In this document: positions 1-64,000 of the stretch, piece after piece
Layout: each line of letters starts with the position of its first letter
Position numbering within the stretch: the first letter of the stretch is position 1
Origin: an uncultured Eubacteriales bacterium
GTDB lineage: Bacteria > Bacillota > Clostridia > Christensenellales > Borkfalkiaceae
Assembly: GCA_900543915.1 (NCBI GenBank)
Contig: UQTB01000006.1
Span: 10,339-74,338 of the forward strand
Reading direction: 5' to 3'
Length of the DNA stretch: 64,000 nucleotides
Position numbers and translations under genes: made by a program
Notes under the pieces: model-generated
The model's database searches: none
Told to the model about the DNA's origin: nothing
The model's input: only the letters and a program-made list of their open reading frames with translations

Positions 1-1473
1 CAAAATGAGAATTTCCGGCTGTCTGACCAGCGCGCGGGCGATGGTCAGGCGCTGGCGCTGCCCGCCGGAGAGATTTCTGCCGCCCTGCTCCACGGGATGG
101 TCCAGCCCGTCCGGAAGCGCGGTCAGAAACTCCGCCGCCTCGCCGATCCGCGCGGCGGTCCAGAGTTCTTCGTCCGAAGCGTCCTCTTTGCCCCACTTCA
201 GGTTATCCCGGATGGTGCCCGAAAAGAGCGCCGCTTTCTGCGGGACGACGCCGAAGAGCGCGCGGAGCTCGCGCATTTTCCAGGTCCGCACGTCCGCGCC
301 CTTTATCTTCACGCTCCCCTCCGTCGCGTCGTAAAAGCGGGGCAGCAGATTTACGAGCGTGGACTTCCCCGCGCCCGTCCCGCCGATGATACCGACGGTC
401 TCTCCCCGCTTCACGGAGAGGGAAATGTGCTCGAGCGCGTTGTCCGCGCCGTCCGCGTAGGAAAAGGAGACGTCGTCGAGCTCGATCAGCGGCGCCTGCC
501 CGTCCGGTTCGGCGCCCGCGCCGTCCGCCATGGAGGGCTCGGTCGCCAGCAGCGCGCGGATGCGCTTGGCGGAGGCTTCTCCCTGCGCCATCATGATGAC
601 GAGTTCCGCGAACGCGACCGCGGCGAGCAGATCCTGCGTCATATAGTTGATGAGCGCGGTGATCTCGCCCTGTTCGAGCACGCCCTGAAAAACCAGTCCG
701 CCGCCGAACCATAAAATACAGATGATGGCGACGTTGATGATCGCGTACGTCGCGGGATTCAGAAGCGCGGAGATCCTGCCCACCGCCACCTGCAGCTTGT
801 TGAGGCGGGTGACGGAATCGTCAAACGCCGCGATCTCTTCCTCCTGCCGCGAAAATGCGCGGACGACCCGCGCGCCCGCCAGGGTCTCGCGGGTGCGCAG
901 GGAAACTTCGTCTAAATTTTTCTGGATCTTTCCGTTTCCGCGGATGCAGGCGCGCATCACGAAATAGATTACGGCGCCCAGCACGGGGACGGTGACGAGA
1001 AAGATCAGCCCCGCCCGCCAGTCGATGAGAAAGGAGGCGACCACCGTTCCCAAAATAATGAAGGGCGCGCGCAAAATCAGGCGCAGAAAGCGGTTCACGC
1101 CCGTCTGCGCGTTGTTCACGTCCTGCGTGATGCGCGTGATCAGCGTGGGAATGCCGATCCCGTCCAGCTCCTTAAACGAAAAGGCGTTGATCCTGCGGTA
1201 GCACGCCGCGCGCACTTCCGTGCCGAACCCGAACGCCGCGACCGCCGAATAATACTGCGCCAGCAGCGAGCACAGAAGTCCCAGGATCCCCATTCCCACC
1301 ATCACGGCGCCCATTTTGAGAATATAGCCCTTGTCTCCGTTCGCGATGCCCACGTCGATGACGTAAGCCACGAGAATGGGAATGGCGAGCTCAAACGCCG
1401 CTTCCAGAAATTTGAAAAGCGGCGCGATGATCGTCTCTTTTTTATAATGCCTCAAATATTTTCTGTAAAACAT
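1..1473 (-). CDS. ABC transporter ATP-binding/permease fusion (exporter, MsbA/multidrug type); C-terminus runs off the window start
   Basis: Minus-strand translation from the ATG at 1473 (RBS AAGAGGAAC upstream) gives an N-terminal 6-TM domain followed by Walker A GGTGAGKST, LSGGQRQRLTIARAL signature and Walker B ILILD. Not in the ORF track because no stop codon lies inside the window. Confidence 0.85.
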   Translation of the reverse strand, partial: MFYRKYLRHYKKETIIAPLFKFLEAAFELAIPILVAYVIDVGIANGDKGYILKMGAVMVGMGILGLLCSLLAQYYSAVAAFGFGTEVRAACYRRINAFSFKELDGIGIPTLITRITQDVNNAQTGVNRFLRLILRAPFIILGTVVASFLIDWRAGLIFLVTVPVLGAVIYFVMRACIRGNGKIQKNLDEVSLRTRETLAGARVVRAFSRQEEEIAAFDDSVTRLNKLQVAVGRISALLNPATYAIINVAIICILWFGGGLVFQGVLEQGEITALINYMTQDLLAAVAFAELVIMMAQGEASAKRIRALLATEPSMADGAGAEPDGQAPLIELDDVSFSYADGADNALEHISLSVKRGETVGIIGGTGAGKSTLVNLLPRFYDATEGSVKIKGADVRTWKMRELRALFGVVPQKAALFSGTIRDNLKWGKEDASDEELWTAARIGEAAEFLTALPDGLDHPVEQGGRNLSGGQRQRLTIARALVRQPEILIL

Positions 1474-1520
1474 GTTCCTCTTGAAAAACGACGGATATAC
1501 TCCGCCGTTTTCGTATGCAA

Positions 1521-2912
1521 TCAGTTTTTGCCGGACAGTTTTTCGTCGATCCCCGCGGCCGCGAGCTTTCCGGCGCCCATCGCCAGAATGACCGTCGCCG
1601 CGCCGGTGACGGCGTCCCCGCCCGCATAGATGCCCACGCGGGACGTCTCTCCTTTCTCATCCACGATGATGCCGCCCCACTTCTCCGTCTCCAGCCCCTC
1701 CGTCGTGGACTTGATGAGCGGATTGGGAGACGTTCCGATGGCGATGACGACCGCGTCCACCGGAAGGACGAAATTGCTGCCCTTCTTCTCGACGGGGCGG
1801 CGCCTGCCGGAAGCGTCCGGCTCGCCGAGCTCCATCTCGACGCACTCGATGCCGCCGACGAACTTCTTTTCGTCGAGCAGGATCCGTACGGGGTTATTGA
1901 GCAGTCTGAAAATAATGCCCTCTTCCTTCGCGTGCTCCACCTCTTCCTTCCGTGCGGGGAGCTCCTCCTCCGAGCGGCGGTAGACGATATAGACTTCCTC
2001 CGCGCCCAGGCGCTTTGCGCAGCGCGCGGCGTCCATCGCGACGTTTCCTCCCCCCACGACCGCCACGCGCTTCGCGCGCATGATCGGCGTGGCGGAATCC
2101 TCCCGGTAAGCCTTCATCAGATTTACGCGGGTCAGAAACTCGTTGGCGGAATACACGCCGTTGAGGTTCTCGCCTTCGATCCCCATGAATTTGGGGAGCC
2201 CCGCGCCCGTCCCGATAAAGACGCACTCGTAACCGCCCTCCTTCATCAGCTCGTCGATGGAAACCGTTCTGCCGACGACGACGTCCGTTCTGATTTCCAC
2301 GCCCAGCTTTTCAAGCTCAGCCACTTCCTTTCTCACGATCTCCTTGGGGAGGCGGAATTCGGGGATCCCGTAAACCAGCACGCCGCCCGCCAGGTGTAGC
2401 GCCTCGAACACGGTGACCGAATATCCCTTCTTCGCGAGGTCGCCCGCGCAGGTCAGCCCTGCGGGGCCCGATCCGATGACGGCGACCTTATGTCCGTTTT
2501 TCTTCCCCGCGGCAGTTTCGGCGTTCTGCTTCGCGTTATGATAGTCCGCCACAAAGCGCTCCAGCCGGCCGATGGCGACGGGTTCGCCCTTGATGCCGCG
2601 CACGCATTTCTGCTCGCACTGCGTCTCCTGGGGGCACACCCTTCCGCACACCGCGGGAAGGGAGCTGGAACGGCTGATGATCTCGTAAGCCGCGTCGAAA
2701 TCCCCCTTCGCCACTTCCGCGATAAACGCGGGGATGTCGATCTGCACGGGGCAGCCCGTGACGCACGGCTTATGCCTGCAGTTCAGGCAGCGCTGCGCCT
2801 CGTCCATCGCGGTCTCGGCGGTATAACCGAGCGCCACCTCCTGAAAATTCTTATTCCTGACTTCGGGCGCCTGCGAAGGCATTTCGTTTTTCTTCAAGGA
2901 CATGTTCGGCAT
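1521..2912 (-). CDS. nfnB: NADPH-dependent oxidoreductase, glutamate synthase small-subunit (GltD)-like; NfnB/SudA type large subunit
   Basis: Cys-rich ferredoxin-like N-terminus (CLNCRHKPCVTGCP, CGRVCPQETQCE), two dinucleotide-binding GxGxxG motifs (VIGSGPAG, VVGGGNVAMD). True start MPNMSLKK at 2912 with RBS AAAGGAGGTG; the ORF-track N-terminal extension overlaps nfnA. Confidence 0.8.
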   Translation of the reverse strand: MPNMSLKKNEMPSQAPEVRNKNFQEVALGYTAETAMDEAQRCLNCRHKPCVTGCPVQIDIPAFIAEVAKGDFDAAYEIISRSSSLPAVCGRVCPQETQCEQKCVRGIKGEPVAIGRLERFVADYHNAKQNAETAAGKKNGHKVAVIGSGPAGLTCAGDLAKKGYSVTVFEALHLAGGVLVYGIPEFRLPKEIVRKEVAELEKLGVEIRTDVVVGRTVSIDELMKEGGYECVFIGTGAGLPKFMGIEGENLNGVYSANEFLTRVNLMKAYREDSATPIMRAKRVAVVGGGNVAMDAARCAKRLGAEEVYIVYRRSEEELPARKEEVEHAKEEGIIFRLLNNPVRILLDEKKFVGGIECVEMELGEPDASGRRRPVEKKGSNFVLPVDAVVIAIGTSPNPLIKSTTEGLETEKWGGIIVDEKGETSRVGIYAGGDAVTGAATVILAMGAGKLAAAGIDEKLSGKN

Positions 2913-2913
2913 A

Positions 2914-3765
2914 TCACTCCACCTCCTTTTTGAAGAGATTGCAGACGCGTTCCCGCTCTTTTTGCTCGAATTCGCGGTACATTCCCGCGCGCTGCATGGT
3001 CTCGTCGAAATCCACCAGATGGCCGTCGAAATCCGGCCCGTCCACACAGGCGAATTTCACTTCTCCCCCGACGGTCAGGCGGCAGCACCCGCACATTCCC
3101 GTTCCGTCGATCATGATCGGGTTCATGCTCACCATGGTTCTGATGCCGTATTCCTTGGTCAGTTTACAGACGAATTTCATCATGACGAGCGGTCCGATCG
3201 CAATCACTTCATCGTATGCTTCTCCCCCCTCGATGAGTTCTTTCAGGGCATCCGTGACCAGTCCCTTCTTTCCGTAACTGCCGTCGTCCGTCATCAAGAC
3301 CAGCCGGTCGGACGCCGCGGCGAATTCTCTTTCCAGAATGACCAGATCGCGGCTGCGGAACCCGACGACCGAATGCACGACGGAGCCCTGCTGATGGAAT
3401 TTTTTGGCGACGGGATAGGCGATCGCACAGCCGACGCCGCCCCCCACGATGGCGACTTTTTTCGCCGTCGTGACGGTGGGCCTGCCCAGCGGCCCCACGA
3501 AATCCCGGATCGAATCCCCCTCGTTTTTGTGATTCAAAAGCTCAGTGGTTCCCCCGACCACCTGAAAAATGATGGTGACCGTCCCCTTTTCGCGGTCGTA
3601 ATCCGCTACGGTAAGCGGGATACGCTCCCCCTCCTCGTCCACGCGGAGGATGATAAACTGTCCCGGCTGGGCCTTTTTCGCCACCAACGGGGCGTCGATC
3701 TCCATCAGCGTCACGGTGGGATTCAAGATCTCCTTTCTGATAATCCGATACATTTCGCACCTCAC
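2914..3765 (-). CDS. nfnA: Ferredoxin-NADP reductase-like small subunit (PyrK/SudB/NfnA type) with C-terminal Cys cluster
   Basis: FAD/NAD-binding PyrK-like fold (GQFIILRV, IVGGGVGCA) and C-terminal CGCCR...C cluster. Its stop lies 1 nt from the nfnB start, so the two are an operon. Confidence 0.75.
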   Translation of the reverse strand: MRCEMYRIIRKEILNPTVTLMEIDAPLVAKKAQPGQFIILRVDEEGERIPLTVADYDREKGTVTIIFQVVGGTTELLNHKNEGDSIRDFVGPLGRPTVTTAKKVAIVGGGVGCAIAYPVAKKFHQQGSVVHSVVGFRSRDLVILEREFAAASDRLVLMTDDGSYGKKGLVTDALKELIEGGEAYDEVIAIGPLVMMKFVCKLTKEYGIRTMVSMNPIMIDGTGMCGCCRLTVGGEVKFACVDGPDFDGHLVDFDETMQRAGMYREFEQKERERVCNLFKKEVE

Positions 3766-3927
3766 ATATTTATTACCAATCGTCTTTCGGCGTCAGTTTG
3801 ATATCGTCGTAAAAGGCAAAGTAGCGCTCTTTTTCCGAACGGCGGGTTTCCGCCTCCTCTTCCAGTTCTTCGGGCAAAACGCCGTCGTCGTCCAGTTCTT
3901 CGCTCCTGCGCATCTGATCGTATTCGC

Positions 3928-4212
3928 TCAAGTTATCTCCCTTTTCAGTATGGTTTTATACCCCTCGCCGTAGCGCACGCACTTGGATACGCGCGAGAGC
4001 GTTGCGGAGGAAATATTGGTCTCCGCGATGATCTGTTCGTAGGTTTTCCCCTCCAGGAGAAGTTTGGCGGCATGCACCCGCTGGCTCATGGACTCCGCCT
4101 CGTTATACGTAAGCAAATCCTCGAAAAACGCGCCGCACTCCTCCAGCGTATTGAGTCGCAAAATCGCCTCGAACAGTTCCCTGTTTTTTTCGATATATTC
4201 CCGATCGGACAT
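3928..4212 (-). CDS. YerC/YecD family TrpR-like DNA-binding protein
   Basis: 95-aa protein [20 protein letters not shown]...TYEQIIAETNISSATLSRVSKCVRYG. True start at 4212 with GGAGG RBS; the ORF-track 177-aa version is an artefactual N-terminal extension. Confidence 0.6.
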   Translation of the reverse strand: MSDREYIEKNRELFEAILRLNTLEECGAFFEDLLTYNEAESMSQRVHAAKLLLEGKTYEQIIAETNISSATLSRVSKCVRYGEGYKTILKREIT

Positions 4213-5069
4213 CAGTTTTCCTCCCTCTTTTTCAGAAAAGCTCTCATCTTTTCGCTCTTGGGGCTGCCGAACACCGCTTCGGGCGTTCCCTCCTCCTCGA
4301 CGACGCCGTCCGCCATGAAAAGCACGTAGTCGGCCACCTCCCGCGCAAATTCCATCTCGTGCGTGACGACGATCATCGTCCTGCCCTTCAAGCTGCGGAT
4401 GACTTTCAAAACCTCCCCCGTCAGCTCGGGGTCGAGCGCGGAAGTCGGCTCGTCGAAACACAGAACCGCCGGCTCCAGCGCGAGCGCGCGCGCGATGGCG
4501 ACTCTCTGCTGCTGCCCGCCGGACAGTTCAAACGGGTAGCTTTCCCTCTTCTCCGCCAGCCCCACGCGCTCCAGAAGTTCTCCCGCCCTGATCCTGTTCC
4601 GCTCCAACAGAGAGCGGTAACAGGCGTTCGCCTCCGCTTTTGCTCTGCGCGCGCGGCAAAAATACGAAAGGGCTTCTTCCTCTTTCAGCTCCGCCTTCCG
4701 CCGGCGGCAGAACGCCCTTGCCTGCTCCTTCGCGAGCAGATCCGCGGCGAGCGAGACGTTCTTCTCCGCACGGTAATGAGGGAACAGATTGAAGTTCTGA
4801 AAAACCAGCCCGAATTTCAGCCGCTTTTCCCTGAGCGCGGCGTCCGAATAGACCTCCGCCGCATCCGATAAAAGCGCTCCGTTCAGATAGACTTTTCCCT
4901 CGTCGGGCGTTTCCAGGTAATTGAGACACCTCAAAAGAGTGGTCTTGCCGCTTCCCGACGATCCTATTATAACCAAAATCTGCCCCTCTTGTAAAGTAAA
5001 GTTTATCCCTTTTAAGACTTCCGTCTGATTAAATTTTTTCCGGAAGTTCTCCACGCGTAAAATTTCCAT
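4212..5069 (-). CDS. Amino-acid ABC transporter ATP-binding protein (GlnQ/ArtP family) with a ~45-aa Arg-rich insertion before the signature motif
   Basis: Walker [11 protein letters not shown]-loop [27 protein letters not shown], Walker [13 protein letters not shown]-loop VVTHEM. Start MEILRVENF at 5069; the ORF-track upstream extension overlaps the permease. Confidence 0.85.
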
Positions 5070-5071
5070 CG

Positions 5072-5719
5072 TCACACCTTGATAAAATCCAGTTTCTTTT
5101 CCAGCCAACGGAACAAAAGCGTCAATAAGCCAACGAACAGCAGATAGAAAACCGCCGTGTAAAAGATGGGCCAGACGAGCCCTTTCAGAAGCCAGTTTTC
5201 GGCTACCTTCAAGATCTCCGTCACCACGATGACGCGCGCGAGCGACGTATCTTTCACCAGCGTGATGATCTCGTTGGACATGGGCGGCACGATCCGCTTG
5301 ACGACCTGCAAAAGGATGACGCGGAAGAAAATCTGCCCCCTGGTCATGCCGAGCACCTGCCCCGCCTCGTACTGCCCGCGGGGAACGCTCTCGATGCCGC
5401 CGCGGTAAATTTCCGAAAAATAACACGCGTAATTGATGACGAACGCCACCAGTACGGCGATCAGGCGGGGCATGACGGGGACGTGGAAGAGCAGCGCCGG
5501 CCCGTAAAAGATAAACAGAATCTGCAGCAGAAGCGGCGTACCGCGGATGATCCAGACGAACGTACGCACGACGGCTCTCAGCGGTTTAAAGCCGGACATG
5601 GAGCCGAAAGCGACCAATAGCCCTATCGGCAGCGACAGGGCTAAGGTGATGATGAAGATCAAACAGGTTGTGCCGAACCCCTCCAGGAGTTCCAGCGTTA
5701 TTTGGAGGAACTGATCCAT
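5072..5719 (-). CDS. Amino-acid ABC transporter permease (polar amino acid / His-Glu-Gln-Arg-opine family)
   Basis: 215 aa with multiple TM helices and the conserved EAA-like loop motif ([21 protein letters not shown]). Confidence 0.85.
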
Positions 5720-5736
5720 AAGCGCTCCGGAGCCGT

Positions 5737-6492
5737 TTAACCCATGTATTTTTTGACGAGCGCGTCGAAGGTTCCGTCCGTCTCGTACTGCGCGATCAGC
5801 CTGTTGAGGGCGGCGAGAAGCTCGGCATCTTCCTTTCTGACGCCGATGCCGTACGTTTCTCCCTCAAATCCCACGTCGATATAGGTGAGATCCGCATAGC
5901 TCGTGCCCTCTCCCGTCATCGCCTTCGCCATGGTGATGTCGATCACCGCGACGTCGGAAGCGCCGCTCTTGACTTCCAGCAGGCAGTCCGCCTGTTTCCC
6001 CAGCCCGTTGATCTCGACGCCGAGATCCTTTGTCACGGTTTCCCCCGCGCTCCCCGATTCCACGGCGATGGACGTTGCCTGAGAGAGACTGGCGATATCC
6101 GTATAGCGGTCCTTCTCCTCCGCTCTGACGACGACGACCTGCTTGTTTTCCATATAGGGATCCGTAATCGACATATACTCTTTCAGCTCTTCCTTGATGG
6201 TCATGCCGTTCCAGATGAGGTCAATCTCTTTCGTCGTCAGGGCGATCTGCTTTTTCTCCCAATCGATCTCCTTGAATACGGGCGTATACCCCAGTTCCGC
6301 GCAAGCCTTTTCCGCAAACTCCGTGTCGAAGCCGACGAGCTTGCCGTTCTCGTCAAAATAGTTCATCGGCGCGTAATACGTAATCCCGATGACCAGCTCG
6401 TTTTCCCCTTTGCCGGGATTGCAAGCCGCCGTTCCCGCCATAAGCGAGGCAAAGCACACTGCGCTCAACAAAAATGCTGCGATTTTTTTCAT
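5737..6492 (-). CDS. Amino-acid ABC transporter substrate-binding lipoprotein
   Basis: Signal peptide with lipobox (LMAGTAAC) and a type-2 periplasmic binding fold. RBS AAAGGAGACGG; a TTTACA-N17-TATAAT promoter lies about 50 nt upstream on the minus strand. Confidence 0.8.
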   Translation of the reverse strand: MKKIAAFLLSAVCFASLMAGTAACNPGKGENELVIGITYYAPMNYFDENGKLVGFDTEFAEKACAELGYTPVFKEIDWEKKQIALTTKEIDLIWNGMTIKEELKEYMSITDPYMENKQVVVVRAEEKDRYTDIASLSQATSIAVESGSAGETVTKDLGVEINGLGKQADCLLEVKSGASDVAVIDITMAKAMTGEGTSYADLTYIDVGFEGETYGIGVRKEDAELLAALNRLIAQYETDGTFDALVKKYMG

Positions 6493-6964
6493 TTCTCCGT
6501 CTCCTTTACTTCATTACTTTAATTTGATAAAGTTATGATGACATTATACTTTATTACTTTAAATTTGTAAAGTGTTTTGACGGCAAAAATAAAAAAAATT
6601 TAAAAAAGTGCCAAATTTTTTTCGCAATATATGCGCATACGTATGAATTTCCCGGCCGTTTCTCCCTTCTGGCGGTAAAATGCGCGCGCCTCCCGGGCAA
6701 AAATTGATCGGGCGCGCGCGCCGCTCTCGTAAGCTGAGCGGCCTTTTCGCCGCTTTTTTTCGTTATTTATGATGAGATTCGAAAAACAGAAAGCGTGAAA
6801 CAAGTTGTATCTAAACAGATCGGCCGCCCCATTGAAATCATGTTCTGATGCAGAAAATGGTTTTGCAAGCGAAAAATGCCTCCTTCCCCTCTGCAAGGCT
6901 TCCAAGCGGATTGTCTCGCTTTTCGATCTTTTCCTGTCGGCGCAGGATCCCCTCTTGAAATTTT

Positions 6965-7276
6965 CTTTTCACAATAAACATCTACCGGCTAAGCCGATGG
7001 TTTTTCGCTTTCGGGCTGTTAGCCCTAACACTGCCGCCAGCGCTCGCGCATATGACGCCCCGGCAGGCATGCAACCGTTACTTGCTTCCCGTGAACGCGC
7101 CCCTTTCCGCATCTTGTTCTTCCCGAATTGTCTCGCTCTTTTTTACGTTTCTGTTTTCTTTTTGAAAGCGGCACTTTCCTCTTTTTTGTTCATCGTTAAT
7201 GCCTTTTTCGGCCCCCGCCGTTATGGCGGGGGCGCTATACCAAAAGAGCGAAGACTCAAAAACCTTCGCTCTTTAT
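6965..7276 (+). repeat. Dispersed non-coding repeat family 1, copy A (~310 bp), ending in a bidirectional terminator hairpin
   Basis: About 80% nucleotide identity to 50345-50652 over the GGCTAAGCC...TTAGCCC hairpin module and the body, and to the reverse complement of 53955-54255. Indels break every reading frame between copies. Ends with hairpins GCCCCCGCC/GGCGGGGGC and AGAGCGAAG/CTTCGCTCT followed by T-runs on both strands. Confidence 0.7.
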
Positions 7277-7301
7277 TTCCTGTGAAAATTTGCGCACGCC
7301 G

Positions 7302-8759
7302 TCAGGAGGCCTTTTTCTTCCCGCGGCGCTCCGAAACCGCCTTGACGCGCTGCGGGGCTTCTTCCTGCTCCTCCACCGCCCGCAGCGCCTCCACGGAGAC
7401 CGAGCGGGTATGATAAATCGGCTTCCACTCCACCTTTTTGAACAGCGCGACCAGCGCGATGGGCAGATAGGTAAACATAAAGAGGGGGAACAAAAAGAGA
7501 TGGAAGATCTTTTTCCAAGTCGGACAGAGAATTTTCCTGCGCTCCGTCAGCAGCGTGATCCCCCCGAACAGGAGAAAGACGAGATACATATTGACCGCAT
7601 ACAGCCCGATGTGCGCCAGAGCTCCCAGCCCCGCACCGACGTTTCCCATTGAAAAACCGACGATCGCGCAGACGGTGTTGAAAAACAGCGTAGCGAGCGT
7701 GATCAGGAGCGCGGGACAGATCGTCGTCAGGATATCGTAACAGGAAAAATTGCGGATATCCTCTTTCATCAGGCGCCGGCCCTTTTTGGCGAATACCTGA
7801 TAAAACCCCTTCGCCCAGCGCTCGCGTTGGCGCCAGGACTGGCGGAAACGCGACGGCTGTTCGTCGAACAGCATGGCGTCCTTGGCAAATCCGATCTTGC
7901 GTCCGCTCAAAGCGAACTCCGTGGAACACTCGATATCCTCCGTCAGGGTGAAAAACTCCCAGTTTCCGTACTCTTTCACCACGTCGCGCGCGATCAGAAA
8001 CCCCGTCCCCGATATCGCACAGCTGCTTCCGAGCGTCATTCTGGCGCTGTTTAAGTGACAGGATTCGTGCAAAAACCAGTAGCCGTACCCGCTCGCGATC
8101 CAGTTTTCCCCGAAATTTTTGCTGTTCCGATAACTCGTGACCATGTCGTATCCGCGGTCGAACACCTTGTTCATCTCCGTCAGATAGGTCTTCGTCAGAA
8201 TATTGTCCGCATCCAGCACGACGTAAGCGTCGCAGCGCTCCGCGTAGAGCGGATCGGCGTGAAGATGCTCGAACAGATAGTGGAGGGCGAACCCCTTGCC
8301 GACTTTTTCCGGATCGTTGCGCTCGTACACGATACAGCCGAGCGAACGCGCGAGCGCCGCGGTCTGATCCGTACAGTTATCCGCCACGACGAAGATATCC
8401 ACCAGCTCCGCGGGATAGTCGTTGCGGCGAATGCTCTCGATGAGCTGTCCCAAAACCTTCTCCTCGTTGCGCGCGCAGATGACGATTCCCAGCCGATGGC
8501 GCTTTCCGGCGGGCGGTAAGGCCCGCTTTCCGCGGAAAACGCTGACGAACAGGTAGACGAACTGATGCAGATATAATAAGATAAAAAACAAAAAGAGCGC
8601 GCCGTTGACGATATTGACGATATTCGTCAGAATATCCTGCGTCGGCTCTCCGAATATTCCGCCGCCGATCAGCCGCGCGCATTCGGACGCGCGCGCCGCC
8701 GAAAAAGTGATAAAGTTTTTCAGCAAAAATACTACCTCCTCGGAATGCTTCCCAAACAA
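7302..8759 (-). CDS. Membrane-embedded processive family-2 glycosyltransferase (PNAG-/cellulose-synthase-like, IcaA/PgaC/BcsA type)
   Basis: N-terminal TM helices, GT-A domain with VLDADN (DxD), the QxxRW-type motif (QPSRFRQSWRQRERWAKG) and C-terminal multi-TM region. Confidence 0.8.
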   Translation of the reverse strand: MFGKHSEEVVFLLKNFITFSAARASECARLIGGGIFGEPTQDILTNIVNIVNGALFLFFILLYLHQFVYLFVSVFRGKRALPPAGKRHRLGIVICARNEEKVLGQLIESIRRNDYPAELVDIFVVADNCTDQTAALARSLGCIVYERNDPEKVGKGFALHYLFEHLHADPLYAERCDAYVVLDADNILTKTYLTEMNKVFDRGYDMVTSYRNSKNFGENWIASGYGYWFLHESCHLNSARMTLGSSCAISGTGFLIARDVVKEYGNWEFFTLTEDIECSTEFALSGRKIGFAKDAMLFDEQPSRFRQSWRQRERWAKGFYQVFAKKGRRLMKEDIRNFSCYDILTTICPALLITLATLFFNTVCAIVGFSMGNVGAGLGALAHIGLYAVNMYLVFLLFGGITLLTERRKILCPTWKKIFHLFLFPLFMFTYLPIALVALFKKVEWKPIYHTRSVSVEALRAVEEQEEAPQRVKAVSERRGKKKAS

Positions 8760-9122
8760 AACGATCGGGAGAAACGGTTTGTCCCGTATTTTTTTATTTT
8801 TCCTATCTTTTCACATATGTTGTTAAGTATAACATATCTTTATGCCTTTGTCAATCATTCAAAAAAAGAGTGGATAAATATGGTATTTAATCATCATGTT
8901 GAGTCACCGCAAAAGCAGAAAGTCGAAACAGCCCATCATTTTTTGCTCCCATTGCCGAGATCCTTCACTTCTTTCAGAAATGATGATATTCTTACACTGC
9001 ATTGTAACTTTTCCGAAACTCCGCGCGGAAATAAGCGAACGCACGCCGCGCTGTTCTATTTTAATCTGCTCTTTTCCATCGGTTTTTAATCGCAGAAGGC
9101 AAGAAAACCGTGGCGGAACGCC

Positions 9123-9380
9123 GATCAATACCGGTTTAACCGGTGGTTTTGATATCCCCTATAAGGGGAAACTGCCAGCCCCGTCAACGGGTATCGCGTT
9201 TATGATAGCGCCTTATTGCCCTGCTCCCCTGTAAAACAGTTTTCTCTTATCACTTTGCAGACCTTTAACCGATGGTTGTCTTATTATTTTTTTCTTAACT
9301 CTTCCTCCGGTAAAACCGGGAAATTTTTCATACGAAAGCGCCATCAAAAACCGCGGCGCGCCCGATCGGGGCGCGCCGCG
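9123..9380 (+). repeat. Dispersed structured repeat family 2, copy A' (~260 bp)
   Basis: Shares the consecutive hairpin modules, the TGTAAAACAG core and the CCGG..AACCGGG..ATTTTTCATRCGAAAGCGC tail with 35841-36166 and 48981-49176. Hairpin 2 shows a compensatory change (CCCCTATAAGGGG versus CCCTGAAAGGG). Confidence 0.7.
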
Positions 9381-9445
9381 TAAAACAAAACAAACAAAAT
9401 GAAACCCTTCCCCCGCGCGCAGGCGCGGACAGATTCAGGCCTTTT

Positions 9446-10360
9446 TTACAATACTTTTGACAGAAATTCTTTCAGACGCGGATCCTGCGGATGGTCAAAG
9501 AACGCATTGGGCTCGTTTTCTTCCTTGATCTTCCCCTCGTCCATAAACAGAACGCGGGTCGCGACTTCGCGCGCAAATCCCATCTCGTGCGTGACGACGA
9601 CCATCGTCATGCCCTCGTCCGCGAGATCCTTCATCAGCTGGAGCACTTCTCCCACCATTTCGGGATCGAGCGCGGAGGTCGGCTCGTCAAAGAGCATTAC
9701 GTCCGGCTCCATGCAGAGGGAACGAACGATGGCGATGCGCTGTTTCTGCCCGCCCGAGAGCTTGGAGGGATACTCGTCCTTTTTCTCGTACAGCCCGATG
9801 CGCTTCAAAAGCTCTTCCGCTTTTTTCTCCGCCTCCTCCTTGGTCTTCAGCTTCAGCTGGACGGGTGCCAGCGTCATATTCTGCAGGACGGTGAGATTGT
9901 TGAAGAGATTGAAGTGCTGAAAAACCATCCCCATTTTGCGCCGCGCGACGTTGATATCCACGGAGGAACTGCGGTAGAGCTCCTTCATCGCGAGGCGGTA
10001 CTCCTTTCCCTCGTGCTTTTTCAAAAGATCTTCCTTTTTGATCTTTCCGATGATTTCGCCGCGCAATGCTTCCGGATCGCTCCTGTCTTCCGCGGCCTCC
10101 CACAACGCGCGGTAGGTGTTGGATTTTTCGATGATATCGAAATGCAGGTAGGGATCGACCGGCGTCAGCAGCTGCCCTTCCATCCACACTTCGCCGTAAG
10201 TGGGGAATTCCAGGAGATTCATGCACCTTAAAAGCGTGGACTTTCCGCTCCCGGAGGGGCCTATGATGACCACCTTCTCCCCCTTTTCAATCTTGCAGGA
10301 GACGCCCTTCAGCACTTCCAGCTTGCCGAAATACTTAAAGATATTGTCAACGATTATCAC
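9446..10360 (-). CDS. Amino-acid ABC transporter ATP-binding protein (GlnQ family) with a ~60-aa insertion between Walker A and Q-loop
   Basis: [50 protein letters not shown]. About 95 aa separate Walker A from the Q-loop, against roughly 35 aa in typical GlnQ. Confidence 0.85.
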
Positions 10361-11048
10361 TTGCCCTGAGCCTCCTTTCGATGAGTTTTACCCCCCACAC
10401 CATAGCGTAGACGATAATCAGGTAACAAATTCCCACCAAAATACCGCTCGCAAGATAGTTGACGACCGATTTATTGATGACGTCCGCCGCCGCGTTGAGG
10501 TCGAACGTCAGCATGCCGGGTGTAGACCCCACCCAGCTGATGATCGCAGTCTCTTTGAGAAGCGCGATCATTTCGTTTCCGATTGCCGGAATAACGTTTT
10601 TTACCGCTTGCGGCAGGATGATATGGATCATGGTCTTTCCCCAGCCGAGCCCCATTGCGCGGCCCGCCTCCATCTGTCCTTTATCGACGGATTGAATGCC
10701 GGCGCGGATATTTTCCGAGACATACGCGCCCGAATTGATCCCGAACGTGAGAATGGCGGCGTACACCTTGAACCCGGGAATCGCAAAAATCGCAAAGACC
10801 ATGATAAAGAGCTGAAGCGCAACGGGCGTTCCGCGGAAAACCGTCGTGTACACGCTGCAGATCGCGGAGGGAATTTTCAGCCATTTATACTGCGGGGCGG
10901 CAATTTTCACGATTGCGACCACGGTACCCAAGACCAGCCCCAACAGCGCGGCGACCACCGTGATGACCAGCGTGTGCCAGAACCCCTCGAAGAGATAGCT
11001 GAGAAATTCTCCCGTGCTCAATATTTTCCATATATCCTGAAATAACAT
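10347..11048 (-). CDS. Amino-acid ABC transporter permease
   Basis: 233-aa multi-TM protein with the EAA loop ([21 protein letters not shown]); paralog of 5072-5719. Confidence 0.85.
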
Positions 11049-11120
11049 AAATGCTCCTGTTTACACAAACAGGGAAAGGGCATGCTGCCCTTTCCCGTTT
11101 CTGTCAGTTTATCTTTCCGC

Positions 11121-11966
11121 TCAGACGCCGAGGTGTTCCATCACCAGCTGCTCAACGCCGTTGTTGCCGTTCTCGTCGGTCTCCGCGAGCAGGGCATTCA
11201 GAACTTTGTTGATCGCGTTGAGAATTTCCGTTTCGCCCTTGGTGACGCAGATCGCATATTCGTCCACAGCCGCTTCGTCCGCTTCCCCGTCGGCGCCCTG
11301 ATAATAAAGGGGCGCGCACTTCAGTTTGCTGTTGTCCTTGATCAGCTGTTTGGCGGGCAGTTCGTCGATGATCACGACGTCGATGTTGAGCCCGATATCC
11401 GCAACCGCCGTGGACAGCGCGTCGTATCCCGTCTTCGTGACGTTCTTTCCGTCCAAAACGCCGCCTTCCGCCGTTTCATCTCCCAGGAAAAGATCGGCGG
11501 TCGTCCCGCTCTGTACGCCGATTTTTTTATCGGCAAAGGCATCCCAGTAAACGCCGGTCACATCGTCCGTCGTCGTGCTTTCATACGTCGCGGCATCGGT
11601 TACCTGATAGATAACGTACAGATTCGCCGTATAATAGGGCACGGAAAAAGCCACCTTTTCCTTGCGCTCATCCGTGATGGAGATTCCTGCCGCGCCCACT
11701 TTCGCGAGCTTGCCGGCGGAAACCGTATCCACGATCTGATCGAAGGCCACGTTCTCGAACTGAACGCTCATGCCGAGCTCTTCGCCGACGAGATTCATGA
11801 TATCGACGTCCGCGCCGACGATCTTGGAGTCTTTAATATACTCAAACGGCGCGAACCCTGCCTCCGTATAGACGATAAGCGTATTCCCGTTGCCGCCGCA
11901 GGCAGCCATTCCCATCGCGCAGGCCGCCGTCAGGACTGCAAGAATCATACACAAAAACTTTTTCAT
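11121..11966 (-). CDS. Amino-acid ABC transporter substrate-binding lipoprotein
   Basis: True start MKKFLCMILAVLTAACAMGMAAC at 11966 with RBS AGAGGAAC and lipobox (GMAAC). The ORF-track upstream extension is artefactual. Confidence 0.75.
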   Translation of the reverse strand: MKKFLCMILAVLTAACAMGMAACGGNGNTLIVYTEAGFAPFEYIKDSKIVGADVDIMNLVGEELGMSVQFENVAFDQIVDTVSAGKLAKVGAAGISITDERKEKVAFSVPYYTANLYVIYQVTDAATYESTTTDDVTGVYWDAFADKKIGVQSGTTADLFLGDETAEGGVLDGKNVTKTGYDALSTAVADIGLNIDVVIIDELPAKQLIKDNSKLKCAPLYYQGADGEADEAAVDEYAICVTKGETEILNAINKVLNALLAETDENGNNGVEQLVMEHLGV

Positions 11967-12247
11967 TTCTCTGTTCCTCTCTTTTTTTGATGATGACGCT
12001 ATTTTAGAACTTTTTTTTTGTATTGTCAACTGTTTTATTGCATAATTCAAAAAAATTTTTAAAAAATATTTAAAAATTGCCATATTTATGTATATTTTTA
12101 TGAATAATCAAATTTTATATTCATTTATTGAAAAACTGTCGCATCTCTCTCCCGCGCGCCGCCGGCTGTGATATGATCAAAGTGGCGTTCGGGAACCTGC
12201 GGCGCCGCCTTCACGGGCGGGCGGAGCCGCGCGATAAGGAGGTATTT

Positions 12248-12772
12248 ATGTATTTATCCGAATTCATTGAGTCTCTCGCCCTCTACGGTCTGCCCGCGGT
12301 CGTCATGTCCGTGCTCGCGGAAGGATGCACGCTTCTGCTCGTCAGACTGTGCAGAATTCAGAATACGGCGCTGAAAAACATTCTGCCCTTTCTCTTCGGC
12401 GTCGCTTTCTCCTGCCTGTACAGCCTGATTTTTCAGGGAGCGGGGAGCGTCTTTACCGAAGAGACGCTTTATACGGGCATACTCTGCGGCTCGCTTTCCA
12501 CTGTGTACGGAGCGATTCTGAACAGGACGCTCTCGAAAAAAGCGGAGCCCGACCGGGAGAGCATCGTCATCGGACAGCTGAACGGCTTTGTCCGCCCGGA
12601 AGAGCTGTCGGATACGGCAAAAGCGATCTGCGCCGCGCTGGAAGAAGGCGCGGACGAACAGGCGATCGCCGCGATCATCGCGGCGCACGGCACGGAGGCA
12701 GCGGACGATGAAACCGCCCGGCGGCTCGCGGCATTTCTCCTCGCCGCGGTCGAAGCGCTGAAAGAGGAGTAA
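12248..12772 (+). CDS. Hypothetical small membrane protein (two TM helices, acidic C-terminal tail) upstream of the ger operon
   Basis: GGAGG RBS 8 nt upstream of the ATG at 12248; the hydrophobic N-terminal half resembles holin-like or small membrane proteins. Function unknown. Confidence 0.5.
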   Translation: MYLSEFIESLALYGLPAVVMSVLAEGCTLLLVRLCRIQNTALKNILPFLFGVAFSCLYSLIFQGAGSVFTEETLYTGILCGSLSTVYGAILNRTLSKKAEPDRESIVIGQLNGFVRPEELSDTAKAICAALEEGADEQAIAAIIAAHGTEAADDETARRLAAFLLAAVEALKEE

Positions 12773-12841
12773 CGGACGCGCCCCCGCGAAAAAGCGGGGG
12801 CGTTTTCGTATTTTTTTCGCAAATATCTCGATACTATCCGT

Positions 12842-14287
12842 ATGAAATTCAAAAAGAGCCTGAAAGAGAATCTCTCTTTTTTAAAAAAGAAGTTATCCGC
12901 GCAGGATGTTTTTTTCTATGAAATCAAGATCGGCGGGAAACGGGACGCCTGCCTGATCTTCGTCGACTCCCTGACGGACAAGGCGGAAGCCGGGCGGCTG
13001 CTCGTCAACCCGCTCTCGCAATTTGCGGGCAATCCGACTTACGCCGCCGTAAAAAACAGCCTGCTCTCCCCCGAGCGGAAGGAATATACGGATACGGAAG
13101 AAGCGATCGACGATATGCTCACGGGCAACACCATGCTCGTGATAGACGGATGCACACACGTCATCTGTTACGGTCTCAAGAAATTCGAAGTCCGCGCGGT
13201 CTCCGAACCGCCGACCTCCACCGTGATCAAGGGGCCGCGCGAGGGCTTTAACGAGTGCCTGCCCGTCAACCTGAGCATGCTCCGCCGCCGCATCAAGTCC
13301 CCCGACCTGGAAGTGGAGATGCTGAATATGGGAAAATACTCCAAGACGGCGATCGCGCTGACCTATATCAAGGGCGTTGTGCAGGAAGGGCTGGTAGAAT
13401 CGGTCAAAGAGCGCCTCGCCAAGATCGAGATCGACGGGATTCTGGACGCCTCCTACGTATCGAAATTTCTCAACGAAAAAAAGAGCTCTCTTTTCAAGCA
13501 GGTAGGCACCACGGAAAAGCCGGATATCCTCGCCTCCAAGCTGCTGGAGGGAAGAATCGGCATCGTCGTGGACGGCTCGCCCATCGCGCTCACCCTCCCT
13601 TATATTCTGATCGAGGATTTTCAGAGCCCGGAAGACTACTATACGTCTCCCTATAAAGCGACGGTCGCCCGCGGGCTGCGGGCGCTCTCCGTGTTCCTCG
13701 CGGTGCTGCTGCCCGGCTTTTTCGTGGCGGCTCAGCTCTTTCACCTGCAGCTGATCCCGCTCAACTTTCTCCTGACCATCGTCAATTCCATCAAGGGGAT
13801 CCCCCTGTCGCCCAGCTTCGAGATGTTCTTCACTCTCCTGATCTTCGAGATTCTCAACGAGGCGAGCGTGCGCATGCCGAAATACGTCGGCATGGTGGTT
13901 TCCATCGTCGGCGGCCTCGTGCTGGGCGAAACCGCCGTCAACGCCGGCATCATTTCCGCTCCCGCGCTGATGATCATAGCGCTGTCCGGGATCTGCCTTT
14001 ACACCGTCCCCGAGCTCGTGCAGACCTTTTCGCTCGTCCGCATCATCATTCTCATTCTCGCAGGCTCCCTGGGCGGCTACAGCATCATCCTGGCGGGCGC
14101 GTTCTTCCTGATCTACCTCGTATCCTTCGAGGACTTTAAAACGCCCCTGTTGGCGCCCTACGCGCCGATGATCCTGCACGACAAGCGGGACGGCTTTTAT
14201 AAGGGCGCGCTCACCAGTCAGAAGGAACGCCCCGTCGTATTCAAGAGCCCCAACAAGACAAGGCTCAAAATCAAGGAGGACGCATGA
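12842..14287 (+). CDS. Spore germination receptor A subunit (GerAA/GerKA family)
   Basis: 481 aa with the GerA-family architecture: soluble N-terminal domain followed by a C-terminal multi-TM domain. Confidence 0.8.
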   Translation: MKFKKSLKENLSFLKKKLSAQDVFFYEIKIGGKRDACLIFVDSLTDKAEAGRLLVNPLSQFAGNPTYAAVKNSLLSPERKEYTDTEEAIDDMLTGNTMLVIDGCTHVICYGLKKFEVRAVSEPPTSTVIKGPREGFNECLPVNLSMLRRRIKSPDLEVEMLNMGKYSKTAIALTYIKGVVQEGLVESVKERLAKIEIDGILDASYVSKFLNEKKSSLFKQVGTTEKPDILASKLLEGRIGIVVDGSPIALTLPYILIEDFQSPEDYYTSPYKATVARGLRALSVFLAVLLPGFFVAAQLFHLQLIPLNFLLTIVNSIKGIPLSPSFEMFFTLLIFEILNEASVRMPKYVGMVVSIVGGLVLGETAVNAGIISAPALMIIALSGICLYTVPELVQTFSLVRIIILILAGSLGGYSIILAGAFFLIYLVSFEDFKTPLLAPYAPMILHDKRDGFYKGALTSQKERPVVFKSPNKTRLKIKEDA

Positions 14288-15369
14288 ACGAACTGAAACT
14301 GCGGCAGGTCTGCCTGATCCTGCTCGCTTTTATCCCCGTGACAAAGATCTTCACCCTCCCCGCGACGCTTTCCCACTACGCGCACGAGGATCTTCTGCTG
14401 TCCGCGCTCATCCCCTTCGCGCTGGATTTTCTCGTGCTGGGCGCGGTATGGTACGCCTCCCGCCGCGCCGGCTGCGATTTCCCGGCCTACATCCGGCGGA
14501 CGCTCGGCAACACGGGCGCGAAGATCTATTTCTTCCTCTATTTCGTCTACTTCTTTCTCAAAGCCTATCTGCCCATCGAAGAGCAGAAGGACTTTGTGGA
14601 GCTGACGCTGTACGAGACCGATCCCACGATATTTCTCTTCTTTCCCTTCTTTTTTATCAGCACGTATCTCGCCGTCAAGCCCCTGCGCACGCTGGGAAGG
14701 GCGGCGGATATCCTGACGGGCGTCACCATACTGTCTTTCGCAATTCTGCTCTTTTTGGCGGTGGGACAGACGGATGTCGCCGCGCTGCTGCCCGTCGGCG
14801 CACAGGGGAAAAACATCTTCACTGCCACCTATTACGGGCTCTCCTGGTTCGGCGACGGCGTGTATTTTCTCTTCCTGCTGGGCACCTTCCGCACGGAAAA
14901 AAAGGGGCTTTTAAAAATCATGCTGAGTTACGCCGGCGTGGCGCTTCTCACCCTTTTGTTTCTGGCGGTCTTTTACGGCTCCTTTTCCTCCATCGCGGAC
15001 AGGCAGGAATTCGCGCTGAACGAGATGTCCAAGTATTCCGCGGTCATCCTGGCGGTCGGCCGCTTCGACTATATCGCGATCTTTCTGTTCCTCGGCGTCG
15101 GGGTATTCTCCATCGCACTGCCCCTCTACTTTTCGACATACGCGCTGCGGCAGGTTTTTCCCTTCAAGCAGTCCCCTCTGCCGGCGATCATCGTCAACGT
15201 CGGCATGCTCGCGTTCACGCTGCTTTCCAAGTACGACTACGTGCTCATCCGCGACACGCTGCTTTCCTGGAACGGAGTTCTGGTGATCGTATTTTCTTAC
15301 GTGATCCCCATAGCGACCGCCTTTTTCAAAAAGGACAAGACCCTTCCCTTAAAGGAGAAAACGGCATGA
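14284..15369 (+). CDS. Spore germination receptor B subunit (GerAB/GerKB, APC-superfamily spore permease)
   Basis: 361-aa polytopic membrane protein. Its start overlaps the A-subunit stop and its stop overlaps the C-subunit start (ATGA). Confidence 0.8.
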   Translation: MNELKLRQVCLILLAFIPVTKIFTLPATLSHYAHEDLLLSALIPFALDFLVLGAVWYASRRAGCDFPAYIRRTLGNTGAKIYFFLYFVYFFLKAYLPIEEQKDFVELTLYETDPTIFLFFPFFFISTYLAVKPLRTLGRAADILTGVTILSFAILLFLAVGQTDVAALLPVGAQGKNIFTATYYGLSWFGDGVYFLFLLGTFRTEKKGLLKIMLSYAGVALLTLLFLAVFYGSFSSIADRQEFALNEMSKYSAVILAVGRFDYIAIFLFLGVGVFSIALPLYFSTYALRQVFPFKQSPLPAIIVNVGMLAFTLLSKYDYVLIRDTLLSWNGVLVIVFSYVIPIATAFFKKDKTLPLKEKTA

Positions 15370-16634
15370 AAAATCTTTGGAAAAAAATCTCCCTTATTTT
15401 GGCGGGCGCGGTCGTGGTGCTGTTTTTTTCCAACGACTTCGGCCTGATCGACGTGGAAAAGACCGCCATCATCACCGCGATCGGCGTGGACCTTGCCGAG
15501 AGCGGCAACTTTGAACTGACCGTTCAGATCGCGGTGCCGCAGGTCTCCAGCTCGCAGTCCGAAAACAAGAAGGCGATCGTCTCCTGCGAGGGGGACACCG
15601 TCAGTTTCGCCCTGCACGAAATCGGCACGCGGACGGGATGGTACCCCAAACTGTCCTTCTGCAACCTCATCGTGCTGGGAGAAAAGATGCTGAACGAAGG
15701 CGACGTCACCGCGATCGTGGAATACTTCGCGCGGACGGTCAAAATACAGGACTCCGCCATCCTGACCGCCTGCGAGGACACGGCGAAAGAGCTGCTGCAG
15801 GTATCCACGCCGCTGGACAACCTCTCTGCGTTCGCGCTCCAGAAAATACTCATCAAAAATCCCGGCCAGGCCAACGACGTGTTTGCGGCGAATATCAAAT
15901 TCTTCTCCATCGGTCTGTACTCTCAGAGCGGCGCTTCCCTCATCCCCTACATCAGGAAAATCGCCACTCACGGAGATCCGGGCGATAAGACCGGCAGCCC
16001 GACGGAGAGCGGCAGCTCCTCCGAAAGCGACCAGTCGCAGAGCGGCGATCAGGAATCGGGAGGGACCACCCAAAGCGGAAACATGGACGGCGGCGGCGGA
16101 ACCACGGCCAAAGAATTCGTATTCGACGCCACCTCGTCCGTGCTCTTCAACCGCGGCACGCCCGTCGGCATCATGGACAGCGATATGACGCTGGCGATGA
16201 ACTTTCTCATCCGCAGAAGCGGGGACACCGTTTACGGCGTTCACGACGTGATCAAAAACGGGACGAAGGAAAATTACCTGCTCACCGTCACGGACAACGA
16301 CTGCTCGCTCGATCTGCTGTTTGAAAACGGGAAGCCCGTGATGAACGTCAAAGCGCACCTCTTCGCGCAGATCGACGACACGACCGACCGACTGGACGGG
16401 GCGTCCGTGGCGGACAAATTCAATCTACCGCCGGAAGTCACGGAAAAGGCGGAAGAACAGTTTCGGGAGACCATCTATAAAATATACGATCTGGCAAAAC
16501 AGACGGGAGTGGACATTTTCAAAATGAAAAACAAACTCTACCGCTTTCATCACAAATATTACGAAGTCATGAAAGAGGATCTCTACGAACGCATGGAGAT
16601 CCGGACGGACATCAGATTTGCCGGAAGGAACTGA
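15366..16634 (+). CDS. Spore germination receptor C subunit (GerAC/GerKC family) with a Ser/Gly/Gln-rich low-complexity insert
   Basis: Start MKNLWKK at 15366. The 728-aa ORF-track call from 14448 is an artefact that shares only this frame's 3' portion. Followed by an intrinsic terminator. Confidence 0.7.
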   Translation: MKNLWKKISLILAGAVVVLFFSNDFGLIDVEKTAIITAIGVDLAESGNFELTVQIAVPQVSSSQSENKKAIVSCEGDTVSFALHEIGTRTGWYPKLSFCNLIVLGEKMLNEGDVTAIVEYFARTVKIQDSAILTACEDTAKELLQVSTPLDNLSAFALQKILIKNPGQANDVFAANIKFFSIGLYSQSGASLIPYIRKIATHGDPGDKTGSPTESGSSSESDQSQSGDQESGGTTQSGNMDGGGGTTAKEFVFDATSSVLFNRGTPVGIMDSDMTLAMNFLIRRSGDTVYGVHDVIKNGTKENYLLTVTDNDCSLDLLFENGKPVMNVKAHLFAQIDDTTDRLDGASVADKFNLPPEVTEKAEEQFRETIYKIYDLAKQTGVDIFKMKNKLYRFHHKYYEVMKEDLYERMEIRTDIRFAGRN

Positions 16635-16682
16635 CCTGCCCCCGCGAAGCCGCGCGGAGAGCCGGCCGCCGTTCCGCCGAAC

Positions 16683-16714
16683 TCGAAAAAACCGCCGGCT
16701 CAGCCGGCGGTTTT
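16683..16714 (+). terminator. Intrinsic terminator after the ger operon
   Basis: AAAAAACCGCCGGCTCAGCCGGCGGTTTTACGTTT: GC-rich hairpin followed by a T-run. Confidence 0.6.
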
Positions 16715-17050
16715 ACGTTTACAGTCCCCTTTTATGCTGCCGGCAGCGCGCAAGCCGCGCTTTTTTGGTCTGACGGACATACGCTGCCTTCATGCTTCCT
16801 TCCACATATTGATTCCGCGCCTGCCCTCCTCATCCTCTCGTCTGTGAACGGAATACCCATATCATTGCAATTTTCTTCTTACTCGCATTTTTTCGATTGA
16901 CTATCCCCTTACAAAAAAGAGAGCAATAAAAAGCGCTGTCTATAAGATTTAAAGGAGCGAAGAATTGTAACATTCTTCGCTCCTTTTATTGCCCGCTGAA
17001 TTGTAATTTATCTTTTAATCGTTCAATTTTTTTCATTTTCATACTTTATC

Positions 17051-17278
17051 TTAATTTTCTTCCATTACCGGAGTAATCACAATTTTGCAGTCGCTGCAAT
17101 AAAAAGATTTTGCCTTTTGCATTCTCAAAACCGGAACTTTTGTTAAATTAACGCCAACATCTGTTTTATTGTAAATTGTTGGAGGCACTTTCTCATTTTC
17201 GGGAATCCACATTAAAGCCATCTTACTTGCAGGAATATAACCGGCAGACATTTCTTTCTTACAATAAGGACATTTCAT
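17051..17278 (-). CDS. Small zinc-ribbon protein (CxxC...CxxC)
   Basis: 75 aa with MKCPYCKK...CSDCK and RBS AAGAGG, inside an AT-rich islet (about 16860-17450) that contrasts with the flanking GC-rich DNA. A bidirectional terminator hairpin lies at 16951-16990. Confidence 0.55.
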   Translation of the reverse strand: MKCPYCKKEMSAGYIPASKMALMWIPENEKVPPTIYNKTDVGVNLTKVPVLRMQKAKSFYCSDCKIVITPVMEEN

Positions 17279-17455
17279 GTAACTACCTCTTTAATAAATC
17301 CATTGTTGTTTTCAAATGATAACATAATCAGCGTAAAAAGTAAAATAAATAGCGCACTTATCTTGCCTACAAGGGATCGTGCACTATATTGATATTCCCC
17401 AGTAAAAATTCCCTATGGGGACAGCGGGCATCTGCTCTCTTTTTCAGCCGCTCCG

Positions 17456-18529
17456 TCAAACAGGCCTCGGCAGCGCCGTGCCCGGCTTTTTCCCAGGGCG
17501 CTTTCCCAAAAGGCGCGCTCTGGCACGCGCCGTCAGAAGTTCGGGGCGCGCCGCGGCGTACCACTCCAGCGTATCGAAGATGGTCCGCATGCTGCCGCGT
17601 ACCGAATATCCCAGCTCTTCCTGCGCTTTTTTTGCGGAGAAATTTGCGTTGCAGGTGATCGTATAGAGCGAATAAGCGGTAAACAAGGGCTTTTTTCCGC
17701 GCTTTAACGCCGTTTTTTCCAGCATCGGCGCGAACTTTGCCGCCAGCCGGACGGAAAACTCAAACACCCGCGCGCTCCTGCCCATCCGGAACCGCACGTA
17801 ACGCATGATCTGCGAAATGCTCACGCGGTTTCCGCTCAGGAGATACCCTTCGCCCACTCTGCCGCGCAGAGCGGCGAGATAAACGCCGTTCGCGCAGTCT
17901 CTGACGTCCACAAAATTATAGCCTGCGCCCTTTAAAGAGACGTTCAGCTTGCCGTTTGCGATGTCCAAAAGCAACGTCCCCATGCTGGACGTCTTATAGT
18001 CTTTCGGCCCGACGATCCCCGAAGGATAGACGACCACCGCGGGGAGCCCGCGCCTGATATAGTCGAAGACCAGACGGGTCGCGACGGTCTTGCTCTTTGC
18101 GTAATCGCCGACAATTTTATTTTCGTCAAACTCCGTCGGTTCCGTCATGACGGCGTTCCCCTCCGCAGGCTCGACGACGTGAACGGAACTCGTATAGACG
18201 AGCTTTTCGACCTTCTGCTGCAGGCACGCTTTCAGAACGTTTTCCGTCCCCCTGATATTGACCTCGTAGACGCGGCTCTTGTCTCCGCCGGAAATATCGA
18301 CGATCCCGGCCAGGTGAAAGACGATATCCCCTTCCGCGATGTTGCCGAGCAGGAAAGCGAAATCCAGCACGTCTCCGTAGCGGATATCCACGCCCTTGCC
18401 CGCGAACATGCTCACGTCCTCGTGCGGCAGCGCAAAGACGGTAACGGTCCCGTCCCCCGCGAGCAGCAAGCGGTCCACCAGATTGTTTCCCAAGTGCCCC
18501 GTGGCACCCGTAACGACGTAATGTTTCAT
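17456..18529 (-). CDS. NAD-dependent epimerase/dehydratase family protein (extended SDR)
   Basis: N-terminal Rossmann motif VTGATGHLGNNLV and a YxxxK region, 357 aa. Confidence 0.8.
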   Translation of the reverse strand: MKHYVVTGATGHLGNNLVDRLLLAGDGTVTVFALPHEDVSMFAGKGVDIRYGDVLDFAFLLGNIAEGDIVFHLAGIVDISGGDKSRVYEVNIRGTENVLKACLQQKVEKLVYTSSVHVVEPAEGNAVMTEPTEFDENKIVGDYAKSKTVATRLVFDYIRRGLPAVVVYPSGIVGPKDYKTSSMGTLLLDIANGKLNVSLKGAGYNFVDVRDCANGVYLAALRGRVGEGYLLSGNRVSISQIMRYVRFRMGRSARVFEFSVRLAAKFAPMLEKTALKRGKKPLFTAYSLYTITCNANFSAKKAQEELGYSVRGSMRTIFDTLEWYAAARPELLTARARARLLGKRPGKKPGTALPRPV

Positions 18530-18658
18530 GGCAATCCTCCTTTTGTAAGCCCTGAAAATTGCCCCCTCCCGAAGAAAAAACAGCTTTCCTTTCTTTTACT
18601 ATTATTATACCACCGAAATGAAGCCGCGAACCCATGAACTTTTTCGTTTTTGTAACGA

Positions 18659-19315
18659 TTATCCGTGATTTTGCTGTAATAATTTCAGTACATTTCCCAA
18701 TTCTTCCACCGTTTTGGCCACGATATCGGCGCCGGCAGCCTCCAGTTCGCCCGCTTCCGCGAAGCCGTATCCCGCGCCCACGCACAAGAGGCCGTTCGCC
18801 TTCGCCCCCGCGACGTCGTACTTGCGGTCGCCCACCATCACGGTCTCCGCTTTCCCCGCGCCGAGCGCTTTCAGCGCCCGCCCGATCACCGCGCTTTTTT
18901 CTCCCCCCGCTCCGTCCGGCGCGGCGCCGACGACCGCGTCGAAATACCCTTCCAGCGAAAAGGCGGAGAGAATCTGCCTGACGAACACTTCGGGCTTGGA
19001 CGAAGCCACCGCGAGGTGCGCTCCACCCGCTTTCAGCGCGGAGAGCACGTCCTCTATCCCCTCGTAAGGCGCGTTTTCAAAGACGCCTTGCCGGACAAAC
19101 CGGACGCGGTAAAGCGCGGCTGCCCGCTCCGCATCCTCCTCCGAAAAGCCGTAAAAATCCATAAACGCCTCTTTGAGAGGCGGCCCGATGAATTTTCTGA
19201 GGTCTTCCCGTCTCTCTTCGATGCCGAACGCCGCAAGCGCGCTCTGCACGCAGCCCGTAATCCCTTCCTGCGGGTCGGTCAGCGTGCCGTCCAAGTCAAA
19301 TAAAAAATAATTCAT
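18659..19315 (-). CDS. HAD-superfamily hydrolase (phosphoglycolate phosphatase-like)
   Basis: Motif I FLFDLDGTLTD at the N-terminus and a GDRKYD motif IV-like region; probable start MNYF at 19315. Confidence 0.75.
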   Translation of the reverse strand: MNYFLFDLDGTLTDPQEGITGCVQSALAAFGIEERREDLRKFIGPPLKEAFMDFYGFSEEDAERAAALYRVRFVRQGVFENAPYEGIEDVLSALKAGGAHLAVASSKPEVFVRQILSAFSLEGYFDAVVGAAPDGAGGEKSAVIGRALKALGAGKAETVMVGDRKYDVAGAKANGLLCVGAGYGFAEAGELEAAGADIVAKTVEELGNVLKLLQQNHG

Positions 19316-19422
19316 ACCGCCGATTATACCACGCGCGGCGGCGGTTGTCAATCCATTCCCGCCCTGTAATTTTCTTGCCTTTTTGCGCGGATTCTGCTAT
19401 ACTGTGAAAAAGAGGAAACGAT

Positions 19423-19713
19423 ATGGAACAGAGCAATTATGAAATGAGAGAAAGCAAGTTGATCAGGCACGGGCAGCGCGTCTCCGTCGGAACGCTCGTC
19501 TTTTCGCTGATCGCCGCCCTGTACGCGCTGTCCTGCGTACTCCTTCAGTACGGCGTCATTCCGCTCGAGGGAGCGGGGCGCATCGCCCTGATCGCCGCTG
19601 GCGGCGGGGTGACGCTGATCGCCTTTCTCCTCGTGCTGATCGACTCCTTCCGCTACCGCAGAGAATACCGGCAGTTTACGGAGGACTTCGGCGATCCGAA
19701 ACGCCCGTCCTGA
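19423..19713 (+). CDS. Hypothetical small membrane protein (2 TM)
   Basis: RBS AAGAGGAAAC precedes the ATG; followed by a strong intrinsic terminator. Confidence 0.5.
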   Translation: MEQSNYEMRESKLIRHGQRVSVGTLVFSLIAALYALSCVLLQYGVIPLEGAGRIALIAAGGGVTLIAFLLVLIDSFRYRREYRQFTEDFGDPKRPS

Positions 19714-19726
19714 CATTTCTCCCCGC

Positions 19727-19756
19727 ATGCGCAGCGGGGATTTTTTTATTGAAAAA
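19727..19756 (+). terminator. Intrinsic terminator
   Basis: TCCCCGCATGCGCAGCGGGGA hairpin followed by TTTTTTTATT. Confidence 0.7.
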
Positions 19757-20150
19757 ATCTTTTTTATTTTCTTTCTATTTATATAAACCAGTCTGATTTT
19801 TATATTTTTTCATAAAAAATATGTATATAAACTGATAATTTATGCAAATTCGCTTGACTTTTCGCTCTGAATGTCGTAATCTTTTCATAAGAGGCGACGC
19901 CGCACGGCACCGCCGAGAGGGAGAGCAGACGATCATTGCGGTTTTTTACCGCCCCGCCGGGGCGGGCGGCGCCTTATCCCTCTTTCGGGAAAGGCGTTTT
20001 TTTGTTTTTCCCCCGACAAAGCCCATACACCGATTTTCTTCTTGAATCAGCAGCGTCCCGCCGCCCTTTTCGCAGCGGGGCGCTGCTGCGTTGTAGCCGA
20101 TTTTTCCGCCGCGGCATACACTGTAACGAGAATTTTTCAAGGAGAACGCT

Positions 20151-21206
20151 ATGCCCAACAACCGCTATTATCTCGGTGCGAATGACGAACACGGCGTAAA
20201 CCCGCCGACCGACGGAAAGCGAACCCCCGTCATGCCTTACTTAAACAGACGCATTTACGAAAACGAATTCAACGCCGCGGCGAAAAACGACTTTATCGAG
20301 GCGGCGCTGCGCAACGACTTCCGCATTTACGACGTCAAGCCCGAACAGCAGGACGTTTCCATCTCCACCCGCGTGCGCCGCACAAACGCGCAGGGACTGA
20401 CGCTGGTCCTCACGTTCGCGTACAACGCCTTCGGGAGCGGAAACACCTTCAACTCGGTGAACGGCTTCGAGACCTTTTATTCCCTCAAAAATCCCGATCC
20501 GGACGACAGCCGCGCGCTTGCGGAGGATATTTTCGACGCGCTCGAACAGGGCACCTCCCAGAAGCCCCGCCAGGTGGGAACGCTGGATATCGGGATGCTT
20601 TCCTCCGTCAATTGCCCGGCGGCGCTCATCGAAGCGGGATATATGACCAATCTGCAGGACGCGAAACTGATGCTGGACTGGAACTTTCAGACCGCCGTCG
20701 CGGAGAGCGCGCTGCGCGGAACCGTCAACTACCTGGGATCGGGCGCGAGCTATACCGGGCGGGATAACCTCGCCGTTTATCCCCTGCTGAAGACGGGCAG
20801 CCGCGGCAACTTCGTGATGCTCGCGCAGTTCCTGCTCGCGCATTTCGGCTATGAGCTCGAGGCAGACGGCATCTTCGGGTCGCGGACGGAAACCGTCGTG
20901 CGCCGCTTTCAGTCCGAAAACAGCCTCGCATCGGACGGCATCGTGGGAAACGACACCTGGAAAACGCTGCTCTATCTCCCCCCGTATCCCACGCTTTCGT
21001 ACGGCAAAAAGGGCGTCTATGTCAAATTCCTCCAATCCAAGCTCACCGCAAAGCTGTATCCGACGGGCAACATCGACGGCATCTTCGGGAATGCCACGCT
21101 GAACGCCGTCAAGCAGTTCCAGTCCGAAAACGGACTGACGGTAGACGGAATTGTCGGGCCGAATACCTGGGCGGCGCTCGCAGTGATCGGCGGCGGCAGA
21201 AACTGA
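20151..21206 (+). CDS. Cell-wall amidase (N-acetylmuramoyl-L-alanine amidase, Amidase_3-like) with two C-terminal peptidoglycan-binding (PG_binding_1) repeats
   Basis: Amidase_3-like core (ALIEAGYMTNLQDAKLM at its end) followed by two repeats of the ...DGIFG..T...V..FQ...GL..DGIVG..TW..L motif. Confidence 0.7.
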   Translation: MPNNRYYLGANDEHGVNPPTDGKRTPVMPYLNRRIYENEFNAAAKNDFIEAALRNDFRIYDVKPEQQDVSISTRVRRTNAQGLTLVLTFAYNAFGSGNTFNSVNGFETFYSLKNPDPDDSRALAEDIFDALEQGTSQKPRQVGTLDIGMLSSVNCPAALIEAGYMTNLQDAKLMLDWNFQTAVAESALRGTVNYLGSGASYTGRDNLAVYPLLKTGSRGNFVMLAQFLLAHFGYELEADGIFGSRTETVVRRFQSENSLASDGIVGNDTWKTLLYLPPYPTLSYGKKGVYVKFLQSKLTAKLYPTGNIDGIFGNATLNAVKQFQSENGLTVDGIVGPNTWAALAVIGGGRN

Positions 21207-21246
21207 CGGCAACGGGCGTTTTCTTTCGGGAGAACGCCCGTTTTTC
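21207..21246 (+). terminator. Intrinsic terminator after the amidase gene
   Basis: GGCAACGGGCGTTTTCTTTCGGGAGAACGCCCGTTTTTCAG. Confidence 0.6.
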
Positions 21247-21723
21247 AGACTTCTCCCCCTGCCGTTTTCCCCGGCTGAACGCGCAGGCGGAGGCATATTC
21301 CCTCCTGCTCTGAAAAAGGAATCCCCCGCTGATCAAAAAATTTAACGGCGCCGGCAGGGCGTCTGACGATGAAATACCGCGAAATCGGAAAACAGGGAGA
21401 ATCGTTACAGAACGATATCCTTTACATGATGATCCCTTCTATCCCCTCCGCGCGGGGTACCGCCTGCTTCCCTTCTTTGCATCGCTGCCGCCCTGTCAGC
21501 AGAACACGCTGACAGGGCAAATCTTTTGCCGCATTGCGCACCTGCGCCCCTCTCGTATTCAATCCCGTTTTCCCTTATTTTTGATAAAAATTTCCGAATC
21601 TTTCTGCGCTTTCCGCGGGAAAACCGGGAGATAAGCTGAGATCTCTTTTCCAAAATGCGGGCCGACAAATCCGGTCTGAACGCCTCAATGATAAAAAATA
21701 CCGGCTTATTTTTCAAAACCCCC

Positions 21724-21752
21724 TTGACAAAACGGCGTTTCCATGTTAAAAT
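21724..21752 (+). promoter_or_regulatory. Sigma-70-type promoter (TTGACA-N17-TAAAAT)
   Basis: TTGACA at 21724-21729, 17-nt spacer, TAAAAT at 21747-21752, about 40 nt upstream of the RBS/ATG at 21795. Confidence 0.5.
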
Positions 21753-21794
21753 AAATGTATCAAAATATGTTCTCGCGAACACAATTAGGAGAAA

Positions 21795-22730
21795 ATGATG
21801 AAACGATTTTTTTTGTTGCTGCTGGCTTTTCTGTGTTTCCTGATTCCCGTCGGCTGCGGCGATCCTGACAGCGGCCAAAAGCCATCCGAACCGACCGTGC
21901 CGTCTGAACCGGAGGTTCCCGAAAAGCCCGCCTATCAGAACGCTTACCTGAATAAAAAGGACGGTCTGAAAATCCTCGCGATCGGAAACAGCTTCACTTA
22001 CGTGAGCACGCAATATCTCTGGGAAGTGCTCGACGACCTCGGCTTTACGAACGTAAAAGTGGCGCGGCTCTACATCGGCGGCACGTCGATCAGCCAGCAC
22101 GCGGCGAATTTTTCCACCAACGCTTCCTATTCCTTCGACTATAAGACCGGAACCAAATGGAGAAAAGCGGCGATGAGCGCGATGAACGCCGTCACTTCGG
22201 ACGAATGGGACGTCATCACCCTGCAGCAGCAGAGCGCGGACGCCGGCAATCCCTCCTCCTTCCGGGACAGCGACTTCGACACCATTGTGAACAAGCTGAA
22301 CGCGTGGAACGGGAATGAGAACTATACGCTGGCCTGGCTGATGACCTGGGCTTATGAAACGGGCTGCGATTATCATTATTTCGCGCAATACAACAACGAT
22401 CAGGCGTACATGTACGAGTGCATCGTCAACACCACGATCGAAAAAATAATTCCGAACCGAATGTTCACGCAGATCATTCCGCTGGGCACCGCCGTTCAGA
22501 ACGCACGCACCGGTCAGCTGGGAGATGAGCTCACGATGGACGGCTACCATCTGAACGATCTCGGCGACTACATTGCCGCCGTCTGCTGGGCGAAGGCAAT
22601 GACGAACTGCGACCTCTCTGCTCTCGATTATGTGCCTGAAACACTCAAAGACTATGAAAACCTGCCCGAGATCGCGCGCATCTGCGCGGAGCGCGCGGTG
22701 AGCGAAATGTTCGTACAGAATTCTTATTGA
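21795..22730 (+). CDS. Secreted lipoprotein, SGNH-hydrolase-like (DUF4886-type)
   Basis: Signal peptide with lipobox (PVGCG), Pro/Glu-rich linker, then the KILAIGNSFT block typical of SGNH/DUF4886 proteins; RBS AGGAG. The overlapping minus-strand 381-aa ORF is artefactual. Confidence 0.6.
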   Translation: MMKRFFLLLLAFLCFLIPVGCGDPDSGQKPSEPTVPSEPEVPEKPAYQNAYLNKKDGLKILAIGNSFTYVSTQYLWEVLDDLGFTNVKVARLYIGGTSISQHAANFSTNASYSFDYKTGTKWRKAAMSAMNAVTSDEWDVITLQQQSADAGNPSSFRDSDFDTIVNKLNAWNGNENYTLAWLMTWAYETGCDYHYFAQYNNDQAYMYECIVNTTIEKIIPNRMFTQIIPLGTAVQNARTGQLGDELTMDGYHLNDLGDYIAAVCWAKAMTNCDLSALDYVPETLKDYENLPEIARICAERAVSEMFVQNSY

Positions 22731-22809
22731 CCGTCTCTGCGATAAATATTCAGAAAAAGAGAGCCTGCACGGCCGTATCCGGCCGTGCAGGCTCTTCTGC
22801 TTTCGGTTT

Positions 22810-23484
22810 TCAGTTTTCCTTCAGGAGCGCTTCTGCCCGCAGCAGATCCGCTTCCTCCGCTTCCCGATAGGGCTCGTACGAAAAAGGCAGGTTCAGCCGC
22901 TCGTACTTTTCCGCGCACAGTTTCCGAAAGGGCAGAAACTTTACGCGCCCGACGCATGCGTGCGCTGCCAGCTTCCGGAGGGCGGAGATCTTTTCTTCGC
23001 CGTCGTTTTTCCCCGGAACCAGAACGTTTGTCAGCACTACGGGCTTGTTCCGGCGGTCGCAGACGGCCAGAAACGCGTCGTATGCGCATACGTCGTCCGT
23101 TTCCTGATTCTTTACGTCCACCAGAAAGGAGTCCGCCGCGGCGATCAGGCGTTCGTCCGCGATCTGCCCGTTGGTCTCCACCGCGACGTCCATTCCGCCC
23201 GCATGCAGCCGTTCGATCAGACTGAGACAGAAATCCCGCTGGAAAAAGGGCTCTCCCCCCGACAGCGTGACGCCGCCCTTTCTGAGATACGGACGGTAGC
23301 GGAAACAGCGCGCGGCGACCGCTTCCGCCGTCTCCTCCCGCCCCTGCCGAAAGAGCGTTTCGGGATTATGGCAGAAGGGACACCGCAGATTGCAGCCGGA
23401 GAAAAACACGACGACGCGCAGCCCCGCGCCGTCCACGCCCGAACCGCAGTAGACCGAATCGAGAAAGCCCTTACATGCTTCCAT
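22810..23484 (-). CDS. pflA: Pyruvate formate-lyase activating enzyme (glycyl-radical activase, radical SAM)
   Basis: [11 protein letters not shown] radical-SAM cluster motif; lies immediately downstream of pflB and overlaps it. Confidence 0.85.
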
Positions 23485-25693
23485 GGTAGGTGCGCTTTAA
23501 GACTTCCAGCTGATGCGCGCGGCTCAGCTTGTGGAAATTGACCGCATATCCCGAAACGCGGATGGTGATATTGGGGTACAGTTCGGGATGGTCCATCGCT
23601 TTCTGCAATTTTTCGCGGTCGAGAACGTTCACGTTCAGATGGTGCGCCCCCTGCGAAAAATAGCCGTCCATCATCTCCGCGAGGTTTTCCACCCGCGTTT
23701 CCGGCGTCTCTCCGAGCGCGGAAGGTACGATGGAAAACGTATTGGAAATTCCGTCCCGGCAGCAGGCATAGGGGATCTTCGCCACTGAATTGAGGGAAGC
23801 GAGCGCGCCGCTCGTATCCCGGTTGTGCATGGGGTTTGCGCCCGGCGCAAAGGGCTCGCCCGCCTTTCTGCCGTCCGGCGTGGCGCCCGTCTTCTTGCCG
23901 TAAACGACGTTGGACGTGATGGTCAGCACGGAGAGCGTATGCTCCGCACCGCGGTAAGCGGGCGTCTTTTTCAGCTCCTCCGAAAAGCCCTTCAGCACCT
24001 CCACCGCGATGGAATCCACGCGGTCGTCGTCGTTGCCGTATTTGGGGAAATCCCCCTCCGTCTGAAAGTCGCAGATGATCCCGTCCTCGTTATAAACGGG
24101 CGTCACTTTGGCGTATTTTATGGCGGAAAGCGAATCTGCGATCACCGAGAGCCCCGCCACGCCGCAGGCGAGAAACCGCTCCACTTCGGTATCGTGAAGC
24201 GCCATCTGGATCTTCTCGTAGGCGTATTTATCGTGCATATAGTGAATGACGTTCAGCGTGTTGACGTACAGGCGGCACATCCACGCGCGGTATTTTGCGA
24301 ACGCCTCCATCACCTCGCCGTAATCGAGAACGCCCTTAAACGCCTTTCCCTCCGGCGCGATCTGCGCGCCGCTCTTCTCGTCCCGGCCGCCGTTCAGCGC
24401 CAGAAGCAGGAGCTTTGCGAGGTTGCAGCGCGCCCCGAAAAACTGCATCTGCTTGCCCACCTTCATGGCGGAGACGCAGCAGGCGATCGCATAATCGTCC
24501 CCGTAGACGGGGCGCATGACGTCGTCGTTTTCATATTGAATGGAATCGGTATCCACCGAGACCTTCGCGCAGAATTTTTTGAATCCCTCGGGGAGCGCCT
24601 CCGACCAGAGCACGGTGAGGTTGGGCTCGGGCGCGGCGCCCAGATTATAGAGCGTGTTGAGGATGCGGAAGGAGGTTTTTGTGACCAGCGTGCGCCCGTC
24701 CTCCCCCATGCCGCCGACGGATTCGGTCGTCCAGGTGGGGTCGCCGCCGAACAGGTCGTTGTATTCCGGCGTGCGGAGCTGGCGGGTGATGCGGAGTTTG
24801 ATGACGAAATCGTCTATGAGCTCCTGCGCCGTCTCTTCCGTCAGTATTCCGCGCGCGATATCCCGCTCGAGATAAATATCCAGGAAGGTGGAAACCCTCC
24901 CCAGGCTCATCGCCGCGCCGTTCTGCTCCTTGATGGCGGCGAGATAGCCGAAATACGTCCACTGCACGGCCTCTCTCGCGTTTTCCGCGGGGCGGGAGAT
25001 ATCGCAGCCGTAAAGCTCCGCCATCCCTTTCAGCTTGACGAGGAAATCGATCTGCTTCCAGAGCTCTTCCAGGAGGCGGATATTCTCCTCGGTCATATTT
25101 TTTCTGCCGTACGCTTCCCGATCTTTCTTTTTCTGCTCGATGAGATAATCCACGCCGTAGAGGGCGACGCGGCGGTAATCGCCGATGATGCGGCCGCGGC
25201 CGTATGCGTCCGGCAGCCCGGTCAGGATCCCCGCATGGCGGGCGGCGCGCATCTCGTCGGTATAGACGTGGAATACGCCGTCGTTATGCGTGGTCTTATA
25301 GGAAAATTCCTCTTCGATCTTATCGGAAAGGCGGTAGCCGTACGCCTCGCAGGCGCTCCGCGCCATGCGGATCCCGCCGAAGGGATTGACGCCGCGCTTT
25401 AAGGGTTCGTCCGTCTGCAGGCCGACGATGATCTCGTTCTCTCTGGCGATATATCCCGCGGGATAGGATAAAAGAGAGGAGACGCGCTCGGTATCCACGT
25501 CCAGCACGCCGCCCTTGTCCTGCTCCTCTTTCAGGAGCGCGTTCACCTTTTCCATGAGTTTCGCCGTGCGCGCGGTGGGCCCCTTTAAAAAGGAACCGTC
25601 CCCCGTATACGGCGCGTAATTGCGCTGAATAAAATCGCGCACGTTCACTTCTCTTTCGTAGCTCCCGCTTACAAAACCTTCCCAAGCATTCAT
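23471..25693 (-). CDS. pflB: Formate C-acetyltransferase (pyruvate formate-lyase)
   Basis: 740 aa; C-terminal glycyl-radical motif RVSGYAVNF; N-terminus [15 protein letters not shown]; start at 25693 with a GGAGGTG RBS. Confidence 0.9.
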
Positions 25694-26004
25694 GCAAACA
25701 CCTCCGATCACAATAAAAAACACCCGAACAGTAACGATACTGCCCAGGTGGTCGGCGATACGCCGTCTGCTCCCCCGCGGTTATCTCCGCCCATCCACCG
25801 GTCACAGACGACGGCGCCCTGACGGGCGCTATCTGTTCATTTGTCTTTTCCCGTTCAGTATAACGCCGATCGCCGAAATTGTCAACTGTTTTTTCGCGGA
25901 CAAACGGAAATTTCTTTTCCCCCGCCGGCGCGCCTTGTTTCGCCTTTTAAAAAATGCCGGCCGATTATTTTTTGATATTTTTCGGATTATTTTTAAAAAA
26001 GGGA

Positions 26005-26033
26005 TTGACAACAGGTCGTTTCTATATTATAAT
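26005..26033 (+). promoter_or_regulatory. Consensus sigma-70 promoter (TTGACA-N17-TATAAT) for the LacI-family regulator gene
   Basis: TTGACA 26005-26010, 17-nt spacer, TATAAT 26028-26033. Confidence 0.6.
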
Positions 26034-26048
26034 GAGGTTAAAAAAGAA

Positions 26049-26066
26049 CGGTAACACGTATTACCG
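26049..26066 (+). promoter_or_regulatory. Candidate LacI-family operator (imperfect palindrome CGGTAACACGTATTACCG), autoregulatory position
   Basis: 14 of 16 positions are palindromic around a central CG. The same 16-mer recurs at 27097-27113 upstream of the ABC permease gene. Confidence 0.55.
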
Positions 26067-26070
26067 CGAG

Positions 26071-27078
26071 GTGAATTTGAAAATTTCCAGAAACATGATC
26101 GCCAAGGAAGCGGGCGTCACGCCGACGACCGTCTCCTGCGTATTGAACAACACCCGCCCCGTCTCCGCCAAAGTGCGGGCAAAGGTAATGGCGGCGATCG
26201 AAAAATTAAATTACGTGCCCGATCTGGCCGCGCGCGCCATGCTCGGCAAGGGAAGCAAACAGATCTTCGTGATGGTGGACTCCATCAAAAATCCCTTCTT
26301 TGCGGAACTCGTCTACAGCATGGAGGAAGCGGGCATCCAAAAGGGATATTTTTTCAGTATCTGCGGCAAAATGGATATGAAGACCTATGTCGCGCACATC
26401 ATCGCGCGCAAGATCGACGCCGTGTACTTCTGTTCGGAAATCAAAAACGAAGAGGCCGTGTACGTCAGCCAGCTGCTGGAAAACGGCATCAGGATCCTGA
26501 CCAGCCCCAAATTCAAACATTTTGAGGGGCAGATCTCCCGCATCGACATGGCGACGGGAGAGGCTGCGCGCAGCGCCGTCCGGCTGCTGACCGCCAAAGG
26601 GCACACAAAAATCGGCTTTCTGAACACCTTTTCCGATGAAACGCAGGACGACCGACTGCCCCTTTTTCGGGAGGAAATGCTGAAAAACGGATTAACGCCG
26701 CGCTGCGTCCCCCCCGACCGCACCTGCTTTGCCGGGTTGGAGAGCGGGCGCACGCTCTTCCGCGCACTCATGGAGGCATATCCGGATACGACGGCGGTGC
26801 TCGGCATCAACGACCTCGTCGCCATCGGCGCGATGAACGAGGCGCAGCGCATGGGATACCGCGTGCCCGAGGATCTCTCTTTTGTGGGGATCGACGGGAT
26901 CGAACTCTCTTCTTTGGTGACGCCCCGCCTCACCACCTACCGCTCCAACGCCTCCGAACTGGGGAAAAAGGCGTTTGAAATGCTCTGCCAGCTCATCGAA
27001 ACGGGAGAGATCAGCTCTTACACCCACTCTTTGACCTTGCAGGAAGGCGAATCCGTCCGGGACTTAAAACACGTTTGA
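26071..27078 (+). CDS. LacI-family transcriptional regulator
   Basis: N-terminal HTH (IAKEAGVTPTTVSCVLNN) plus a periplasmic-binding-fold sugar-binding domain. The start is uncertain (GTG 26071 or ATG 26095); the ORF-track start at 25954 lies upstream of the promoter and is rejected. Confidence 0.75.
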   Translation: MNLKISRNMIAKEAGVTPTTVSCVLNNTRPVSAKVRAKVMAAIEKLNYVPDLAARAMLGKGSKQIFVMVDSIKNPFFAELVYSMEEAGIQKGYFFSICGKMDMKTYVAHIIARKIDAVYFCSEIKNEEAVYVSQLLENGIRILTSPKFKHFEGQISRIDMATGEAARSAVRLLTAKGHTKIGFLNTFSDETQDDRLPLFREEMLKNGLTPRCVPPDRTCFAGLESGRTLFRALMEAYPDTTAVLGINDLVAIGAMNEAQRMGYRVPEDLSFVGIDGIELSSLVTPRLTTYRSNASELGKKAFEMLCQLIETGEISSYTHSLTLQEGESVRDLKHV

Positions 27079-27095
27079 CGTGTTTTTTTACCGCA

Positions 27096-27113
27096 AACAG
27101 TAACACGTATTAC
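27096..27113 (+). promoter_or_regulatory. Second copy of the candidate LacI operator (AGTAACACGTATTACCG) upstream of the transporter operon
   Basis: Identical core to 26049-26066, located about 20 nt upstream of the RBS of the permease gene. Confidence 0.55.
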
Positions 27114-27132
27114 CGTTATAAAGGAGAAAAAA

Positions 27133-28053
27133 ATGAAACGTCTGAAAAAATGGACGAAAGCGCAGACCATGCTGTTTATCATGGCGGCGATGGGAGCGGT
27201 GTTTCTGCTCGTATTCAACTATGCGCCCATGTTCGGCATCGTGCTCGCCTTCAAAAAGGGAGATTACGTGATCAACATCAAGAACGCGATCTTTCATTCG
27301 GAATGGGTGGGCTGGGAAAATTTTGAAAAATTTCTCACCGATCCCGAATTCAAAGACGTTGTCATCAACACGCTGGGGCTGAACGTCCTCTCCCTCGTCT
27401 TTACCTTTCCCGCGCCCATCATCTTCGCGCTGTTGGTGAACGAGCTGAAAAACGGGCGCTTCAAAAAAGGCGTGCAGACCATTTCCTACTTCCCTTACTT
27501 TTTGTCCTGGGCGGTGTACGGCGGCATCATTCTCAGCCTGATCGACCCGCAGACCGGTCTCGTCAACGACGTGCTCCTGCGGCTGGGGCTGACTTCGGAA
27601 CCCGTCAATTTCGGAAGAAGCGAGTATTTCTGGGGGCTGATGATCGTGACCGCGCTGCTGAAAGGCATCGGCTGGGGCTCCGTTATCTACGTGGCGGCGA
27701 TCGCGGGGATTGACGGGGCGATGTACGAAGCGGCCGACATCGACGGCGCGGGGCGCTTCGGCAAGATGCTCTTTATTACCCTCCCCTCCATCGCGCCCAC
27801 GATCACGGTATTTTTGATTCTCTCCGTCTCCAATCTCCTAAACAGCGGCTTTGATCAGATCTGGATTTTCAGAAATCAGATGAACCTCGACCGCAGCGAG
27901 ATGATCGACACATACGTCTACCAGCACGGCGTGCTCAACCACAGATATTCCTACACCACGGCGATCGGGCTGCTGAAATCCGTCGTCGCGCTGATTCTGC
28001 TGACCGGCTCCAATTTTCTGAGTAAAAAACTGACGGGAAGGGGGATTTACTGA
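27133..28053 (+). CDS. Carbohydrate ABC transporter permease (LplB/YtcP-type, polysaccharide-family)
   Basis: 306-aa polytopic membrane protein with the EAA motif (YEAADIDGAGRFGKMLFITLP). Confidence 0.85.
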   Translation: MKRLKKWTKAQTMLFIMAAMGAVFLLVFNYAPMFGIVLAFKKGDYVINIKNAIFHSEWVGWENFEKFLTDPEFKDVVINTLGLNVLSLVFTFPAPIIFALLVNELKNGRFKKGVQTISYFPYFLSWAVYGGIILSLIDPQTGLVNDVLLRLGLTSEPVNFGRSEYFWGLMIVTALLKGIGWGSVIYVAAIAGIDGAMYEAADIDGAGRFGKMLFITLPSIAPTITVFLILSVSNLLNSGFDQIWIFRNQMNLDRSEMIDTYVYQHGVLNHRYSYTTAIGLLKSVVALILLTGSNFLSKKLTGRGIY

Positions 28054-28931
28054 TGAAAAAACGCGCGCGGAAATATACGGCGTTCGACGTCGTTCTGATC
28101 GTCCTCTTCTGCCTGTTTTCCTTTCTGATGATTTACCCCGTCTATTACGTCCTGATCGGCTCGTTCAACGAGGGCATGGATTACCTTTCGGGCGGCATCT
28201 ATCTGTTCCCGCGGAAATTCACGGCCGCAAACTACTACGTGGTGTTTGCGGATGCAAAGCTGTGGCAGGCGTATTTCATCACCGTGAGCCGCACCGTTCT
28301 GGGAACGGCGATCGCGCTCTGGTTCACCGTTACCGTCGCCTATGCGATGAGCAGAAAGGAGCTTCCTTTCAAAAATTTCTTTTACTTTCTCAATATCTTC
28401 ACGATGTTTTTCAGCGGCGGGCTGATTCCCTTCTTTCTGATCATCAACCTGTTGGGACTTTACGATACTTACTGGCTGTACCTGATCCCCTGCATGTACT
28501 CCGTGTATCACATGATCATCATCGCCAACTACTTCAGGGCACTCCCGGAAGAACTGCGGGAGGCCGCCGTCCTGGACGGCGCCGGAGAATGGCGGCTGCT
28601 CTATACCATCGCAATTCCCCTCTCCACCCCCGTCATCGCGACGGTAGGACTGTGGACGGCGATCGGGCACTGGAACTCTTACTTCGATTCCATGGTTTAC
28701 ACTCAGTCCGAAAGCCTTACGACGCTGCAGTATTATCTGATGCAGATGATCAATTCCAAGAACATCGATCTCGGTGGCGTCACGCTTCCGGACAACGTCG
28801 CCGAGAACATCACCGCGGAAGTCATCACGTTCGCCTCCATCATGGTGAGCATCCTCCCCGTTATGTTCATATTTCCCTTCCTCACCAGATTTTTCGAGAA
28901 AGGGATTATGATAGGATCGTTAAAAGGTTAA
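28053..28931 (+). CDS. Carbohydrate ABC transporter permease (LplC-type)
   Basis: 292-aa polytopic membrane protein with the EAA motif (REAAVLDGAGEWRLLYTIAIP). Confidence 0.85.
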   Translation: MKKRARKYTAFDVVLIVLFCLFSFLMIYPVYYVLIGSFNEGMDYLSGGIYLFPRKFTAANYYVVFADAKLWQAYFITVSRTVLGTAIALWFTVTVAYAMSRKELPFKNFFYFLNIFTMFFSGGLIPFFLIINLLGLYDTYWLYLIPCMYSVYHMIIIANYFRALPEELREAAVLDGAGEWRLLYTIAIPLSTPVIATVGLWTAIGHWNSYFDSMVYTQSESLTTLQYYLMQMINSKNIDLGGVTLPDNVAENITAEVITFASIMVSILPVMFIFPFLTRFFEKGIMIGSLKG

Positions 28932-28941
28932 AGGAGAAACT

Positions 28942-30669
28942 ATGAAAAAAATTCTGATCGCTTTATTGGTTTTTATCCTGGCGGTTTCCTCTGCCGCGTG
29001 CAGCAAAACCCCGAAGAGAACGGACGAATTTCTCGACAACTTCGAGACCGTTACGGACAAAGACACGCCCAGCTGGGAATTTGACCGGGCCGACTACGAT
29101 CTCACTTGGTTTATCGACGCGCCCTGGATGGTCTGGCCGACGTACGGAGCGGATCTCGTATCCCGCACGATCTACGAGAAAACAGGCTGCAAAATCCAGT
29201 TTTCCGTGGCGGGCGATTACCTCAGCTCCGAACTCTCCACCATGCTGAGCTCGGAACAACTGCCGGACGTTCTGACCATTCAGGCTGCCTCCATCTACGC
29301 AAACCAGCTGCCCGACCAGGATTACGTTTGGTCGCTGGATACGCTGATGGACCGTTTCGCGCCCTCCATGACCGACCGCTACCGCGTACAGCAGAAAGAC
29401 GTTTACGACTGGTTCAAACAGGACGGCGCGCTCTACGGCATCCCAAATCTCTCCTATTCCGATTACTACATCGGAGACGACAAGCTGATGCCGAACGGTG
29501 CAATTCTCGTGCGCAGGGACTGGTACGAGGAAGTGCGCGAACAGACGGGCGAAGACATGACCACGAAGGAGAGCTTTCTCGCCGGCGTGAAATATATCAC
29601 CGATAAATACAGCAATGCGATCGGCGTACAGCTGGATCCCTTCAACGCGACGGGGAATCTCTCCGTGACCTGGCTCAGCCAGTATTTTGCCGTTCCATTT
29701 GAAAAGGAAGACGGATCGTACAACTACCAGCTCGCAGACAAGGGATATGAGGAGGTCATTTCCTTTCTCAACACCCTTGCCGTGAACCGCTACATCAACG
29801 AGGCGAATTTCACCGCGAACACGGACAGCGTGACCCGCAACATCTCCCTCGGCAACGTGTTCGTCAGCATGACGACGCCGCAGAACTACAACAACGCGTT
29901 CATCAACTGCTACCAGAACGGCATCCGCTACGTTCCCCTGGTCCTGAAAAACGATGCGGGCGACGCGCCCGTACTCCAGGATCTCCGCGGAAAGGGCTAT
30001 ATGCTCTCCTTCATCACCAAGAGCTGCGACCGGCCGGACAAGGTGATCAAGCTCTTCGACTATCTGACCAGCGAAGAGGGACAGCTGCTCATCAATTTCG
30101 GCGTCGAGGGCGACACGTTCACCTGGGACGAGGACAAAGAGCACGTCGTCTGGACGGAAAAGTACATCGAAGACTATGAAAACGAAAACACCACGCAGTA
30201 CGGATTCGGCATGTGCAATGTCCTCCTGAACCAGAGTTTTTACGACAAGGTAAAACCGGAAGGAACGGCCTGTAAAAAAGAATCCGCAATGTACATTGAG
30301 GATCTCAAGGCGCCCCTTTCCCCCTACAGCTACGATTACACCGCTTCTTTCCTGCTGCCGGACACCTCCGCTGCGAACTACTTTGATTTCGTGGAACAGC
30401 AGGACCGCGTCAACCGCATCTGGGGAAGATTTCTCCCGCAGATGATCTCGGCGGCAAGCAACGCCGATGCGCTGAAAATCCTGGCTTCCACGCTGGACTC
30501 CATGCGGCAGAACGGACTGGACTTCGTGATCTCGTTCATGGCGGAAGGATACGAGCGCGCCAAGGCGACCGCCGGCATGGAATACGGCTGGCCCTGTCAC
30601 CGGGAAAATTACCGGGCGCCGCAAACGGGGCCGAACGGCGATTTCTCATACTGCCAATACGACATCTGA
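28942..30669 (+). CDS. Extracellular solute-binding lipoprotein, large LplA-type (~570 aa) sugar ABC transporter SBP
   Basis: Lipoprotein signal (LAVSSAAC); its size and composition are typical of LplA-family binding proteins that pair with LplB/LplC permeases. Confidence 0.75.
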   Translation: MKKILIALLVFILAVSSAACSKTPKRTDEFLDNFETVTDKDTPSWEFDRADYDLTWFIDAPWMVWPTYGADLVSRTIYEKTGCKIQFSVAGDYLSSELSTMLSSEQLPDVLTIQAASIYANQLPDQDYVWSLDTLMDRFAPSMTDRYRVQQKDVYDWFKQDGALYGIPNLSYSDYYIGDDKLMPNGAILVRRDWYEEVREQTGEDMTTKESFLAGVKYITDKYSNAIGVQLDPFNATGNLSVTWLSQYFAVPFEKEDGSYNYQLADKGYEEVISFLNTLAVNRYINEANFTANTDSVTRNISLGNVFVSMTTPQNYNNAFINCYQNGIRYVPLVLKNDAGDAPVLQDLRGKGYMLSFITKSCDRPDKVIKLFDYLTSEEGQLLINFGVEGDTFTWDEDKEHVVWTEKYIEDYENENTTQYGFGMCNVLLNQSFYDKVKPEGTACKKESAMYIEDLKAPLSPYSYDYTASFLLPDTSAANYFDFVEQQDRVNRIWGRFLPQMISAASNADALKILASTLDSMRQNGLDFVISFMAEGYERAKATAGMEYGWPCHRENYRAPQTGPNGDFSYCQYDI

Positions 30670-30682
30670 CAAGGAGCGCTTT

Positions 30683-31603
30683 ATGGAAGAAAAATACATC
30701 ATAGACACCGATATCGGGGACGATATCGACGACGCGTTCGCCCTTCTTTTGGCGTTGCGCGCAGAGCTCGATCTCGTCGGCATCACGACAGTCTTCCGCA
30801 ATTCTCTGCAGCGCGCGAAGATGACAAAGCGGCTGCTTTCCCTCTTCGGCAAGCCGGAGATCCCCGTCCGCGCGGGGGTGGATACGGCAATCACGCAGAG
30901 AATGGAATACCTGCTGCCCGCAGAGATGCTGGCAAAGGAAGAAAGCGCCGGATATTACACGCTGCCCCAGTATTTGCCGGAGATGGAGGAGGAACAGATA
31001 GACGAAGAACACGCGGTGGACTTTATCATCCGCCAGGCGAGAACGTATCCCGGTCAGCTCGTGCTGATCGCCATAGGGCCCTTTTCCAACGCGGCGATGG
31101 CGCTGCGGAAGGCGCCCGATATCGCGGATAAACTCAAAGAGATCCGCATCATCGGCGGTTACTATACGGCGGACGTAGCCGAATGGAACATTTTATGCGA
31201 TCCCGAATCGGCGAAAATCGTCTTCGGCGCCGGAGTCCCCGTCAAGGCGTTCGGGCTGGACATCACCATGAATTGCCCGCTCACGGACGAAGACCTGGCG
31301 CATTACGCCTCCATGCCCGCCCCCTGCGACAAGCTGGTCGGCCGCATGATGGAAAAGTGGTTTGAGCACTACCGCTTCGAGCGCCCGGTGGTGCACGACG
31401 CGGTGATGATCGCGGATATTCTCGATCCCGGCGTCGTGCGTTACGAGACGAAATTCGTCCGCATCGGCGTCGCCGGCGCGGAACGCGGCAAATCCATCGT
31501 GGAATCTGAAAAGAACGCTGAAAACGCGGCGGTATCCGTCGGCCTCGGGCTCGATCCCGGTCGGTTCTTCAGGCTCTTCCGCCGCTACGTATTCCGGCAA
31601 TAA
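30683..31603 (+). CDS. Nucleoside hydrolase family protein (IU-nucleoside hydrolase fold)
   Basis: N-terminal DTDIGDDIDDAFAL aspartate cluster diagnostic of the nucleoside hydrolase family. Confidence 0.8.
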   Translation: MEEKYIIDTDIGDDIDDAFALLLALRAELDLVGITTVFRNSLQRAKMTKRLLSLFGKPEIPVRAGVDTAITQRMEYLLPAEMLAKEESAGYYTLPQYLPEMEEEQIDEEHAVDFIIRQARTYPGQLVLIAIGPFSNAAMALRKAPDIADKLKEIRIIGGYYTADVAEWNILCDPESAKIVFGAGVPVKAFGLDITMNCPLTDEDLAHYASMPAPCDKLVGRMMEKWFEHYRFERPVVHDAVMIADILDPGVVRYETKFVRIGVAGAERGKSIVESEKNAENAAVSVGLGLDPGRFFRLFRRYVFRQ

Positions 31604-31627
31604 AAATCATTAAAGGAGGAAAAAAAT

Positions 31628-33631
31628 ATGAAACGAATCAAACTAGTCAGCCTGATCCTGGCGATCGCCGTCATGACGGCATGTGCGGCCAACGTCTACG
31701 CCGCGCCGCTGAGCGATTACAAGCCGTCCTTCGCGGATTCCGTGATCGACGGGATCGGCATCACCCAGGCGGGCGAATCGGGGGGCGGCGTCATGCTCGA
31801 ACAGTACGCGCTCTCCACGCAAAATCTCTCCGCGGCAAAGTCGCTGATCATCCGCTACTACAACCCCACCGGCGCGGCGTGGCCCTTCTATCTCATCGCG
31901 CAGCAAAGCGGTGCGCTCCTCAACCCGGCGGACGGCACCGAATATCGGCTTTACGACGATTCTTTCGCGCTGGTCGAAACCGGGACCGTGCAGTACGGCG
32001 CCGTCGCGCCCGCCGCCGCAGCCGCCGGGTATCTCGTGATCCCCGCCGCGGCATTCGGGGCGCTGGGCACCGTCGAAGCGCTCTACCTCACGCTCCCCGC
32101 GGCAGCTCCGGAGCAGATCGGCGTCACCGTTCTGCACTTCGGATGGATCGGGTATTACGAGTCGGAGACGCCCGATTTCGCGACAGATTATCGGGTGCTC
32201 ACCGATTTCTCCACGTGGACGGAGGCGTATTTCGCGGGAAGAGCCACCGATCCGGCCGGCGCGGCGCTCTCCATCGTCAAGAGCACCCTGGACAAGAACG
32301 CGACGCTCTCCGGCATGATCGACGGCGTACAGATCACGCAGGTCGGGTTTCCCGGCACGTATGCGGAGGCAGGTCTGATGATCAACCGCTTCGAGACGGC
32401 GGAAGGAACCTTTGCCGACCTCAAAGACGTCACCTATTTCGCCTTTGAATACGCGAACCCCCTCGGGCGCACAGCGCTCATCAAGATGCAGGACGCCGCC
32501 GGTACGCAGGCGACGATCGCTGAGAAGTCGGAGATCACCTTCCTCGACCGTAATTTTGAAAATCCGCGCGTCGTCAGTCAGGCGGATCCCTATATGCGCA
32601 CGGATACAGGGAGCGGCTGGATGATCGTGCCCCGCACGGCGTTTACGGGGCTCGGAGATACGCTCGCGGCGTGCTATCTCCTGCTCAACGCTTATGACGC
32701 GTCCCTGAACGGCTCCGCGATCCAGTTCGGCAAGATCCTTACCTATCGGGGAGAAATTGCCGATTACACAGCGGGAGAGGTCATCGCCGATCCCTATTCC
32801 TGGTCCCTCACGGACTACACCGCCCGCCTGGCAACGACGTCGCAGAAACCCGTCGTACAGATGGCGCGCGTCCAATCTGCGCCGCTGATCGAAATTCCCA
32901 TCGCCTGCGATTTCGGCGACGTGCGGATTCTGGAGGATTTCTCCGCCGGCTACAGCGAAGACGAAGCGGAATACAACGCCGCCATGGCGGGAAAGATCTA
33001 CGACAAGGTCGGAGGGCTCACGGTGGCGCGCAGCGCTTCCGAATACGGAACGGCGCTCAAAGTAACCGTGACGGAGCCGAAAGCAGACCGGCCGGACGAT
33101 TATGCGGGGCTTACCTTCGCCGCCAAAGCCGCTGTCAACCGCTGGACGCGCTGGAAGAACGACGAGGATTCGCTCGAGGGCGTCACGCTCTTTTTCTCCA
33201 ACCGATCGGACATGGAAATTTCCTTCAGCTTTGAAATCGATGAATTCGACCCCGATCAGAATCTGTCGGAAAACCCCAGCGGAGAACGCTGGAGCGTGGC
33301 GCTGGGCGCGCGCGTCATTCTCTACGATACCGTAAAAGAGCAGCAGTCCCTCGTTCACGCTACGCCCACCGTCAATATTCCCGCAGGGTTTACCGGCTGG
33401 GTTAGGATCCCCGTAAGCGGATTCAAGAAAGCGGCATGGTGCACCTGGGGCAATTCCGTACTCGACCTGACGAACGTACCGCAGTTCACCCTGGCGTTCA
33501 ATACGCAGATCAATCTCGGCGCGGAATTCGTTTTGGACAGCATCGGGCTCTACTATAACAAGACCGTCGTCAAATCCATGTTCCGCGACAACGGCAGCTC
33601 CTTAAAGGACAATATGGAGGCAGGAAAATGA
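31628..33631 (+). CDS. Large secreted protein of unknown function (667 aa), probable glycan-binding or surface protein
   Basis: Signal peptide (MKRIKLVSLILAIAVMTACAANVYA). No catalytic motif recognised; coding periodicity and operon context support it as real. Confidence 0.6.
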   Translation: MKRIKLVSLILAIAVMTACAANVYAAPLSDYKPSFADSVIDGIGITQAGESGGGVMLEQYALSTQNLSAAKSLIIRYYNPTGAAWPFYLIAQQSGALLNPADGTEYRLYDDSFALVETGTVQYGAVAPAAAAAGYLVIPAAAFGALGTVEALYLTLPAAAPEQIGVTVLHFGWIGYYESETPDFATDYRVLTDFSTWTEAYFAGRATDPAGAALSIVKSTLDKNATLSGMIDGVQITQVGFPGTYAEAGLMINRFETAEGTFADLKDVTYFAFEYANPLGRTALIKMQDAAGTQATIAEKSEITFLDRNFENPRVVSQADPYMRTDTGSGWMIVPRTAFTGLGDTLAACYLLLNAYDASLNGSAIQFGKILTYRGEIADYTAGEVIADPYSWSLTDYTARLATTSQKPVVQMARVQSAPLIEIPIACDFGDVRILEDFSAGYSEDEAEYNAAMAGKIYDKVGGLTVARSASEYGTALKVTVTEPKADRPDDYAGLTFAAKAAVNRWTRWKNDEDSLEGVTLFFSNRSDMEISFSFEIDEFDPDQNLSENPSGERWSVALGARVILYDTVKEQQSLVHATPTVNIPAGFTGWVRIPVSGFKKAAWCTWGNSVLDLTNVPQFTLAFNTQINLGAEFVLDSIGLYYNKTVVKSMFRDNGSSLKDNMEAGK

Positions 33632-34734
33632 AAAAGATTACGATAATGGCATTTCTTCTGGCGTTCGTTCTCGCGTTCGGCGCGTGCGAAGAGCCCCAGA
33701 ACAACGCGCCCGTTTTGCGGAATCCCGAGGGTACGATCTCTTACCTCTTCCCCTCGTATGAAGGTTTTTATTACGAAGCACCCTCTGTTCTGACGGAGGA
33801 AAACCGCTTGGTCGTCAGCTATACCACAAACGCGACCGGGGGCTCCGAAGACAGCGTGATTGCCGTCCGCACGGCGGCAAAGAGCGGCTCCGCCTGGGAC
33901 TTTTCGGCAGAGCCCTCCGTCGCAGTCGCGCCCTCTGCGGACGGATGGGACAAATACAACGTCGGCAACGGCGACATCGTTGCAGGGAGCTTCACCTACC
34001 GGGGAACGGATTACTCTTATCTGATGGCTTATGAAGCGAGTCCCGCCGCCGCGGAAAAGCGTTTTTCCGTAGGGCTCGCCGTCTCTTCCGACCTGAAAAA
34101 CTGGGAGAAGGTGGGAAACGCCCCCTTCCTCTCCTATGATTACGAGACGTACGGCGACACCGCCGGGATCTGCTATCCCAGCCTCGTCAACCTCAACGGA
34201 AAAGGCAACATCCTGCTCTTTTATACCTACGCCTCCTCTACCGTGACCGAAACCAGGTTCGTAGAGGCAAATCTCTCCGACCTCGATCATCCCGCCGTAT
34301 CGGGCAGCATCTCCGTCGCGCACGAGGGACTTCCCCTGGACGGCAACGAGTGGGCTGTCGTGACGAATGCCGATTTCGCATACGACGCGGAAACGGATGA
34401 AATCTTCATCGTCAAGGACGGTTTCCCCTATGCCGCGCAGAACGCGCAGAAAGCGACCAAAGTCGAGATCGCCAAAATCGCGCTCGAATCTCTCTACGCG
34501 CAGACGGCGCGCTGGACGCCCGTCTGCTCGATCGTGGACGAATTCGTCGCGGGCGGGTACTCCCGCATCTACTCCGCGGCGTTCGTCTCCGACGCATGCG
34601 CATGGATTGCGGGCGAAGAAGTTTCCATCGCGTTCACCTCGGGCGTCGCGCAGAAAAACGCCGAAGACAAGACATGGATCCACAGCCCGGGCATCCATCT
34701 TCTCTCCATCGAAGCTGCACTGCGGGAGGACTGA
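33628..34734 (+). CDS. Lipoprotein, probable 5-bladed beta-propeller glycoside hydrolase (GH43/GH130-clan-like); paralog 1
   Basis: Lipobox LAFGAC. Shares FxYRGTDYxYLMAY and VGLAxSxDL blocks with the next gene, resembling beta-propeller furanosidase blades. Family assignment is tentative. Confidence 0.55.
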   Translation: MKKITIMAFLLAFVLAFGACEEPQNNAPVLRNPEGTISYLFPSYEGFYYEAPSVLTEENRLVVSYTTNATGGSEDSVIAVRTAAKSGSAWDFSAEPSVAVAPSADGWDKYNVGNGDIVAGSFTYRGTDYSYLMAYEASPAAAEKRFSVGLAVSSDLKNWEKVGNAPFLSYDYETYGDTAGICYPSLVNLNGKGNILLFYTYASSTVTETRFVEANLSDLDHPAVSGSISVAHEGLPLDGNEWAVVTNADFAYDAETDEIFIVKDGFPYAAQNAQKATKVEIAKIALESLYAQTARWTPVCSIVDEFVAGGYSRIYSAAFVSDACAWIAGEEVSIAFTSGVAQKNAEDKTWIHSPGIHLLSIEAALRED

Positions 34735-34737
34735 CCG

Positions 34738-35826
34738 TTGAAAAAATTGATCGCGCTGATCGCTTCCCTTCTTTTCCTTCTGCCGGCAGCGGGCGGCTGC
34801 GCCCCCGACAAGCCGGAAGAGAGTCCGGGCAACAACCTCCCCTTCGACGAACCGCTGGAACATGCGTTCAACTACTGTCCGTCCGTCATACAGGAAGAGG
34901 ACGGCACGCGTTACGTCTATTACTGTGCCAACAAGGTAAGCGGCGTCATTCAGGATCATATTTATTGCAGAAAGGGCACCGTGAACGCCAAAGGCGGATA
35001 CAGCTGGTCGGAAAAAACGCTGGTGCTCGCCCCCACGTTCGGCAACTTCGACGCCTTTCACTGCTGCGACCCCACCGTCATCGAGGGAGCATTCCGCTAT
35101 CGCGGCACAGACTACAAGTACCTGATGGCGTACACGGGCAACACCTCCAACATCAACAACAAAGTCGGGTTGGCTTTTTCCAACGATCTGATGTCCGGCT
35201 GGGTCAGCATGGACGAGCCCTTCATCACGTACGACGGCGACAAAACCCATTGGGGCGTCGGTCAGCCGGCACTGCTGTCCGTAGACTGTCAGGGCACGGT
35301 GCTGCTGCTTTACGCAGTCGGCGGCACCGCTACGTACATGAGGGCGGAAACATGGGCCCTGTCCGATATGTCCGAGCCGAAACGGCTCGGCGCCGCGCAG
35401 ATCACGCACAGGGGCCTTACCTCTCTCACCGGCGGAGCGGACTACCTCAACAACGCGGATATCGCCTTCGATCCCGCCACCCGGCGCTATTACTTCGTGA
35501 GCGACTGCCACCCTTACCCGACGGACGGCGATCCGCTCTTCGTGTCCGACTCCTTCCGCGTGACGTATCTCGGCGAAGCGGGCGGGATCGGCGACCTGTT
35601 TGAGAGCGCGCTTTCGCAGGCGGGAAAATCCTGGATGAATCTGGCCACCGTGGGCGAAGCGGAAACGGGTTTCAAGCGCAACAGCAACTGCGGCATCGTG
35701 AGAGATTCCTTCGGATATCTGCCGAATCCGGACGAAATCGAAATTCTGTATTCGATGAGCGAACTGGGCGGGCAGTACGAATGGACTTACCGCATTTACG
35801 CCCACACTCTCTCGATTGAAGAGTAA
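34738..35826 (+). CDS. Lipoprotein, probable 5-bladed beta-propeller glycoside hydrolase (GH43/GH130-clan-like); paralog 2
   Basis: Lipobox AAGGC; CCDPTVIEGAFRYRGTDYKYLMAY and VGLAFSNDLMSGW blocks. Family assignment is tentative. Confidence 0.55.
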   Translation: MKKLIALIASLLFLLPAAGGCAPDKPEESPGNNLPFDEPLEHAFNYCPSVIQEEDGTRYVYYCANKVSGVIQDHIYCRKGTVNAKGGYSWSEKTLVLAPTFGNFDAFHCCDPTVIEGAFRYRGTDYKYLMAYTGNTSNINNKVGLAFSNDLMSGWVSMDEPFITYDGDKTHWGVGQPALLSVDCQGTVLLLYAVGGTATYMRAETWALSDMSEPKRLGAAQITHRGLTSLTGGADYLNNADIAFDPATRRYYFVSDCHPYPTDGDPLFVSDSFRVTYLGEAGGIGDLFESALSQAGKSWMNLATVGEAETGFKRNSNCGIVRDSFGYLPNPDEIEILYSMSELGGQYEWTYRIYAHTLSIEE

Positions 35827-35840
35827 CAGGCACCCCGGCG

Positions 35841-36166
35841 CAATCAAAACCACCGGTAAAACCGGTGGTTTGCACATACCCTGAAAGGGTAACCCAGCCG
35901 CCCCGTTAACGGGTATCGCTTTTACTATAGCTTCTTATTACACTACACATCTGTAAAACAGATTCTTTATTTTATTATCGAACTGTATTAACTTTAACTA
36001 TAAGGTTACTTTTTTATTATCGAAATTTGCTCAAGCAATTTTTTATCTTCCCCCGGTAGAACCGGGGGATTTTTCATGCGAAAGCGCATTCAAAACCACC
36101 AGTTAAACTGGTGGTTTGCACACCCCCTAAAAGGGTAAGCTGCCGGCTCACCCGTTAAAGGGTACT
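35841..36166 (+). repeat. Dispersed structured repeat family 2, copy B' (~325 bp), with the three-hairpin module present at both ends
   Basis: 5' module AAACCACCGGTAAAACCGGTGGTTT / CCCTGAAAGGG / CCCCGTTAACGGG is repeated at 36090-36166 as AAACCACCAGTTAAACTGGTGGTTT / CCCTAAAAGGG / ACCCGTTAAAGGG. The changes are compensatory and preserve the stems. Confidence 0.75.
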
Positions 36167-36399
36167 GAATTTGGCAACGCATCACTATCTCCGGCAGCCG
36201 CTATGTCGTGGCTGTCTTTTTTTTGCCTTATTTACTCTTTATACCCGTGAACGGGTCTATGTACTCACTTATGCTGATTTGGTCGCGCGTATAATCTTCT
36301 TCCAACTGTTTCTTTATATACTCACTTATTACTCTCTCGTTACGCCTTACCGTAATAAGCCGTAATTCTGAAATAGTTTGCCATAATGATTTCCTCCTT

Positions 36400-37731
36400 T
36401 TAAGCGGCAAGTTTTTTGATGGTACGGTTGGCGTAAGGCAGCCAAACTTTGTTGACGTAATGCAAAATTTCTTCGTCCGGCGTTTTATTGTACGAAGCAT
36501 AGCATTGCAGTACTTTGTGTGTTCTGAGCGAGTATTCGAGCGTTACGAGCGGTTTTTCCGGTCTGTCCTTTGCGCGGATAAAGAAGATGAGCGATTGCTC
36601 CTGTGCAAACCGCTCGTCGTACTGCATTCGTCCCACGCAGTGGTGCATGAGTTCGCCCTCACGGATCAGGTCGGCGGGCGATCTTGCAATGATGCAAATG
36701 AACGCGCTCCGCTTGTTGTGCTGCAAGGGAGAATACTTTTCGGCAACTTCGGAAAACTTCTGCATCAGCGCCTGCTTTTTGCCCGCTTCTTCGAGCGCCT
36801 TTTTCTCCGCGTATTGCTGCGTGCGCAGGTCGTGGGAATAGGTAAAGTCTTTCGGAAACAGGTTGCATTTCAAAGTCATATCGATACCGAGCATTTTGCA
36901 AGCGTTCAGATAATCGAGATACAGCCGGTCGGAAACATTGTTCTTTTCGGTGTAATCAAAATACTTTTTGAGTTCAAAGCCTTGGAACAGCTCGCGTATG
37001 GGCGCCGTGCCTGCGTCCCGTTCAAACTGCTTTTTACGGAAGAGGAAGTGACCGACTTCCTTCAAAGGCAGTCCCGTTTTATACGCCTGCGTGACCGTCG
37101 TAAAGTTGTAAGAGTTGCCATACGGAAGAGCGAGTTCTTCTCTGCTGCGGGCGATCCATTTGCGGAATGCTTTGTCTTTGGCGATTTTTTTGAGCAGAGA
37201 ACGGTTTTCCGCATAAGCGCCCAGACCGAGCTTTAAGAGATATTCCGTCTGCGGGTACTGTTCGTATATCCGAAGGTAGTTGATAATGTCCCTGCCTTTG
37301 TAGAGCTGATAGGCGCTGTACCTGTATTCGGGGAATTTGCCGACTACGTCTCGATTGATGAGCATTGCGTAGGGATCGTAATATCTGGTATCCGCGGCAT
37401 ACCATTTGCCGTCCTCGAATTGTTTCTGCTGCGATTGCAGCTCCTCCGCATACCAGCCGACGCGAAAGCCGTGACCGAGATAGCTGTATTCCATATCGCG
37501 GACAAAGCAGTATTTGGAATGTACGCCGTGAACGGCAACTTGCTTGCAAGCCCAGTGTTTGTTTTTGATATTCGTAACGGCGACGGTCACTTTTACAAGC
37601 TCCTTTTTCCATACGGTCAGATAGGCGTAATAGCGCACCGTGTTTGTCTGCCAAGGCTCGATTTTCAGATCGCGCTTGTAGATGGAGTCCATAATGTATT
37701 CGGGAATGGGTTTGATGTCTTTTTCTGTCAT
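36400..37731 (-). CDS. PcfJ-like protein (conjugative-element / prophage-associated family)
   Basis: 443 aa. The C-terminal region LIREGELMHHCVGRMQYDERF matches the conserved HC-containing motif of PcfJ-domain proteins. Family recalled from memory, not searched. Confidence 0.6.
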   Translation of the reverse strand: MTEKDIKPIPEYIMDSIYKRDLKIEPWQTNTVRYYAYLTVWKKELVKVTVAVTNIKNKHWACKQVAVHGVHSKYCFVRDMEYSYLGHGFRVGWYAEELQSQQKQFEDGKWYAADTRYYDPYAMLINRDVVGKFPEYRYSAYQLYKGRDIINYLRIYEQYPQTEYLLKLGLGAYAENRSLLKKIAKDKAFRKWIARSREELALPYGNSYNFTTVTQAYKTGLPLKEVGHFLFRKKQFERDAGTAPIRELFQGFELKKYFDYTEKNNVSDRLYLDYLNACKMLGIDMTLKCNLFPKDFTYSHDLRTQQYAEKKALEEAGKKQALMQKFSEVAEKYSPLQHNKRSAFICIIARSPADLIREGELMHHCVGRMQYDERFAQEQSLIFFIRAKDRPEKPLVTLEYSLRTHKVLQCYASYNKTPDEEILHYVNKVWLPYANRTIKKLAA

Positions 37732-37736
37732 AGTTT

Positions 37737-38738
37737 TTACCTCAATGTAATTTCATTGCCGAACAGTTCGTCCAGAACGGCGAGTGCTTTCGTGTGAAAG
37801 GCGGAAAGGTCTAAATCGGGTTCGTCTTCCGAAAGATCGGGTTCTTCGATGTCGCCGTCAAATTCGCGCATCTGCGCTTCGGAGAGTATCTCGCCCGTTT
37901 CTTCGTCGATCTGTTCTTGCGGTCGTTTTTCGATAGCGCGAACGTCGTCGGGCGTTTCGCATACCGCCAGCTTGTAGCCTTTTTCCGTCAGTCGGTTTAT
38001 GTAGTTATCCGCCGCGTGGTACGGAAAGCCGATCATCGGCACGCGCTCTTTCAGTCCGCAGTCCCGCCCCGTAAGGGTAAGATCGAGTTCTTTTGCAAGC
38101 CTCACGGCATTGTCGCCGAATACCTCGTAAAAGTCGCCTAAACGGTAGATTACAACGCTGTCGGGATATTTCCTTTGTATATCCTGATAATTTCGGTATA
38201 AAGGCGAGCCCGCAGGCTTCGGCTCTTGAACTGTTTTCTTTTCTTCCTCGGCGAGTTCCGCGAGGATCTCCTGTATTTCTTCCTCGGTCGGCTCGTCGTC
38301 CTCGCATTCTTCGGAAGGCGTATTCTGCGCAGGCTCGTCCAAAAGGTCGAACATCGACATCTGCGGTTTCGGCTGCGGCTTGGGCGGTGTCTGTTTTGGC
38401 GCAGGAGTTTTCGGAACGGGCTTTTTGTATTCCTTGCCGTCCTCGGTATAGAGCGTGCCTTCGATGCTGTCCTCCTCGAAATAATGTACCGCCCAGCCGA
38501 ATACTACGCTGTCCTCGATGCACGCCGACGATGAACCTTTCTCGGCTTGCTTCCTCGCTTCGTCACAGGCGTACTGCATAAAGCCGTCCAAAGTCTTTTT
38601 GCTCAAAAGCGTTTTGCCGTCTTTTTCAATGCGCACGTCGTTGTTAATTTTCTCGGCGAGGATTTCACTGACGTTTTCTTCAAGATACTGTTTCACAAGT
38701 TCCTGTGAATTCGTTTTCGTTTCAAGATTGAGTTTCAT
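37737..38738 (-). CDS. Fusion protein: N-terminal PcfK-like domain + acidic/Pro-rich linker + C-terminal MutS domain I (mismatch-recognition domain) homolog
   Basis: Residues about 165-245, SPLYRNYQDIQRKYPDSVVIYRLGDFYEVFGDNAVRLAKELDLTLTGRDCGLKERVPMIGFPYHAADNYINRLTEKGYKLAVCE, align position by position with E. coli MutS 11-95 ([49 protein letters not shown]...[28 protein letters not shown]), including the GxFYE Phe/Glu mismatch-contact motif. No ATPase domain is present. Confidence 0.7.
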   Translation of the reverse strand: MKLNLETKTNSQELVKQYLEENVSEILAEKINNDVRIEKDGKTLLSKKTLDGFMQYACDEARKQAEKGSSSACIEDSVVFGWAVHYFEEDSIEGTLYTEDGKEYKKPVPKTPAPKQTPPKPQPKPQMSMFDLLDEPAQNTPSEECEDDEPTEEEIQEILAELAEEEKKTVQEPKPAGSPLYRNYQDIQRKYPDSVVIYRLGDFYEVFGDNAVRLAKELDLTLTGRDCGLKERVPMIGFPYHAADNYINRLTEKGYKLAVCETPDDVRAIEKRPQEQIDEETGEILSEAQMREFDGDIEEPDLSEDEPDLDLSAFHTKALAVLDELFGNEITLR

Positions 38739-39025
38739 ATATCCTCCGTGTTCGTAATTTCCAAACAGAGCAGGAAGCCCGTCTTAAAAGCAAGCGCATA
38801 GGTTTGTTCGATCAAAAATTCGTAATTGAGCGAAACGACGTCCGTATAGTCGTCCAATGCGTCTGTACCGTTTTTCGTCAGATGCTCTTTGAGCTTGTCA
38901 TATAGTTGCATTTCTTTGTCGAGCTGTTCCTGCGGCAGTTTCAGGTTTATTCCTTCGATCTCGCCTCTGGAAAGTTTTTCGATAATAGATTTCATGGCTG
39001 TACCAAAATACAAATCACGGTTCAA
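38735..39025 (-). CDS. Hypothetical small helical protein (96 aa), first gene of the PcfK/PcfJ operon
   Basis: Its stop overlaps the start of the PcfK-like gene. Charged helical composition; AT-rich context. Confidence 0.5.
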   Translation of the reverse strand: MNRDLYFGTAMKSIIEKLSRGEIEGINLKLPQEQLDKEMQLYDKLKEHLTKNGTDALDDYTDVVSLNYEFLIEQTYALAFKTGFLLCLEITNTEDI

Positions 39026-39055
39026 AAATGGAGCACGCCGAACACAAAGGCAAAA

Positions 39056-39673
39056 TTGCTACAATTCTTTGACATCCTGGAAGAGGAATATAGCGGTAGC
39101 GACCTAATTGATTTTGAGGTCCTGGAGGAGTTGAGTTCGAGCAGTGAAAGCGCGGGATATGGAATCAATAGTGATACTGCATCGTTCACGCTTTATAACA
39201 AGGAGCGCAAGTTCGACAAAGGATATTTGCGATCTTTGCTGTTGCTAAATCGTAAGGTTATCCCTTATATCGGGATTGAGCGGGATGGCGAAATAGATTA
39301 CACGAAACTTGGCACATTCTATTCCGACGAATGGACCGTGCCGCAAACGGATATCACGGTCAAATTGAAATGCGTGGATAAACTCATGAGTTTGCAGTTG
39401 GTAACTTATATCGGATTTCCGTTTACGGCAGGGACGAATTTATATGCTATTGGAGTATACATACCACTGTTGGTCGATTTTTCAAAAACGCAAATTTTAC
39501 TTTTTCTTTCCGTATTTGCCGTTATGACTATCCTATGGTGTTTTGTAAGCGCGTGTCTTATCGGAATTCCTTCGATCAAAAACAAATTACAGCGTTATAA
39601 AAATATTCTTGTTCCCGTCATTTTTGTATCCCTCGGAATTTACATACTACTGAAAAACCATTGCGCCGTATAA
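39056..39673 (+). CDS. Hypothetical protein with C-terminal TM helices in the AT-rich segment; 5' end uncertain (possible TTG start or truncated gene)
   Basis: Long open frame in low-GC DNA. The ORF-track start at 38906 overlaps the convergent 96-aa gene, and no in-frame ATG lies after 39025. Possibly a gene remnant. Confidence 0.3.
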   Translation: MLQFFDILEEEYSGSDLIDFEVLEELSSSSESAGYGINSDTASFTLYNKERKFDKGYLRSLLLLNRKVIPYIGIERDGEIDYTKLGTFYSDEWTVPQTDITVKLKCVDKLMSLQLVTYIGFPFTAGTNLYAIGVYIPLLVDFSKTQILLFLSVFAVMTILWCFVSACLIGIPSIKNKLQRYKNILVPVIFVSLGIYILLKNHCAV

Positions 39674-40028
39674 AGTTTCGGCTGCAGTCATAGCGGAATG
39701 GCGGGCAAACGCACGCAGGGAGACGACGGCAACGCCGCCCCTGCGCAGCCGATTGCCGCAGAAGATGGGGTTTTATATTCGCATGATGTCCACATACTGG
39801 ATAAAAGCACAGACAGGCTTATTGCTTTATCCCTGCATCCGAAAATGATATAAACAGGAATTGGCTCAAAACAGAGAATTTTTAAAAACGTAAAAAACTC
39901 CCGAAAAGAAGTTCGTCCGCGTTGCGCCGAAGTATCGCAGAACGTTTCGGGGAAAGGAGAAACCGACGAAAAACTGACAGGAGACGGCATATCGCCGTCT
40001 CCTGTTTACATGCGTCGTGTTTCGACGC

Positions 40029-40049
40029 GTTGGCGGAGGCTGAGGGATT
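40029..40049 (-). repeat. 21-bp direct repeat of the tRNA-Ser 3' end (att-like scar)
   Basis: TGGCGGAGGCTGAGGGATTCG at 40029-40049 is identical to the 3' terminal 21 nt of the tRNA-Ser gene at 40212-40232, including the CCA, in the same orientation. Confidence 0.7.
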
Positions 40050-40211
40050 CGTAAGGAGCTCTGCGACGGAATAGCGCAGCCTTGCGGAGCGTCACGCGTT
40101 CTGTTCCCGAACGCCGAAGCAACACACGGCAAGGCGTTTTTGACGAGAGAGAAAAAAGGAAAGCAAACAGCTTTCCTTTTTTCTTTCTCGGCCTTGAGCA
40201 AATGCCGTGTA

Positions 40212-40300
40212 TGGCGGAGGCTGAGGGATTCGAACCCCCGTGGGCTTTCACCCAAACGGTTTTCAAGACCGCCTCGTTATGACCGCTTCGATAAGCCTCC
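40212..40300 (-). tRNA. tRNA-Ser (anticodon UGA)
   Basis: Reverse complement reads GGAGGCTTATCGAAGCGGTCATAACGAGGCGGTCTTGAAAACCGTTTGGGTGAAAGCCCACGGGGGTTCGAATCCCTCAGCCTCCGCCA: anticodon loop CTTGAAA, long variable arm, TTCGAAT T-loop, encoded CCA. Closely parallels E. coli tRNA-Ser(UGA). Confidence 0.85.
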
Positions 40301-40361
40301 GGCCAATATATTGTAACCGATTTATGCGCGGAAAGCAAGCGTTTCACTTCAAATTTTTCCG

Positions 40362-41240
40362 CTATACGTCCTCTTTCAGATGATCCTGAAAGCCCTCGCC
40401 GTAAATCTCTTTCGCCCCCGAGACGATCATAAAGGCGCGCGGGTCGGCTTCGCGGACGATATCCTTCAGCTTCGGATAGAGATGTTTCTTGATCGCGATC
40501 ATCACGATCTTTTTTTCCGCATTCGTATAGACGCCGGTTCCGTGAAGATACGTCGCGCCGATATCCAGCGTCTGCAACGCACGTGCGGCGATCTCTTCAA
40601 AGTGCTCGCTGACGATATAGACGAGCTTCGCCTCATTCCCGCCGTAAATGACAAAGTCCATGACCACGCCGTTGACTAAAATCGCCACCGCCGCATACAT
40701 CGCGAGCTCGATATCGCAAAAGACGATGCCGGAGATGATCGCGATTGTCAGATCGACGATCAGAAACAAGGCGCCCGTCTTGATATGCCGGTAGCGGGAC
40801 CGCAGAATTTTGACGATGATATCCGTTCCCCCCGTCGTACAGCCCATCCGGAAGACGATGCCCAGCCCCAGCGCAGAGACCGCCCCGCCGAAGAGCGCGG
40901 AAAGGAGCAGATCGTCCGTAACCGGAATCAGCGGGCCGAACAGCCAGGCCGCTCCGTCGATGGACGCAGAGAAGACGATCGTGGCATAGACGGTCGAAAA
41001 TAAAAATTCTCTTCCGAACTTCCACAATCCGAGCGCCAAAAGCGGAATATTGAGGCAGAATACGAGCGTTCCCGTGGGAACGGGGATAAAATTGCCCAAA
41101 ATGATCGCTATGCCGGATACGCCGCCCGGCGCGAGGTTATGCGGCTCCAAAAATACGGACAGCCCCGCTCCCCCGATGACGCCGCCCAGCGTGATCATCA
41201 GAACCCTTGCGATTTTTTTCCACGTAACTATTTTTTTCAT
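40362..41240 (-). CDS. YitT-family membrane protein (DUF161/DUF2179)
   Basis: 292 aa: N-terminal multi-TM domain plus C-terminal DUF2179-like soluble domain. Confidence 0.75.
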   Translation of the reverse strand: MKKIVTWKKIARVLMITLGGVIGGAGLSVFLEPHNLAPGGVSGIAIILGNFIPVPTGTLVFCLNIPLLALGLWKFGREFLFSTVYATIVFSASIDGAAWLFGPLIPVTDDLLLSALFGGAVSALGLGIVFRMGCTTGGTDIIVKILRSRYRHIKTGALFLIVDLTIAIISGIVFCDIELAMYAAVAILVNGVVMDFVIYGGNEAKLVYIVSEHFEEIAARALQTLDIGATYLHGTGVYTNAEKKIVMIAIKKHLYPKLKDIVREADPRAFMIVSGAKEIYGEGFQDHLKEDV

Positions 41241-41495
41241 ATTACCCCATCATTTTACCACGAACGGCGGAAAAAGTAAACACTTTTGCCCCTTTCTCCC
41301 GAGCGCGTTTTGCCGCGCGGAACCGCCCGCCGTTTAAGGTGCATTTTCAGCAGGCACAAGAGACAGGAGAGACCTCTCTTATCGGCCGTCCGTTCTGATT
41401 TTCGCCCTCTTTTCCCTCCGCTATACCGGCCGCATCTTTTTCGGGCGAAAAAAACGCGCCTTTCAGGGCGCGTTTTAAGTTTTAAAACCTTTCGG

Positions 41496-43307
41496 TCACG
41501 ATTCAAACTGGCTGTTATAGAGCGAAGCGTAAAAGCCGTCGGCGGCAAGCAGATCGTCGTGCGAGCCCTGTTCGATGATATTGCCGTCTTTCATCACCAG
41601 AATCAGGTCGGCGTTTTTGATGGTGGAAAGCCTGTGCGCGATGACGAAGCTCGTTCTGCCGGCAGTCAGGCGATCCATTGCGTCCTGAATCAGCTGCTCG
41701 GTGCGGGTATCGACGTTGGACGTCGCCTCGTCCAAAATCAGCATGGGGCTGTCCTGTACCATGGCGCGGGCGATGGTGAGAAGCTGGCGCTGCCCGCCGG
41801 ACAGATTGGTATCGTCATCCAGAACCATGTCGTAGCCGCCCGCAAAGGTGCTGATGAAGTGGTCGGCGTTCGCGGCGCGGCAGGCCTCTTCGATCTCCCC
41901 GTCCGTGGCGTCCCGCTTGGCGTAAGCGACGTTCTCGCGGATGGTGCCGTTAAAGAGCCATGTATCCTGCAGCACCATGCCGAACAGCGACCGCACCGCC
42001 TCCCGCTTCACCGAAGAAACGGGGACGCCGTCGATGAGGATCTCCCCTCCGCTCACCTCGTAAAAGCGCATCAGCAGGTTGACCATCGTGGTCTTGCCCG
42101 CCCCCGTGGGACCGACGATCGCCACCTTCTGCCCGGGCTCGATTACGGCGGAAAAGTTGTGGATAATCTCCCGATCGGGCGTGTAACCGAACCGCACGTT
42201 CCTGAATTCCACCCTTCCGGTGACGTTTTCGATCGCGTCCGGCTTGCCGGTTTCGTCTTCCTGTTCGGGTTCGTCGAGGAACTCAAACACGCGTTCCGCC
42301 GCGGCCGCGGTGGACTGCAGCGTGTTCGCCACCTGCGCGATCTGATTGATGGGATTCTGGAACAGGCGCACATAGATGAAAAAGGAGGTGATGATACCGG
42401 GTTCCGCGATCCTGCCGTTGATAAACAGCAAAACGCCCACCACCGCGACCGCCACGTAGCCGAGGTTGGATACGAACGTCATGAGCGGCATCATCAGACC
42501 GGACAAAAACTGCGATTTCCAGGCGCTGTTGAACAGATTCCGGTTGGTCCGGTCGAAATCCTCGCGCACTTTCTGCTCGGCGTTAAACGCCTTGACGACG
42601 TTCTGTCCGGCATACGTCTCCTCGATCTTTCCGTTGAGTTCGCCCAGGTAATTTTGCTGGCCGATAAAGTATTTCTGGGACTTTCCGACGATGAGGAGCA
42701 TCAGCAACATGCCGAGCGGCACGGTCAGAAGGGCGGTCAGCGCCATTTCCCACCGCGTGACGAACATCGCGATCAGCACGCCGCCCAGCATGATGACGGA
42801 GGAAATCAGCGTGCTCACGCTCTGGTTCAGCGTCTGTCCGATGGTGTCCACGTCGTTGGTCACGCGGGAGAGCACGTCTCCGTAGCTGCGCGAATCGAAA
42901 TATCTGAGCGGCACGTCGTTGATCTTTTTAGCGATCAGCCCGCGCATCCGTTTGGAAGTCTTCTGATTGACGCCTGCCATCAGGAAGGACTGAACGTAAT
43001 TCAAAAGAAAGGTCGCGCCGTAAAAGATCACGAGCGTGACGCCGATCCGGCCGACCTCGCCCATATCGATGGGAATGCCGAACACCGCCACGAAGATCTC
43101 GTTCGTAATATCGTTGATATAGCCGGGCGCCAGCACGCTCAGCACAGTCGCCGCCGCCGAAAACAGCAGCGCCAGGATAATCGCGGGATACTGCGGCTTT
43201 AAAAAGAGCACCAGCCGCTTGATGGAAGCCTTGAAATTCTTGGGCTTTTCAAATCCGCCCCGCCCCATGGGGCCGCCCGCGGGGCGCATGGGTCTTCTTT
43301 CGCTCAT
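41496..43307 (-). CDS. ABC transporter ATP-binding/permease (heterodimeric multidrug-type exporter, subunit 2)
   Basis: N-terminal 6-TM domain, GPTGAGKTT, LSGGQRQLLTIARAM, LILDEATSNVD. Confidence 0.85.
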   Translation of the reverse strand: MSERRPMRPAGGPMGRGGFEKPKNFKASIKRLVLFLKPQYPAIILALLFSAAATVLSVLAPGYINDITNEIFVAVFGIPIDMGEVGRIGVTLVIFYGATFLLNYVQSFLMAGVNQKTSKRMRGLIAKKINDVPLRYFDSRSYGDVLSRVTNDVDTIGQTLNQSVSTLISSVIMLGGVLIAMFVTRWEMALTALLTVPLGMLLMLLIVGKSQKYFIGQQNYLGELNGKIEETYAGQNVVKAFNAEQKVREDFDRTNRNLFNSAWKSQFLSGLMMPLMTFVSNLGYVAVAVVGVLLFINGRIAEPGIITSFFIYVRLFQNPINQIAQVANTLQSTAAAAERVFEFLDEPEQEDETGKPDAIENVTGRVEFRNVRFGYTPDREIIHNFSAVIEPGQKVAIVGPTGAGKTTMVNLLMRFYEVSGGEILIDGVPVSSVKREAVRSLFGMVLQDTWLFNGTIRENVAYAKRDATDGEIEEACRAANADHFISTFAGGYDMVLDDDTNLSGGQRQLLTIARAMVQDSPMLILDEATSNVDTRTEQLIQDAMDRLTAGRTSFVIAHRLSTIKNADLILVMKDGNIIEQGSHDDLLAADGFYASLYNSQFES

Positions 43308-45034
43308 AAGCCGAGTTCCTCCTTGGAGAGCTGAGAAAGCGCGATCTCCCGATAGACCGGGCAGGTTTTCAGGAGCTCCTCGTGCGTTCCCTGTCCGACG
43401 GCGACGCCGCGGTCCAGCACGATGATGAGATCCGCGTCGCGGATGGTGCCGATGCGCTGCGCGACGATGAGGGACGTCGCGTTCTTCGTATACTCCTTGA
43501 GCCGGCTGCGCACTTCGCGGTCGGTCTTATAGTCCAGCGCGGAAAAGGAATCGTCGAAGATGAAGATTTCCGGGTCGATGGCGGCCGCCCGCGCAATGGA
43601 GAGACGCTGCTTCTGCCCGCCGGAGACGTTCTTTCCTCCCTGCGAGATGTGGGAATCATACCCCTCTTCCATCTGCTCGACGAACTCGGAGGCCATGGCG
43701 ACTTCTGCCGCGGAACGGATTTTCTGATCGTCCGTCACGCCGCCGTAACCGATGTTGGAGGCCACCGTGCCCGAAAAGAGCGTGCCCTTCTGCGGGACGT
43801 AGCCGATCCGCGCGCGCAGATCGGCCTGCCGGACCTCTCTGACGTTCACGCCGTCCACCAGCACTTCCCCTTCCGTCGCGTCGTAAAAGCGCGGGATCAG
43901 GTTGACGAGCGTGGATTTTCCCGAGCCCGTCGCCCCGATAAACGCCACGGTATCCCCCTGCTTTGCGCGGAAAGAGATATCTTTCAGCACGTAGCCGTCC
44001 GCATCCGGATAGCGGAAGGAGACGTTTTTCATCTCCACCGTCGCCCGTTCGGTAAAGGGCTTCGGCTCGGCGGGTTCCCCGATCCTGTTCTCCGTCTCCA
44101 GCACCTCGTTGATGCGCTTTGCGGAAACGCTCGCGCGCGGAAGCATGATAAACAGCATGGTCAGCATCATAAACGCCATTAAAACCTGCATCGCCAGCAT
44201 GGAAAAGGCGGTCATCGTCGCGAAGTCCAGCGAGCCCTCGTTGATGAGGGAAGCGCCCAGCCAGTAGATCGCCAGCGTGATGCCGTTCATGACGAGCATC
44301 ATAAACGGGCTCATCAGCCCCATCACGCGGTTGGTGAAGAGGTTGACGCGCGTGACTTCCTCGTTTACCTTGCCGAACTTCTCCTCCTGATACTGTTCCG
44401 CGTTGTAGGCGCGCACCACGCGGAGACCGGTCAGGTTTTCGCGGGTCACGCCGTTCAGCCGGTCGGTCAGCCGCTGAATGAGCTTGAACTTGGGCATGAC
44501 GATGACGAATATCGTGATCAGAACCGCCACCAGCACGCACAGGGCGACGGCGGTCGCCGCCGTCAGCGTCGCGCTCGTAGCCTGGATCCGGAAGATCGCC
44601 CATATCGCCGTGATGGGCGCGGAGATCGCCATGCGGAGAATCATCACCACCGCCATCTGCACCTGCTGGATATCGTTGGTCGAACGCGTAATCAGGCTGG
44701 GCGTGGAAAAACGGTTGATCTCTTCAAAGGAAAAAGAGACGACTTTTCTGTACACGTCCCCCCTGAGAGAATACGAAAAATGGGCGGATACGTAAGCGGC
44801 GATAAAGCCGATCGCCATAGAGCACGCCATGCTTCCCAGCGCGAGGAGCAGCATCGTGCCGCCGATGGAAAGAACGGAGCCGACCGTCGCGCCCTCGTTC
44901 GTGATTTCGCTGATGATATTCGCGGAGTAGGTGGGGAGTTCCAGGTCGAACCACACCTGCGCCACGGTAAGCCCCAGGATGAGCGCGGTCAAAATCCAAT
45001 CCACGGGTCGGAACCGCTTTAACAGCTTAATCAT
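43304..45034 (-). CDS. ABC transporter ATP-binding/permease (heterodimeric exporter, subunit 1)
   Basis: TM domain plus GATGSGKST, VSGGQKQRLSIARAA, FIFDDSFSALD. Overlaps the neighbouring genes by 4 nt at both ends. Confidence 0.85.
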   Translation of the reverse strand: MIKLLKRFRPVDWILTALILGLTVAQVWFDLELPTYSANIISEITNEGATVGSVLSIGGTMLLLALGSMACSMAIGFIAAYVSAHFSYSLRGDVYRKVVSFSFEEINRFSTPSLITRSTNDIQQVQMAVVMILRMAISAPITAIWAIFRIQATSATLTAATAVALCVLVAVLITIFVIVMPKFKLIQRLTDRLNGVTRENLTGLRVVRAYNAEQYQEEKFGKVNEEVTRVNLFTNRVMGLMSPFMMLVMNGITLAIYWLGASLINEGSLDFATMTAFSMLAMQVLMAFMMLTMLFIMLPRASVSAKRINEVLETENRIGEPAEPKPFTERATVEMKNVSFRYPDADGYVLKDISFRAKQGDTVAFIGATGSGKSTLVNLIPRFYDATEGEVLVDGVNVREVRQADLRARIGYVPQKGTLFSGTVASNIGYGGVTDDQKIRSAAEVAMASEFVEQMEEGYDSHISQGGKNVSGGQKQRLSIARAAAIDPEIFIFDDSFSALDYKTDREVRSRLKEYTKNATSLIVAQRIGTIRDADLIIVLDRGVAVGQGTHEELLKTCPVYREIALSQLSKEELGL

Positions 45035-45480
45035 AAGACCTCCTTTTTGATTTTATCCATTTCCTCTCTCATCCCCTCTGCAAAACGGCTGTTCAGATCG
45101 AACAGCGCGGTTTTTTCCGCTTCGGTAAAGCGCGCCAGCACCCGCTGAAAAAAGCCGGTGACTGCGCGGTCAAACTCGTAAAAGCACTTTTCTCCCCGTT
45201 CGGTCAGGCGCACGGTCACGTTGCGGCGGTCGGCGGAATCCGCCTCGCGCACCACATACCCCTTTTCTTCGAGCGACCGCACCGTGCGCGACACGGCCGG
45301 AAGAGATACGTCCATCCATTCCGCCAGCACCGAAATGCCGGCGCCGTTCTTCTCGCAGAAATGCACCGCCCCCAGCAGCTCGAATTCCCCCTGCGAGAAA
45401 TCCCGCCGCAGTACCGCCACGCCCAGCAGGCGGTGCAGCTTGCGCATTTCAAAAAACAAGCCGGGCGCGGGCGCTTTCAT
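45031..45480 (-). CDS. MarR-family transcriptional regulator
   Basis: 149 aa with a winged-helix core (LLGAVHF....ISVLAEWMDVSLPAVSRTVRSLEEKGYVVR). Confidence 0.8.
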   Translation of the reverse strand: MKAPAPGLFFEMRKLHRLLGVAVLRRDFSQGEFELLGAVHFCEKNGAGISVLAEWMDVSLPAVSRTVRSLEEKGYVVREADSADRRNVTVRLTERGEKCFYEFDRAVTGFFQRVLARFTEAEKTALFDLNSRFAEGMREEMDKIKKEVL

Positions 45481-46202
45481 TGCCGATCCCCCTCCCCCGT
45501 CAGTTTATGGCGGATACTCTGCATGCGCACGTCCAGACAGGTGATCTGATCGGCGCAGGCTTTCAGCTCCGCCGAGATCTCGGCGGCGTTCGCGATCTCT
45601 TTTTTGTATTTCAGCTGATGCTCTAAGCTCGCCCAGAAATCCATGGCGATGGTGCGGATCTGCACCTCCACCCGCTGCAAATGCTTCTGGTCGGAGTAGT
45701 AGACGGGCACGGAAACGATGAGGTGAAGGCTCCGGTACCCGTTTTCTTTGGGCGAAGCGATGTAATCGCGCACGTCCAGCACCTCGATGTCGTCCTGCAT
45801 GCCGAGCATGCTCGCGACCTCGTAAATATCCTCGATAAACGCGCAGATCACGCGCACGCCCGCGACGTCGTTCAGGTTGTCGCGGATGGATTCGCACGTC
45901 AGGGGCAGCCCCTTGCGCATCAGCTTTTCGGCGATGCTCCTGGGCTTTTTCAGGCGGGACTTGATGCTCTGAATGGGCGTGCGCTCTTTCAGCACGCTGA
46001 ATTCCTCGTTGAGGATCTCGAGACGCGTCTTCAGCGTGCTCATCGCGGAGCTGTAGCGGAACATCAGCTCTTTGAATGAAACGACCTCTTCCAATATATT
46101 CGGAACGGCCTCTTCCTGCGCCTCCGGTATCCCCGCTTCCCTGACAAATTCGATCGCGTTGATGATGGTCTTTCCTTCTTCCATACTTTTTCCTTTTAAC
46201 AA
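45477..46202 (-). CDS. Small alarmone synthetase (GTP pyrophosphokinase, RelQ/RelP/YjbM family)
   Basis: RelA/SpoT synthetase domain (DVAGVRVICAFIEDIY...GYRSLHLIV...RVEVQIRTIAMDFWASLEH); no hydrolase or regulatory domains. Its stop overlaps the MarR start. Confidence 0.8.
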   Translation of the reverse strand: MLKGKSMEEGKTIINAIEFVREAGIPEAQEEAVPNILEEVVSFKELMFRYSSAMSTLKTRLEILNEEFSVLKERTPIQSIKSRLKKPRSIAEKLMRKGLPLTCESIRDNLNDVAGVRVICAFIEDIYEVASMLGMQDDIEVLDVRDYIASPKENGYRSLHLIVSVPVYYSDQKHLQRVEVQIRTIAMDFWASLEHQLKYKKEIANAAEISAELKACADQITCLDVRMQSIRHKLTGEGDRQ

Positions 46203-46325
46203 TTAACCAAGTGAATGCTTAACGTTGTTCAGTATATCATATCGAAATCCTGGTTGTCAAACGTTTCAAGGGGAAAAACGGCGAAAAAAAAGAGGAGATG
46301 TTTTCTCCTCTTTCGTTTTTTCCGG

Positions 46326-47672
46326 TCAGGGCGTGACGCGGTTGATATCCCGCGGGAACAGGCTGGCGCAGCGCACGTTCCTGAACCCCAGAAGGTTCAT
46401 CGTGAGGCGCTCCAGCCCGAGCCCCAGTCCGCCGTGCGGGGGCACGCCGTATTTATGCAGCATCAGATAGCTCTCGAAATCGTCCGGATTCATGCCGCGC
46501 GCGCGCATCTTCGCGACCTGTTCGCCGTAATCGTGAATGCGCTGGCCGCCCGTCGTGACCTCCATTCCGCGGAACAGCAGGTCGAACGACAGCGTGTAAG
46601 CGGGATCGGCGGGATCGTCCATCGCGTAGAAGGGGCGTTTCGCCGAAGGATAGTGCGTCACGAAAATAAACTCGCTGCCGAATTCCTTTTCGGCGTACTG
46701 GCACATCAGCTGCTCCTCTTCCGGCTCGAAGTCGTTGAAATCCGTGATATTTTTCCTGTACTTCTCGGTGATGATCTTCTTTGCGTCCATGAACTTGATG
46801 CACGGGATCTCGTCGATCACGGGGATCTTCGCGCCGAGCAGCGCAACTTCCTTCGCGTACTCCGTGCGCAAAAGCTCCATGATGTATTTGAGCGCCCCCG
46901 TCTCCATGTTCATGATATCGGTGAAGCTGTCGATGAACCCCATCTCGAAATCCATGGAGATGTACTCGTTCAGGTGGCGGGACGTATCGTGGTGCTCCGC
47001 CCGGAACACAGGTCCGATCTCGAACACGCGCTCGAAGACGGAGACCATCGTCTGCTTGTAAAACTGCGGGCTCTGCGCCAGAAATACCTGTTTGCCGAAA
47101 TAGTCCAGCTTAAAGATATTGGCGCCGCCCTCCGCGCCCGCGAAGTTGATCTTGGGCGTGCGGATCTCCGTAAAATCGTTCTTCTGCAAAAATTCGCGGA
47201 ATCCCCGCGCGATTCCCTCCTGGATCTTGAAAATCGCCCGCTCTCTGGGGTTTCTCAGCGTAATGGGGCGGTAATTCAAATTGGTGTCCAAAGGCACGTT
47301 GTCGAGCTGCTTTTTGTTGATGACGATGGGCATCTGCTCCGCGGGAGAAGAGAGCACTTTCAGGTCGTGAATCTGAATCTCGAACCGGTCGTTCCCCGCG
47401 CGGTCCTTGCTGCCGACCACCTTGCCCGTCACGCGGACGGTGCAGCCCTCCACGATATCGTCTCTCCACCTGAAATCCGAAAACTCGGGCGAATACACGC
47501 ACTGCACCTCGTCGCGCATGGTGCGCAGGATCACAAAGGAAAACCCCGTCATCTCGCGGATACGGTGAATGAACCCGTCGACGGAAACGACGCCGTCCGC
47601 ATGCTCCTTCAGCTGATCGACCGCGACGGTGGACGGCACGATGACCCCGTTGATTTTTTCCATAAAAAACAC
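46326..47672 (-). CDS. aspS: Class IIb aminoacyl-tRNA synthetase, short archaeal-type aspartate--tRNA ligase (AspRS type 2; AsnRS not fully excluded)
   Basis: N-terminal anticodon-binding OB fold, motif 2 FRAE, QSPQFYKQ (AspRS-type rather than the AsnRS QSGQL), motif 3 GGLGLGLERL; 448 aa. An intrinsic terminator lies downstream at about 46285-46322. Confidence 0.7.
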   Translation of the reverse strand: MFFMEKINGVIVPSTVAVDQLKEHADGVVSVDGFIHRIREMTGFSFVILRTMRDEVQCVYSPEFSDFRWRDDIVEGCTVRVTGKVVGSKDRAGNDRFEIQIHDLKVLSSPAEQMPIVINKKQLDNVPLDTNLNYRPITLRNPRERAIFKIQEGIARGFREFLQKNDFTEIRTPKINFAGAEGGANIFKLDYFGKQVFLAQSPQFYKQTMVSVFERVFEIGPVFRAEHHDTSRHLNEYISMDFEMGFIDSFTDIMNMETGALKYIMELLRTEYAKEVALLGAKIPVIDEIPCIKFMDAKKIITEKYRKNITDFNDFEPEEEQLMCQYAEKEFGSEFIFVTHYPSAKRPFYAMDDPADPAYTLSFDLLFRGMEVTTGGQRIHDYGEQVAKMRARGMNPDDFESYLMLHKYGVPPHGGLGLGLERLTMNLLGFRNVRCASLFPRDINRVTP

Positions 47673-47771
47673 ATCCCTTCGCCGCGCAACAGCGCGGCAT
47701 TTTTCTTACGGATTTATTTTACACTTTCTCGCCGCTTTTGGCAAGTATTTGAACCCCGCTTTCGGCAAAAG

Positions 47772-48785
47772 TCACTCCATATCGGGGTCTTTCCAGCCGG
47801 ATACTTTCCCCATCACGTACGTGCCGTCGCAGAATAGATCCACCCAGTAGCGCGTCTTCTCCTCCCCCATCAGCTCGCCGTTCTCGTTGCAGCCGTCCCC
47901 GCACATGACGAGGGGATAACCGTAAAGCCCTTCGATTGCGGGCGAAGCGCCGACCGCCAGCTTGCTGAAGACGATCATCCCGCGGTCCCCCGCCTTCCAC
48001 GTATCCTTGGGAAAATTGACGAGAATCATCTGCGTGAAATCGCGCGGCTCGGAATAGAGATAGATCTGATCGGGCTCCGCGTCCAGTATGGGCGAGCCGG
48101 CGGAGACCTGTACGATCTCCATCGCGCTGTTCAGCCCCGCGATCGCGCCGGAGAGCTCGCTCTCGGTCACGAATCCCGCAATGTCTTCCGCCGTCGCATA
48201 ACCGCTCAGATCGTCCGCCGTGGCGTAACCTGTCAGCTCCTCTTTGGTCGCAAGCGCCGAAAGTTCGCTCTTTTGCGCGTACTGCTCCAGCTGCGACTCC
48301 TTCACGTATTCCGAAAGGTCGGGCGCCGCCGCTCCTCCCAGCTTTTCCTCCACAAACGCTTCCATTTCGGCGCGCTTTACGTAGCCCGCCAGCTGTTTTT
48401 CCACCAATGCCATAAAATCCTCCCTCGTTTCGTATTCCGCCCCCGTCAGCGAAGGGAGCACGTCCAGCGTAAAGACCTCCGTCTGAAAGACGAAGTCCTC
48501 TCCCTCGAACACGACCTGCATTCTGAGCGGCCCCGCGACCGCGGTCTGCTTTTTGTCGATCTTCCAGTCAAACCGGACGGCCGTTTCGTCCGCGCTCTTT
48601 TGCAGGGGCACTTTTTCCGCGTACCAGTCCGACCGCAGGAATTTCATGAAAGCGGAAGCGGCGGAGAGATCCAGCGCCCCGTATGCGCGCGCGCATTCAA
48701 AGGTGATCGTATCTCCGCCGTCATCCCCGCGAAATACCCGGACCGGAGGCAGCTTTACCGTTTTTTCATTGATATTTGCCGTCAT
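47772..48785 (-). CDS. Orphan phage tail-like protein: BppU-family N-terminal domain + coiled-coil/repeat stalk + C-terminal putative receptor-binding domain
   Basis: True start MTANINEK at 48785 with AAGGAG RBS. The N-terminal ~120 aa follow the BppU_N pattern (VRVFRGDDGGDTITFE...DLS...FMKF.RSD......L......V.F...I.....AG.L..QVVFEGEDFVFQTEVFTLDV); then tandem LSxYxxxxEL/GYAT repeats. The ORF-track extension runs into repeat copy C'. Confidence 0.55.
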   Translation of the reverse strand: MTANINEKTVKLPPVRVFRGDDGGDTITFECARAYGALDLSAASAFMKFLRSDWYAEKVPLQKSADETAVRFDWKIDKKQTAVAGPLRMQVVFEGEDFVFQTEVFTLDVLPSLTGAEYETREDFMALVEKQLAGYVKRAEMEAFVEEKLGGAAAPDLSEYVKESQLEQYAQKSELSALATKEELTGYATADDLSGYATAEDIAGFVTESELSGAIAGLNSAMEIVQVSAGSPILDAEPDQIYLYSEPRDFTQMILVNFPKDTWKAGDRGMIVFSKLAVGASPAIEGLYGYPLVMCGDGCNENGELMGEEKTRYWVDLFCDGTYVMGKVSGWKDPDME

Positions 48786-48980
48786 ATAAAACTCCTTTCC
48801 GGCGCCTGCCCGTGTCGGCGCCTTACCCTTACAGTATAACGCCTTTTTTCCCCGCCGCAAGGGGGATATGACAGCCGGAAGGAAAAAAACCGAATTTTTG
48901 TCCGACAGCCGCTGCGGATGCGCGCAAAAAAAACGCCGGTGCGGCCGGCGGATATGCGTAAACAGGCTGTCAGGCGGGTG

Positions 48981-49176
48981 AATCAAAACCACCGGTAAAA
49001 CCGGTGGTTTGCTCATACCCTGAAAAGGGAAAATACCAGCTGCCCCGTCAACGGGTATCGCTTTTACTACAGCGTCTTATTGCTCCACACACCTGTAAAA
49101 CAGGTCCCTTATTCTATTATCGAACTGTATTATCTTAACTATGTTGAACCGGGGAATTTTTCATGCGAAAGCGCCG
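48981..49176 (+). repeat. Dispersed structured repeat family 2, copy C' (~195 bp)
   Basis: AATCAAAACCACCGGTAAAACCGGTGGTTTGC...CCCTGAAAAGGG...CCCCGTCAACGGGTATCGCTTTTACTACAGC...TGTAAAACAGG...TTATTATCGAACTGTATTA...AACCGGGGAATTTTTCATGCGAAAGCGCC, collinear with copies A' and B'. Confidence 0.75.
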
Positions 49177-49355
49177 TACAGATTCTGCGGAGCGCCCCTC
49201 AACGCACCGCGTCGGCAGGACGGAAAATCTGCCGCTTTCCCCCGGCATCCCCCCTCTGCCGTTGCCGCAGGTCGGGCGGCGGCGACGGAAACCCTTCCGC
49301 TCCTGCGCGGCGCAGGGCGAGCGCCTGTTTTTGCGCTTCCTGCAAAAAAATACTT

Positions 49356-49384
49356 GACCTATGCGAAAACGAATAGTATAATAG
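49356..49384 (+). promoter_or_regulatory. Promoter TTGACC-N17-TATAAT with a TATGC-N6-GAATA operator-like site in the spacer (controls small protein A)
   Basis: CTTGACCTATGCGAAAACGAATAGTATAATAG; the half-site TATGC matches four further sites beside the XRE gene. Confidence 0.55.
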
Positions 49385-49400
49385 AAAAAAAAGGTAAATT

Positions 49401-49662
49401 TATGAAAAACAGCAACACCGACTATCCCTTGCGGGAAAAACTCCGCCCTGTCGAAGAAACGCTGAACCGCTTGTTCCGGGCCGCCAAGGCAGACAGCGGA
49501 GCGGAAAAGCGCCTGTTGTACAGCGCCTATCTGCAGGCGGCTACAGACCTCGGCTACATCGTCGTGCAGGCGGACGACGAGCGCATCTTTTTGTTCGACA
49601 CGCTGTCCGTCTACTCCGGCGGCGGGGACGCGGTCGTGCACGAGGCGCTCCCGGCAGAGTGA
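49401..49662 (+). CDS. Hypothetical small protein A (87 aa), paralog of 49985-50245
   Basis: MKNSNTDYPLREKLRPVEETLNRLFRAAKADSGAEKRLLYSAYLQAATDLGYIVVQ... aligns with protein B (EKQLNELFREYL...KKRLYKDCLKDVTDRGYTVLQ). RBS AAAAGGTAAAT. The ORF-track start at 49141 is inside the repeat and rejected. Confidence 0.55.
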
Positions 49663-49666
49663 GCGT

Positions 49667-49891
49667 TCAGTCTTCCATGCCCAGGAGATATTCCGGGCGG
49701 ACGTCCAGCGTTTCGCAGATGAGTTTGAAATAGGAGATACCCGGCTCGTCTTCCCCGTTTACCCAGCGGCTCACGGTGGACTGGCTCACGCCGATCATTC
49801 TGGAAAACGCCAGCTGCGACAATTCTTTTTCTTTCAGCAAATCTTCGAAACGCTCACTAAATTCTTTCATAGATAACGATATTCTATGCAA
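49667..49891 (-). CDS. XRE-family (Cro/CI-type) HTH transcriptional regulator, 67-74 aa
   Basis: LSQLAFSRMIGVSQSTVSRWVNGEDEP helix-turn-helix. Convergent with protein A and divergent from protein B. Start at 49891 or 49870. Confidence 0.75.
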   Translation of the reverse strand: MHRISLSMKEFSERFEDLLKEKELSQLAFSRMIGVSQSTVSRWVNGEDEPGISYFKLICETLDVRPEYLLGMED

Positions 49892-49998
49892 AAACGCATA
49901 AAATAGCCAAAACTATGCGCAAGCGGATAAATAATAATTAAAAAATATGCGGAAAAGCATTATTTTCTCCGCTAACAGGAAATTATGCAAAACGAATC
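49884..49998 (+). promoter_or_regulatory. Cluster of four TATGC-N5/6-GCATA-like inverted repeats (candidate XRE operators) in the divergent intergenic region
   Basis: TATGCAAAAACGCATA (49885-49900), TATGCGCAAGCGGATA (49913-49928), TATGCGGAAAAGCATT (49936-49951), TATGCAAAACGAATC (49983-49997, overlapping the start codon of protein B). Confidence 0.5.
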
Positions 49999-50245
49999 TT
50001 TTGATCCGCGCGAAGCGGAAAAACAACTGAACGAACTGTTCCGTGAATATCTCGGCGAAGATCAGCCCGGAAAAGCGGAACAAAAAAAGCGCCTGTATAA
50101 AGACTGCCTCAAAGACGTGACGGATCGGGGATATACGGTCTTGCAGAACGTCCACAGGGGCATTCTGGTGACGAAGCGCGCCGTCATTTACTGTTCGGAA
50201 TCCAACGAAAAACTGCGGTATCTCCGGCAGAACGACGCGTTATAA
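49985..50245 (+). CDS. Hypothetical small protein B (86 aa), paralog of 49401-49662
   Basis: RBS AGGAAATT precedes the ATG. It shares the helical N-half and the GY(T/I)V(L/V)Q beta-rich C-half with protein A. Confidence 0.55.
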   Translation: MQNESFDPREAEKQLNELFREYLGEDQPGKAEQKKRLYKDCLKDVTDRGYTVLQNVHRGILVTKRAVIYCSESNEKLRYLRQNDAL

Positions 50246-50344
50246 CGAGCCGCCGGGCATAAATTGCCGGCGTTCATGCGGCGATGGCGGCACTTCGTCA
50301 CGCCTGTTTGTTGCGTCCGCTGTGCCGTAACTGTTTTTTCAAAG

Positions 50345-50652
50345 CGAATCAAGATCCACTGGCTAAGCCGGTGGTTTTTCAGTTTCGGGCGGTTAGCCCT
50401 AATACTGCCCTGCGCGCGCATACGACGCCCCGGCAGTCATGCAATCGTCACTTGTTACCCGTCAACGCGCCCCTTTCGGCATGTTGTTCTTCCCCGATTG
50501 CTTCGCTCTTTTTTCTTTATAAAGAGGCTCTTTCCTCTCTTTTTCCCCGCCCTGCTCCTCTTTTTTGTGCATCGGCAAAGCCTGTCTTAAACCGGCGGAC
50601 TATCCGCGGGGTCTGACATAAAAGGAACCCCTTCCCGCCGCGGGAAGGGGTT
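50345..50652 (+). repeat. Dispersed non-coding repeat family 1, copy B (~310 bp), ending in a bidirectional terminator
   Basis: CCACTGGCTAAGCCGGTGGTTTTTCAGTTTCGGGCGGTTAGCCCTAATACTGCC... is collinear with 6965-7276. It ends CCCCTTCCCGCCGCGGGAAGGGGTTTTAATTTTTTT, a hairpin with T-runs on both strands. Confidence 0.7.
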
Positions 50653-51216
50653 TTAATTTTTTTCTTTCCGGTTTTTTTTCTCGCGCGGCTCCCCCCGCTG
50701 AAAGGAGAGAATCTTCTGCGCGTACAGCTTGCTCGCAATGGAGGTCGCCGCATATTTCAGCGCGAGGTCGGTGTAGTCGCCGTCCAGCGAAATCTCCTCC
50801 ACCGGTTCGCCCACCAGACAGCAGGCGCGCAGCGCTTTCTCCTGCTCGTCGCAGAAATAATTATAGACCTGCTTCTCGTTTTTGCCTTCGAGCAGCGTAT
50901 CGACCAGCTGCTTGATCTCGTCCAGCCGCAAAACCTGTTTCAGAAAACAGACCGCGTAGATATATGCGAGATGGCGGCGGTTGTACTTCTTCCCTTCCGG
51001 CGGCGGAACGATGCCGAACTTCACGTAGTTGTTGATCATGGAAGACGTGATGATGTTGTCTTCCGGATCGATTTTGAAAACAGAAAGCTGCCGGGACAGA
51101 TACGCGAGCACCTGATCCATATATAAGTCGAGATCGGGAAATTCATTGCTCCTGATGATATGAAAGTGCTCGATTGTCTTATTGAATTCGATAAGCTCCC
51201 TCGTCTGATCGCTCAT
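50653..51216 (-). CDS. DUF1836 domain-containing protein
   Basis: 187 aa. The core SSMINNYVKFGIVPPPEGKKYNRRHLAYIYAVCFLKQVLRLDEIKQL matches the DUF1836 family, which is characteristically encoded next to DegV genes. Confidence 0.65.
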   Translation of the reverse strand: MSDQTRELIEFNKTIEHFHIIRSNEFPDLDLYMDQVLAYLSRQLSVFKIDPEDNIITSSMINNYVKFGIVPPPEGKKYNRRHLAYIYAVCFLKQVLRLDEIKQLVDTLLEGKNEKQVYNYFCDEQEKALRACCLVGEPVEEISLDGDYTDLALKYAATSIASKLYAQKILSFQRGEPREKKNRKEKN

Positions 51217-51338
51217 AGCCCCTCCTGTCTGCCATTATTTTACCACATTGCCGAAATAATTGCAAATGTTTCGGCAAAATACTTGACTTCGTATCCGTAT
51301 TCATGTATTATGGTATCAAATACTAGATAGGAGGAGCA

Positions 51339-52022
51339 ATGAAACAAACCGTTATCCTGGGCGACTCCATCTTCAAGGGAGTATTGCTCGCCGCAGACGA
51401 AAACCGCTACTACGTATCGCGCGAAATCGACTGGGCGGCAATCGGGCGGGAATTCGGCGCCGATATCCGCAACCTTTCCAAAATGGGATGCCGTACCACC
51501 CATGCGCCCGAAATCCTGAAAAAATACCTCGAAAAAAACGACCGGCCGGAAGTCATCGTCATAGAGCTCGGCGGAAACGACTGCGATTACGACTGGAAGA
51601 CGGTGGCGAAAAGCCCTTCCCGCGCGTACCAGCCGCTCACGCCCTTCGGCCAATTTCAGGAAAATTACCGCGCGCTGATCGCGCTGGCGCAGGCGAACGC
51701 CGGGAAAGTGATCCTCGTCAACCTGCCGCCGATCGACGAAAAGAGCTATTTCGAGTGGATTACGCGCAAAGGAGAAAGCCGGGAAAATATCCTGTACTTT
51801 TTGCATGACGACATCGGCCGCATTTACCGCGATCAGGAAATGTATTCCGAGCGCATCGGCAAGCTCGCCGCGGAGACGGGCTGCAAGCTGATCGATATCC
51901 GCTGTTCCTTTCTGCAATGCGGGGACTACCGCCCCCTGCTCTGCCGGGACGGCATTCATCCGAACAGCGCCGGGCACCAAAATATTATCAGAACTTTCGG
52001 CGAGGAGCTCGCCGCATCATAA
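51339..52022 (+). CDS. SGNH/GDSL-family hydrolase
   Basis: Block I ILGDSIFKG (GDS), block III GGNDCDY (GxND), block V DGIHPN (DxxH); RBS GGAGGAG. The overlapping minus-strand 246-aa ORF is artefactual. Confidence 0.8.
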   Translation: MKQTVILGDSIFKGVLLAADENRYYVSREIDWAAIGREFGADIRNLSKMGCRTTHAPEILKKYLEKNDRPEVIVIELGGNDCDYDWKTVAKSPSRAYQPLTPFGQFQENYRALIALAQANAGKVILVNLPPIDEKSYFEWITRKGESRENILYFLHDDIGRIYRDQEMYSERIGKLAAETGCKLIDIRCSFLQCGDYRPLLCRDGIHPNSAGHQNIIRTFGEELAAS

Positions 52023-52045
52023 AAGAACAGAAGGAGGAGTTCAAA

Positions 52046-52909
52046 ATGAAACTTGCCGTAACGGCGGAAACCACCATCGACCTGACGCCCGCGCTTCTTG
52101 AGGAGTTCGACATCAGAACCATTCCCCTGGGCATCACCCTGGAGGGCAAAGATATGAAGGACGGCGAAATGACGACGGACGAAATGTTCGAATACGTCGC
52201 GAAAACGGGCGTTCTGCCCAAGACCAACGCCGTCAACGAATTTGAATACGGCGAGCTGTTCACATCTCTGCTGAAGGAATACGACGGCGTCGTACATATC
52301 TCCATTTCGTCGGAGATCAGCAGCTGCTGCGCGAATGCGAAGAGCGCCGCGGAAAAGCTGAATAACGTCTTCGTCGTGGACAGCCGTTCCCTCTCCACGG
52401 GGATCGCTCAGCTCGCGATCTATGCGAGAAATCTGTCGCAAACCGATCTCAGCGCAAAGGAAATTTACGAAAAGGTACAGGCCCGCACCGCAATGCTGCA
52501 GGTCTCCTTCGAGCTCGAACGGCTGGACTATCTCTATAAGGGCGGCAGATGCTCCAGTCTGCAGTTTTTCGGGGCGAACCTGCTCAAGCTCCGCCCCCGC
52601 ATCATGGTGAAGGACGGCAAAATGGGCGCGGATAAAAAGTACCGCGGCAAAATCGAGCTGGTAGTACGCAAATACTGCCGCGACACGCTGAACGAGTACA
52701 ATACGCCGGACAAGAGCCTGGTCTTTATCACCTATACGACGGCTACGCCCGAAATGCTGAACGAGGCGACGAGCGCCTGCAAGGAAGCGGGATTCGAGCG
52801 GATCGAGTATACCCGCGCCGGCGGCACGATCTCCAGCCACTGCGGCGAGCACACGCTGGGCATCCTCTATTTCAACGACGGCCCCGAAAAAATCGAAGTT
52901 TCCAACTGA
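52046..52909 (+). CDS. DegV-family fatty-acid-binding protein (paralog 1)
   Basis: MKLAVTAETTIDL..., DegV/EDD fold, conserved C-terminal GTISSHCGEHTLGILYFNDG; RBS AAGGAGGAG. The ORF-track start at 51917 is an upstream extension. Confidence 0.85.
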   Translation: MKLAVTAETTIDLTPALLEEFDIRTIPLGITLEGKDMKDGEMTTDEMFEYVAKTGVLPKTNAVNEFEYGELFTSLLKEYDGVVHISISSEISSCCANAKSAAEKLNNVFVVDSRSLSTGIAQLAIYARNLSQTDLSAKEIYEKVQARTAMLQVSFELERLDYLYKGGRCSSLQFFGANLLKLRPRIMVKDGKMGADKKYRGKIELVVRKYCRDTLNEYNTPDKSLVFITYTTATPEMLNEATSACKEAGFERIEYTRAGGTISSHCGEHTLGILYFNDGPEKIEVSN

Positions 52910-53030
52910 CCCCGTCCGCCCGGAGCAATCCGGGCGTTTTTTTTGTTGAACCGGCGAAATTTTGATCAAAATGATTTTCATTTTTCCAAAAGTATGGTAT
53001 ACTTTGTAAAAACGAGGGAGGAAAACGAAC

Positions 53031-53891
53031 GTGAAAATCGCAATATCCGCCGAAACTACGCTGGACATGCCCCTTGAAATGCGGGAACAATACGACGTGC
53101 ATGTCATTCCCTACGGCATTGTGCTCGGCGGCGAAGAATTTTTCGACGGCAAGTATTCGACGGAAGAGATCTTTGAAAAAGTCAAAGAGCTGGACGAACT
53201 GCCCAAGACCAACGCCATCAACGCCTATACCTACGGCGAATATTTCAAAGAGCTGCTGAAAGAATACGACGGCGTCGTACATGTGTGTTTATCCGGGGGA
53301 ATCACCTCTTCCACCGAGAACGCAAAGGCGGCGGCGGGAGAGCTGAAAAACGTATACGTCGTCGACAGCAGGTCGCTTTCGACGGGCATTTCTCTGCTCG
53401 TCTTATACGCCCGCCGGCTGGCGGATCAGGGGCTTTCTCCCAAAGACGTCTACGAAAAAGTGCAGGCGCGCGCGGAGAAGCTCCAGGTTTCTTTCGTCAT
53501 CGAGCGGCTGGACTACCTCTACAAGGGCGGCAGATGCTCCAGCCTGCAGCTTCTGGGCGCCAATCTCTTGAAACTCCGCCCCCGCATTATTCTGAAGGAC
53601 GGCAAGATGATCTCCGATAAAAAATACCGCGGCAGGATGGAACAGGTCGTCGCAAAATACTGTACAGATACGCTCAACGAGTTCAACACGCCGGATAAAA
53701 GCGAGGTGTTCCTCACCTACACGACCGCCACGCCCGAGATGGTAGCGGCGGCGCGCGGAGTACTGAAAAAGGCGGGCTTTGAGACGGTCTACGAGACGCA
53801 CGCGGGCGGCACCATCGGAAGCCACTGCGGCGAACATACGCTCGGTATCCTCTACTTCAACGACGGAACGGACACGGTTTTTATCGACTGA
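53031..53891 (+). CDS. DegV-family fatty-acid-binding protein (paralog 2)
   Basis: GTG start with GAGGGAGG RBS; about 60% identical to paralog 1 (GGRCSSLQ, TATPEM, GSHCGEHTLGILYFNDG). Confidence 0.85.
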   Translation: MKIAISAETTLDMPLEMREQYDVHVIPYGIVLGGEEFFDGKYSTEEIFEKVKELDELPKTNAINAYTYGEYFKELLKEYDGVVHVCLSGGITSSTENAKAAAGELKNVYVVDSRSLSTGISLLVLYARRLADQGLSPKDVYEKVQARAEKLQVSFVIERLDYLYKGGRCSSLQLLGANLLKLRPRIILKDGKMISDKKYRGRMEQVVAKYCTDTLNEFNTPDKSEVFLTYTTATPEMVAAARGVLKKAGFETVYETHAGGTIGSHCGEHTLGILYFNDGTDTVFID

Positions 53892-53920
53892 TCGCATTTT
53901 GAAAGAGTTTTCCAATAAAG

Positions 53921-53950
53921 GACAGCGTTGTTTCGCTGTTCTTTTTTTTT
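53921..53950 (+). terminator. Intrinsic terminator after degV paralog 2
   Basis: GACAGCGTTGTTTCGCTGTT hairpin followed by CTTTTTTTTT. Confidence 0.65.
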
Positions 53951-53954
53951 GTCA

Positions 53955-54255
53955 AAAGAAAACCACGCGATAAAGGCATGGTTAAAAAAAGGCTTTGCCG
54001 ATGCACAAAAAAGAGAAGGAAAAACAAGAATAAAAAAGGAAAGAGAAAAGGAAAAAGAGCAACCAAGAAAGCGGAGCAGGACAAAGGAGAAGAAAGGAAA
54101 GCGCAGAAAAGACCCGTTTACGGGCAGCAAGTAACAAATGTGTGACTGGCAGGTCAATCATAAGCGCACTTGTGCGCCGCCTGTATCGATTAGAGCTATG
54201 CCCGAAATTGTAATACCCCCCGCCTTGCGGATGGATTATTTTTTTGACGCGTTCC
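53955..54255 (-). repeat. Dispersed non-coding repeat family 1, copy C (reverse orientation, more diverged)
   Basis: The reverse complement carries TTTCGGGCATAGCTCTAATCG...CCAGTCACACATTTGTTACTTGCTGCCCGTAAACGG...CTCTTTTTTGTGCATCGGCAAAGCC; the last 25 nt are identical to copy B, and the rest is collinear with copies A and B. Confidence 0.6.
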
Positions 54256-54672
54256 CCTGAATAAAATGAGCCAACAAGCTCCACAGCGCTCCCGCATCCT
54301 TCCTGAAATCTTATAGCAAATTAAATTTCCCTTTCCGACAAACCGAATCGCGCCGCTTCCTCCCGCGCGCCGGAACCGCGTCCGAAATTCCGTTCCCCCT
54401 GTTTCAGGAGTGTCTTATGAACCCCCGTGCGCACCGCCGTCCATTGCCCCTGTAAAAAGGCTCCGTTCCCCGCCTTTACGCATAACAGCGCAATCCCGAC
54501 AGCAAAGAATTTCCTTCAACATACCGCTCTTTTGCGCAGATCATGATAAATCGGGAAAACCCCCGGCTTAATCATAAGCCGGGGGAGCAATCTAACAGCA
54601 AGTATAATAGCCGCGGCGTTCTGATTTCTCCCTAAAACAGAGGAATAACAAGTGAAAACGCGCGCTTTAATT

Positions 54673-57486
54673 TTATAAAATCTTCTTCAAAAACTGCCCG
54701 GTAAAGCTCTCGTTTACCGCGGCGACCTCTTCCGGCGTGCCGCAGGCGACCACCGTTCCGCCGCCCGAACCGCCTTCCGGTCCCAGATCGACGATATAGT
54801 CCGCAATCTTGATGATATCCAGGTTGTGCTCGATGACGATGACGGTATTGCCGCCCGTCCGCAGCCGCTGTAAAATTTCAGCCAGCTTCTGTACGTCGTA
54901 GCTGTGCAGTCCGGTCGTCGGCTCGTCCAGAATATAGAGCGTCCTGCCGGTGGGGCGCTTTGACAGCTCGGTCGCCAGCTTGACCCGCTGCGCCTCCCCG
55001 CCCGAAAGCGTGGTGGAGGACTGCCCCAGCTTGATGTATCCAAGGCCTACGTCCTTGAGCGTCTTGATCTTGTTGTAGATGGAAGAGAGGTTCTGGAAGA
55101 AGTCGCACGCCTCGTCCACCGTCATTTCCAGCACGTCGTTGATGCTTTTTCCCTTGTATTTGACCTGTAAAGTCTCTCTGTTGTAGCGCTTGCCCTTGCA
55201 GACCTCGCAGGGAACATAGATATCCGGCAGAAAGTGCATTTCGATCCTGATGATGCCGTCCCCCGAGCAGTGCTCGCAGCGCCCGCCCGCGACGTTGAAG
55301 GAAAAGCGCCCGGACTTGTATCCGCGCTCCTTCGCGTCCGGCGTGGAGGCGAAGAGATCCCGGATGGCCGTAAACACCCCCGTATAGGTCGCCGGATTGC
55401 TGCGCGGCGTGCGCCCGATCGGCGACTGGTCGATGTCGATCACCTTGTCAAAGTGCTCAATTCCCTCGATGCGTTCATAAGCACCTGCGCGCACGCGCGC
55501 CTTGTTCAGCTCGGTCGCGAGCACGGGATAGACGATCTCGTTGACCAGCGAGCTCTTGCCCGACCCCGAAACGCCCGTCACCGCGGTGATCAGCCCGACG
55601 GGAAAGGAGACGTCGATATGCTTCAGGTTGTTCTGCGCCGCCCCCACAACGGTCAGCCACTTGTCCCCCGCGGGCTGACGGAAGGCGGGAACTTCGATCT
55701 TCCGCCGCCCGGCGAGATAATCGCCGGTGATCGAGCGGGGACTGTTCATCACTTCCTCCGCCGTGCCGCAGGCGACGACTTCCCCGCCGTGAATGCCGGC
55801 ATAGGGACCGATGTCGACGATATAGTCGGCGGCGCGCATGGTATCCTCGTCGTGCTCGACGACGATCAGGGAATTGCCCAGATCCCGCAGATGTTTGAGC
55901 GTGGAAAGCAGTTTTTCGTTGTCTCGCTGATGAAGCCCGATGGAGGGCTCGTCCAAAATATACAGAACGCCGGTCAGCCCCGAGCCGATCTGGGTCGCCA
56001 GGCGGATGCGCTGCGCCTCCCCGCCCGATAGCGTGCCCGCGCTGCGCGAGAGCGTCAGATAGCCCAGGCCGACGTCCGTCAGGAAGGAGAGCCGCGCCCT
56101 GATTTCCTTTAAAATGGAATCGGCGATCAGCATATCGGTCGGCGAAAGCACGAGATTTCCGATGAATTCGGACAGCCGGTCGACGGGCATGTCGCAGAGC
56201 TCCGCGATGTTCTTTCCCCCGATGAGGACGGAGAGCGCCTCTTTTTTCAGGCGTTTTCCGCGGCAGGTCTCGCAGGGGGAGGTCGTCATATATTTTTCGA
56301 TCTCGCTCTTCGTATAATCGGATGTCGTTTCGCGGTACCGCCGCGCGAGGTTGGGAATAATCCCCTCCCACGCGGATTCATAGCTCCCCGAAAAGGCGCG
56401 CGTGGCATATTCCAGCCTGATCTTTTCGCCGTTGTTGCCGTACAGCAGCATGTGATAGATCTCCGCAGGGAGATCCTTGACGGGCGTATCCAGGCTGAAA
56501 TGATAGTGTTTGGCGAGCGCCGTAAAATACATCTCGGTCATCTTGCCCGTGTCGAGATTCCACCCGGTAATGGTCATCGCCCCCTCGCGCAGGGACTTGT
56601 CCCGGTTCGGCACCACCAGTTTTTCGTCCAGTTCCATGCGGAAGCCCAGCCCCGCACAGTCCGGGCAGGCGCCGAAGGGATTGTTGAAGGAAAAGAGCCG
56701 CGGCTCGATCTCCTCAATGCTGATATTGCACACGGGGCAGGCGTATTTTGTGGAATAGAGCTCCTCTTTCCCCTCGCAGGATATGACGACCAGTCCTTCC
56801 GCCAGCTTGAGCGCCGTTTCCAGGCTGTCCGTCAGCCGCTGTTCGATTCCGCCCTTGACGACGAGGCGGTCCACGACCACGGAGATATTGTGCTTGACGT
56901 TTTTATCCAGCTTAATCTCTTCGTCCAGCGCGTAAACGATGCCGTCCACTTCCGCGCGGGCGTAGCCTGCCTTGCGGTAGCCTTCCAGCTGTTTGGAATA
57001 TTCGCCCTTTCTGCCCCGCACGACGGGCGCGTTGACCAAAATCTTGCTCCCCTCGGGCATCGCCATCACCTTGTCCGCGATCTGATCTACCGTCTGCCGT
57101 TCGATCCTGCGGCCGCATTTCGGGCAGTGCGGTTCGCCCACGCGCGCGAACAAAAGACGGAAATAATCGTAAATTTCCGTCACCGTGCCCACCGTGGAGC
57201 GGGGATTATTGGATGTGGTCTTCTGGTCGATGGAAATGGCGGGAGACAAACCCTCGATGGACTCGACGTCCGGCTTTTCCATCTGTCCCAGAAACATGCG
57301 CGCGTAGCTCGACAGGCTCTCCACATAGCGCCGCTGCCCTTCCGCGAAGATCGTCTCGAACGCGAGCGTGGACTTTCCGCTCCCCGAGACCCCGGTGAAC
57401 ACCACCAGCTTTTCGCGGGGGACCGTAAGATCGATATTTTTCAGATTATTTTCCTTCGCACCTTTGATTCTGATATATTCCTGCAT
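54673..57486 (-). CDS. uvrA: Excinuclease ABC subunit A
   Basis: 937 aa with two ABC ATPase modules ([23 protein letters not shown]) and zinc-finger Cys clusters; start [20 protein letters not shown]. Confidence 0.95.
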
Positions 57487-57487
57487 C

Positions 57488-59443
57488 TCACTTTCTCATC
57501 TTCAATTTCAGTTTTGCCAGCGTGTCCCTGATCTCGATACAGCGCTCGAAATCCAGATTCGCAGAGGCGACCTTCATGAGCGCCTTCAGTTTCTCTATTT
57601 CGTCCGGGATATCCTTGGCGGCGATCTCCGCGGTGCGGTCCACCTTGCGGGTGATCTCCAGCGTGTTTCCGATCTCTTTGACGATGGTTTTCGGAATAAT
57701 GCCGTGTTTTTTATTATACTCGTCCTGCACGGCGCGGCGGCGCTCGGTCTCGCGGATCGCGCGCTCCATGCTCCCCGTCACAACGTCCGCATACATGACG
57801 ACCTTTCCCTCGCTGTTCCGCGCGGCCCGGCCGATGGTCTGAATCATCGCGGTTTCGCTCCGCAAAAAGCCCTCTTTGTCCGCGTCCAGTATGGCGACCA
57901 GCTTCACCTCCGGCAGGTCCAGCCCTTCCCGCAGAAGGTTGATCCCCACCAGCACGTCGAAATCGCCCTTCCGAAGCCCTGTCACAATGTCGATGCGCTC
58001 GAGCGTGTCGATATCCGAATGCATATAGCGCACCTTGACGCCGTTTTCCTTCAGATATTCGGTCAGGCTCTCCGCCATCTTCTTGGTGAGCGTCGTGACG
58101 AGGACGCGGCTCTTGTCCTCCGCCGCACGGCGGATCTCGGAGAGCAGATCGTCGATCTGCCCCTTAGTGGGGCGCACTTCCACGACGGGATCCAACAGGC
58201 CGGTCGGGCGGATGAGCTGTTCCACCACCTGCCCCGCCTGCCCCAGTTCGTAGGGCGCGGGCGTCGCGGAGACGCACACCATCTGCCCCACGCGCGCGTC
58301 GAATTCGTCAAACGTGAGCGGCCGGTTGTCGTACGCAGACCGGATGCGGAAACCGTAGTTGACGAGGTTGGTCTTGCGGGAGAGGTCGCCCGCGTACATC
58401 GCCCGGATCTGCGGGATGGTCATGTGGCTCTCGTCGATGAACAGCAGGAAATCGCCCGGAAAATAGTCCAGAAGCGTAAAGGGCGGCTCGCCCGGGCTTC
58501 TGCCGTCGAAGTAACGGGAATAGTTCTCCACGCCCTTGCAGTAGCCGATCTCGCGCATCATCTCGATATCGTAGCGCGTCCGCTGATTCAGCCGCTGCGC
58601 TTCCAGCAGTTTCCCTTCTGCCTGAAAGGCGGCGACTTCTCCGTTCAGATCCTCCTCGATGGCGACCAGGCTGTTCTTCAGCTTTTCGCTCTCCACCGCA
58701 TAGTGGCTGGCGGGGAACACGACGGCGTGCTTTAACTCGGATATGACCTTTCCCGTGACGAACTCCGCCTCGCAGACGCGCTCCACTTCGTCCCCGAAAA
58801 ATTCCACCCTCAGTACGATCTCGGTATTTCCGGACGGAAAAATATCCACCGTATCTCCCCTTACGCGGAAGGAAGAACGGGTAAAATCCACGTCTTTCCG
58901 CGCGTACTGGATGGAAACCAGCTTCCGCATCAGTTCGTTGGGGCTCATCTCCATGCCCGGCCGGATGGAGACCGCCAGGCGGTAATATTCCTCCGGCGCG
59001 CCCAGCCCGTAAATGCAGGAAACGGAGGCGACCACGATGACGTCTCTCCGCTCCGCCAGCGAACAGGTTGCGGAATGACGCAGTTTGTCGATCTCGTCGT
59101 TGATGGCGAGATCCTTTTCGATATAAGTATCCGTGCTGGGAATGTACGATTCAGGCTGATAGTAGTCGTAATAGGAAACGAAAAACTCCACGCGGTTCTC
59201 GGGGAAAAACTCCCGGAACTCGTTGCACAGCTGCGCGGCGAGCGTCTTGTTGTGCGCGATCACGAGCGCGGGGCGGCCGCAGTTTTTGATGACGTTCGCC
59301 ATCGTGAAGGTCTTGCCGCTCCCCGTCACGCCCAGAAGCACCTGCGTGCGAAGTCCGTCCCGAATTCCCTCGGTGAGCTTTTCGATCGCCTGCGGCTGAT
59401 CGCCGGTCGGCTGAAATTTGGAATGTAAGACAAATTCTTTCAT
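57488..59443 (-). CDS. uvrB: Excinuclease ABC subunit B
   Basis: True start [23 protein letters not shown] at 59443. Helicase motifs ([13 protein letters not shown]) and the C-terminal UvrB/UvrC interaction helix. The ORF-track 832-aa version carries a 181-aa artefactual N-terminal extension. Confidence 0.95.
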
Positions 59444-59799
59444 GTAAAAATAGCCCTTAAAATCAACCCGATCACAAAGCTGACGGCGGCGAGCGCGACC
59501 GTAACGCCGATCCGGAAGAAGAGATTTCTCTTTTGCACCTGTTTGCTCCTGAAATACCCCTGCCCCTTGGCATGCAGGGTCACGCAGTAAACGCGCTCCC
59601 CCTTCCGGTCCGAATAGACGATATCCAGATAATCGTCCATTTCCAGCGCGGAAAGCACGCGCTCCAGGCGGTCCTCCGTAAAGCCCTCCCGCTTTTTCAG
59701 GGAAGCGAGGAGATCCTGCGGCGTGATCAGCGTGCAGTCTTTTCCGCCGCAGAAGCGCAGCACGGCGGTCAGCACGGCGTCCTCCCGCGCGCTCAGCAT
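59440..59799 (-). CDS. Hypothetical small protein: winged-helix-like N-domain + C-terminal TM anchor (119 aa); paralog of the upstream gene
   Basis: [62 protein letters not shown]...TM helix. GGAGG RBS. Its stop overlaps the uvrB start (translational coupling). Confidence 0.55.
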
Positions 59800-60173
59800 A
59801 GTAGCCTCCAGAGAAAAAAGACGAGAAATGCCAGAATGCCCGCGGCGGAACCGCCCGCAAACGCACCCCAGAAACACGCGATGAAATCCGAACGGCGGTT
59901 TTCGTACTCCCTGGCTTTCTCGTCCTCTTCTTCCTCGAAAAGGCGCTTCCCTTTGGGCAGCGGGCAAAGGCAGACGTCCGAATCATCCTGGTACTTCACG
60001 CTCACGTAGTCGCGTGCGGAGAGAACGGAGAGGCCGAATTTTACGTCCTCCTCGTTCATGCCGTAATACTGCGGCAGCCGTTCGGCTAGTTCTGCAAAGG
60101 ATACCACCTTATACCCGCCGCCGCACATTTCGTTGACAGCCTTCAGAAGGCTTTTACCGCGTCCGTCCAACAT
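59793..60173 (-). CDS. Hypothetical small protein: winged-helix-like N-domain + C-terminal TM anchor (126 aa); paralog of the downstream gene
   Basis: [25 protein letters not shown]...[20 protein letters not shown]...TM helix. Same architecture and shared CGG...L..L......E.V...L..L..DY(L/V) pattern as 59440-59799. Confidence 0.5.
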
Positions 60174-60375
60174 ACACGCACAGTATGTGTTTTCGGCAAA
60201 TTTTTATCCGCCGCCCGGCGCGCGGAAGAAGCGAACAAATGTTTTTCTAATTGTACCACACGCCCGCCGTTTTGTCAATAAAAACACATCGGTTTTTGTC
60301 TGCTCCGAAACAGCAGTACAAAAAAGAGCGCCGCAGCGCTCCTTTCTTTAAATTTTATCCTAATCTTTAATTTAT

Positions 60376-60993
60376 CTAAAAATGGTTTCCGCTTTCTCCG
60401 TCGTCCAAAAAGTAATCCAGATTCATGGAACTGTATTCCTCTGCAATCGCCTTCTTCATCTTTTTGACGCGATTGGAGACGAAATACAGCGTCACCAGGG
60501 AAGTAATCCCGTCCGCCATAGCGGAAATCGCCAAAAAAACGATGAGCGCACCCTCCGCACGGAAGGGATTGACGATCAAAACGATGCCGAACGCCGTCAT
60601 CAGCACGGAAAAAATCAGATCCAGCCACCAGGTGGAAACGCCGAACCGACGGTAATCCAGCGCGTCCTGAATCAAAAAGAGGTTGCGCACGACAAAAATG
60701 ATCCCGAAGATAAACGCAAATGCCGAAGCGATCTGCGGCGCACAGGCCAGAAAGAGAATGCCGAACAAGATCTCGACGGCGCCTTTGATAAACCCAAAGG
60801 GTTCGTAACCGTAAATGAAATAATTGACGATGCTGAGCAATCCCCCCGCGAGCACGATACCGCCGAAAAGATAACAGACCGTCATCTTTGTCACCGAGGG
60901 AATCACCAGCAGGCAGATTCCGAACACAATATAGAGTATCGATTTGACAAGGGAAGCTATCTTTAATTTTCTGAAAATCCCGTAATGTTCCAT
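60376..60993 (-). CDS. HdeD-family (DUF308) membrane protein
   Basis: True start MEHYGIF at 60993 with AGGAG RBS; 205 aa of repeated paired TM helices typical of DUF308/HdeD. A bidirectional terminator lies at about 60318-60352. Confidence 0.65.
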   Translation of the reverse strand: MEHYGIFRKLKIASLVKSILYIVFGICLLVIPSVTKMTVCYLFGGIVLAGGLLSIVNYFIYGYEPFGFIKGAVEILFGILFLACAPQIASAFAFIFGIIFVVRNLFLIQDALDYRRFGVSTWWLDLIFSVLMTAFGIVLIVNPFRAEGALIVFLAISAMADGITSLVTLYFVSNRVKKMKKAIAEEYSSMNLDYFLDDGESGNHF

Positions 60994-61342
60994 AACGTTC
61001 TCCTGTTTCTTTTTCTTATTATACCACGGCGAGGAGCGCTGAGAAAAACGATCAGGCCCGACACTGCAGCCCGATTTGTCGAAAAAAACCGTTCGCATTG
61101 CCCGGCACGGGCTTTGCGCAGCGGCAACCGATTGTTTTTTAAAATATTTCAAGAATGCTTTATCCCCCAAAAGGATCGATGAATTTTGGGGGATGAGGAG
61201 AAACCGACGTTACGGCAAAGCCCCGGCAGATCCCTGCAGGGGCTTGCGTTCTTCGTCGCGTTCCGACGACTGGGTTTAGTAGATAAAAATGCCGCCTTTC
61301 AGCACGGACGCTGAATTGTTGCTTTACTTGTTGCAATAGATC

Positions 61343-61573
61343 CTACCACCGCACTATAACTTCGGTATCTTCTGATATTACTTCCACGAGAGGAAGGCTG
61401 CATTGTTTCTTAAACCGATTCAGAGCCTTAACCATTTGTTTCAACTGACTGCGGTTAAGATTCACTTTGCACTTGTTTTTCAGCAGATTTTCCCCAAGCG
61501 AAGTTGCAAAAAGGAAGTTCGGTAATCTGATTACCATCGGACGTCCGTTTTCTTTCATTACTATCTTCATCAT
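61343..61573 (-). CDS. Hypothetical small protein (76 aa) downstream of and overlapping an XRE-domain gene, in an AT-rich islet
   Basis: Its start overlaps the stop of the upstream gene by 4 nt, and its low-GC codon usage matches that gene. Confidence 0.45.
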   Translation of the reverse strand: MMKIVMKENGRPMVIRLPNFLFATSLGENLLKNKCKVNLNRSQLKQMVKALNRFKKQCSLPLVEVISEDTEVIVRW

Positions 61574-62043
61574 TCTACGGTAATTTTTACTGTGTCACCG
61601 CCGGCACTCTCGATGTCTACCAGTTCCCCGACAATGCCCTGTTCTGCCAATGCAATCAATTGAGTAACGTCGATGTCAATTTTTTTGTCTTTCAGCATCT
61701 CGAGTTCGCCGTCTTTCGCTAATAATCTGACAATGCCGAGTGGTAAATTGATGTTGACTTTATCTTTATTTGCGGACAGGATCCTTATCTTAAACACTAA
61801 TTGATCGATATTCTTTTGTGTAGTAGTGACTACAGGTTTGTTCCCTCCCCTTCCCAGCAGGTAGTCAACCGAAGTTTCCAACAGGTCTGCCAGCTCAACA
61901 AGCAGCGTGATGTCCGGCGCGTTGATGTCCTTTTCCCATTTGGAAACCGATTGATTAGTGACATTGAGTTTTTCGGCAAGTTGTTCTTGCGTAAATCCTT
62001 TTTGCTTGCGAAGTTCCAGCAAACGTGATCCCAGTGTACTCAT
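61570..62043 (-). CDS. XRE-family HTH protein with an uncharacterised ~85-aa C-terminal domain
   Basis: N-terminal LRKQKGFTQEQLAEKLNVTNQSVSKWEKD helix-turn-helix; a low-GC gene next to the 3' end of tRNA-Leu. Confidence 0.65.
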   Translation of the reverse strand: MSTLGSRLLELRKQKGFTQEQLAEKLNVTNQSVSKWEKDINAPDITLLVELADLLETSVDYLLGRGGNKPVVTTTQKNIDQLVFKIRILSANKDKVNINLPLGIVRLLAKDGELEMLKDKKIDIDVTQLIALAEQGIVGELVDIESAGGDTVKITVE

Positions 62044-62424
62044 TGCGTATCCTCCTTTGATCTTTGTGATTTCAGTATACTACCGTTTCTAAGCATTTTC
62101 AACCGATTATTAGGCGAATCAGTCAACTGAAAAGTTGAATTTTTTTCCAACCTATGGTTGACCTGTCGCGCCGGTTTGCTTTTTTGCCAATTTCGCTGAC
62201 ATAAATTTTTAATGATAAGAAAAAACCGTGTATTGATGCAATACGTATCTCTGTCACGGTTTCGGTGCACTCAACAGGAGCTGCCGCTTGGGCACGGCGC
62301 ACGGCTGACAGTCCAAACCGAGGGCTGTCAGGCCGTCGATGGTTTTTTTCAACTTTCCTCTCCTCAACGCCTGCATCTTCGGCACAAAAAAACACAGCAC
62401 AGACGAAAGTCTGTGCTGTGTCTT

Positions 62425-62508
62425 TGGTGTGGAGAATGAGACTTGAACTCACACGGATAATCCATACGCCCCTCAAACGTACGCGTCTGCCAATTCCGCC
62501 ATCCCCAC
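62425..62508 (-). tRNA. tRNA-Leu (anticodon GAG)
   Basis: Reverse complement GTGGGGATGGCGGAATTGGCAGACGCGTACGTTTGAGGGGCGTATGGATTATCCGTGTGAGTTCAAGTCTCATTCTCCACACCA: D-arm GGCGGAATTGGCAGACGCG as in bacterial tRNA-Leu, anticodon loop TTGAGGG, long variable arm, TTCAAGT T-loop. Confidence 0.8.
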
Positions 62509-62524
62509 AAGTTGCTTAAATAGT

Positions 62525-63109
62525 TTAGCGCATTTTAGCCGTTTTGTCAAGAAGTTGAGGATAGTATTTTTTATATTTTTCATATGTCCGGCTGATTTTT
62601 TCCAGATACTGTTCCGTCTCGCGGTAGGGAATCTCCGACAGCGTTTTCCCGTCCGGCGAGAGCGCCGCGTCCGAGAGCCAGCCGCGCACCGTCCCCTCCC
62701 CTGCGTTATATGCGGCCAGCGCCGTTCGTTCGTCCGGAAAGCGGTCGAAGAGATAGCGCAGATACCAGCATCCGAAATCCAGATTGTCCTCCGCGCAGAA
62801 GAGATCGTACGCTTCGATCCCCCTGCTGGACGCGATATATTCCGCCGTGCGGTCGGTGATCTGCATCAGCCCTTTTGCGCCGGCGCCGCTTTCCGCCCGC
62901 TCGCGGAAGTTGCTCTCCGTCCTGATTACCGCGAAAATCAGCGCGGGATCCAGATTGTCCCGGAGGGCGAGCGAACGAACGGTCTCCTCATAGCGCACCG
63001 GGTAGACGATTCTGCGCGCCAGCGGAATCCCCGCGATCAGAATCAGCCCCGCCAGGCAGACGACGGCGGTCCAGAATACGATTTGACTAAATTTTCGCTT
63101 GGATATCAT
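62525..63109 (-). CDS. Lytic transglycosylase domain protein (SLT/GEWL family), membrane-anchored
   Basis: N-terminal TM helix; catalytic ES motif region IRTESNFRERAESGAGAKGLMQI and the AYNAGEG motif. Confidence 0.8.
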   Translation of the reverse strand: MISKRKFSQIVFWTAVVCLAGLILIAGIPLARRIVYPVRYEETVRSLALRDNLDPALIFAVIRTESNFRERAESGAGAKGLMQITDRTAEYIASSRGIEAYDLFCAEDNLDFGCWYLRYLFDRFPDERTALAAYNAGEGTVRGWLSDAALSPDGKTLSEIPYRETEQYLEKISRTYEKYKKYYPQLLDKTAKMR

Positions 63110-63689
63110 CGAGCAGTACCGTTACCTTTTTTTCGAGTTCCCCGAGACCGGAATCGTTATATATAACAGTATGCGCGTTTTTCGGTAAATTTTCATAGTC
63201 AAACTGACTTTGTATGCGCGCCGATACTTCTTCGCGCGTCAGTCCGTTCCGCGCAGCCACCGCGCGGATCCGCTCTTCTCTCCCGCGCATGACGACGACA
63301 ATCTGATCGAACAGATCTTCGCTGTGCGTCTCGAACAGAAGCTGAATCTCCACGAAGATCACTTTTTCTTTACAGGCGGCAAATTCCTCCCGCAGCCGGC
63401 GGAACACGCCCGCGTGGACGATTTCGTTCAGCTGCGCAAGCGCGGCGGAATCGCCGAATACGCGGGCGGCGAGCGCTCTGCGGTCGAGCGTCTCCCCGGC
63501 GATCTCCGCGCCGAACCGCGCGCGCAGCGCTTCCAGCACGCGCGGCTCCCCGGTCACCTCCCGCGCGAGGTCGTCGCAGGACAGCACGCGGTATCCCCGT
63601 TCCCGGATCATGGCGAGCACGGTGGATTTTCCGCTTCCGATCCCGCCCGTTACGGCTACTTTATAGGGCCCCTGATTATTTCGCGTCAT
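63087..63689 (-). CDS. coaE: Dephospho-CoA kinase
   Basis: P-loop VAVTGGIGSGKST at the N-terminus, 200 aa, conserved position downstream of polA. Confidence 0.85.
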   Translation of the reverse strand: MTRNNQGPYKVAVTGGIGSGKSTVLAMIRERGYRVLSCDDLAREVTGEPRVLEALRARFGAEIAGETLDRRALAARVFGDSAALAQLNEIVHAGVFRRLREEFAACKEKVIFVEIQLLFETHSEDLFDQIVVVMRGREERIRAVAARNGLTREEVSARIQSQFDYENLPKNAHTVIYNDSGLGELEKKVTVLLDDIQAKI

Positions 63690-64000
63690 ACCAGGTCTCT
63701 CCCCGCTCCGCCTCTACCGTGAGCGGAACGGAAAGCGCCGCGGCGCCCTCCATTTCCCGCTTCAGAATCGCCTCCACCCGATCGGCTTCCTCCTTCAGCG
63801 CGTCTACGATCAGTTCGTCGTGCACCTGCAAAATGAGTTCGGAACGAAGCCCCTCCTCCTGCAGCGCGCGGGAAACGCCCAGCATCGCCAGTTTGATGAT
63901 ATCCGCGCTGCTGCCCTGCAGGGGCATGTTCATCGCCGCGCGCTCGCCGAAGCTGCGCACGTTGTAGTTGGCCGCGTTGATTTCCCGGATATAGCGTTTG
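63676..64000 (-). CDS. polA: DNA polymerase I, C-terminal end (gene continues beyond the window end)
   Basis: C-terminal palm-domain motif C (LQVHDELI) and terminal sequence ...AERGETWYDAK; the N-terminal portion lies off-window. Confidence 0.85.
   Translation of the reverse strand, partial: KRYIREINAANYNVRSFGERAAMNMPLQGSSADIIKLAMLGVSRALQEEGLRSELILQVHDELIVDALKEEADRVEAILKREMEGAAALSVPLTVEAERGETWYDAK

Follow-up and report, generated by a model that had tools for sequence, protein, structure and literature searches.

Three intergenic repeats of an uncultured Borkfalkiaceae bacterium are very probably transposase-less IS200 miniatures inserted behind host gene terminators

Three copies of an intergenic repeat and a fourth, degraded relic of the same family in the genome of an uncultured Eubacteriales bacterium (Borkfalkiaceae) are, with high confidence, non-autonomous miniatures of the tnpA-only IS200 group; each of the three copies consists of two cis-acting ends and a purine-rich spacer that replaces tnpA. 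The IS200 group includes IS200 of Salmonella and Escherichia coli as well as IS1541 of Yersinia. Since no tnpA is present in the copies, they were filed as non-autonomous IS200 derivatives and not as insertion sequences. The window, i.e. the whole stretch of DNA that was analysed, has a length of 64,000 nt and corresponds to positions 10,339-74,338 of the forward strand of contig UQTB01000006.1 (assembly GCA_900543915.1). An earlier note on this DNA had offered a 3′UTR-type sRNA, a terminator-carrying insertion element or an interspersed repeat as possible readings, and the right class among these is the insertion element or interspersed repeat. The copies are interspersed among unrelated genes and do not represent a duplicated gene tail, as had already been argued there.

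Direct reading of the sequence and alignment confirmed three homologous copies of approximately 270-300 nt at the reported places and on the reported strands. The proposed extent of about 310 bp (6965-7276, 50345-50652 and 53955-54255) was too long, and the proper boundaries are given in Table 1; moreover, the informative strand is the one opposite to that on which the repeat had been read. With a profile built from the three copies, the 64-kb window yielded copy B (E = 5.8e-84), copy A (E = 2.3e-81) and copy C (E = 7.1e-72), and beyond these a single weak match (model positions 182-278), which is the relic of Table 1. The identity of copies A and B is about 83-86%; the repeat finder gave 86% for this pair and detected A/C and B/C as inverted pairs. 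Copy C is more diverged, with about 65% identity in the right-end part, where the window copies are mutually 64-83% identical (17-36% different). The relic retains AGCGCGGCTTGCGCGCTGCCGGCAG and the terminal hairpin CCGCCGGC-TGA-GCCGGCGG, and it matches two miniatures from other genomes described below (29 nt at 96.6% with L021, blastn E = 1.5e-9; 81 nt at 74% with L019). A convincing left end of the relic was looked for and none was found.

Table 1. Coordinates of the mini-IS200 copies, their parts and the adjoining host terminators in the window
Feature	Position	Strand	Basis or remark
Copy A, mini-IS200, 268 bp	6973..7240	-	Profile match; aligned with tnpA-bearing IS200 relatives and other miniatures
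Copy A, left end	7240 to ~7179	-	
Copy A, purine-rich spacer	~7178 to 7100	-	
Copy A, right end	~7099 to 6973	-	
Copy A, left-end subterminal hairpin GCCCCCGCC-ATAAC-GGCGGGGGC	7211..7233	-	Perfect 9-bp stem
Copy A, right-end subterminal hairpin CCATCGGC-TTA-GCCGGTAG	6982..7000	-	One mismatch, one G-T pair
Copy B, mini-IS200, 270 bp	50347..50616	-	Profile match and alignments
Copy B, right-end hairpin	50356..50374		
Copy B, left-end hairpin	~50591..50610		One mismatch
Copy C, mini-IS200, 293 bp	53951..54243	+	Profile match and alignments
Copy C, left-end hairpin	53961..53983		One mismatch
Copy C, right-end hairpin	54216..54234		Two mismatches
Degraded right-end relic of the same family	16686..16782	-	nhmmer E = 1.9e-6
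Host bidirectional terminator of glycosyltransferase gene 7302-8759(-)	7242..7279 (hairpin ~7243-7274)		Putative target of copy A
Host bidirectional terminator of DUF1836 gene 50653-51216(-)	50624..50654		Putative target of copy B
Host bidirectional terminator of DegV gene 53031-53891(+)	53917..53944		Putative target of copy C

The element is non-coding, as the earlier note had concluded from the indels that break the reading frames between copies: all six frames are interrupted or unshared. The 202-aa and 110-aa ORFs, which had been described as translations of the same DNA in different frames, do differ in frame, with the exception of the first ~17 codons (LAKPVVFQFRAVSPNTA), which are common to both. 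On the opposite strand no frame was found that is both open and common to the copies. A small ORF starting with ATG-(A/C)AC-AAA-AAA-GAG was rejected: its peptides are 16 (A), 36 (B) and 10 (C) codons long and have neither a stop nor a frame in common. The frame ending in PFTGSK-stop was discarded as a gene because it lacks a start codon and is broken in copy B. By tblastn, tnpA is absent from every window copy and from the rest of the 64-kb window; only its last 6-8 codons survive. The conserved string 'GTTACTTGC.CCCGT.AACG' of the earlier note is the reverse complement of these last IS200 tnpA codons (...DPFTGSK-stop), which had been overlooked. In copy C the codon string for DPFTGSK-stop is intact at 54111-54134, with a tblastn match of KDPFTGSK at 54108-54131.

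The link to IS200 was obtained from relatives that carry the transposase gene. Viral contigs were scanned with the degenerate pattern TTTCGGGCN{1,3}TAGCYCTAA, which was derived from the conserved 5′ part of the repeat in the orientation of the earlier note. Sequence of the window copies was carried by 6 of the 13 matches (L001, L003, L006, L007, L008 and L011); the other seven were chance matches in coding DNA. In the contigs that were long enough (L001, L003, L008 and L011), the shared sequence passes without a break into the 3′ terminus of an oppositely oriented gene, which in L001 (4871-5341) encodes an IS200 Y1 transposase (Pfam PF01797, E = 5.8e-42). The L001 element has 69% DNA identity to the tnpA of the annotated E. 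coli 'IS200/IS605-like element IS200C'. The scan of viral contigs with the 3′ box TCTTTTTTGTNCATCGNNAANGCC gave 0 matches, the scan with GCTTTGCCGATGMACAAA gave one unrelated match (L032), and a search of a plasmid collection in distant mode with copy B gave no match.

A metagenome scan was designed for tnpA-bearing elements with the type of right end seen in the miniatures and returned L041 and L042, both of which are interrupted by the end of their contig, as well as L043, the tnpA of which has an internal gap. In the right end, L041 matches the miniature L019 with 95% identity and window copies A, B and C with 78-79%, and L043 has exactly the same left-end hairpin as the miniatures, CCCGCGGATAGTCCGCGGG. 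A deletion derivative was found in L039 (~1700-1835), a 5′-truncated element in which the codons for ..SLAHTKWNCK are fused to those for AIKEYIATQL.., an internal deletion of tnpA. In L034 (~2575-2640, minus strand) the tnpA ORF stops (..MGNV-stop) just before the conserved CCCGTTTACGGGTAGCAAGTAA, and the motif is kept although it is untranslated. Because the gene-less lineages keep the right end from exactly CCCGTTTACGGG onwards, and because in L034 the motif persists after an earlier stop, the sequences suggest that the 'last codons' of tnpA may be kept as a cis-acting DNA element which delimits the IS200 right end on its inner side.

Read in tnpA orientation, the miniature starts with a left end of about 60 nt, composed of GTAT..AAAACC, a subterminal hairpin of 8-9 bp, GGTT.., an A-rich stretch and then the box GGCTTTGCCGATGMAC; it is in register with the complete elements (GTAT..AAAACC-hairpin-GGTT...GCTTT.GCCGATG). 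The place of tnpA and its 5′UTR is taken by a spacer of 84-102 nt in the window copies, with 77-90% purine, and of up to 142 nt in relatives; its sequence was not recognisable as tnpA or 5′UTR. The right end of about 125-135 nt starts with the last tnpA codons (PFTGSK-stop), at the hairpin CCCGTTTACGGG, and is made up of CCCGTTTACGGG.AGCAAGTAAC, a CTGCCRG segment, a GCGC hairpin, GGGCTA..GCCC, GAAA..GAAAAACC, the terminal hairpin and ATNTTTATT. In copy A the element finishes with ATGTTTATT after the right-end hairpin. The elements begin with GTAT.. and finish with ..TTTATT, and these termini are not inverted repeats of one another. No direct repeat that would represent a target-site duplication was found in the flanks of 14 insertions; the check for duplications at the copy borders, which the earlier note had proposed, thus came out negative, as is predicted for the IS200/IS605 family.

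Subterminal hairpins are present near both ends in all three copies and in all relatives, and the left-end hairpin of copy A is aligned in register with those of all relatives and with that of IS200C. In the terminal right-end hairpin, pairing is kept via double changes at 4 of 8 pairs. The aligned stems of the relatives are essentially all perfectly paired; in the window copies 5 of 6 stems contain one or two mismatches, and only the left-end hairpin of copy A is intact. The long GGCTAA...TTAGCC hairpin that had been proposed as a shared feature can be formed in A and B and is missing from C and from every relative, and it was therefore rejected; copy C and 20 relatives favour two separate local hairpins, CCACCGGC-TTA-GCCGGTGG and GGGC-N3-5-GCCC. 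RNAalifold applied to the right ends returned three local hairpins only, and a long-range helix CTGCCRG / CYGGYAG that visual inspection had suggested around the GCGC hairpin was not among them, the alignment being unstable there. On the strand antisense to tnpA, T-runs follow both hairpins of the element, and these structures scored as terminator-like for the right end of copy B and the left end of copy C; the right-end hairpin of copy B with its T5 was flagged on the plus strand.

Next to each copy there is a strong hairpin, T-rich in its tails on both strands and 0-26 nt past the stop codon of the adjacent gene; its presence had been described previously. The assignment of these terminators to the element itself could not be maintained: they are unrelated in sequence between the copies and are the host genes' own, and 14 of 14 independent insertions adjoin such a structure. 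The terminator beside copy A (-15.7 kcal/mol) ends in the tail TTTTG directly abutting the left end, the one beside copy B has a 14-bp stem on both strands (-22.2 kcal/mol) and a tail CCTTTTAT which likewise abuts the left end, and the one beside copy C consists of an 11-bp stem followed by T9 (-15.1 kcal/mol). For the 14 insertions (3 in the window, 6 other miniatures and 5 tnpA-bearing elements), the 42 nt before the left-end boundary were folded. Each of them gave a hairpin with a folding energy between -13 and -26 kcal/mol, and T accounts for 5-8 of the 8 nt immediately next to the left end. The host genes next to the window copies are co-oriented with the element. Due to the fact that the hairpins are unrelated to each other and lie 0-26 nt behind host stop codons, and that IS200C is located alike, they were regarded as host structures with the element placed on their T-tract. 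In nearly all 14 insertions the last letters of the left flank are TTTTT, TTATT or TTTAT, and the right end finishes in TTTATT, which fits the rule of the IS200/IS605 family that the target resembles the right-end terminus. An independent published survey reports that the over-representation of terminator-like sequences is strongest immediately upstream of IS200/IS605 elements (PMC13548323). The preference for terminators could reflect the survival of harmless insertions rather than true targeting.

Some further features were observed in the surroundings of the window copies. Copy C is situated behind the second of two tandem DegV paralogues (51917-52909 and 53031-53891, both on the plus strand), with about 77% identity across 300 nt. 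Copy A and a divergent SBP gene are separated by a gap of 480 nt, in which a terminator-like hairpin GAGCGGC-CTTTTC-GCCGCTT followed by T7 is located at 6720-6760(+), and no plus-strand ORF ends at it. The strongest promoter-like site of this region, on the minus strand at 6571-6543 with a match of 11/12, is directed towards the SBP gene.

Gene-less relatives were retrieved from a genome collection by scanning with the junction between left end and spacer, GGCNTTNNCGATGMACAAAAAAGAG. The scan gave 10 loci in six MAGs of Clostridia/Bacillota, one of them labelled Candidatus Borkfalkia avicola, which have the element alone in common with the window, the flanks being unrelated. Together, 11 miniatures (3 from the window and 8 from the six MAGs; 7 genomes) share one tnpA-less architecture in unrelated contexts. 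HRGM_Genome_2163 contains three miniatures of 334 bp which are 98.5-100% identical and occupy three sites with different flanks. Near-identical miniatures at three sites of one MAG mean that the gene-less form itself has transposed, recently in that genome. Vertical inheritance without transposition, with copies only at orthologous positions, conflicts with the unrelated flanks in the MAGs and with the MAG that has three sites. A second gene-less derivative of about 430 bp, which the metagenome scan had returned as L035, L036, L037, L038 and L040, has a GC-rich spacer of several hairpins, e.g. GGCTCCCTCCGAGAGGGAGC and CTTCCTCTCGGAGGAAGG; its left end, in the contigs that extend so far, is the same, and the exact starting point of its right end is CCCGTTTACGGGTAGCAAGTAAC, as in the miniatures with the purine spacer.

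Two loci of HRGM_Genome_2163, L023 (5266-5607) and L014 (5581-5924), have an identical left flank, left end and spacer and right ends of different subtypes (88% identity overall), that of L023 resembling window copy C and L001. This pair suggests recombination between IS200 variants, or else a duplicated locus or an assembly chimera.

All retrieved contigs of the same species carry copies A and B with 98.7-100% identity, and no empty sites or presence-absence polymorphism were found among the contigs retrieved by exact-protein look-ups of the neighbour genes. The window copies are most likely old, immobile fossils, because A and B are present in every same-species contig examined, the copies have diverged from each other and their hairpins contain mismatches.

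IS200/IS605 elements move by single-strand 'peel-and-paste' transposition. In the mechanism proposed here, a Y1 (HUH) TnpA from a complete IS200 elsewhere would bind in trans to the left- and right-end hairpins on one (top) strand, the element would be excised as a single-stranded circle, and integration of the circle on the 3′ side of a T-rich pentanucleotide, TTTTT or TTATT, would leave no target duplication. The target actually used would be the T-tract of an intrinsic terminator, and this would be the reason why each copy is found directly behind the terminator of a co-oriented gene. We infer that mobilisation in this host took place in trans. The purine-only spacer, which is unable to pair with itself, may speculatively be seen as an unstructured linker of sufficient length between the ends. 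Since T-runs follow both hairpins on the opposite strand, the element would be transcriptionally insulated from both sides.

An independent structured sRNA gene, or a 3′UTR-derived sRNA ending at the bidirectional terminator, with an incidental likeness to IS200, would account for the folding of copies A and B, which is more stable than that of shuffled sequences (z = -3.2 and -3.4), for the compensatory changes in the hairpins and for the CU-rich tract ahead of terminator-like hairpins, and Salmonella IS200 is known to yield sRNAs (art200 and 5′UTR fragments; PMC4513863, PMC5435999). It is nevertheless extremely improbable. Over their full length, coding codons included, the two ends are homologous to those of IS200 elements with tnpA, and they leave nothing further to be explained; the hairpins are accounted for as the left- and right-end hairpins of IS200, and DNA hairpins to which TnpA binds would be expected to covary just as well. 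No Rfam family matched the elements at its gathering threshold (the best matches of copy A at E<=10 had 13-18 bits, far below the thresholds), and scans of both strands found no sigma-70-like promoter site within the copies or immediately ahead of them. Furthermore, the sequences upstream of the copies are unrelated, conservation is lowest in the 'body' between the hairpins, which has many indels, and copy C reached a z of only -1.7. The decay in place of three full-length IS200 insertions, each losing tnpA independently and without any transposition of a miniature, was considered very unlikely. It would agree with the mutual divergence of the window copies, their presence (A and B) in every same-species contig examined and the hairpin mismatches, and other deletion derivatives do exist (the internal tnpA deletion of L039 and the different spacer of L035-L038 and L040). 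However, 11 copies have the same junctions, at which the box ...CGATGMACAAAAAAGAG leads straight into the purine spacer and the spacer ends just before CCCGTT.ACGGG. Independent deletions would not reproduce such shared junctions, and the near-identical 334-bp miniatures at three sites of one MAG represent transposition of the miniature.

A use of the copies by the host as additional terminators or insulators between convergent genes would be compatible with an origin from IS200, and it is unlikely; in this reading, the right-end hairpin with its T5 would now terminate the gene that reads in from the right-end side. Such a role could be read from the hairpins and T-runs antisense to tnpA that score as terminator-like (copy B right end, copy C left end), from the position of the right-end hairpin of copy B as the first terminator-like structure downstream of an 86-aa ORF (49985-50245), from the occurrence of A and B in all same-species contigs examined and from the experimentally shown bidirectional terminator in the IS200 left end (PMC4513863). 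On the other hand, the host terminator was bidirectional already before the insertion, so that no new function is needed, the hairpins are gathering mismatches, which speaks against purifying selection, and fixation in one species is equally expected of neutral old insertions. Decidedly unlikely is also the wider proposal that the miniatures of gut Clostridia express a transposon-derived regulatory RNA or act as exapted terminators and are kept by selection; it was considered because independent tnpA-less lineages with two different spacers keep the same multi-hairpin right end of about 130 nt from CCCGTTTACGGG onwards. From the antisense strand of the spacer, a CU-rich RNA of anti-Shine-Dalgarno-like character is predicted, which would stop at the terminator formed by the left-end hairpin, i.e. 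at the position of the antisense sRNA art200 in Salmonella IS200.

The identification as non-autonomous IS200 miniatures is also reflected in the comparison with known systems. The miniatures and E. coli IS200C have near-identical termini, with 63-72% identity in the right end and 54-63% in the left end, and the termini of IS200C, GT.CA.AGAAAACC... and ...GAAAAACCTCCGGCTATGCCGGAGGATATTTATT, are arranged in the same architecture. These likenesses connect the family with IS200 as studied by experiment. Common to IS200 and the miniatures are a left-end start GT..A.AGAAAACC followed by the hairpin and GGTTC..AAAGCTTT, and a right end CCCGTTTACGGG..GTAAGTAAC ... GAAAAACC-hairpin-GGATATTTATT. The right-end hairpin of IS200C, CCTCCGGC-TAT-GCCGGAGG followed by ATATTTATT, is homologous to that of copy A, and IS200C sits behind the adhE terminator as the miniatures sit behind host terminators. 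The likeness extends to the left-end hairpin at about nt 12-34, a right end of about 130-140 nt and the lack of terminal inverted repeats and target duplication. In contrast to IS200, the miniatures of this uncultured gut Clostridia lineage have no transposase gene and no 5′UTR hairpin sequestering the SD, contain a purine-rich spacer of 84-142 nt instead, and measure 268-334 bp compared with about 707 bp. In the 707 bp of IS200, the left end was assigned to bp 1-163 and the right end to bp 566-707, and the left-end hairpin at nt 12-34 was shown experimentally to be an insulating bidirectional terminator (PMC4513863). The antisense T-runs after the hairpins of the miniatures would match this insulating role (PMC4513863). 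A constructed mini-IS200 substrate consisted of both ends flanking a kanamycin-resistance gene, with TnpA provided separately from a plasmid (PMC4513863).

Elements termed PATEs are without terminal inverted repeats and target duplications, have near-terminal palindromes related to IS200/IS605 and are too short to encode a transposase (PMC3119063). The miniatures fit this published definition (PMC3119063) and were assigned to the PATE or MITE-like type of non-autonomous IS200/IS605 derivative. An origin by deletion of the core from a complete element was proposed for PATEs (Dyall-Smith et al. 2011, PMC3119063), and PATE-like elements were noted in Geobacillus (Meers et al. 2023, PMC10055086). 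PATEs and the miniatures both occur in multiple copies that need mobilisation in trans, and the PATE HqIRS71 likewise keeps C-terminal coding remnants. The described PATEs derive mostly from IS605/IS1341 (tnpB-bearing) elements of haloarchaea or Geobacillus, often with omega-RNA, whereas the miniatures derive from tnpA-only IS200, and no relationship of the miniatures to tnpB or omega-RNA was found. Additionally, their core is replaced by the purine-rich spacer, in contrast to the simple deletion in PATEs. REP/BIME sequences are clustered palindromes of about 20-40 nt, which are mobilised by RAYT (TnpA_REP) transposases. They share with the miniatures the character of short hairpin-forming intergenic repeats that are tied to the IS200/IS605 Y1 system and are often located at gene 3′ ends, but REPs have no homology to the IS200 left and right ends, whereas the miniatures are single units of about 280 bp with both IS200 ends. 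No published description of a mini-IS200 with a purine-rich spacer in gut Clostridia was found; the kind of element itself is well known.

For annotation it follows that these repeats of about 280 bp and the spurious ORFs of 100-200 aa within them are non-autonomous IS200 derivatives and neither hypothetical proteins nor candidate sRNAs. The 14 of 14 insertions add a clean example of IS200-group elements lying exactly on the T-tracts of intrinsic terminators, and transposase-less IS200 miniatures have spread in uncultured gut Clostridia. The fact that independent gene-less lineages strictly keep these 130 nt of the right end shows how far the cis-acting right end of IS200 extends, a result of use to those who work on IS200/IS605 transposition. 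The miniatures as such are ordinary small relics of mobile DNA and open no new biological question.

A second repeat family was observed in the window at 9130-9341, 35844-36164 (two tandem units), 48983-49174 and 36249-36353(-), with the hairpins CCACCGGT-AAAA-CCGGTGG, ACCCTTTAAGGG and others, and the mini-IS200 profile gave no match to these repeats. These repeats seem to represent the right end of another IS200-like element. The unit 36090-36164 is directly preceded by the remnant of a TnpA C-terminus, TVRRNERVISEYIKKQLEEDYTRDQISISEYIDPFTGIKSK-stop (tblastn E = 1e-4), which again ends in CCCGTTCACGGG. The ORFs 33553-35877(-) and 47772-49016(-) have near-identical N-termini (M[CS]KPPVLPVVLI...), which are translations of the second-family hairpin AAACCACCGGTTTTACCGGTGGTTT; therefore, at least the starts of both ORFs are repeat artefacts. 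Moreover, a ZMP/ZTP riboswitch (RF01750, 51.7 bits, above the gathering score) was identified at 25735-25815(-) and a tRNA gene (RF00005, 52.9 bits) at 40215-40300(-).

Follow-up and report, generated by a model that had tools for sequence, protein, structure and literature searches.

What kind of sequence is the hairpin-rich repeat that recurs between the genes of this DNA? The initial annotation of the window (the whole stretch of DNA that was analysed, 64 kb in length) described an intergenic element in three copies, with base changes that preserve three consecutive hairpins, and left it between a MITE-like mobile element with structured ends and a family of small structured RNAs. All of the sequence features quoted there are present in the window. 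Comparison with the wider family leads us to conclude, with a probability of about 90%, that the copies are non-autonomous, gene-less (MITE-like or PATE) derivatives of insertion sequences (ISs) of the IS200 group, IS200/IS605 family. The repeat is real, but it belongs to a common type of mobile DNA and represents neither a new RNA nor a new system.

The three copies all lie on the minus strand (Table 1), and two conserved blocks of the repeat occur three times each in the window, against 0.06 and 0.18 occurrences by chance in shuffles. Profiles made from the wider family and then run on the window with nhmmer recover four pieces, the three short copies and a fragment at 36088-36354, and no others. 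These profile and block searches bear out the count of three copies but not the end given for the 9-kb copy, which is 9343 instead of 9380. The sequence at 9352-9380, previously taken as part of the repeat, is the host gene's own terminator hairpin, a 12-bp GC stem followed by GTTTTTGA, and lies directly ahead of the element's left end. The 49-kb copy carries an internal deletion that takes away most of the left-end hairpin and is matched by nhmmer in two pieces (model positions 89-250 and 2-46). The copies at 9 kb and 49 kb are degenerate and have probably lost their mobility.

Table 1. Predicted features of the repeat copies and of the neighbouring DNA in the window.
Feature	Position	Strand	Length	Details
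Complete short non-autonomous IS200-derived element	35842-36088	minus	247 bp	
Left-end subterminal hairpin (IP_L analogue)	36049-36069	minus		TCCCCCGG-TTCTA-CCGGGGGA on top strand
Right-end terminal hairpin (IP_R analogue)	35850-35868	minus		CCACCGG-TTTTA-CCGGTGG on top strand
Right-end hairpin H2	35878-35890	minus		
Right-end hairpin H3	35901-35914	minus		
Diverged short element	9123-9343	minus	221 bp	nhmmer E=4e-33
Host intrinsic terminator of ABC-transporter ATPase gene (9446-10360, minus)	9352-9380	minus		Insertion target
Degenerate short element	48981-49176	minus	196 bp	
5'-truncated IS200-like insertion sequence	36088-36354	minus		Right end and tnpA remnant
ZMP/ZTP riboswitch (pfl motif)	25735-25815	minus		51.7 bits vs gathering score 39
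PcfJ-like protein	36400-37731			
PcfK and MutS-domain-I protein	37737-38738			
tRNA-Ser	40212-40300	minus		

The middle copy is a complete short element. It matches positions 3-250 of the short-element profile (nhmmer, E=3.8e-70), is 86-87% identical to loci L007 and L012, and has its left end (LE) at 36088 and its right end (RE) at 35842, the top strand being the minus strand of the window. An AAAA "guide-like" tract stands directly before its left-end hairpin, and its right-end terminal hairpin is followed by the tail TTTTGATT (35849-35842). The hairpin module that had been noted at both ends of this copy belongs instead to two tandem elements, since at 36088 the complete short element abuts a truncated IS200-like copy. 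This second element comprises a three-hairpin right end (36088-36165, running on to about 36230) and, at 36231-36354, the last 35-41 codons of tnpA, to which residues 119-153 of the Monoglobus TnpA align (tblastn, 36353-36249, E=2e-11). The segment 36090-36354 is 88.7% identical over 266 bp (blastn) to the 3' part of the full-length element in locus L118, a match that breaks off abruptly at 36354, and 36088-36354 matches positions 479-747 of the full-IS profile (nhmmer, E=1e-68). The tnpA remnant and the L118 match therefore identify the second module as the right end of a 5'-truncated IS200-like copy. Right after the tnpA stop codon lies a further conserved hairpin (36193-36216 in plus-strand coordinates, GACAGCCGC-loop-GCGGCTGCC), which occurs in full-length elements with compensated variants (among them GAGCCCCC...GGGGGCT and GACAGCCAC...GTGGCTG) and is absent from the short ones.

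The affiliation with the IS200 group comes from relatives whose ends enclose a gene. When plasmids were searched for distant similarity, the extra hairpin module alone was matched; in Ruminococcus albus pRUMAL01 and a Monoglobus pectinilyticus replicon it lies ~60 nt downstream of the stop codon of tnpA, which in both is annotated as an IS200/IS605 family transposase. Upstream of the plasmid tnpA, the sequence shares homology with the opposite end of the repeat (TGGGGTCTTTAGACGTGGAAAAAAACCTTCGGTTCTACCGGAGGAAGATAAAAAGCTTTAGC cf. TGCGCTTTCGCATGAAAAATCCCCCGGTTCTACCGGGGGAAGATAAAAAATTGCTTGAGC). No similarity to the repeat was found in a phage collection. We then scanned metagenomes for the terminal hairpin, obtaining at least 120 loci, and located left ends by blastn-short. 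Among the matches listed, elements with both ends fall into a short class of 246-271 bp (21 cases) and a long class of 735-801 bp (11 cases), and one assembly, ERZ1643249, contains both. The short class has no conserved ORF and no transposase gene. The long class encodes a ~155-aa protein with a match to Pfam Y1_Tnp (E=3e-39) and, in the PDB, to solved TnpA structures of Sulfolobus, IS608 and ISDra2 (IS608 TnpA 2a6m, E=6e-23; 2xm3, E=6.5e-20), with which its HUH motif (PDHIH) and the helix of the catalytic tyrosine (SEYIK) can be aligned.

The two classes have their ends in common. Positions 1-65 of the short element are 94% identical to the full-IS left end in locus L140, and positions 172-250 match a full-IS right end with an identity of up to 97.5% (L005 vs L067), so that the short element consists of ~65 bp of left end, a ~105-bp spacer and ~80 bp of right end. 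Each end thus has its homologue in elements encoding a Y1 HUH TnpA, as in the IS200 group; the lack of a transposase gene, the small size and the multiple dispersed copies characterize a non-autonomous element. The idea of a MITE-like element with structured ends, which the sharply defined ends, the unrelated flanks and the numerous copies across other genomes support, becomes precise with these tnpA-carrying full-length relatives. The central ~105 bp has no counterpart in the full-length elements detectable by blastn, and a simple internal deletion is therefore not proven for that part; the resemblance of the spacer's CCTGTTTTACAGG to the CCCGTTTACGGG hairpin of the tnpA C terminus is only suggestive. 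Neither the 64-kb window nor the 8-kb loci around short copies (4 kb on either side) contain an intact tnpA, so that a transposase acting in trans within the same genome is presumed rather than seen.

Other members of the family vary in their interior. In locus L102, an element of 437-441 bp has its left end joined straight to the middle of tnpA (residues from ~84 onward) and keeps its right end; it is an independent deletion derivative, and internal deletions of the IS arise repeatedly. Full-length elements of ~795 bp (L023, L089, L092 and L136) carry an extra ~50-bp insert in the 5'UTR of tnpA, hairpin-forming by eye (for example, GAGCGGAGC...GGCGAGGCGAATGCCAAGCCGAAAGACTTT), which the 740-bp copies lack.

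The same relatives bear on whether the copies belong to the REP/REPIN repeats, which are mobilised by REP-associated tyrosine transposases (RAYTs). These enzymes are Y1 HUH proteins related to TnpA, and REPs form hairpins in intergenic DNA, frequently beside gene ends (PMC3333891, PMC3337134). However, the element is 250 bp long with two different ends, not a palindrome of 20-40 nt or an inverted doublet, and these ends are homologous to those of 740-800-bp elements, which flank a classical IS200 tnpA as the sole gene. Moreover, a RAYT is normally single-copy and REP-flanked, whereas here an IS200-type tnpA is multi-copy and lies inside the element, and copy number in the window is low. We consider a REP/RAYT system very improbable. 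The adjacency to tnpA and the two size classes also led us to drop a tracrRNA-like tail, a retron ncRNA, an integron attC site, an IS110 bridge RNA and a TnpB omega-RNA. The DNA next to the copies contains neither cas genes nor a reverse transcriptase, an integrase or tnpB.

The distribution of the family is that of a dispersed element. With each species represented by one genome, a scan for the exact pattern yielded 20 loci, in MAGs of uncultured Clostridia and in Candidatus Borkfalkia avistercoris. Aligned with 60-nt flanks, these 20 loci have sharp boundaries and wholly unrelated flanks, as do at least 120 metagenome loci, indicating that this is a dispersed element and not conserved intergenic DNA. 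Many copies are at contig ends, where repeats that break assemblies would be expected. Full short copies occupy at least 21 unrelated sites, several MAGs have two or three matches, and short copies at different sites in MAGs of different species are 98-100% identical; the copies in the window have diverged further, their identity not exceeding 87%.

Copy number also differs within the species. Contig k141_67645 of ERZ27283147 runs colinear with the window. In three representative places from other assemblies, found by exact match to the flanking proteins, the 9-kb locus has either two tandem copies between the host terminator and a glycosyltransferase gene (L144, L145) or, like the window, a single one (L146). 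The left part of the single copy corresponds to the upstream copy of the pair and its right part to the downstream copy; the single copy is a chimera left by recombinational collapse of the tandem dimer. In the dimer, the copy beside the terminator is the better preserved, a pattern consistent with one terminator having been hit repeatedly. No polymorphism was seen at the 35-kb locus in the single further place shown, of two contigs with the flanking protein, and the 49-kb locus had the same layout in the three representative places shown, of 24 contigs read. The XRE-type protein beside the 49-kb copy has no exact match on record elsewhere.

If the repeats were immobile, as duplicated terminators or as intergenic DNA that simply diverges, degenerate copies would be no surprise, and two of the window copies are indeed degenerate; the unchanged 49-kb layout in the three representative places shown also agrees with such immobility. 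Yet more than 30 distinct sites have flanks that bear no relation to one another, the ends are sharp, copies in MAGs of different species are nearly or fully identical, and the 9-kb copy number is polymorphic. The prospect that only three copies exist, as ordinary diverging intergenic DNA with no covariation, is contradicted by the dispersal just described and by the covariation of the hairpins, and we give immobility next to no credence. Instead, the IS200-type element and its gene-less derivative appear, from the sequences compared, to have been recently active in this lineage of gut Clostridia.

We turn to the hairpins, whose conservation had been read as selection on structure. The top strand of the short element forms a single hairpin at the left end, ~21 nt from the boundary, and three at the right end; the last of these is similar to the one at the left. 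Their patterns, both on the minus (top) strand, are CCCCC(A/G)G-TTCTA-C(T/C)GGGGG at the left end and CCACC(A/G)G-TTnAA-C(T/C)GGTGG at the right end; subterminal hairpins that are alike and in the same orientation on one strand thus take the place of terminal inverted repeats. Modelled as single-stranded DNA, the short element folds with z=-6.1 and the IS right end with z=-4.2 relative to shuffles. The compensatory changes claimed for three hairpins within the window hold for the first (CCGG/CCGG vs CCAG/CTGG) but not for the second and third, where the quoted differences are mostly changes of loop or stem length. Across the wider family, on the other hand, many two-sided changes are found in all three right-end hairpins and in the left-end hairpin.

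In a structure-blind MAFFT alignment of 43 distinct right ends, standard pairs fill 90.2% of cells, compared with 78.2% in shuffles (0/500 reach the observed value), and two-sided changes fill 104 cells vs 35.8 in shuffles; slid controls, with partners moved by 1-3 columns, are only 30-47% paired. The outer right-end hairpin is largely fixed by the search pattern, and its one free pair is A-T in 32, G-C in 10 and G-T in one of the 43. H2 and H3 each occur in ~20 distinct, fully complementary stem variants across the family. The left-end hairpin, in 20 left ends, is 95.7% paired vs 89.7%, with two-sided change at 4/7 pairs. Selection on the hairpin structure, and not just on sequence, is therefore confirmed, as expected for single-strand ends that are bound by TnpA: the hairpins covary because the transposase reads the shape of a hairpin rather than the sequence of a duplex. 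H2 and H3, the extra covarying hairpins of the right end, are kept in the short elements and might serve some purpose of their own, in RNA or in DNA, that lies outside the IS608 paradigm.

Covarying hairpins are also what a family of small structured RNA genes, for sRNAs or cis-regulatory RNAs, would have. The three hairpins would then be RNA helices, and the last would terminate a minus-strand transcript of ~90-200 nt; a terminal hairpin followed by TTTT does resemble an intrinsic terminator on that strand. The 5'UTR and an antisense RNA of the Salmonella IS200 are known to act as sRNAs (PMC4513863, PMC5435999), and the structure of H2 and H3 is conserved although the IS608 paradigm assigns them no role. 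Nevertheless, an RNA family is unnecessary for explaining the covariation, which is expected in any case of single-stranded DNA hairpins recognised by a TnpA of the IS200/IS605 family, and transposition accounts for the end homology with tnpA elements, the two size classes and the distribution of sites. Mismatches in the right-end hairpins show no excess of G-T over A-C (12 vs 11), such as G-U pairs in an RNA strand would leave, and do not reveal which strand is structured.

Searches for RNA signals point the same way. At gathering score, Rfam 15 finds only a tRNA and the ZMP-ZTP riboswitch in the whole window, both away from the repeat, in agreement with the earlier statement that nothing in it matches a known tRNA, riboswitch or rRNA; at E<=10 over the locus, the best scores are 14-31 bits against thresholds of 47-208, none of them close. 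The AT-rich segment that had been likened to promoter elements finds no support from consensus scans, which detect no convincing sigma-70-type promoter inside the copies. The ORFs starting MCKPPVLPVVLI (33553-35877, minus) and MSKPPVLPVVLI (47772-49016, minus) begin inside the terminal hairpin and, as the initial annotation supposed, are mechanical artefacts. An RNA family is, in our judgement, unlikely, though the element may be transcribed in addition, and the reading as IS200 derivatives is retained.

Where do these elements insert? At 26 of 30 distinct sites, short and full-length elements alike sit 0-10 nt downstream of a terminator-like hairpin with a T-run, a position common to both classes and to both plasmid copies. 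At these 30 sites we folded the 45-nt flank that precedes the left end and the flank that follows the right end: left flanks reach -15 kcal/mol or below in 26/30 cases vs 3/30 for right flanks, with mean energies of -21.0 and -6.5 kcal/mol, respectively (Wilcoxon p=1.6e-7). The left flanks are typical intrinsic terminators, often with an A-run ahead. Their last seven bases read TTTT-W-W-T, directly before the TGG that starts the left end, and position -4 is T in 26/27 sites, a degenerate consensus that is confounded with the T-runs of the terminators. The right-end tail is GATT in 86 of the 119 distinct right ends among the matches listed.

No consistent target-site duplication and no fixed duplication length were found at the 30 sites; over 30 boundary offsets, the best match between flanks is 2-3 nt in 19/30 sites, the level expected by chance for T-rich flanks. 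A classical MITE derived from a DDE transposon was rejected on this ground and on the lack of terminal inverted repeats, the only inverted similarity between the ends being the two hairpins, which are themselves palindromic. Joined flank pairs had no match among all fetched loci, so that no empty site was recovered; the junctions are therefore known only to within 1-2 nt, and we infer mobility from the distribution of the copies. Two short copies (L005 and L020) have an atypical left junction, gtcgatttagg[c/a]ta[a/g] then ATAC/GTGC-GCTTTAGC, without a terminator hairpin; they may have inserted into another repeat, or their left tip may be rearranged.

Class C group II introns, too, insert immediately behind intrinsic terminators and share their orientation. 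The repeats could accordingly be remnants of such a terminator-targeting retroelement, or of another terminator-associated element, and their own position and orientation agree with this. A length of 250 bp is, however, far too small, Rfam gives no match to an intron or ribozyme even at E<=10, and the enzyme encoded by the full-length relatives is a Y1 transposase rather than a reverse transcriptase. We consider an origin from such a retroelement extremely remote.

The position behind terminators is instead a known tendency of the family to which we assign the elements. A 2026 survey found terminator-like sequences over-represented just upstream of ISs, most of all for IS200/IS605 (PMC13548323), and the general pattern is already known from that work. 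What the present family adds is a resemblance between the target (A-run, hairpin, T-run) and the element's own right end (CAAA, hairpin, TTTTGATT), which would account for tandem arrangements, such as the pair that meets at 36088, and for new copies beside older ones. It is possible, though we hold this tentatively and think it less probable than its opposite, that the target is chosen by structure and not by a fixed 4-5-nt word, TnpA taking any terminator with an A-run, a GC hairpin and a T-run as a mimic of the right end and joining the left end 7-8 nt after the foot of the hairpin. If true, such targeting explains the near-universal post-terminator position, the reuse of sites and the tandem arrays. 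Alternatively, the association with terminators could in part reflect the survival of harmless insertions instead of targeting.

Starting from the end homology, hairpin conservation, site preference and copy-number polymorphism observed above, the steps of movement can be proposed by analogy with IS608 and ISDra2. TnpA proteins bind subterminal hairpins and use pairing between guide and cleavage-site sequences (PMC5934647). In the present case, a Y1 HUH TnpA supplied in trans by a full-length copy would bind the two subterminal hairpins on the single-stranded top strand (the window minus strand) and would cut the left end ahead of TGG and the right end behind GATT. The top strand would be excised as a circle and pasted 3' of a short T-rich (tetranucleotide) sequence in single-stranded target DNA, which would leave no target duplication. 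The four bases 5' of the hairpin feet (AAAA/TAAA at the left end, CAAA at the right) appear at the position of the IS608 guide sequences and could pair, the left tract with the T-rich target and the right one with the GATT tail. The expected orientation for insertion places the top strand on the lagging-strand template (PMC5027513), and the top strand lies on the G-rich strand, the one predicted to have that orientation, in 4/4 window copies, a number too small to carry weight.

Several features of the neighbouring DNA deserve mention. The segment 36355-40200, between the truncated IS200 copy and tRNA-Ser, has a lower GC content (0.43-0.50 vs ~0.56 around it), encodes a DUF6809 protein in addition to the PcfJ-like and PcfK proteins, and resembles part of a conjugative or integrative element; we saw no integrase in it, and a second contig, from a gut metagenome (L143), has the same arrangement. 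A gene for a 337-aa protein (47772-48785, minus), which lies between asnS and the 49-kb copy, has a weak, sub-threshold match to BppU_N (E=7e-4, 19.7 bits vs a cut-off of 23.1), the N-terminal domain of a phage baseplate upper protein. In a MAG locus (L004) whose asnS-homologous region is 79% identical to the window, a short element lies ~200 bp from the end of that region; this spacing suggests that the 337-aa gene may be an insertion specific to the lineage of the window.

The family is of practical interest for annotation, as its copies make spurious ORFs and break metagenome assemblies at contig ends, and its clean covariation means that the copies could be mistaken for a new structured RNA. 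The post-terminator position adds an example at the level of sequence to the published statistical finding on IS200/IS605 and suggests a mechanism by mimicry of the right end.

Among known systems, the full-length relatives are closest in anatomy to IS200 of Salmonella and IS1541 of Yersinia. They are of similar size (740-800 bp), have a single tnpA (Y1 HUH) and lack both terminal inverted repeats and target duplications; likewise, a terminator-like hairpin lies ~20 nt in from the left end, and the ribosome-binding site is paired within a stem (in Monoglobus, for example, ATCTCCATGATATA...TATATCATGGAGGAT). The anatomy of IS200, including a bidirectional terminator at the left end, has been described (PMC4513863), and the left-end hairpin of the present family corresponds to that terminator. 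The differences are that the short copies of the window have no tnpA, that the host lineage is one of uncultured Clostridia, and that the right end has three or four covarying hairpins.

IS608 of Helicobacter pylori and ISDra2 of Deinococcus radiodurans have in common with the family a homologous TnpA, subterminal hairpins at both ends on one strand, and a 4-nt tract 5' of each hairpin foot, from which guide pairing is suggested here. Unlike them, the present family has neither tnpB nor omega-RNA, and their fixed TTAC/TTGAT target contrasts with a degenerate TTTT-W-W-T beside a hairpin. REP/REPIN-RAYT systems are similar in that hairpin repeats, between genes and near terminators, are handled by a Y1 HUH enzyme; REPs, however, are much shorter and far more numerous and do not have distinct left and right ends.

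The short copies themselves most resemble in design the palindrome-associated transposable elements (PATEs) and other MITEs derived from IS200/IS605, which consist of ends only. A 271-nt PATE-like element is known from Halanaerobium hydrogeniformans (PMC7290912), and IS200/IS605-derived PATE/MITEs occur in Haloquadratum walsbyi (PMC3119063). Like the present elements, PATEs are 200-300 bp long and combine a left-end hairpin with several hairpins at the right end, and their mobilisation is taken to occur in trans. They derive from IS605-type elements (tnpA and tnpB) and keep part of tnpB, whereas the family found here would derive from an IS200-type element with tnpA only and joins its two ends through a spacer of ~105 bp.
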